Assembly: GCF_000012345.1 (NCBI RefSeq)
Contig: NC_007205.1
Span: 420,001 to 452,000 of the forward strand
DNA: 32,000 nucleotides
Reading direction: 5' to 3'
Source: Candidatus Pelagibacter ubique HTCC1062
Lineage (GTDB): Bacteria; Pseudomonadota; Alphaproteobacteria; Pelagibacterales; Pelagibacteraceae
Shown here: in pieces, positions 1 through 32,000 of the stretch
Numbering within the stretch: the stretch's first letter is position 1
Layout of the letters: every line of letters begins with the position of its first letter
Translations under genes and position numbers: made by a program
The notes under the pieces: model-generated
What the model saw: the letters and a program-made list of their open reading frames with translations, nothing else
Told to the model about the DNA's origin: nothing
The model's database searches: none

Positions 1-1215
1 ATTGAGGTGCTAGTTTCAAATGGCCAGTCAGTTTCTAAAAATGATCCACTTATTACAATTGAGAGTGACAAATCTAGTGTTGAAATACCAGCTTCTTTTG
101 ATGGAAAGATTAAGTCTGTTAAAATTAAAGTGGGAGATAGGGTTTCAGAAGGTGATTTAATATTAACTATAGAACAGTCTGGAGAAGAAGAAAAAAAAAT
201 AGAACAAAAAACTATTAAAGAAGCAGAACAAGTTACAAATCAAAATCAAGTAGAAAAAATTGCAAAAGTCAATCCAGCACAAAATACAATAAAAAAAGAT
301 AATTCAGAAATTTCATCTGCAAGCCCAAAAGTACGTAAATTTGCTAGAGAACTTGGGGTTAATATTAATGAAATAGTTGGTAGTGAAAGACAGGGAAGAA
401 TTGTGGAAGATGATGTAAAAAATTTTATATCCTCTAGAATTAATAAAGCTCCAGATAAGACCGAAGTTCAACCAAAAAAAATTGTTAGTGAATATTCTCA
501 TTCTGATTTTGGTGAAATTGAAGTTAAAGATATGCCTAGAGTTAAAAAATTAGCCTCTACATATTTAGTTAATTCTTGGACTACAATACCTCATGTCACA
601 AATCATGATGAAGCAGATATAACTGAAATGGAAGATTTTAGAACTTCACTTACTGACATGTATACAGGGGAAAGAAAAAAAATTACTCCATTAGCTTTTA
701 TTGTTAAAGCTTTAGTTGCATCTTTAAAAAAGTTTCCTAGTTTCAACTCTTCAATAGATGATATTGAAAATGGAAAAATTACAATGAAAAACTATTTTCA
801 TGTTGGGATTGCAGTGGATACTCCACATGGTTTAATGGTGCCAAAAATTAGAAATGCTGACAATAAAAGCATCTCATATATTAGCAATGAATTGAAAATA
901 GTAAGTGACCAATGTAGAAATTTAAAAATAGATAAGAAAGAATTTTTTGGAGGATCTATGACTATTACGAGTCTTGGAGGAATTGGAGGTTCATTCTTTA
1001 CACCAATAATAAATTATCCAGAAGTTGCTATATTAGGAGTAGGCAAGGCACAAAAAAAACAAATTTTTATTAATGGGAAATTTGAAACAAGAACAATGCT
1101 ACCGCTTTCTTTATCATATGATCACAGAATAATTGATGGAGCTGAAGCAGCTAGATTTAATAATGATCTAAAAGAAAATTTAGGCAAAAATTTTGCTTAT
1201 AAATTAGCTGTATAG
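1..1215 (+). CDS. aceF: Dihydrolipoamide acyltransferase (E2) of a 2-oxoacid (pyruvate) dehydrogenase complex; 5'-truncated by the window edge
   Basis: The frame is open from nt 1. Lipoyl-domain motif LITIESDKSSVEIPA (lipoyl-Lys in SDK) resembles the AceF type. Peripheral subunit-binding domain SPKVRKFARELGVNINEIVGS. C-terminal catalytic domain with SLSYDHRIIDGAEAARF (DHRxxDG active site). Confidence 0.85.
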   Translation: MEVLVSNGQSVSKNDPLITIESDKSSVEIPASFDGKIKSVKIKVGDRVSEGDLILTIEQSGEEEKKIEQKTIKEAEQVTNQNQVEKIAKVNPAQNTIKKDNSEISSASPKVRKFARELGVNINEIVGSERQGRIVEDDVKNFISSRINKAPDKTEVQPKKIVSEYSHSDFGEIEVKDMPRVKKLASTYLVNSWTTIPHVTNHDEADITEMEDFRTSLTDMYTGERKKITPLAFIVKALVASLKKFPSFNSSIDDIENGKITMKNYFHVGIAVDTPHGLMVPKIRNADNKSISYISNELKIVSDQCRNLKIDKKEFFGGSMTITSLGGIGGSFFTPIINYPEVAILGVGKAQKKQIFINGKFETRTMLPLSLSYDHRIIDGAEAARFNNDLKENLGKNFAYKLAV

Positions 1216-1221
1216 ATATTA

Positions 1222-2109
1222 ATGTCAAAAACATCATCATTATTTTGTGCATTATTATGTACATTCATATGGGGAACGACTTTTATAGCTCAAGATACTG
1301 GAATGGACGACATTGGCCCTTTCACTTTTAATGCTGTCAGGTTTTTTGTTGGTTTTTTAGTAGTAGCTCCATTAGCTTTTATTTTTGAAAGAAAAAAAAT
1401 ATCAAAATCAGTACAAAAAAATCAAAAAGAATTTATCAACTTGGCTATTTTAATAGGCCTATCTTTATTTTTGGGATCAGCACTTCAACAAGTAGCTTTA
1501 CTCTATACAGATGTTGCTAATGCTGCATTCTTTACGATTTTTTATGTGCCAATGGTTCCGTTTATAATTTTTTTCATGTATAAAAAGCCAATTCACTGGA
1601 GTATTTGGCCTTCTGTTCTTCTTTGTGTGATGGGAGGTTATTTGTTAACTAATTTTTATAGCGCAACAGTTAGAAATGGTGATGCACTTATAATAATAGG
1701 CGCATTTTTCTGGAGTACACACATTATTTTTACTGGCAAAATTATAGAAAAATATAATCTTCCATTAACAATTGGTGCGATTCAAACTTTAATTGTTTCC
1801 TCGCTATCATTAATTATAGGATTAATTTTTGAAGATTTTATTTGGTCCAATATTCTTAAAGAAAAATTTCAAATCTTATATGCTGGAATTTTGTCTGGAG
1901 GTCTTGCATTTGTTTTACAAATATATGCACAAAAAAATATATCCCCTGCTCCCTCAGCAATAATCTTTTCTTTAGAGGGTGTTTTTGCGACAATTGCTGC
2001 TTGGATTTTATTAGATCAAATTTTAGATATAAATAATTTATTTGGATGTTTATTTATTTTATTTGGTGTTTTGTTTTCACAATTAGCACCAATATTAAAA
2101 AAAAATTAA
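1222..2109 (+). CDS. EamA/DMT-superfamily permease (RhaT-like, about 10 predicted TM helices)
   Basis: 295-aa highly hydrophobic protein with two-fold internal organisation typical of EamA repeats. ATG lies 6 nt after the E2 stop. Substrate cannot be inferred. Confidence 0.75.
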   Translation: MSKTSSLFCALLCTFIWGTTFIAQDTGMDDIGPFTFNAVRFFVGFLVVAPLAFIFERKKISKSVQKNQKEFINLAILIGLSLFLGSALQQVALLYTDVANAAFFTIFYVPMVPFIIFFMYKKPIHWSIWPSVLLCVMGGYLLTNFYSATVRNGDALIIIGAFFWSTHIIFTGKIIEKYNLPLTIGAIQTLIVSSLSLIIGLIFEDFIWSNILKEKFQILYAGILSGGLAFVLQIYAQKNISPAPSAIIFSLEGVFATIAAWILLDQILDINNLFGCLFILFGVLFSQLAPILKKN

Positions 2110-2876
2110 TTATATATTATTATAAACAGAATTATTGAAATAATTATTCTGTAAATAACAAAAACATTCAAAGAAAATTTGTTTATATAATCTAGGAAAA
2201 ACTTAACTGTAAAATAAGAAAATAAAAAAGAAAGAGTGATTGATATTAGTACAAGATAGTTAAGCTCAAAGCTTTGACCAATGGCATTTTTTAACTGTAG
2301 CACACTTGCTCCAGCTATAGCAGGTATAGCTAGTAAAAAAGAAATTTTACTTGAATCAAATCTATTAAATCTAAAAAGTCTTGCAGCCGTTATTGTAATA
2401 CCTGCCCTACTCACACCAGGTATTAAAGCAAGTATTTGGAACAAACCAATATATAGTATTGTTTTAAAATTTAAATTAGATGATATTTTTTTATCAAATT
2501 TACTTTTATCTGCGAGATATAAGATAATTCCAAAAATTAATGTTGTCCAAGCGATTATCTTTAAATTGTTTTCTAATAGGTTAACTAGACCTGTGGAGCT
2601 GATTACGTAGCCAGCTATTACAATTGGTATTGAGCCAATAATTAATAAAGATAATAACTTCTGATTATTTCTAAGGTCCAATAACTCTCTTCTAAAATAA
2701 AAGACTATTGCAAGTAAAGAGCCAAGATGGAGACTAACATCAATCATTAGTGAGTTAGAATTAAACTCAAATATTATCTCAACAATATTCAAGTGAGCTG
2801 ATGAACTAATTGGTAAAAATTCTGATATTCCCTGAACTATTGATAAGATTATAATTTCAATAATATTTGAGAACAT
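2106..2876 (-). CDS. uppP: Undecaprenyl-diphosphate phosphatase (BacA/UppP)
   Basis: Signature motifs SEFLPISSSAHL and PGVSRAGITITAA. 256-aa polytopic membrane protein with an ATG start. Confidence 0.9.
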   Translation of the reverse strand: MFSNIIEIIILSIVQGISEFLPISSSAHLNIVEIIFEFNSNSLMIDVSLHLGSLLAIVFYFRRELLDLRNNQKLLSLLIIGSIPIVIAGYVISSTGLVNLLENNLKIIAWTTLIFGIILYLADKSKFDKKISSNLNFKTILYIGLFQILALIPGVSRAGITITAARLFRFNRFDSSKISFLLAIPAIAGASVLQLKNAIGQSFELNYLVLISITLSFLFSYFTVKFFLDYINKFSLNVFVIYRIIISIILFIIIYN

Positions 2877-2983
2877 TTAATGCTTCGTAGCTTAAATATT
2901 CAATAATTTAAACAATTCCATTTTAACATATTAGATATGCATAAATTAAAATATTAAGATTTAATTGGATTTATTTCAAATTT

Positions 2984-3004
2984 AAGGTCATATATGCTGA
3001 CCTT
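2984..3004 (+). promoter_or_regulatory. Hairpin AAGGTCA-N7-TGACCTT followed by T-rich GTTTGTCTTTTATT, 56 nt upstream of the gltD ATG; possible leader attenuator or operator
   Basis: Perfect 7-bp inverted repeat read directly from the sequence. The T-rich tail is present only in the + orientation. It lies in the longest spacer of the window (184 bp). Confidence 0.25.
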
Positions 3005-3060
3005 GTTTGTCTTTTATTACATAAAACCTTGATATATGCTAAATTTATTGAGGGTTAAAT

Positions 3061-4500
3061 ATGTCAGAAAATATGCTTAAATTTGTTAAAATAGGTCAAC
3101 AAACTCCACCTAAAAGAGAAGTTGGAAATAGAAAAGAAGACTTTAATGAAATTTATAAGGAATTTATTAACGATAAAGCAAGCGAACAATCTAGCAGGTG
3201 TTCTCAATGTGGAGTTCCTTTTTGCCAGGTCCATTGTCCATTAAGTAATAATATTCCAGATTGGCTAAAATTAACCGCAGAAGGACGATTAAAAGAGGCT
3301 TACGAATTATCTCAAAGCACTAACAACATGCCAGAGGTGTGTGGAAGAATATGTCCACAAGATAGATTGTGTGAAGGAAATTGTGTAATTGAACAATCTG
3401 GACATGGAACTGTAACTATAGGTTCAGTTGAGAAGTATATTACTGATAATGCTTGGGAACAAGGATGGGTAAATCCAATAAAGGTTAAAAATGAAAAGAG
3501 TCAAAGTATTGGAATTATAGGAGCAGGCCCAGCTGGTCTAGCTGCTGCGGAGCAGTTACGTAAGTCAGGTTATCAAATTACAGTATACGATCGATATGAT
3601 AGAGCTGGTGGTTTAATGATTTATGGCATTCCAAATTTTAAATTAGAAAAATTTGTTGTAGAGAGAAGAACCAAATTATTAGAAGAAGGTGGAATTAAAT
3701 TTGTTCAAAATTTTGAAGTTGGAAAAGATGCTACATTAGAGCAATTAAGAAAAAAACATGATGCTCTTTTAATTGCAACTGGAGTTTATAAAGCTCGAGA
3801 AATAGATCTTCCAGGAAAAGATTTAGGAAATATATTTCCAGCCATGGAATTTTTAACAGCTTCAAATAAAAAAGGATTAGGAGACAAAGTAGAATTATTT
3901 GATAATGGAACTTTAAATGCTGAAGGAAAAAATATTGTAGTAATTGGAGGAGGTGACACTGCAATGGACTGTGTTAGAACTTCAATCAGACAAAAAGCAA
4001 AATCAGTTAAATGTCTTTACAGGAGAGACAAAGAAAATATGCCTGGATCTGCAAGAGAGGTAGCCAATGCAGAGGAAGAGGGAGTAGAGTTTGTATGGCT
4101 ATCTAGTCCCAAAGAATTTATTGGAACAAATAAAGTTGAAGGTTTGATAGTGGATAAGATCAAACTTGGGGAACCTGATGACAGTGGAAGACGTAAACCA
4201 GAAATTCAGAATAATTCTCACTTTAATATTAAGGCAGACATAGTAATTAAGGCTCTTGGTTTTGATCCAGAAAATTTACCAAAACTATTTGGTTCTGAGG
4301 ATCTACAAGTTACTAAATGGGGAACATTAAAAACCAATTTTGATACTATGGAGACAAATTTACCAGGTGTGTTTGCAGCAGGAGATATTATTAGGGGTGC
4401 ATCTTTAGTTGTCTGGGCCATAAAAGACGGAAGAGATGTAGCAGTATCAATAAAAAATTTTTTAGAGACCAAAGAACTCAGTAAAGAGAAGGTTGCTTAA
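3061..4500 (+). CDS. gltD: Glutamate synthase (NADPH) small subunit
   Basis: N-terminal Fe-S cysteine clusters CSQCGVPFCQVHCP and CGRICPQDRLCEGNC. Dinucleotide folds IGIIGAGPAGLAAA and VVVIGGGDTAMD. GAGGG-like SD precedes the ATG. The stop overlaps the gltB start (TAATG). Confidence 0.95.
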   Translation: MSENMLKFVKIGQQTPPKREVGNRKEDFNEIYKEFINDKASEQSSRCSQCGVPFCQVHCPLSNNIPDWLKLTAEGRLKEAYELSQSTNNMPEVCGRICPQDRLCEGNCVIEQSGHGTVTIGSVEKYITDNAWEQGWVNPIKVKNEKSQSIGIIGAGPAGLAAAEQLRKSGYQITVYDRYDRAGGLMIYGIPNFKLEKFVVERRTKLLEEGGIKFVQNFEVGKDATLEQLRKKHDALLIATGVYKAREIDLPGKDLGNIFPAMEFLTASNKKGLGDKVELFDNGTLNAEGKNIVVIGGGDTAMDCVRTSIRQKAKSVKCLYRRDKENMPGSAREVANAEEEGVEFVWLSSPKEFIGTNKVEGLIVDKIKLGEPDDSGRRKPEIQNNSHFNIKADIVIKALGFDPENLPKLFGSEDLQVTKWGTLKTNFDTMETNLPGVFAAGDIIRGASLVVWAIKDGRDVAVSIKNFLETKELSKEKVA

Positions 4501-7500
4501 TGAAAAATTATAAAAAAAATCTTAAAATTCTTGAGGATGGTCATGTTTATTCTAAAGAAATGGAGCATGACGCTTGTGGAGTAGGGTTAATTGCTTCTAC
4601 AGAAGGTAAAAAATCAAGGAAAGTAGTAGAATATGGAATTAATGCCCTAAAAGCGGTTTGGCACAGAGGAGCGGTTGATGCTGATGGAAAAACAGGTGAT
4701 GGAGCTGGAATCCATTTAGAAATTCCCTCAGACTTCTTTGCTGAAAAGATAGAAATCACAGGTCATGACCATGATGGTTCAGAAATTTGTGTGGGTATGA
4801 TTTTTTTACCCAGAAACAATTATCAAGCACAAGAAAATGCAAGAACTTTAGTTGAAAGTGAATTAACAAAAAGTAATTTTAGTATTTATGGATGGAGACA
4901 GGTTCCTGTAAATCCAAAAGTTTTAGGTGAAAAAGCAAATCTTACAAGACCAGAAATTACTCAAGTATTATTTAAACATAATAATAAAGATTTAACAGAA
5001 AAAGAGTTAGAAAGAAAAATTTATGAATCTAGAAGAAAAATTGAAAAAGAAGCTATTAAAGATGCGATAGAAGGTTTTTATATTTGTTCACTAAGTTCTA
5101 AGTCAGTTATTTATAAGGGAATGTTTTTAGCAGAGTCTATTGCAGATTTTTATTTAGATTTAAAAGATGAAAGGTTTATATCTCGATTTGCAATATTTCA
5201 TCAAAGGTTTTCAACAAACACAGCACCTAGTTGGGATCTGGCACAACCTTTTAGAGCATTAGCTCATAATGGAGAAATAAATACATTCAAAGGAAATACA
5301 AACTGGATGAAAGTTCATGAGCAAGAAATGAATAGTCCATTATTTGATAATATGGAAAATTTAAAACCAGTTATACAACCAGGATCATCAGACTCTGCTG
5401 CACTAGATAGTGTTTTTGAACTTTTAAATATTTCTGGCCAATCAGCACCCCTTGCAAAATTAATGTTAATTCCAGATGCATGGTCTAAAAAAAGTCAAAC
5501 ATTATCAAAAGATCACCAACAATTATTTAATTTTTTAAATAGCACAATGGAGCCATGGGATGGACCAGCTGCTATTGCAGCTACCGATAATGAATGGGCC
5601 ATTGTAGCAGCTGATAGAAATGGGTTACGCCCAATGAGATATACTATTTCAAAAGATAAAATATTGTGTGCAGGATCAGAAACGGGAATGGTTGAAATCG
5701 ATGAGAAGCAAATTCTTAAAAAAGGCAGATTAGGACCTGGAGAAATTCTTGGAGTTAGAATAGCTAAAGGTAAAGTATTTTCTAATGTTGAAATAAAAGA
5801 CTATCTAGCAAAAGAGTTTAAACATTTTAACAATCAAATAATTGATTTAGAAAAGAAATTCCCAATAAAGAATGAAAAATCTACTTTTTCAGGTGATGAG
5901 CTAAAAAAAAGACAACATACATTTGGTTATAGTTTAGAAGATCTGGAGCTTATTCTTCACCCGATGGCAGAAGATGCAAAAGAAGCCATTGGCTCTATGG
6001 GTGATGACACTCCACTTGCAGTATTGTCTGACCGTTATAGACCGCTTTACCATTTTTTTAGACAAAATTTTAGTCAAGTTACAAATCCACCAATTGACTC
6101 TTTAAGAGAAAACAAGGTTATGAGTTTAAAAACTCGTTTTGGTAATCTTGGAAATATTTTAGATTTTACTAATTTAACAGAAGAAAACATATACGTTTTA
6201 GACAGCCCCATATTATCAAATTCTCAATTAGAAAAATTTATTAATTTTTTTGGGGAAAAATCAATAACAATTGATTGTACTTTTGATAAAAGTGAAAATC
6301 TTGAAACTTCTATTGAGAGAATTAGAAAAGAGTCTGAAATTGCAGTTCGACAAGGCCTTACGCAATTAGTTTTAAGTGATAAAAATATTTCTGAAAAAAG
6401 ATTACCCATCCCAATGCTATTATGTGTTGGTGCAATAAATACTTATCTTATTAAAAAAAAATTAAGAGGCTATGCATCAATCAATGCTCAAACTGGAGAA
6501 GCATTAGACACGCATTCATTTGCAACACTTATAGGTGTTGGGGCAACTACTGTTAATCCTTATTTAGCACTGGATAGTTTATATCAAAGGTTTGAAAAAA
6601 AATTATTTGGAAAGTTTGAGTACGATGAATGCATAGACAGATATATACAATCAGTAAATTATGGACTTCTGAAAATAATGTCAAAAATGGGAATTTCGGT
6701 CATAAGCTCTTATAGAGGTGGATGTAATTTTGAAACAGTTGGTTTGAGTAGAACAGTAGCATCAGAATACTTTCCAGGAATTTTATCAAAAATTTCAGGT
6801 ATAGGGTTAAATGGAATAGAAAAAAAATTAAGAACTATTCACAAAGAAGCATTTGAAGGAACGGATGCAGTTTTACCAATCGGAGGAATTTATAGATATA
6901 GAAAGGATGGTGAAACTCATCAATATCAAGGTAAGCTCATTCATCTTTTGCAAAGTGCAGTTTCATCAAATTCTTTTGAAGCTTATAAAAAATATGCAGA
7001 AGGTATTTATAATCTTCCTCCTATACACCTTAGAGACTTGATTGGATTTAGAGATAAAAATTTAAACCCATCCTTAGATATTTCAGAAGTAGAACCAATC
7101 GAAAATATTTTAACAAGATTTGGAAGTGGAAGTATGTCTCATGGTGCATTATCGAAAGAAGCACACGAAACATTAGCTATAGGAATGAATAGAATTAAAG
7201 GAGCCTCTTGTAGTGGTGAAGGTGGAGAAGATGAAAAAAGATTTATTAAGATGGAAAACGGAGATAGTGCTAATTCTAGAGTTAAGCAAATAGCCTCAGC
7301 AAGATTTGGAGTAACACTTAAATATCTAAATAACTGTAACGAAATAGAGATTAAAATTGCACAAGGAGCAAAACCTGGTGAGGGAGGTCAATTACCAGGG
7401 TTTAAAGTTACGGAAGAAATTGCCAAATTAAGACATTCAACTCCGGGTGTAACCCTAATATCACCACCACCTCACCATGATATTTATTCTATCGAGGATT

Positions 7501-9005
7501 TAGCTCAATTAATTTATGATCTTAAACAAGCCAATCCAAAAGCAAGAGTTGGTGTAAAATTAGTAGCATCTTCTGGGATAGGAACAATCGCAGCTGGGGT
7601 AGCTAAAGCTAAAGCAGATATAATTTTAATTTCTGGACATAATGGAGGAACAGGAGCTACACCGCAAACAAGTGTTAAATATGTGGGGATACCTTGGGAG
7701 ATGGGATTAACTGAGGCTAATCAAGTTTTAACTTTAAATAATTTAAGGCATAAAGTTACTCTAAGAACAGATGGTGGAATTAAAACAGGAAGAGATGTTG
7801 TTATTGCAGCCATGATGGGAGCAGAAGAATATGGAGTAGCTACTACAGCTTTAGTAGCCATGGGATGTATAATGGTTAGACAGTGTCACTCAAACACATG
7901 TCCAGTTGGAGTTTGTACTCAAGATGAAAAACTAAGAGAAAAATTTTCTGGTACGCCAGAAAAGGTAGTCAACTTATTTAAATTTATAGCTGAGGAAGTA
8001 AGAGAAATTTTAGCACAAATAGGATTTAAATCATTAAATGAAATAATTGGTAGGACTGATTTATTAAGACAGGTAAGTAAAGCTTCACCAAACTTAGATG
8101 ATTTAGACCTAAACCCTTTATTTGTTCAAACAGATGCTGGTGAGAACACAAGATACTGTACAGTTCCAGAAATAAATTCTGTTCCAAATACTTTGGATCA
8201 AGAAATTTTACCTGAAATTAAAGAACAAATTGGAAAAGTAAAAATTATTGAAAAGGAATATATTATTAAAAATACTCATAGGACAGTTGGAACAAGAATT
8301 TCTAATCATCTTTATGAAAAATATGGATCTGAAAAACTAGAGGATGGCTTTTTATCTTTAAAGTTTAAAGGATCAGCTGGACAGTCATTTGGTGCATTTG
8401 CAATAAAAGGCTTAAAACTTATTTTAAAAGGTGATGCTAATGATTATGTTGGCAAAGGTTTATCAGGCGCAACAGTGGTAGTTAAACTTCCAGACGAAAG
8501 TAATCTAGTTTCACATGAGAATACCATAATAGGAAATACAGTTTTGTATGGAGCAACATCTGGAAAACTTTTTGCAGCAGGTCAAGCTGGAGAAAGGTAT
8601 TCGGTAAGAAATTCAGGATCAATTTCAGTTATTGAAGGATGCGATTCTAATGCTTGTGAATATATGACTGGTGGCACAGTTATAATTCTAGGTGATGTAG
8701 GAGACAATTTTGGAGCTGGAATGACTGGTGGAATGGCGTTTATTTACGATATAAATAAGAAATTTGATAAAAAAGTAAACCCAGAGACTGTAGTATGGCA
8801 AACACCTGAAACAGATTATTGGATAACTTATTTAAAAAATTTAGTTCAAGAGCATCACCAGGAGACAAATTCAGATTTTTCTAAAAAGATTATAGAAAAT
8901 TTTGATAGAGAAATTTCTAATTTTATTCAAGTTTGTCCAAAAGAAATGATTGATAAGCTAAAAAACCCAATAAGTTTAAAATCCATTATAAAAGAAGTTA
9001 GTTAA
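4500..9005 (+). CDS. gltB: Glutamate synthase (NADPH) large subunit
   Basis: 1501 aa. Ntn-amidotransferase catalytic Cys after a short propeptide (EHDACGVGLIA). FMN/3Fe-4S region (CIMVRQCHSNTCPVGVCTQD). C-terminal GXGXG beta-helix repeats (GNTVLYGATSGKLFAAGQAGERYSVRNSG). Confidence 0.97.
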   Translation: MKNYKKNLKILEDGHVYSKEMEHDACGVGLIASTEGKKSRKVVEYGINALKAVWHRGAVDADGKTGDGAGIHLEIPSDFFAEKIEITGHDHDGSEICVGMIFLPRNNYQAQENARTLVESELTKSNFSIYGWRQVPVNPKVLGEKANLTRPEITQVLFKHNNKDLTEKELERKIYESRRKIEKEAIKDAIEGFYICSLSSKSVIYKGMFLAESIADFYLDLKDERFISRFAIFHQRFSTNTAPSWDLAQPFRALAHNGEINTFKGNTNWMKVHEQEMNSPLFDNMENLKPVIQPGSSDSAALDSVFELLNISGQSAPLAKLMLIPDAWSKKSQTLSKDHQQLFNFLNSTMEPWDGPAAIAATDNEWAIVAADRNGLRPMRYTISKDKILCAGSETGMVEIDEKQILKKGRLGPGEILGVRIAKGKVFSNVEIKDYLAKEFKHFNNQIIDLEKKFPIKNEKSTFSGDELKKRQHTFGYSLEDLELILHPMAEDAKEAIGSMGDDTPLAVLSDRYRPLYHFFRQNFSQVTNPPIDSLRENKVMSLKTRFGNLGNILDFTNLTEENIYVLDSPILSNSQLEKFINFFGEKSITIDCTFDKSENLETSIERIRKESEIAVRQGLTQLVLSDKNISEKRLPIPMLLCVGAINTYLIKKKLRGYASINAQTGEALDTHSFATLIGVGATTVNPYLALDSLYQRFEKKLFGKFEYDECIDRYIQSVNYGLLKIMSKMGISVISSYRGGCNFETVGLSRTVASEYFPGILSKISGIGLNGIEKKLRTIHKEAFEGTDAVLPIGGIYRYRKDGETHQYQGKLIHLLQSAVSSNSFEAYKKYAEGIYNLPPIHLRDLIGFRDKNLNPSLDISEVEPIENILTRFGSGSMSHGALSKEAHETLAIGMNRIKGASCSGEGGEDEKRFIKMENGDSANSRVKQIASARFGVTLKYLNNCNEIEIKIAQGAKPGEGGQLPGFKVTEEIAKLRHSTPGVTLISPPPHHDIYSIEDLAQLIYDLKQANPKARVGVKLVASSGIGTIAAGVAKAKADIILISGHNGGTGATPQTSVKYVGIPWEMGLTEANQVLTLNNLRHKVTLRTDGGIKTGRDVVIAAMMGAEEYGVATTALVAMGCIMVRQCHSNTCPVGVCTQDEKLREKFSGTPEKVVNLFKFIAEEVREILAQIGFKSLNEIIGRTDLLRQVSKASPNLDDLDLNPLFVQTDAGENTRYCTVPEINSVPNTLDQEILPEIKEQIGKVKIIEKEYIIKNTHRTVGTRISNHLYEKYGSEKLEDGFLSLKFKGSAGQSFGAFAIKGLKLILKGDANDYVGKGLSGATVVVKLPDESNLVSHENTIIGNTVLYGATSGKLFAAGQAGERYSVRNSGSISVIEGCDSNACEYMTGGTVIILGDVGDNFGAGMTGGMAFIYDINKKFDKKVNPETVVWQTPETDYWITYLKNLVQEHHQETNSDFSKKIIENFDREISNFIQVCPKEMIDKLKNPISLKSIIKEVS

Positions 9006-9006
9006 A

Positions 9007-9882
9007 ATGAAGGATATAAATATTTTTTGTTTTGGTTTTGGCCAAGTCGCAAAAAATTTTATAAAGAAGCTTAGTGTTGAGCAGTATAATATTAATTTGT
9101 CAGCAACCTCTAGAAGTGAGTCTTCAAAAAAATCATTCAACGGTATTAATTATAATAGCTATCTATTTAATAGTGAGAACTTTGATCAAAGTTTAGTTGT
9201 AAAATTAAAAGAAGCAGATCATATCTTGGTTTCTATACCACCAGAAAATCAAGAAGATTTAGTTATAAAAAATTTTTCTAAATTTATAGAAAGCTCCAAA
9301 ACAAAATGGATAACATACTTATCAGCCACTAGTATTTATGGTGATCATAAGGGAGAGTGGGTTAATGAAAATAGCAAAACAAACCCAATTTCAAATAATG
9401 GTATTGCAAGATTGAAAGCTGAAAATGCATGGTTTTCTTTAGAGAAAAATAAGAAAGTACCAATTCAGATATTTAGGTTATCTGGAATTTATTCTAATGA
9501 AAAAAATATTTTAATGCGTCTAAAATCAGGAGGCGTGAAAGTGATCAATAAAAAAAATCATTTTTTTTCTAGAATTCATGTAGATGATATTTCAAATATA
9601 TTATTTAAATCTTTATCAAAATTTAAGTCAGGAGAAATATATAATCTATCTGATGATAAACCGTCTACATCTGAAGAGGTTACTTTATTTGGAGCAAAAA
9701 TATTAAATATTGAAAATATCGAAAAAATTGAAGTTGACCAAATTAAAGGTGAGATGTTGAAAAATTTTTATAATGAGTCTAAAAAAGTTAGCAACAAAAA
9801 GATGAAAAGTTATTTTAATTATAATTTAAAATTTCCAAGCTATATCGAAGGATTAAACCATATTAGCTGTAATTTTATTTAG
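9007..9882 (+). CDS. NAD(P)-binding Rossmann-fold protein, extended SDR / epimerase-dehydratase-like
   Basis: N-terminal FGFGQVA dinucleotide-binding turn. Segments SATSIYGD...W.NE and RLSGIYS are typical of extended SDRs. Starts 1 nt after the gltB stop. Confidence 0.65.
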   Translation: MKDINIFCFGFGQVAKNFIKKLSVEQYNINLSATSRSESSKKSFNGINYNSYLFNSENFDQSLVVKLKEADHILVSIPPENQEDLVIKNFSKFIESSKTKWITYLSATSIYGDHKGEWVNENSKTNPISNNGIARLKAENAWFSLEKNKKVPIQIFRLSGIYSNEKNILMRLKSGGVKVINKKNHFFSRIHVDDISNILFKSLSKFKSGEIYNLSDDKPSTSEEVTLFGAKILNIENIEKIEVDQIKGEMLKNFYNESKKVSNKKMKSYFNYNLKFPSYIEGLNHISCNFI

Positions 9883-10608
9883 CTCTAAGAGTATTTTTTT
9901 TAAACCTCGTTTACTTGATAAGCTGTGATCACCATTTTTTATTATCACTAATTTTTTATTAGCTTTAGTAAATAACTTAAGAACTTTTCTAGAATAACTT
10001 GTTGGAACAACTTCATCTTTACTTCCATGAATCATGGTTACATTGATTTTGGATTTAATGTTTTTATTCAAGATTTTATTTTTTCTACCATCTTTTATTA
10101 ACTGATAAGTGATTGGATACTCATAATTACCATGTTTTAAGTTATAAATTCCTTTCTTTATAGTTTCATTTTTCATTTTTTTTGTAAATTTTTTCCACAT
10201 TAGGTTTTGTAAAAACTCTGGAGCCGAACCAATTCCTAAAAAACCTTTAATTTGATCTTTAAAATATTTAAATTGATTTAAGGAGAGCCACGCTCCCATA
10301 CTTGAACCAACTAAGATAAATTTATTTTTTTTAACTATTTTTTTTATTACTATTTCAACTTCTTTTGACCATTGTGTGATATTTCCCTTGGTAAATTTTC
10401 CCGAAGATTTTCCATGACCAGAATATTCAAGAGCAAGAAAACCAAGCTTATTTTTTTTTGCAAATTTTTGTATTGCTTGAGGTTTTTCACCTTCAATGTT
10501 TGACATAAAACCATGTAAAAAAACAATATAAAGATTATCTCTATATTCCTTACTTAAGTATCTTATTTGCTTGTTATTAAGGATCTTAATGTATTTAAAT
10601 TTATTCAT
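9853..10608 (-). CDS. Alpha/beta-fold hydrolase (esterase/lipase-like)
   Basis: HGFMS oxyanion region, nucleophile elbow GSSMGAW (GxSxG), and C-terminal GDHSL catalytic His context. 251 aa. Confidence 0.75.
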   Translation of the reverse strand: MNKFKYIKILNNKQIRYLSKEYRDNLYIVFLHGFMSNIEGEKPQAIQKFAKKNKLGFLALEYSGHGKSSGKFTKGNITQWSKEVEIVIKKIVKKNKFILVGSSMGAWLSLNQFKYFKDQIKGFLGIGSAPEFLQNLMWKKFTKKMKNETIKKGIYNLKHGNYEYPITYQLIKDGRKNKILNKNIKSKINVTMIHGSKDEVVPTSYSRKVLKLFTKANKKLVIIKNGDHSLSSKRGLKKILLELNKITANMV

Positions 10609-10650
10609 ATAAGTTTATTAGAATTAATTCTTAATATATAGTTCTATCAA

Positions 10651-11805
10651 ATGTCTTCAGAATTAAAAGTACTGCAAGTAATTCCTAAACTTGGATATGG
10701 GGGTGCAGAAACAGGCTGTTACGATCTTGCACACTATTTACCAGAAAATAATTGTGGTTCTTATATAGTAACTAGTGGAGGAGAGTTATTAAAATTTATT
10801 GATAAAAAAAAAGTAAAAGTAATAAAACTTCCCGTCCATAGTAAAAATCCATTTTTAATGCTCTTTAATTCAATAGCTTTGATTTTTATTATTTTACTAA
10901 ATAATATATCTATTGTTCATGCAAGAAGTCGTGCTCCAGCTTGGTCTTGTTTGTTTGCAACAAAAATTACAAGAAGAAAGTTTGTTACAACTTTTCATGG
11001 TACTTATAATTTTAAAAACTCAATTAAAAAATTCTATAATTCAGTAATGGTTAGATCAGATTTAATAATAGCAGGATCAAATTTTATTTTTTCACATATT
11101 AATCAAAATTATCCAAAATTTTTAGATTTAAAAAAAAAATTCTTAGTAATTTTTAGGGGAATTAATGTCGATTATTTTGAATTATCAACAATTTTAGACA
11201 GTGAAGAAAACAGACTTATTTCAGATTGGGAAGTTGATAGAAATAAAAAAACGATCCTAATGCCAGGTCGGTTAACTGCTTGGAAAGGTCAGGAGACATT
11301 TATTGAGGCATTAAATCTTGTTAATAAAGAACTGGGCTATGAGTCTTTTAATGCAGTTATTTTGGGTAGCGATCAAGAAAGAGACATTTATACCAAAAAA
11401 ATTAAAAGATTGGCTGAGCAATATAGGCTAACTAGTCAGTTAAAATTTATAGAACATTGTAAAAATATGCCGTTAGCCTACAAAATATCAGACATTGTTG
11501 TTTCAGCCTCAGTAGAACCTGAAGCTTTTGGAAGGGTAGCAGTTGAAGCCCAATCAATGGAAAAACCAATAATTGCAAGTGATATTGGGGGATCTAATGA
11601 AACTATTATCGATAACGTGACAGGTTTTTTATTTCAGTCTGGCAATGCAGAAGCTTTGAGTAAAAAAATAATAGAAGTCTTACAATTAGACGAATCTAGA
11701 TTGAAATCTATTGGTATAGAAGGTAGAAAAAATATAATTAAAAAATTTAATGTTGAAAAAATGTGTTTTTCTACATATTCAGAATACAAAAAATTATTGA
11801 ATTAA
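10651..11805 (+). CDS. Glycosyltransferase, family 4 (GT-B, group 1)
   Basis: N-terminal GGAETG motif. C-terminal EPEAFGRVAVEAQSMEKPIIASDIGGSNETI (E-x7-E retaining GT4 signature). Confidence 0.85.
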   Translation: MSSELKVLQVIPKLGYGGAETGCYDLAHYLPENNCGSYIVTSGGELLKFIDKKKVKVIKLPVHSKNPFLMLFNSIALIFIILLNNISIVHARSRAPAWSCLFATKITRRKFVTTFHGTYNFKNSIKKFYNSVMVRSDLIIAGSNFIFSHINQNYPKFLDLKKKFLVIFRGINVDYFELSTILDSEENRLISDWEVDRNKKTILMPGRLTAWKGQETFIEALNLVNKELGYESFNAVILGSDQERDIYTKKIKRLAEQYRLTSQLKFIEHCKNMPLAYKISDIVVSASVEPEAFGRVAVEAQSMEKPIIASDIGGSNETIIDNVTGFLFQSGNAEALSKKIIEVLQLDESRLKSIGIEGRKNIIKKFNVEKMCFSTYSEYKKLLN

Positions 11806-13722
11806 ATGCCATTAATAACATTGCCAGATGGAAACACTATTGAATTTCCAAATAAAGTAACAGGACTTGAGGTTGCTGAAAAGATTAGTAAATCTTTATC
11901 AAAGCAGGCAACTATTATTAGTGTTAATGAAGAGCTTAAGGATTTAAGTTTTGTTTTAGATAAAGATTGCTCAGTCAAAATTTTTACTTCAAAAGATAAA
12001 GAAGGATTAGAAACTATCCGTCATGATACGGCCCATATAACTGCAATGGCTGTTCAAGAACTCTTTCCTGGAACACAAGTTACAATTGGTCCAATTATAG
12101 AAAATGGATTTTATTATGATTTTTCAAGAAAAGAACCCTTTACAGAAGATGATTTGAATAAAATTGAAAATAAAATGAAAGAAATTGTTGATAGAGATGT
12201 TCCAACTACAAGAGAAGTTTGGAAAAGAGATAAAGCCATATCTCATTTCAAAGATAAAGGGGAAATATACAAGGCCGAAATTATTGAAAGTATTCCGCAG
12301 GGTGAAGATGTTTCTATATATTTTCATGGAGACTGGCATGATTTATGTAGAGGCCCTCATCTGTCTTCAACGGGAAAAATTGGTAAGTACTTTAAATTAA
12401 CAAAGGTATCAGGGGCTTATTGGAGAGGTGACTCAAATAATGAAATGTTGCAAAGAATTTATGGAACAAGTTGGGCATCACAAAAAGATTTAGATGAATA
12501 TTTAAAAAGAATAGAAGAAGCAGAAAAAAGAGACCACAGAAAACTTGGAAAAGAAATGGATTTATTTCACTTTAGGGAAGAAAGTCCAGGATCAGTATTT
12601 TGGCATGAAAAAGGTTGGAAGTTATTTCAAAAATTAGTTGCATATATGAGAGCTAGACAAGAAAAAGCTGGCTACAAAGAAGTGAATACTCCTGAAATTT
12701 TAGATAGATCTCTTTGGGAAAAATCTGGCCACTGGGAAAAATATGGAGAGCATATGTATACTTCTCAAACACCAGATGAAAAAATATTTGCAATAAAACC
12801 AATGAATTGCCCAGGTCACGTACAAGTTTTTAATCAAGGATTAAAAAGTTACCGAGATCTTCCTTTAAGAATTTCAGAATTTGGAAAAGTACACAGATAT
12901 GAGCCTTCAGGTGCTTTACATGGACTTTTAAGAGTTAGAGCTTTTACTCAAGACGATGCTCATATTTTTTGCACAGAAGATCAAATTACATCAGAATGTT
13001 TGATTGTTACTAATTTAATTTTAGATATTTATAAAGATCTTGGATTTGAAGATGTAATATTAAAATATTCAGATAGACCAGACTTAAGAGTTGGTGATGA
13101 TAATGTATGGGACAAAGCTGAAAAAGCTTTATTAGATGCAGTTAAAGCTTCAAAGCTTCAATACACAATTAATAAAGGAGAGGGAGCATTCTATGGTCCA
13201 AAAATTGAATTTGTTTTACGAGATGCTATTGGTAGGGATTGGCAATGTGGAACTTTACAAGTAGACCTTAATTTACCAGGAAGATTAGATGCTTCTTTTG
13301 TTGATAAAGATGGAACTAAAAAAATTCCTGTAATGCTTCATAGGGCGTTATTTGGATCATTAGAAAGATTTATTGGAATTCTTATAGAAAATTATGCAGG
13401 CAAATTTCCATTTTGGATAGCTCCTTTACAAGTTGTTGTAATTCCAATTTCAGAGGAATTTGACTCTTATGCAAAAGAAGTAAATGAAAAAATTAATAAT
13501 GCAGGCATAAGCTCTGAGGTAGATTTAAAAAACCATAACTTAAATTATAAAATTAGAGAACATTCACTATCAAAAATACCACTTTTATTGATTTGTGGAA
13601 AAAAAGAAGTTGACAGTAACTCAGTAACGATTAGAAGATTGGATACGAACAAACAAGAAAATATGGAATTAAACTTATTCTTAGAAACTTTCTCAGCTTT
13701 AAACAAAGCATCCTCAAACTAA
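11806..13722 (+). CDS. thrS: Threonine--tRNA ligase
   Basis: MPLITLPDG TGS-domain start. Class II motifs (HRKLGKEMDLFHF; FGKVHRYEPSGALHGLLRVRAFTQDDAHIFC). C-terminal anticodon-binding domain. The ATG directly abuts the upstream stop. Confidence 0.97.
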   Translation: MPLITLPDGNTIEFPNKVTGLEVAEKISKSLSKQATIISVNEELKDLSFVLDKDCSVKIFTSKDKEGLETIRHDTAHITAMAVQELFPGTQVTIGPIIENGFYYDFSRKEPFTEDDLNKIENKMKEIVDRDVPTTREVWKRDKAISHFKDKGEIYKAEIIESIPQGEDVSIYFHGDWHDLCRGPHLSSTGKIGKYFKLTKVSGAYWRGDSNNEMLQRIYGTSWASQKDLDEYLKRIEEAEKRDHRKLGKEMDLFHFREESPGSVFWHEKGWKLFQKLVAYMRARQEKAGYKEVNTPEILDRSLWEKSGHWEKYGEHMYTSQTPDEKIFAIKPMNCPGHVQVFNQGLKSYRDLPLRISEFGKVHRYEPSGALHGLLRVRAFTQDDAHIFCTEDQITSECLIVTNLILDIYKDLGFEDVILKYSDRPDLRVGDDNVWDKAEKALLDAVKASKLQYTINKGEGAFYGPKIEFVLRDAIGRDWQCGTLQVDLNLPGRLDASFVDKDGTKKIPVMLHRALFGSLERFIGILIENYAGKFPFWIAPLQVVVIPISEEFDSYAKEVNEKINNAGISSEVDLKNHNLNYKIREHSLSKIPLLLICGKKEVDSNSVTIRRLDTNKQENMELNLFLETFSALNKASSN

Positions 13723-14268
13723 GTGGCAGATTTTAAACAAAATTATTTTCAAAGAAGAACTAAAGATAAAGGTCCAAGATCTAACAATAGAATTTCTTCA
13801 CCTGAGGTTCAAGTAATTGGAAGCGATGGTGAAAATATAGGAATCATAAATACAAATGAAGCCATATCAATGGCTAAAGAGCAAGGATTGGATTTAATTG
13901 AAATAGCTCCAAACGCAAAACCACCTGTATGTAAAATTATTGATATGGGTAAATTTAAATATGATGCTCAAAAAAAAGCAAATGTTGCTAAAAAGAAACA
14001 AAAAATAGTTTTATTAAAAGAAATTAAAATGAGACCAGTTACAGAAACTCATGATTATGATTTTAAAGTTAAAAATGCTAAAAAATTTATTGGAAAAGGT
14101 GACAAGGTAAAATTTACAATACGATTTAAGGGTAGAGAGCTACAACACTCACACCTAGGTAGAGAATTAATGGATAAAATAAAAGCTGATATGCAAGATA
14201 TTGGCAAAGTTGAATTGCACCCAAAGTTTGATGGTAAGCAAATGATCATGGTTATTCAGCCTTTATAA
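13723..14268 (+). CDS. infC: Translation initiation factor IF-3 (GTG start)
   Basis: N-domain RISSPEVQVIGSDGENIGI, lysine-rich linker, and C-domain KEIKMRPVTETHDYDFK. The first in-frame ATG is at codon 50, inside the N-domain, so a non-AUG start is required. Confidence 0.9.
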   Translation: MADFKQNYFQRRTKDKGPRSNNRISSPEVQVIGSDGENIGIINTNEAISMAKEQGLDLIEIAPNAKPPVCKIIDMGKFKYDAQKKANVAKKKQKIVLLKEIKMRPVTETHDYDFKVKNAKKFIGKGDKVKFTIRFKGRELQHSHLGRELMDKIKADMQDIGKVELHPKFDGKQMIMVIQPL

Positions 14269-14321
14269 GGCTTAATAGAGGTTGTAAATCCATTCCAATA
14301 TTTGTATAAGTCCGCAGAATT

Positions 14322-14528
14322 ATGCCAAAATTAAAAACTAAAAGTTCAGCAAAAAAAAGATTTAAAATCTCAGCTACAGGGAAAGTTATGATGGCTCAAG
14401 CTGGAAAGAGACATGGTATGATAAAAAGAACAAATTCACAAATTAGAAAATTAAGAGGCACGACTGCTATGTCAAAACAAGATGGCAAAATAGTTAAATC
14501 ATACATGCCTTACAGTTTAAGAGGATAA
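14322..14528 (+). CDS. rpmI: 50S ribosomal protein L35
   Basis: [15 protein letters not shown]... is a typical L35 N-terminus. 68 aa, very basic. Confidence 0.95.
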
Positions 14529-14529
14529 A

Positions 14530-14886
14530 ATGGCTAGAGTAAAAAGAGGCGTAACAAGTCACGCAAAACATAAAAAAGTTTTAAAAGCTGTCAAAGGTCA
14601 ATGGGGCAGAAGAAAAAGCACTATAAGAGTTGCAAAGCAAGCTATGGAAAAAGCTATGCAATATGCATACAGAGATCGTAGAACTAAAAAAAGAGAATTT
14701 AAATCTTTATGGATACAAAGAATTAATGCAGGTGTTAGATCTGAAGGAATAACTTATTCAAAATTTATTAATGGTTTAACTAAATGTGGAATTAAGTTAG
14801 ATAGAAAAATACTAGCTGAAATAGCATACGATAGCCCAGAAGCCTTTAAAACGATCGTTCAAAAAGCTCAATCGGCACTAAATTAA
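14530..14886 (+). CDS. rplT: 50S ribosomal protein L20
   Basis: [19 protein letters not shown]...YAYRDRR is a canonical L20 sequence. Starts 1 nt after rpmI. Confidence 0.97.
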
Positions 14887-14916
14887 TCTTCACTATTGTT
14901 TTTCTTCGGTGAAGAA
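14887..14916 (+). promoter_or_regulatory. Two mutually exclusive small hairpins in the rplT-pheS spacer
   Basis: TCTTCAC (14887-14893) and TTCTTC (14902-14907) can each pair with the same 3' segment GTGAAGAA (14909-14916). No U-tract follows. Confidence 0.2.
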
Positions 14917-14929
14917 ATAATCTCTCAAT

Positions 14930-15997
14930 ATGTCTGATATTAAAAAAATAAAAGATGAATTTCTTTTAAAGTTAAAAGAAAATTTAGATTTAAATCAAGT
15001 TAATCAAATTAAAACAGAACTATTTGGTAAAACTGGGTTAATCAGCTCGCAATTTAAACAGCTTGGAAAATTAGCAGAAGAAGAAAGAAAAAAATTTGCA
15101 TCAGATTTAAACTTAGTCAAAAGTGAACTTGAAAATTTAATTACTATAAAAATTGATGATATTGAAAAAAAAGAGATTAACAAAAAATTAGAAAAAGAAA
15201 AAATAGATATAACTTTACCAGAGAGACCTTTTGTTCAGGGAAAAATTCATCCTGTATCTCAAGTTATAGATGAAATTTCTTCAATTTTTTCAGAAATTGG
15301 TTTTAGTGTAGAAGAGGGACCAGATGTTGAAAATGAATATAATAATTTTACTGCGTTAAATACACCTGATAACCATCCTGCTAGAGATATGCATGATACT
15401 TTTTATCTAGATGATACAAAAGAGCTACTTTTAAGAACACATACTTCACCAGTTCAAATTAGAACAATGCTTAATGATAAACCACCTTTTAAAATAATAG
15501 CGCCAGGGCGAACATATAGATCTGACAGCGATCAAACTCATACTCCAATGTTTCATCAAGTTGAAGGGCTACATATTGATAAAAATATAAATATGGGGCA
15601 TTTAAAAGGATGCTTAAATTATTTTATTAAAGAGTTTTTTGAGGTTGATAAAATTAAAATGAGATTTAGACCTAGTCATTTCCCATTTACAGAGCCATCT
15701 GCAGAAGTTGATATTGGTTATGAAATAAAAGATGGAAAAATAGTAATTGGGGAAGGTGATAAATGGCTAGAAGTTTTAGGTTGTGGAATGGTTCATCCCA
15801 ATGTTTTAAAAAATGTGAAAGTAAACCCTGATGAATTCCAAGGTTATGCATTTGGAATAGGAATAGATAGGCTCGCAATGTTGAAATATGGCATTAATGA
15901 TTTAAGAGCCTTTTTTGATTGTGACTATAGATGGCTAAATCATTTTGGATTTGATCCAATAGATGTCCCAACAAACTATAGGGGCTTAAGCCGATGA
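14930..15997 (+). CDS. pheS: Phenylalanine--tRNA ligase alpha subunit
   Basis: Class II motifs ([11 protein letters not shown]; [16 protein letters not shown]; [15 protein letters not shown]). ATGA overlap with pheT. Confidence 0.97.
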
Positions 15998-18402
15998 AGA
16001 TTACAACAGCATGGCTCAAAGATCATTTAGATACCAAACTTAATGAAAATCAAATCATCGATAAACTTACAGATATTGGTTTAGAAGTAGAGGGTGTTGA
16101 TAGTCAGTCAGGAGAGCTTGATCAATTTGTAATTGCCAAAATTTTGAAGGCTGAAAAGCATCCTGATGCAGATAGGCTTAGAGTATGTGATGTTGATATA
16201 GGTTCGGGCAAATCAGTAAAAGTTGTTTGTGGAGCTCCAAATGCTAAAGAGGGTTTATTAACAATTTATGCTCCTCCTGGCGCTGTAGTGCCAAAAAGTC
16301 AAATGAAATTGGTGGTAAGCAAAATAAGAGGTGTAACCTCATATGGAATGCTTTGTTCAGAATCTGAACTTAACCTATCAAACGAAAGTGATGGCATAAC
16401 AGAGCTTTTACCAGAAAAATATAACAAAAAAGTAGGAGAAAATTATTTTCCAAAAAAAAATTTAAATGTAATTGATATTTCTATTACACCAAATAGAGCA
16501 GATTGCTTAGGGGTTAGAGGAATAGCAAGAGATTTAGCTGCTGCAGGCGCAGGAAGATTAATAAATCAAAAAGAAAAAAAACTCGATAAAAAAAATAAAC
16601 AAACAATTAGTGTAAAAATTGAAAATGAAAAAAATCAAGCATGTATATCCTTTGGTAGTTGTTTAATTAAAGGAGTAAAAAATACTGAAAGTCCAGAGTG
16701 GCTAAAAGACAAAATAATTGCTCTAGGCCAAAAACCTATTTCGGCAATAGTTGATATTACAAATTATATAATGTTTGATTTGAATAGACCACTTCATGCA
16801 TATGATGTTGATAAAATAGATAAAGCAATAGTTGTAAGAAATTCTAAAAAAGGTGAAACATTCGAAGCATTAGATAATAAGGAGTATAAATTAGAGGATG
16901 AGATGTGTGTCATATCAGATGCGTCAGGCGTATTAGGTCTTGGAGGAATAATAGGAGGCACAAGAACTGGAACTGAACTAGATACAAAGAATGTGTTAAT
17001 TGAGTCTGCTTACTTTAGTCCACGATCAATCAGAAAATCATCTAAAATCTTGAATATAGATACGGATGCAAAATTTAGATTTGAAAGAGGTATTGATCCA
17101 TTATCAATTGACCAAGGACTTGAAAGAGCAGCTAATTTAATACAAGAAATATGTGGCGGTGAAGTTAGTGAATTTGATATTCAAAAAATTGAAGATGTTA
17201 AAAAAAAATCATTAAAATTTGATCCTTCTTTGTTTGAAAAAATTACTGGATTTAATATTGATATAAAAGAAATGATAAAAATCTTAGATAACCTAGGATT
17301 TGAAATTAAAGAAAACAAGGGAATACTAGATGCCGTTATACCATCTTGGAGACCAGATATTTCACAGGAAGTTGATGTGGTAGAAGAACTTGTAAGAATC
17401 AAGGGCTATGATCAAATTAAAATTATTGAACCAGAAAAAGTTAGAAAAAAACAAACATTAAATTTAAAACAAAAATTATTTCATTTTTTACAAAGATCTA
17501 TTGCTTCTAAGGGGTATTTTGAAGCTATCACATGGTCTTTTACCGACAGTAAAATTAATCAACTATTCATTGAAAATAATAAAGAAATTAAAATAATTAA
17601 TCCTATAAGTTCTGATTTGAACGTTTTGCGAAGTTCAATTTTTTCTAATTTGATAATTCATTTGAATAAGAATTTAGGAAGAGGATTTAAAGATTTGTCA
17701 TTTTTTGAAATAGGTCCAACTTTTTTAGGATCTGAGCCAGGTGAGCAACAGACAGTCGCTACTGGATTAAGATCAGGAAAATTGGCTAGGCAGAGCTGGC
17801 TGGAAAAAGAAAGATTAATAGATGTGTTTGATGTTAAAAGTGATGTTATCAAAAGTTTAGTAGAAGCAGGTTATAATAAAGATAAGCTCTATATTGATGA
17901 TGAAGCACCAAGTTATTATCACCCTGGAAAATCAGGAAGAATATTTCTTAATAAAGGAAAAGAAAAAGTAGTTGCTTTTTTTGGTGATATTCACCCAGGT
18001 ATATTAAAAAAATTAGATATTAAAGTTGAATCATTAGTGGGTTTTGAAATATTTTTAGACAATTTAAAACAGCCAAAAAAATCATTAAAAGATCAAAAAA
18101 CTCAGTATAAATATTCAGATTTTCAAAAATCAGAAAGAGATTTTGCTTTTGTTTTAGATAAAAATTTTAAAGTTCAAGAATTAATTGAAACCATCTCTAA
18201 TGTAGACAAAGAGTTAATAAAATCTGTCAAAGTATTTGATGTTTATGAAGGAGCAAATATTCCTGAAGGTAAAAAATCAATTGCATTAAATGTAATTATT
18301 CAACCTTTAGAAAAAACTTTGACTGAGGATGATTTAAACAAAATTAATCAACTTATTATTTCTGCTGTTGAATCCAAAACTGGTGCTAAGATTAGATCAT
18401 AA
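15994..18402 (+). CDS. pheT: Phenylalanine--tRNA ligase beta subunit
   Basis: 802 aa. N-terminal tRNA-binding OB domain ([22 protein letters not shown]), B3/4 and B5 regions, and a C-terminal FDX-ACB-like domain. Confidence 0.96.
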
Positions 18403-18404
18403 TC

Positions 18405-20213
18405 ATGACAAAAATTGATCACATCAGAAACTTTGCAATCATTGCGCATATTGATCATGGTAAATCAACAATTGCAGATAGGATAATTCATAGTTGTGGT
18501 GGTCTAACCGAAAGAGAAATGAAGGCACAAGTTCTAGACTCAATGGATATTGAGAGAGAAAGAGGCATAACTATTAAAGCTCAAACAGTTAAACTTAATT
18601 ATAAAGCAAAAGATGGTAAAGACTATATTCTAAACATAATTGATACTCCAGGACACGTAGATTTTAGCTATGAAGTTAGTAGATCTCTGTATGCATGTGA
18701 GGGATCTATTTTAATTGTTGATAGTACCCAAGGAGTAGAGGCTCAAACATTGGCTAATGTTTATCAAGCTTTAGACACCAAGCATGAGATAGTACCTGTA
18801 CTAAATAAAGTTGATTTACCAGCATCAGACTTAGAAAAAACAAAGAAACAAATAGAAGAGGTCATAGGTATTGATACTGAAAATGCTATACCTTGCTCTG
18901 GAAAAACAGGTGAGGGTATAGAAGATATTCTAGAACAAATTATTGTGTCACTACCAGCTCCAGAAGGAGAAAAAGATGCTGATTTAAAATGCTTATTAGT
19001 TGACAGTTGGTATGACACTTACTTAGGGGTGGTTATTCTAGTTAGAGTTATTAATGGAAAAATTTCAAAAAATATGAAAATTAAAATGATGTCTACTGAC
19101 CAAGAATATATAATTGAAAAAGTAGGTGTGTTTACTCCAAAAGCAACTGATGTTAATGAATTAAACGCAGGAGAAATTGGTTTTATAACAACAGGAATAA
19201 AAATTTTATCAGAAACAAAAGTGGGAGATACTATTTGTGATGCAACTAAACCACCTCAAGAAGCACTTCCTGGATTTAAACCTAGTAAGCCAGTTGTATT
19301 TTGTGGTTTGTTTCCTGTAGATAGCTCTGAATACCAAAAATTAAAAGATGGATTAGGCAAACTTCAATTAAATGATGCTAGTTTTTCATATGAGGCAGAA
19401 TCTTCCTCTGCGTTAGGTCTTGGCTTTAGATGTGGTTTTTTAGGTCTCTTGCATTTAGAAATTATAACTGAAAGATTAGAAAGAGAATTTGATATAAATT
19501 TATTAACCACAACACCAGGGGTTGTTTATAAAGTTCATATGAACAAAGGAGACATAATAGAGTTACAAAACCCTTCAAGTTTACCAGAACCTACTTTAAT
19601 TAAATTTATTGAAGAGCCTTGGATTAAAGCAACAATTATTACACCAGATCAATATTTAGGAGCAATTATAAAAGTTTGTCAGGATAAAAGAGGAGTACAA
19701 ACAAACTTGAGTTATTCGGGTAATAGAGCTGTTTTAAATTATGAAATCCCTCTAAATGAAGTTGTTTTTGATTTTAATGATAGGCTTAAATCAATGACTA
19801 GTGGCTATGCAAGTTTTGATTATGAGATCATAGGTCATAGAGAAGGAGATTTAGTAAAATTAGGAATACTTGTTAATGCTGAGCCAGTTGACGCTTTATC
19901 AATGATGGTTCATAAAGATTTTGCACAAACTGTTGGAAGAGAGGTATGTGAAAAATTAAAAGATTTAATCCCACGTCATAATTTTATGATTCCAGTGCAG
20001 GCAGCAATTGGAGGAAAAATTATAGCAAGAGAAACTATTAAGGGTTTTAAAAAAGATGTTTTAACAAAAATTCATGGTGGTGGAGCTAGAGATAGAAAAA
20101 GAAAACTACTAGATAAACAGAAAAAAGGAAAAGCCAGAGGTAAACAGTTTGGAAAAGTTGAAATACCACAAGAAGCATTTATAGGAGTGCTTAAAATTAA
20201 TAAAGACCAGTAA
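18405..20213 (+). CDS. lepA: Elongation factor 4 (LepA)
   Basis: G motifs [17 protein letters not shown] and NKVDL. Characteristic LepA C-terminal domain (...[34 protein letters not shown]). Confidence 0.97.
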
Positions 20214-20215
20214 CT

Positions 20216-20305
20216 GGAGAGATGGCTGAGCGGTTTAAAGCGCACGCTTGGAAAGTGTGTGTACTGTTAAAGGTACCCAGGGTTCGAATCCCTGTCTCTC
20301 CGCCA
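20216..20305 (+). tRNA. tRNA-Ser (anticodon GGA), class II with long variable arm, CCA encoded
   Basis: Hand-folded. Acceptor GGAGAGA/TCTCTCC. Anticodon stem CACGC/GTGTG with loop TTGGAAA (anticodon GGA). Long variable arm with GTAC/GTAC stem. T-arm CAGGG-TTCGAAT-CCCTG. Discriminator G plus CCA. Confidence 0.9.
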
Positions 20306-20310
20306 TTAAT

Positions 20311-21081
20311 TTATTTATTTATAAAATAATAATCTGCATTTATTTTATTAATTTTTTTAAAGCCAAAATTATTTAACCATCTATTAGTCTTAATAAAATT
20401 ATTGGGAAGTATTTCAATTTGTAAAAATATTTTATTATTTTTAAAAATTTTTTTTAGTCCATTTAAAACAAAAACCTCGTGTCCTTCAACGTCAATTTTT
20501 AAGCAAATAGTTTTTTTTTTATACTTGAATTTGTCATCAGCCTTTTTAAACACTGCAAACTCAGTATGTAGGTTTTTGAGGTTATCTTTATTATTTATAA
20601 CACCATACCCACCAGATTGAATAAATTCTTTTTTAAATAATGCCTTCATCTTAAGTTTTGAATTTTTGTCAGATAAACCATAATTATATTTTCTTATATT
20701 TTTAAGGTTGGGGTTTAAAGAAATATTTTTTTTTAGTTTTTTAAAAGTAAATTTAACTGGTTCAAAGCTTAATGTAGAAGTTTTTGGAAATAATTTTGAT
20801 ATTATTAATGAATAAATTCCACAATTAGCCCCAACATCAAAAAAATAATTAATTTTATTTTCCTTAAATATCTTACATAAATATTTTATTTGTTTGTCCT
20901 CATAAAAATTAAATAAAAGAATAGACTTGTCGATTGGGTCTCGTATATCTAAATTAAGATAAACATTTTTGAATTTACTTAGAAAAATATTTTTATTCAA
21001 AAGATAAGAAAATTTAAGAAATAAAGATGGATAGATTCGTTTTAAAATTGGTATTGATCTTAATATACTTCTTAATTTCAT
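20311..21081 (-). CDS. FkbM-family SAM-dependent methyltransferase
   Basis: SAM-binding motif FFDVGANCGIYSL and FkbM-type KIDVEGHEVFVLNG. 256 aa. Noticeably more AT-rich than its neighbours. Confidence 0.75.
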   Translation of the reverse strand: MKLRSILRSIPILKRIYPSLFLKFSYLLNKNIFLSKFKNVYLNLDIRDPIDKSILLFNFYEDKQIKYLCKIFKENKINYFFDVGANCGIYSLIISKLFPKTSTLSFEPVKFTFKKLKKNISLNPNLKNIRKYNYGLSDKNSKLKMKALFKKEFIQSGGYGVINNKDNLKNLHTEFAVFKKADDKFKYKKKTICLKIDVEGHEVFVLNGLKKIFKNNKIFLQIEILPNNFIKTNRWLNNFGFKKINKINADYYFINK

Positions 21082-21230
21082 AAATTTTTAAATGTTAAAT
21101 CAGATATCTTTTTAGAAGAAATTAGCACTTAAAATAGGCATTTTTTTTAAAAATTTTAATTAAGAAAAACAACAAAATTCATCAATTTTATTTAAAAAGT
21201 GATATAAATAGATAATTTCCAAATATTTAA

Positions 21231-23291
<2,061 letters not shown>

Positions 23292-23293
23292 TA

Positions 23294-24574
23294 ATGAAGT
23301 TTTTCGAAACTTCTAAATATTTTTCATTAAAAAAATCGACCTATATTAATCTAAGATGGATTGCTATTATTGGCCAACTTATAACAGTTAATGTTATTTA
23401 TTTTTTTTTTGATTTTAGATTTAATCTAATTCTAGAAAATTCAATAATTTTGATTGGAGCGCTAAGCAATCTTTATTTAATCTATATTAACAAAAACACA
23501 CAATTGTCAGATAAAACAGCATTTCTTTTTTTATCTATTGATATTTTACAACTGAGTTGTTTGATTTATTTAACAGGTGGAATTATAAATCCTTTTTCAA
23601 TTTTTTTGATTATCCCAGCTATATTTTCCTCATCTAATTTAGGTTTTAGGAGTAATTTATTGTTAGTTAGCCTCACAGTTTTAGTGATTATTTTTCTTAC
23701 TTTTTTTAACCAACCTTTGCCCTATCCAATTAAAGAACATTTTCACGTAGACAGCTATTATTACTATTCAATTCCAATCGCATTAATTATTGCTTTAATT
23801 TTTTTAAATTATTTTGCCTTAACCTTTGGATCAGAATCTAGAATAAGGAAAGAGGCACTGAATAAAATGGAAGAAATCATGTCAAAAGAACATGAGCTAT
23901 TATCATTAGGAGGACAGGCTGCTGCTGCTGCACATTCATTAGGTACACCGTTTTCAACAATGAAGATTATCTCCACTGATTTATTGGAGCGATTTAAAGA
24001 TAATGAAGATGTTAAAAAAGATATTGAGTTATTATCCAGTCAATTAGAGAGATGTAGTGAAATTTTAAAAAAATTAACATTAAACCCAATAATCGAAGAT
24101 AATTTTATTGATCGTGATTTAACAATGGCAGAATACGTAAGTGAAATAGTCAAGTCATTCCAAGAAGTAAGTAAAAAAGATTTTATTGTAAATTATGATC
24201 AAAATTCAAATCCACTAAATATAACTAAATCAATAGAAATTATTTATGGACTAAGAAATTTTATCGGTAATGCAAATAAGTTTTCTGAAAATAAGATTTT
24301 TATTAATATAAAAAGTGATAGTGATTTCACAGAAGTTATGATTGAAGATGATGGAGAGGGATACCCAAAAGATGTTTTGAGTAAAATTGGAGAGCCTTAT
24401 ATTAAATCTTTTAAGTCTTCAATAAAATCTAAATCTGGATTAGGTCTTGGAATTTTTATAGGCAAAACTTTACTTGAAAAAAATTATGCAAATATTTTAT
24501 GCAGAAATTCCCAAACAAGAAGTGGGGCTGAAGTAAGTATTAAATGGAAAAATGAAGATCTTTTAAAACTTTAA
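23294..24574 (+). CDS. regB: Redox-responsive sensor histidine kinase of the RegB/PrrB/ActS family
   Basis: Polytopic N-terminus carrying the RegB quinone-site heptapeptide GGIINPF (GGxxNPF). H-box [15 protein letters not shown] (His214). Cys254 lies exactly 40 residues after the phospho-His (ERCSEIL), as in the RegB redox box. C-terminal HATPase (DDGEGYP, GLGLGIF). Confidence 0.85.
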
Positions 24575-26379
24575 TGTAGTTTTTTTTTATTTTCAAATAA
24601 GCCACTCAATTGTGAAACCATAACATCCCCAAGTTCATGCACATCTGTTATTTTAATAGCTTTATTGTAATATCTAGAAACATCATGCCCAATACCGATA
24701 GCTAAAATTTCAACGTCACTCTTAGTTTCTATAAATTTAACCATTTTTTTTAAATGTTTTTCTAAAAAATCTCCTGAATTAACTGATAAAGTTGAGTCGT
24801 CAACTGGGGCACCATCTGAAATAACCATCAGTATTTTTCTTTCTTCTTTTCTTTTTATAATTCTATTATAGGCCCACGAAATAGCTTCCCCATCAATATT
24901 TTCTTTTAATAATCCTTCTTTAAGCATTAAGCCTATATTATTTTTTGCCTGCCTCCACTGTGTGTCTGCACCTTTATAAATTATATGTCTTAAATCATTT
25001 AATCTTCCAGGATTTTTTGGCTTATCATTTTTAGTCCAAGCTTCTCTGCTTTTACCACCTTTCCAATTTTTTGTAGTAAAGCCTAAAACCTCTACTTTCA
25101 CTGAGCATCTTTCTAAGGTTCTAGATAATATATCTGCACAAAGTGCAGCAATTGTTATTGGCCGACCTCTCATGGAACCAGAATTGTCTATTAACAAGGT
25201 TACGATTGTGTCCTTAAAATCAAGATCTTTTTCTTTCATAAAAGATAAAGAATTATAAGGATCCATAATTATTCTAGTTAATTTTGAGCTATCTAATAAA
25301 CCTTCTTCTAAGTCAAACTCCCAAGCTCTATTTTGTTTTGCAAGGAGCTGCCTTTGTAGTTTGTTAGCAAGCTTAGTAATTAAATCTTGAAACCCGACAA
25401 GTTGTTGGTCTAAATTTTTTCTTAATTTTTGTGTTTCTTTTATATCTTCTAATATTTCAGCTTTTGCAATTTCATCAAATTCTGTGGTGAATACTTTGTA
25501 ATCTTGATCAATATTATCAATATTTGTTTTTTGTAAAACACTTTCTGCACTCTCTTTTAAAGAATCTGAATCTTCTAATTGCTCTTCCATCTGCTGGTCG
25601 CTTAGATCAAAGCCAGCATCTAAACTAGTCTGGCTATCATCTTGATTATTTTCTTCCTCTTTGTCATCAGACTGGCCGTCATTATCGTTCTCTGATTTAT
25701 TATCTTGCTCATTTTCTTGTTCATCGTTTTCTTCATTATTTTCTTCATTATTTGAAGCAAAGACATCCATATTCTCTAAAATTTCTGAAAATTTTAAACT
25801 ATAATTATTTTGATCTTCCAAATTTTTACTTAAAAAATCAAAATGCTTATCAATAGATTCGTCAAATTCTTTCTTCCAAAAATCTAACATTTTTGTAGAC
25901 ACATCATTGAGTTCTAATTTAAAGAATTTGTTTAACATATATAATTCAAAAGCTTCATTCACAGGAACATCTTCTTTATTTTTTAATTGTTCTTTACGAT
26001 TAGAAAGTATTTTTTGGTTATAATTTTCACTTAAATTTTTTCCAACTCCTTTAAGCATTTTGCCCCCAAGAAGTTCATACCTGATTTTTTCAGCAATATT
26101 ATATAAAGATTTACAAGAAGGATTATTAGGTAGGTTTTTATTAAATATTTCTTTATTTGAAAATTTTTTCTTTAAGGCTCCAGAGTCAGTTTCTGCTCTT
26201 AGTTTAACAAAATCGTTTTTATTTGATAAATTGGTTACATCAAAAAAATCAGTTTTTTTATTACTTAAATCTTTATCTAATTTTTTAACATCTAATTTAT
26301 AATCTTCAGAAATTACTTTAGCTGTAGAAATTAATGCTTGTTTAAATTGCTCTTTAAAATTGTTTTCTTTTGAGCTCAT
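24571..26379 (-). CDS. cobT: CobT-like protein: N-terminal CobT region, acidic low-complexity linker, C-terminal von Willebrand A domain
   Basis: 602 aa. D/E/N-rich stretch [39 protein letters not shown]. vWA MIDAS motif [11 protein letters not shown] (DxSxS). The start abuts the cobS-like stop. Confidence 0.85.
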
Positions 26380-27354
26380 TTAGATATGAATATTAACCAT
26401 CGATTCTGGTAATTCTTCTCCAAAACATCTTTGATAATATTCAGCTATTGTATTTTTTTCTATATCGTCACACTTATTCAAAAAAGTGACCCTAAAAGCA
26501 TAACCTGTGTCTTTGAAAATTTCTGCATTTTCAGCCCAATGAAGTACCGTCCTTGGACTCATTACAGTTGATATATCTCCAGCTATAAAGCCCTTTCTAG
26601 TTAAAGATGCAACTTTAATCATGTTAGAGACTTTTTCTTTACCTTTTGGATTGTTTAAATTTTTATTTTTAGCAAGAACGATTTCCATTTCTCTATCAAG
26701 ACTAAGATAGTTTAAAGATGTTACAATATTCCATCTATCCATCTGCCCTTGGTTAATTTGTTGAGTACCATGGTACAATCCTGTTGTATCCCCTAGACCA
26801 ACTGTATTTGAAGTCGCAAATAATCTAAAAAATTTATTTTGTTTTATAACTTTATTTTTATCTAAAAGAGTAAAATTACCTTCAGCTTCCAACACCCTTT
26901 GAATAACAAACATCACGTCTGGTCTTCCTGCATCATACTCATCAAAAACAAGTGCAACAGGGTTTTGAATGGACCAAGGTAAAATACCTTCTTTAAACTC
27001 AGTAATCTGTTTTCCATCTTTTACAACAATTGCATCTTTTCCAATAAGATCAATTCTACTTACATGACTATCTAAATTCACTCTAATACAAGGCCAGTTT
27101 AATCTAGCTGCGATTTGTTCAATGTGAGTAGACTTTCCTGTACCATGATAGCCTTGAACCAAGACACGTTTATTAAAAGCAAAACCTGATATGATAGCAA
27201 GGGTAGTATCTCTATCAAACTTATAATTTTTATCTATTTCGGGAACGTATTCACTTCTTTTAGAGAAAGCGTCAACTTCCATATCTGAGTCAATTCCAAA
27301 ACTTTGCTTTAAAGACATTTTAATGTCTGGCTGTATGTTTAAATTAGGTGTCAA
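26380..27354 (-). CDS. cobS: CobS-like AAA+ ATPase (MoxR/chelatase class)
   Basis: Walker [10 protein letters not shown] and Walker [13 protein letters not shown]. CobS-type segments [19 protein letters not shown] and [17 protein letters not shown]. The track start at 27354 is a TTG. An alternative ATG lies at 27318 (Met13). Confidence 0.88.
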
Positions 27355-27871
27355 TTTTTTCCTTATAAGTATTTTTTAGCTGAGTATAAGCTAAAGTAAT
27401 TAATTTAAGTTTTTCTTCGTATTCTTTATTTCCCAAATTAATATCAGGGTGAAATTTTTTGACAAGAGTTTTGAACTGATCTTGTATTTGTTCCCATTTT
27501 TGGCCAACTGAAACACCTAAAATACTAAAAGCTTTAATATCATTAGCATCAAATTTGAATTGATTCATGTGGTTATATTCACCTCTAAGTTTGGTTTTAT
27601 CAAACTCATCTTTTAAAGTGTTGTTCCATAGAACTTTAAAAAAATTATCTGAAGAGCTAAAGCTCTGAGTGGGTTTATGCCAGGTCATGTCAGACTTTAA
27701 AAAATCAAATACTTGCTCATCATCCATTCCTTTAAAATAATTCCAATTTTTATTGAATTCTTTAACATGAGCTAAGCAAAGCAATCTGTAGCGTTTGCTA
27801 TTATCTTTCTCAATTGGTGCCTTATATTCACCAGTATCAAAGCAATTATTCCAATCACAAATATTTTTCAT
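27344..27871 (-). CDS. J-domain protein with an N-terminal Cys/His-rich region
   Basis: C-terminal J domain [30 protein letters not shown] (HPD tripeptide). N-terminus has C5-x4-C10 ... C32-x2-H35. 175 aa. Confidence 0.8.
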
Positions 27872-27896
27872 GCTATATAGTAATAAATTATTATTT

Positions 27897-28157
27897 ATGA
27901 ATATAAACGAATTAATTAAAATTGTTAAAAATAAACTTGAAGCAAAAATTGTTATACAAGATCTTAAAATCGAAGATAAAAGTTTTTTACATAAAAATCA
28001 TAAAGGAAATCAAGAAGGAATGTTCCATCTAAAATTAATTATTAAATCTGAAGAGCTTAAAAAATTAAATAAGATAGTATCAACCAAGAAAATCTATAAT
28101 ATTTTAGATCATGAGTTAAAAGAACACATACATTCTATTCAAATACTACTTAGTTAA
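27897..28157 (+). CDS. bolA: BolA-family protein
   Basis: 86 aa from the ATG at 27897 (MNINELIK...). BolA-like core DKSFLHKNHKG...FHLKLIIKSEEL...KIYNIL...IHSIQI. The upstream 34 codons of the track ORF overlap the J-domain gene start and look non-coding. Confidence 0.75.
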   Translation: MNINELIKIVKNKLEAKIVIQDLKIEDKSFLHKNHKGNQEGMFHLKLIIKSEELKKLNKIVSTKKIYNILDHELKEHIHSIQILLS

Positions 28158-29252
28158 TTCTTTTTTTAAAAAGAGATTAATAGTTTTTTCATTAAACTGT
28201 AATTTGTAAACTGGAGAACCTATTCTTTTAAGCAAAACCAGACTAATTTTCTTTGTATTATTTTTTTTATCTTTTCTCATAAAAGATATAATTGTATTTA
28301 AATTTTTTATTGAAAAAAATTTATTAATATCTCTTGGAAGATTTAGGTCATTTAAGTGACCATCAATTAATTCAAATTCTTTTTTATTTAAAATTTTATT
28401 TAATAAACTAAATCTAGCAGCAGTTTTAACACCGAGGATAACTGCTTCACCATGATTTAATTTTGCTGAATAACGCAGTGTTGCTTCAAAGGCATGAGCA
28501 AAAGTATGTCCAAAGTTTAGTATTTTTCTTATACCTAATTCTTTTTCGTCAGCTTCAACTACTTTTTTTTTAATCAAGCAGCTTTGATGAATAGCTGTTT
28601 GTATAAAGGGACTTTTTAATTGGATAATTTTTTTTCCATTTTTATTTAAAAAGTAAAAAAATTTTTTTCCATTAATAAGTGAGTGTTTTAAAATTTCACC
28701 ATAGCCACATACAACTTCTCTTTTTGGTAAAGAGTTTAAAAAGTTAGTATCTGATATAACTAGACTAGGTTGATAAAATGAGCCAATTAAGTTTTTACCA
28801 TATTTGGTGTTTACACCTGTTTTGCCTCCGATTGATGAGTCGACCTGTGAAAGTAGTGTAGTTGGTATATTTACAAACTTTAAGCCTCGCTTAAAAGTAC
28901 TTGCTGCAAAGCCTGATACATCACCGGTAATACCACCACCAATAGAAATTAAACAATCATTTCTATTAAAACTTTTTTTTAAAAGAATTGATGTGATTTC
29001 ATTGACACTTTTTAGATTTTTATTTTTTTCACTCGCATTAAAATAATGAATTGAAACAGATCCTTTTGGTAAAGATTTTAAAGTATCTTTTACTAAATTT
29101 TTTGGAATATTTTTGTCAATTACTAGAAGACATTGATTAAAATCAATAGAATTTTCTTTCAAAAATTTATTTACTTTTTTTAAAATATTATTTCCAATAA
29201 TAATTGAATATTGTTGACTGTTGGTGTTAACTTTTAATTTAATTAAGCCCAT
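28146..29252 (-). CDS. aroB: 3-dehydroquinate synthase
   Basis: GGGITGDVSGFAASTFKRGLKFVNIPTTLLSQVDSSIGGKTGVN (NAD/glycine-rich loop) and metal-binding GHTFAHAFE...NHGEAV. Confidence 0.95.
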   Translation of the reverse strand: MGLIKLKVNTNSQQYSIIIGNNILKKVNKFLKENSIDFNQCLLVIDKNIPKNLVKDTLKSLPKGSVSIHYFNASEKNKNLKSVNEITSILLKKSFNRNDCLISIGGGITGDVSGFAASTFKRGLKFVNIPTTLLSQVDSSIGGKTGVNTKYGKNLIGSFYQPSLVISDTNFLNSLPKREVVCGYGEILKHSLINGKKFFYFLNKNGKKIIQLKSPFIQTAIHQSCLIKKKVVEADEKELGIRKILNFGHTFAHAFEATLRYSAKLNHGEAVILGVKTAARFSLLNKILNKKEFELIDGHLNDLNLPRDINKFFSIKNLNTIISFMRKDKKNNTKKISLVLLKRIGSPVYKLQFNEKTINLFLKKELTK

Positions 29253-29751
29253 ATGTTTTTATTATAGTTTTAACTATTTCACTTTTTGTTAATTTATTAC
29301 AGTTTATTTTAAAATTAGCTTTTGAATATACTTTCTTTCTTTTATTAATAATGGCTTTAATTTCAAGATCAGTTGAATTTGAGGCTAAGGGTCTTTTTTT
29401 ACTACCTTTAATTCTTTTAATTAAAACTAAATCATCCCAATCGAGCCAAAAAGAAAAATGATTTTTTAAAATATCTTTTCTTATCTTGTCATTAATAAAA
29501 CTACCTCCACCTAAAGAAACAACAACTTTTTTATGTTTTAAAGACTTAATAGTTATTTTTTCCTCTAAATTTCTAAAGTATGCCTCGCCATTTACTTTAA
29601 ATATTTCTGAGATGGTCATACCAGCATGTTCTTCAATTAAATTGTCTATATCAATGAATGGAATATTTAATTGTTTCGAAACCATAGCTCCGATAGAAGA
29701 TTTGCCTGACCCCATCATACCTAAAAAAACGAGGTTTTTATTTGAATTCAT
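29239..29751 (-). CDS. aroK: Shikimate kinase
   Basis: P-loop FLGMMGSGKSSIG and a GGG shikimate-binding region (SLGGGS). 170 aa. 14-nt overlap with the aroB start. Confidence 0.93.
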   Translation of the reverse strand: MNSNKNLVFLGMMGSGKSSIGAMVSKQLNIPFIDIDNLIEEHAGMTISEIFKVNGEAYFRNLEEKITIKSLKHKKVVVSLGGGSFINDKIRKDILKNHFSFWLDWDDLVLIKRIKGSKKRPLASNSTDLEIKAIINKRKKVYSKANFKINCNKLTKSEIVKTIIKTYGLN

Positions 29752-29809
29752 AAGCTTTCTTTATTGAAAAAACACAAATATGTCTTAATTTGAAATTACT
29801 AAAGAATAT

Positions 29810-29986
29810 ATGCAATTTTCAAAAAACACAAGTAATGGGAGTGGTAAAAGTTTATTAATCAAAATAGTATTTGTGCTAATTATTTTTATTGGAGCCATAG
29901 TACTACTTGGTAAAATTGAATTTCCATCTCCAAATAAAGACATTGAAAAAATCATCCCTAATGAAAAACTTAAAATTGTTAAGTAA
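29810..29986 (+). CDS. Candidate 58-aa single-pass membrane protein (below the ORF-track cutoff)
   Basis: Hand translation gives MQFSKNTSNGSGKSLLIKIVFVLIIFIGAIVLLGKIEFPSPNKDIEKIIPNEKLKIVK with one clean hydrophobic helix. It fills an otherwise empty 209-bp gap. It overlaps the next gene's likely start by 26 nt in another frame. Confidence 0.35.
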   Translation: MQFSKNTSNGSGKSLLIKIVFVLIIFIGAIVLLGKIEFPSPNKDIEKIIPNEKLKIVK

Positions 29987-31721
29987 GAACTATTTTTTAG
30001 TTATATTATTTTCTTTATTTTTTGGTTTTGCAACCAACTCACAAGAACCAGTGGATATCTGGGAAGTGGGAGAAAAAAAACCTAAAGAAAACTTAATCTT
30101 AACAGAAGATGAATTAGAAAAAAATATTCCCCAGAATAGTATTTATGATATGCAATCCCAAAAAGAAGGGGAATTAAGCATAGAAGAAACGCAAACTTTA
30201 ATTTCAAAAGAAAAAAAATTAATCGGAATTTATGACCCTGCAGAAAATGGGTTGGATATTAATATGTGGTCCAATTCTAACGGAGATCAAATTTTAAATA
30301 TCTTTAAAAGAATAGATAAATTGGAACTTTCAAGAGATGCTGAAGAGATTTTGGATGTTTTATTATTAACAAATGCACATTATCCAGAAATGAATATTTC
30401 AAAAGAACAGTTTTTAGAAATTAAATCAAAGTGGCTTATTAAGCGCTCAAACTTTGACTTGATTGAAAAATATTTATTAAATAATGAGATTATTAATGAA
30501 CATCCAAAACTTACCAAACACTTAGTAGATCATTATTTGTCTCAATCAGATGTTGAAAAAGCTTGTGAAATTTTTTCTAAAATTAATGAACCGATACAAG
30601 ATTTATATTTATCTAAATTCAACATTTATTGCTTAATTAATAATAATAAAAGAGATGAAGCTCAATTGCTTATCGATCTTCAATTAGAATTAGGCATTGC
30701 AGATAAGTTTTTTAATAAAAAAATTGATTATTTAATGGGGTATAATACAGAACCAGCAACAGAAGTTTCAGAAAAAACAATTTTAGATTTCCATTTATCT
30801 CACAGAACGAACCCAGAATTTAAATTTGAACCAAAAAATACTACATCCAGGCAAATATGGAAATATCTATCAACTTCAAATCTATTAGATGATATCAGTG
30901 ATATTGAACTTACAGATATAGAGAAAATTACGAGTATTGAAAAAGCAACACATGAAGGAAATTATGCAGAAAAAGAATTATTTGAACTTTATAAGAGATT
31001 TCAATTTAATATTAATCAATTATTAAATATTAAAGAGTCAACAAAAGTACTCTCAAGAATAGAGACAAGAGCGCTAATTTATCAAGGAATTTTAATTACT
31101 ACTGAAATTGAGAATAAGTTACAGTTAATGAATGCCCTCAAAAATTCTTTCAAGAATGACGGTATTGAGAATGCATTTAACATAGAATTAAAAAATTTTT
31201 TAAAAAATATAGAAGAGAACAAGGTGCCTTCAAATTTTACAACATTTTATCAAGATAATTTAGGTAATGAAGAGACAGAACAAGCAAATATTAAAATAAA
31301 TAATAAAATTTTACATCAATCAAAATTAATAAATTATTTAAAATTAGAAAAATCTAAAAATGATCCCACAAAAGATATAAATGATTTCTTAAAAAAGATA
31401 AAAAAAGATAAAAAATATTTTTTTTCTAAAAAAGATGTAATTTTAGTTGAGACCTTTAAGTCCGATGGTGTCAAGATTTTAGAGAAGTATGATGATTTAT
31501 ACCAAATAAACGATTCAGAAATACCTTCTGATATTCAAATATTTGTTAACAGTGGTGATATGGCTGCTGCATTGCTTAGAATTGTTGAGGTTATAGGGCA
31601 GGACAGCTTAAATGCTATTGATGAAGATACGTTATACTTTATTATAAGCACACTTAATCAGCTAAATGCGGATCCACTAAGAAATAAAATACTCTTTAAA
31701 GTTCTTCCTTTAAAAGTTTAA
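29961..31721 (+). CDS. Secreted/periplasmic protein of unknown function (587 aa from the preferred start)
   Basis: Long uninterrupted ORF. The ATG at 29961 gives a Sec-type signal peptide MKNLKLLSKNYFLVILFSLFFGFATNSQ with no lipobox Cys. I recognise no catalytic motif. Confidence 0.7.
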   Translation: MKNLKLLSKNYFLVILFSLFFGFATNSQEPVDIWEVGEKKPKENLILTEDELEKNIPQNSIYDMQSQKEGELSIEETQTLISKEKKLIGIYDPAENGLDINMWSNSNGDQILNIFKRIDKLELSRDAEEILDVLLLTNAHYPEMNISKEQFLEIKSKWLIKRSNFDLIEKYLLNNEIINEHPKLTKHLVDHYLSQSDVEKACEIFSKINEPIQDLYLSKFNIYCLINNNKRDEAQLLIDLQLELGIADKFFNKKIDYLMGYNTEPATEVSEKTILDFHLSHRTNPEFKFEPKNTTSRQIWKYLSTSNLLDDISDIELTDIEKITSIEKATHEGNYAEKELFELYKRFQFNINQLLNIKESTKVLSRIETRALIYQGILITTEIENKLQLMNALKNSFKNDGIENAFNIELKNFLKNIEENKVPSNFTTFYQDNLGNEETEQANIKINNKILHQSKLINYLKLEKSKNDPTKDINDFLKKIKKDKKYFFSKKDVILVETFKSDGVKILEKYDDLYQINDSEIPSDIQIFVNSGDMAAALLRIVEVIGQDSLNAIDEDTLYFIISTLNQLNADPLRNKILFKVLPLKV

Positions 31722-31747
31722 AATTTATACTAAAATAATCAACCATA

Positions 31748-32000
31748 ATGTCAGTTAAATCAATTTTAACAGAACCAAATAAACTATTAAGGCAGATTTC
31801 TAAACCAGTTGAAAATGTTGGTGATGAAGAAAGAAGACTAATGGATGATATGTTGGATACTATGTATGCAGCACCGGGAATAGGTCTTGCAGCAATTCAA
31901 ATAGGGGTACCAAAAAGAATTATAGTAATGGATATAAGTAGAGATGAAGACAAAAAGGAGCCAAGATATTTTGTTAATCCAGTAATCAAAAATAAAAATG
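31748..32000 (+). CDS. def: Peptide deformylase, 3'-truncated by the window edge
   Basis: [21 protein letters not shown]... with motif 1 [10 protein letters not shown] (GxGxAAxQ). Confidence 0.9.

Follow-up and report, generated by a model that had tools for sequence, protein, structure and literature searches.

The cobaltochelatase motor and its relatives

The closest described counterpart of the genes considered here is the aerobic (class I) cobaltochelatase CobN-CobS-CobT of Brucella melitensis and Pseudomonas denitrificans, and there too cobST is unlinked from cobN. The Brucella CobSTN holoenzyme structure has been solved, with the VWA/MIDAS domain and the shaft situated close to CobN, and its authors liken the enzyme to MoxR-type AAA+/VWA pairs (bioRxiv 10.64898/2026.07.21.739949). 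CobS is the AAA+ motor, forming a six-subunit ring, and CobT the VWA/MIDAS adaptor, with its shaft inserted into that ring. The MoxR-type pairs NorQ-NorD, CbbQ-CbbO, RavA-ViaA and CoxD-CoxE are built to the same plan, joining a six-subunit ring of the AAA_5/CbbQ_C type to one VWA/MIDAS adaptor that bridges to the client. Their known clients (NOR, Rubisco, CODH) are encoded nearby, whereas the SAR11 locus has no client nearby. The searchable literature yielded no dedicated J-domain partner for MoxR-type pairs, and the published cobaltochelatase has no J-protein or BolA component.

AAA+/VWA pairs without CobN also occur as phage cobS/cobT genes in cyanophages, pelagiphages and CRP-810-type roseophages, including those of hosts that cannot make B12. 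The CobS of our window has a 53% identical counterpart, followed by a CobT, on one IMG/VR contig, but most phage CobS proteins are only 24-34% identical to the window protein. The viral CobT lacks the N-terminal domain, and no J-protein or BolA is found alongside the viral pair.

The Pelagibacter locus and its products

Our window is a stretch of 32,000 nucleotides from the genome of Candidatus Pelagibacter ubique HTCC1062, of the SAR11 group. The features of the locus are as follows.

24571-26379, minus strand: cobT, 602-aa adaptor subunit, Pfam CobT_C and CobT
26380-27354, minus strand: cobS, 324-aa AAA+ motor subunit, TTG start at 27354
27344-27871, minus strand: J-protein gene, 175 aa, 11 nt shared with cobS, uncharacterised alphaproteobacterial family
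27662-27871, minus strand: J-protein N-terminal domain, residues 1-70, invariant C5, C10, C32, H35 and N40
27563-27613, minus strand: J-protein disordered linker, residues 87-103, near-invariant Asp88 motif
27353-27547, minus strand: J-protein C-terminal J domain, residues 109-173, HPD at nt 27443-27451
27872-27896, no strand: divergent intergenic region between the J gene and bolA, 25 bp, read from sequence
27897-28157, plus strand: bolA, 86 aa, Pfam BolA, J-linked BolA paralogue

The initial annotation had described these four open reading frames, with bolA divergent 25 bp from the J gene, and all were found at the coordinates it gave. The motifs it reported are legible in the translations, including HPD and C5-x4-C10 ... 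C32-x2-H35, and no nucleotide separates the cobS stop from the cobT start, as it had stated. Of the two cobS starts that it left open, TTG 27354 is upheld. The alternative, ATG 27318, is rejected, as other SAR11 genomes have I, V or L in place of its Met13. A comparison of 36 SAR11 loci showed residues 1-12 to be conserved as protein, other SAR11 subclades have ATG at the position equivalent to the upstream TTG, and the Pfam CobS_N domain begins at residue 5. With cobS starting at TTG 27354, the J gene and cobS overlap by 11 nt; the overlap is 4-17 nt in most SAR11 loci examined. The J gene, cobS and cobT are translationally coupled in the window. Promoter-like hexamers in the 25-bp gap between the J gene and bolA overlap both coding starts and are not enriched (18 found, against 22.6 expected in shuffles). 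The base composition of the locus is not atypical.

CobS exceeds the TIGR01650 cut-off (575.6 bits against 558.55), has Pfam matches to CobS_N and AAA_5 (AAA_5 3.7e-11), and aligns over its full length with the Brucella CobS structure 9ujv at 515 bits, keeping the CobS_N motif as well as Walker A (GTGKS) and Walker B (DEYD). It also matches CbbQ and NorQ structures. CobT falls under the TIGR01651 cut-off (639 bits against 759), yet it matches Pfam CobT_C (5.7e-96) and CobT (2.2e-39) and aligns over its full length, residues 9-598, with B. melitensis CobT 9uka at 538 bits. From N- to C-terminus it comprises the CobT domain, ~90 aa of acidic, disordered linker, the 'shaft' and the VWA domain. 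The MIDAS motif DNSGSM, with the additional N and D, and the shaft are conserved relative to Brucella, the VWA/MIDAS domain and shaft being ~75% identical, whereas similarity is much lower in the N-domain (53.8 bits across 200 residues). An AAA_5/CbbQ-type ATPase thus adjoins a VWA protein with an intact MIDAS, as expected of a MoxR-type pair. Judged by sequence, CobS and CobT are true orthologues of the aerobic cobaltochelatase motor and adaptor, and the earlier labels 'CobS-like' and 'CobT-like' were too weak for what the Brucella alignments indicate to be orthologues of bona fide chelatase subunits.

The J-protein is a class C J-domain protein (Hsp40), lacking the G/F region and the CxxCxGxG zinc-finger repeats, and full-length DnaJ, CbpA and DjlA models score far under their cut-offs on it. 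Pfam places a DnaJ domain at residues 115-170 (3.2e-11), and Foldseek matches to DnaJ J domains, with TM-scores up to 0.73, confirm the fold. H141, P142 and D143 do not vary among the 124 family members aligned. Homologues number more than 7,000, all those with an organism name being alphaproteobacterial, and their sole functional annotation is 'J domain-containing protein'. The N-terminal cysteine-histidine motif that had been likened to a zinc knuckle is real: C5, C10, C32, H35 and N40 are invariant in alignments of 20 and 124 sequences, within the signature C-[DE]-x-P-G-C ... R-A-P ... W-F-C-L-[DE]-H-V-R-E-Y-N-x-x-W. The AF2 model of this domain (pLDDT ~90) combines a knuckle with a beta-hairpin (residues 16-31) and a helix (residues 33-42). 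A Pfam search with the domain gave no match at E<=10, and a fold search of the PDB nothing better than E=3. The linker, residues 87-103, has pLDDT <50 in the AF2 model and carries the Asp88 motif, D-E-F in the window and D-P-F-G-[VI]-[FL] in the family consensus; D88 never varies in alignment A2 and is kept by 113 of the 124 sequences of alignment A3.

The neighbouring BolA matches Pfam BolA at 1.3e-11 (45 bits, cut-off 25.7) and belongs to the histidine-type class. Among solved structures it comes nearest to the Arabidopsis SufE1-BolA domain and BolA1, with the C-terminal His aligned. The J-linked BolA is the paralogue named 'bolA1' in Zymomonas and, in both R. sphaeroides and Zymomonas, the one that does not adjoin glutaredoxin.

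A small, single-purpose class C J-protein with HPD, a Cys/His metal-type motif and a BolA neighbour recalls Fe-S trafficking by HscB/Jac1 with HscA/Ssq1 and Grx-BolA, an analogy drawn in the initial annotation. However, HscB/Jac1 has an N-terminal J domain and the HscB C-terminal helical domain, whereas the SAR11 protein has the reverse order, an unmatched N-domain and a C-terminal J domain, and no HscB model among NCBIfam or Pfam matched it. Together with the absence of an HscB signature, a BolA that is not the glutaredoxin-adjacent paralogue of Grx-BolA trafficking leaves the analogy without direct support.

Gene neighbourhood and B12 context

Our neighbourhood survey covered 34 SAR11 loci and 42 other alphaproteobacterial species, with cobT and bolA counted on the 37 of the latter that have J-cobS loci. 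In 34/34 SAR11 loci and 37/42 other species cobS directly follows the J gene, in 34/37 non-SAR11 species it is directly followed by cobT, and bolA is divergent beside the J gene in 34/34 SAR11 loci and ~29/37 other species, so the adjacency that the initial annotation proposed to test is conserved across Alphaproteobacteria. The regB and gyrB flanks are kept in none of the non-SAR11 loci. Across 80 loci, the only conserved neighbours besides the core are aroK/aroB, a CBS-domain protein and rpmB, and no client or effector candidate was found among them. All four genes have orthologues in all seven 'Tractable Alphas' and in Zymomonas, where ZMO1543-1545 (J-cobS-cobT) form one mapped transcription unit. 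Departures also occur. Paracoccus retains the bolA-J pair with cobST not adjacent, the block is broken up in Loktanella and two other loci, and a gammaproteobacterial MAG and a viral contig have cobS-cobT without the J gene. Rickettsiales had been put forward as a test case, but in Rickettsiales-labelled genomes cobS stands alone beside der, with hemB and hemN near and without adjacent cobT, J or bolA. The SAR11 locus may be a copy of an ancestral alphaproteobacterial core locus, in which bolA diverges from a J-cobS-cobT operon, a reading that forms part of an overall explanation to which we give about an even chance. The cluster is no trait of B12-lacking genomes; it is a pan-alphaproteobacterial core locus, present in B12 producers too.

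The dN values obtained inside SAR11 Ia are 0.04-0.13 in CobS, 0.10-0.16 in J and 0.09-0.10 in GyrB, compared with 0.28-0.40 in AroB/AroK; by this measure CobS evolves more slowly than GyrB within SAR11. Strong purifying selection maintains the locus in lineages that do not make B12. The 1.3-Mb genomes of SAR11 are not known to carry the roughly 20-gene B12 pathway. As the initial annotation held, cobS and cobT are the sole cob genes in the window, without cobN, and they stand in a lineage described in the literature as B12-auxotrophic (PMC9296465). The window holds no corrin pathway genes for the supply of hydrogenobyrinic acid a,c-diamide, cobN is absent within +/-10 kb of cobST in all 80 related loci, and an Rfam search at the gathering threshold found no cobalamin riboswitch, the usual control element of cob operons, in the window or five other loci, only tRNAs. 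The Z. mobilis gene table lists cobS, cobT and the J gene, and no cobN, precorrin, cobyrinic or cobyric genes. In contrast to the aerobic cobaltochelatase, then, the SAR11 and Zymomonas proteins have no CobN or corrin pathway available, according to the literature and the gene table, respectively.

Mutant data come from two relatives. In R. sphaeroides Tn-seq, cobS, cobT, cobN (RSP_2827) and the corrin genes are essential, whereas the J gene and bolA tolerate insertions. The J gene is thus dispensable for B12-dependent growth, and the J-protein is neither needed for cobalt chelation nor an obligatory partner of the motor. In Z. mobilis, CRISPRi against cobT, cobS, J and bolA1 produced no growth phenotype, the log2 fold changes being -0.02 to -0.12. 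As the cluster also occurs in B12 producers, and J and bolA are dispensable in R. sphaeroides, adjacency alone is no proof of a role outside B12 synthesis. Such a role is supported instead by retention of the genes in the non-producers SAR11 and Zymomonas. The non-cobalamin reading first offered for this locus is partly supported. Retention without B12 synthesis and conserved adjacency hold up; the occurrence of the cluster in producers calls for a correction, and the Fe-S analogy has no direct support.

A proposed second client for CobS-CobT

The CobS-CobT motor probably has a second job beyond cobaltochelatase. In B12-lacking genomes it would work without CobN, using ATP to remodel another client or to insert metal into it, like NorQ-NorD, CbbQ-CbbO and RavA-ViaA. 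With its HPD J domain, the co-transcribed J-protein could link DnaK (Hsp70) to the motor or to the motor's client, and its CCCH N-domain and linker Asp motif would serve in docking or in binding metal. CobN would be a further user of this motor in B12 producers. BolA1 is a conserved neighbour of J-cobS-cobT that we would leave without an assigned part in this mechanism. Taken as a whole, a CobN-independent motor with J-protein coupling is our best explanation, and we regard it as evenly poised between right and wrong. It is tempting to go further, and propose tentatively, at somewhat less than even chances, that J-CobS-CobT, perhaps joined by BolA1, is an AAA+/VWA machine ancestral to Alphaproteobacteria, coupled to Hsp70 and acting on a client that does not involve CobN. 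Cobaltochelatase would be one of at least two uses, the CCCH domain and Asp linker would dock to the CobT MIDAS or carry metal, and a dedicated J-domain partner would be a first for a MoxR-type motor.

An ordinary cobaltochelatase, with cobN and the aerobic corrin pathway elsewhere in the genome and the locus serving B12 synthesis, would accord with the orthology of CobS and CobT to bona fide subunits, with a cobST that is never beside cobN even in expected B12 makers, and with the use of the same locus alongside RSP_2827 in R. sphaeroides. We consider it very improbable for SAR11, given its described genomic B12 auxotrophy (PMC9296465), the riboswitch search and an operon retained by Zymomonas with no cobN or corrin genes listed. 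Improbable too, if less so, is a role in some other reaction of tetrapyrroles or corrinoids (salvage, remodelling or dechelation, for instance) with an unrecognised large subunit whose sequence is not CobN-like. The CobT region that is close to CobN in the holoenzyme is ~75% identical to that of Brucella, CobN homologues act as heme dechelatases (bioRxiv 10.64898/2026.07.21.739949), and hemB and hemN lie near cobS in Rickettsiales-labelled genomes; no candidate large subunit appeared in any neighbourhood surveyed, however, and the CobT N-domain is far less conserved.

Inherited synteny is a stronger contender, though we still think it unlikely: ancestral gene order would have persisted while the J-protein and BolA act in unrelated processes. 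It would explain why R. sphaeroides requires cobS and cobT but neither J nor bolA, why aroK-aroB and rpmB also accompany the block in many species, and why the pieces are apart in Paracoccus, the Rickettsiales-labelled genomes, Loktanella and two other loci, with cobST lacking J in the gamma MAG and the virus. Yet J-cobS adjacency is on par with that of cobS-cobT and far above any other flank, the genes share a strand, overlapping stop and start codons and, in Zymomonas, a single mapped transcript, and organism-named J-family members are confined to the class in which this cobST arrangement occurs. An anti-phage defence or mobile module built around the AAA+ ATPase is suggested by cobS/cobT-like pairs in phages and by weak CobS matches to IetA/IteA (PADLOC 1.6e-06; NCBIfam 24 bits against a 510-bit cut-off). 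Those matches are confined to the P-loop region, base composition is unremarkable, and the reading is effectively refuted by the distribution of the locus, which all SAR11 genomes examined keep as a stable part of the core genome under strong purifying selection.

Surveys of genomes and ocean metagenomes routinely take cobS and cobT as markers of B12 synthesis. Because SAR11, among the most abundant ocean bacteria, carries both without making B12, counts of this kind are inflated. The J-protein family, with more than 7,000 members and a conserved CCCH domain, is without a Pfam model and without known function; if the J-protein is dedicated to the motor, it would be the first Hsp70 link to a MoxR-type AAA+/VWA motor. 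A second CobS-CobT client, if true, would account for the persistence of cobS and cobT in streamlined genomes, for the constant separation of cobST from cobN, and for the cobS/cobT-like pairs in phages that infect B12 auxotrophs.

The cobT-cobS-J-bolA locus and its products

The four open reading frames lie exactly where the initial annotation had placed them, and every motif it quoted is found in the translations.

24571-26379, minus strand: cobT (ORF; Pfam CobT_C 5.7e-96, CobT 2.2e-39)
26380-27354, minus strand: cobS (ORF; TIGR01650 at 575.6 bits, over the curated cut-off)
27344-27871, minus strand: J-protein gene, 175 aa (ORF; DnaJ match at residues 115-170)
27897-28157, plus strand: bolA (ORF; family confirmed by Pfam/NCBIfam)

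The cobS stop directly abuts the cobT start, and 25 bp separate the J gene from bolA. Comparison with other SAR11 genomes places the cobS start at the TTG at 27354, because Met13 of CobS is variable among them while residues 1-12 are conserved, and because the upstream position is an ATG in other SAR11 subclades; the J gene therefore overlaps cobS by 11 nt. Promoter and terminator scans gave results no better than shuffles. The window belongs to Candidatus Pelagibacter and shares 99% identity with NZ_CP159809.1. The remaining genes of the window are housekeeping genes (sucB, gltBD, thrS, infC, rplT, pheST, lepA, gyrB, regB, aroKB), and the window has no cob genes besides cobS and cobT. As is typical of a streamlined genome, convergent regB and cobT have 4 nt in common (24571-24574), convergent bolA and aroB have 12 nt in common (28146-28157), and aroB and aroK overlap by 14 nt on the same strand (29239-29252). 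Upstream of aroK, an ORF of 604 aa (29907-31721, plus strand), which has a signal-like N-terminus and lacks a Pfam match, is syntenic in 34/36 SAR11 loci, with weakly similar ORFs at its position in six other alphaproteobacterial loci. A 291-aa ORF without a Pfam family at E<=1e-5 directly follows gltB (9007-9882, plus strand), and a tRNA gene (20216-20302, plus strand) lies between lepA and an FkbM-type methyltransferase gene.

Sequence comparison indicates that CobS and CobT are more than loose look-alikes of chelatase subunits. Both match, over their full length and at 515 and 538 bits respectively, the Brucella melitensis proteins, for which structures in complex with CobN appeared in 2026 (bioRxiv 10.64898/2026.07.21.739949). 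Identity to Brucella is ~75% for the CobT VWA domain with its MIDAS residues, and likewise for the shaft reaching into the CobS ring. The CobT N-domain is far more diverged than these regions, and CobT scores 639 bits against an NCBIfam equivalog cut-off of 759, and so falls below it. Among longer CobS homologues there are no J-CobS fusions, the extensions being either chimeric or N-terminal domains of phage type. CobS proteins from phages are distant paralogues (<=34% identity), and we reject a reading of the locus as an anti-phage defence system.

The J-protein belongs to a family of >7,000 members, whose named members are all alphaproteobacterial and whose sole annotation is 'J domain-containing protein'. 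Curated models rule out HscB, DnaJ, CbpA and DjlA. Across 124 family sequences C5, C10, C32, H35, N40 and the HPD motif are invariant, and D88 is present in 113, inside a D-P-F-G-[VI]-[FL] motif. In an AlphaFold2 model (pLDDT 80), a disordered linker (87-103) joins a confidently predicted N-domain to the C-terminal J domain. The modelled N-domain combines a Cys knuckle with a beta-hairpin and a helix beginning with C32/H35, and its predicted fold reads as treble-clef-like. Foldseek with the full J-protein matched J domains only; the N-domain alone had no PDB match better than E=3 and no Pfam match at E<=10.

Neighbourhood across Alphaproteobacteria

Species-representative genomes were scanned once with a CobS alignment, giving 36 SAR11 loci and 44 loci from other species, 43 of the latter alphaproteobacterial by record title. 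Among the taxa covered were Rhodospirillales, Thalassospira, Magnetovibrio, Kiloniellaceae, Sneathiellales, Emcibacter, Rhodobacterales, Geminicoccaceae and Hyphomicrobiales, including Rhizobium and Rhodoplanes. ORFs called in these loci were searched first with the window proteins; HMMs made from the matches served for a second round.

Gene adjacency in the surveyed loci (the non-SAR11 bolA count follows correction of over-extended ORFs)
J directly upstream of cobS: non-SAR11 species 37/42 (3 more within <=3.5 kb); SAR11 34/34
cobT directly downstream of cobS: non-SAR11 species 34/37; SAR11 34/35
bolA divergent and adjoining J: non-SAR11 species ~29/37; SAR11 34/34

None of the non-SAR11 loci retains the regB/gyrB flanks of the window. 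No CobN-sized chelatase gene lies within 10 kb in any locus surveyed, ORFs of >=850 aa proving to be histidine kinases, Suv3-like helicases or aminopeptidase N. Neither the window nor five other loci contain a cobalamin riboswitch. In a search for a client, the only conserved neighbours were aroK/aroB, a CBS-domain protein, rpmB and a phytase-like protein, none of them a client candidate, and three loci have genes inserted between cobS and cobT that are unrelated to one another. In three Hyphomicrobiales loci a Suv3-like DEXQ-box helicase of ~1,100 aa is encoded downstream of cobT, at a distance of 3-5 kb (L051 10349-13684, L057 14894-18241, L076 15987-19259).

There are exceptions to this arrangement. 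In a gammaproteobacterial MAG, cobST occurs with neither J nor bolA, and Paracoccus retains the bolA-J pair with cobST not adjoining. Rickettsiales-labelled genomes have a lone cobS beside der: in loci L084-L089 (MAGs and endosymbiont contigs), cobS immediately follows der(engA), near hemB, hemN and FTR1, with no cobT, J or bolA within 6-8 kb. A 460-aa Peptidase_M48 gene near cobS in such genomes was ruled out as a CobT relative. A viral contig (IMG/VR UViG_3300027867_000003; L090 9251-12288) has cobS followed by a truncated cobT, without accompanying J or BolA. Its CobS shares 53% identity with the window protein and bears an N-terminal extension of ~250 aa; its 446-aa CobT retains the acidic linker, the shaft and the VWA domain and lacks the N-terminal domain. 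P0129 and P0140 look to be of the same type.

B12 producers and non-producers

A role outside B12 synthesis had been proposed for the J-protein, CobS, CobT and BolA. Adjacency alone does not show such a role, because B12 producers carry the same locus. In Rhodobacter sphaeroides Tn-seq tables the order is RSP_1976 cobT, RSP_1977 cobS, RSP_1978 'DnaJ family' and RSP_1979 BolA. In this species cobS and cobT are essential, as are cobN (RSP_2827) and corrin genes; RSP_1978 sustains 50 insertions over 636 bp and RSP_1979 is likewise insertion-tolerant, so J and BolA are unneeded for cobalt chelation. What speaks for the proposal is retention of the locus in the non-producers SAR11 and Zymomonas, and overall the proposal is partly supported. 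Its chief correction is that the locus is a pan-alphaproteobacterial core and no peculiarity of B12-lacking genomes.

SAR11 has been described as B12-auxotrophic at the genome level (PMC9296465). As dS is saturated (>1) and dN/dS thus unreliable, we used dN alone: within SAR11 Ia, CobS diverges by 0.04-0.13 and J by 0.10-0.16, compared with 0.09-0.10 for GyrB and 0.28-0.40 for AroB/AroK, placing CobS and J among the most constrained genes of the window. Zymomonas mobilis, with <2,000 genes, keeps ZMO1543 cobT, ZMO1544 cobS and ZMO1545 J as one mapped transcription unit, with bolA1, the J-linked BolA paralogue, at a distance of three genes; cobN is missing from the Z. mobilis gene table, as are precorrin, cobyrinic and cobyric genes. 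CRISPRi knock-down of the locus genes gives no growth phenotype in Zymomonas, so any second function there would be conditional. Orthologues of cobT, cobS, J and bolA1 occur in all seven alphaproteobacteria compared, being essential in two, three, one and none, respectively (PMC10746277). Where tested, J and BolA have proved dispensable, which is the main caveat.

Alphaproteobacteria have two BolA paralogues. From the R. sphaeroides and Z. mobilis supplements, that of the window is the one not adjoining glutaredoxin, so the Fe-S link raised in the initial annotation is a possibility only. The other, RSP_2952 (within RSP_2951-2953), adjoins purL and a glutaredoxin gene in R. sphaeroides, and Z. 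mobilis bolA2 (ZMO1874) shows a fitness defect under aerobic conditions; no phenotype is seen in these data for the J-linked paralogue.

A possible CobN-independent motor

By sequence, an AAA+ motor and VWA adaptor orthologous to chelatase subunits are encoded in an operon with a class-C J-protein, and the locus is under strong constraint without CobN. CobS6-CobT may act on a client other than CobN, along the motor-adaptor-effector lines of NorQD, CbbQO and RavA-ViaA, a parallel that the structure authors drew for CobSTN (bioRxiv 10.64898/2026.07.21.739949). The J-protein would recruit DnaK to the motor or to the motor's client. It is tempting to speculate that the invariant Asp of the J linker completes the CobT MIDAS, or acts as the DnaJ DIF motif does, and that the CCCH site (C5/C10/C32/H35) holds Zn or Fe/Fe-S.

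We found no literature linking a J-protein or BolA to CobS/CobT or to any MoxR-type motor. The parts belong to known families; what sets the locus apart is their combination, their retention without CobN and a CCCH domain that lacks an existing model. In practice, the use of cobS and cobT as B12 markers is affected, and the locus provides a solid, testable lead for functional genomics.
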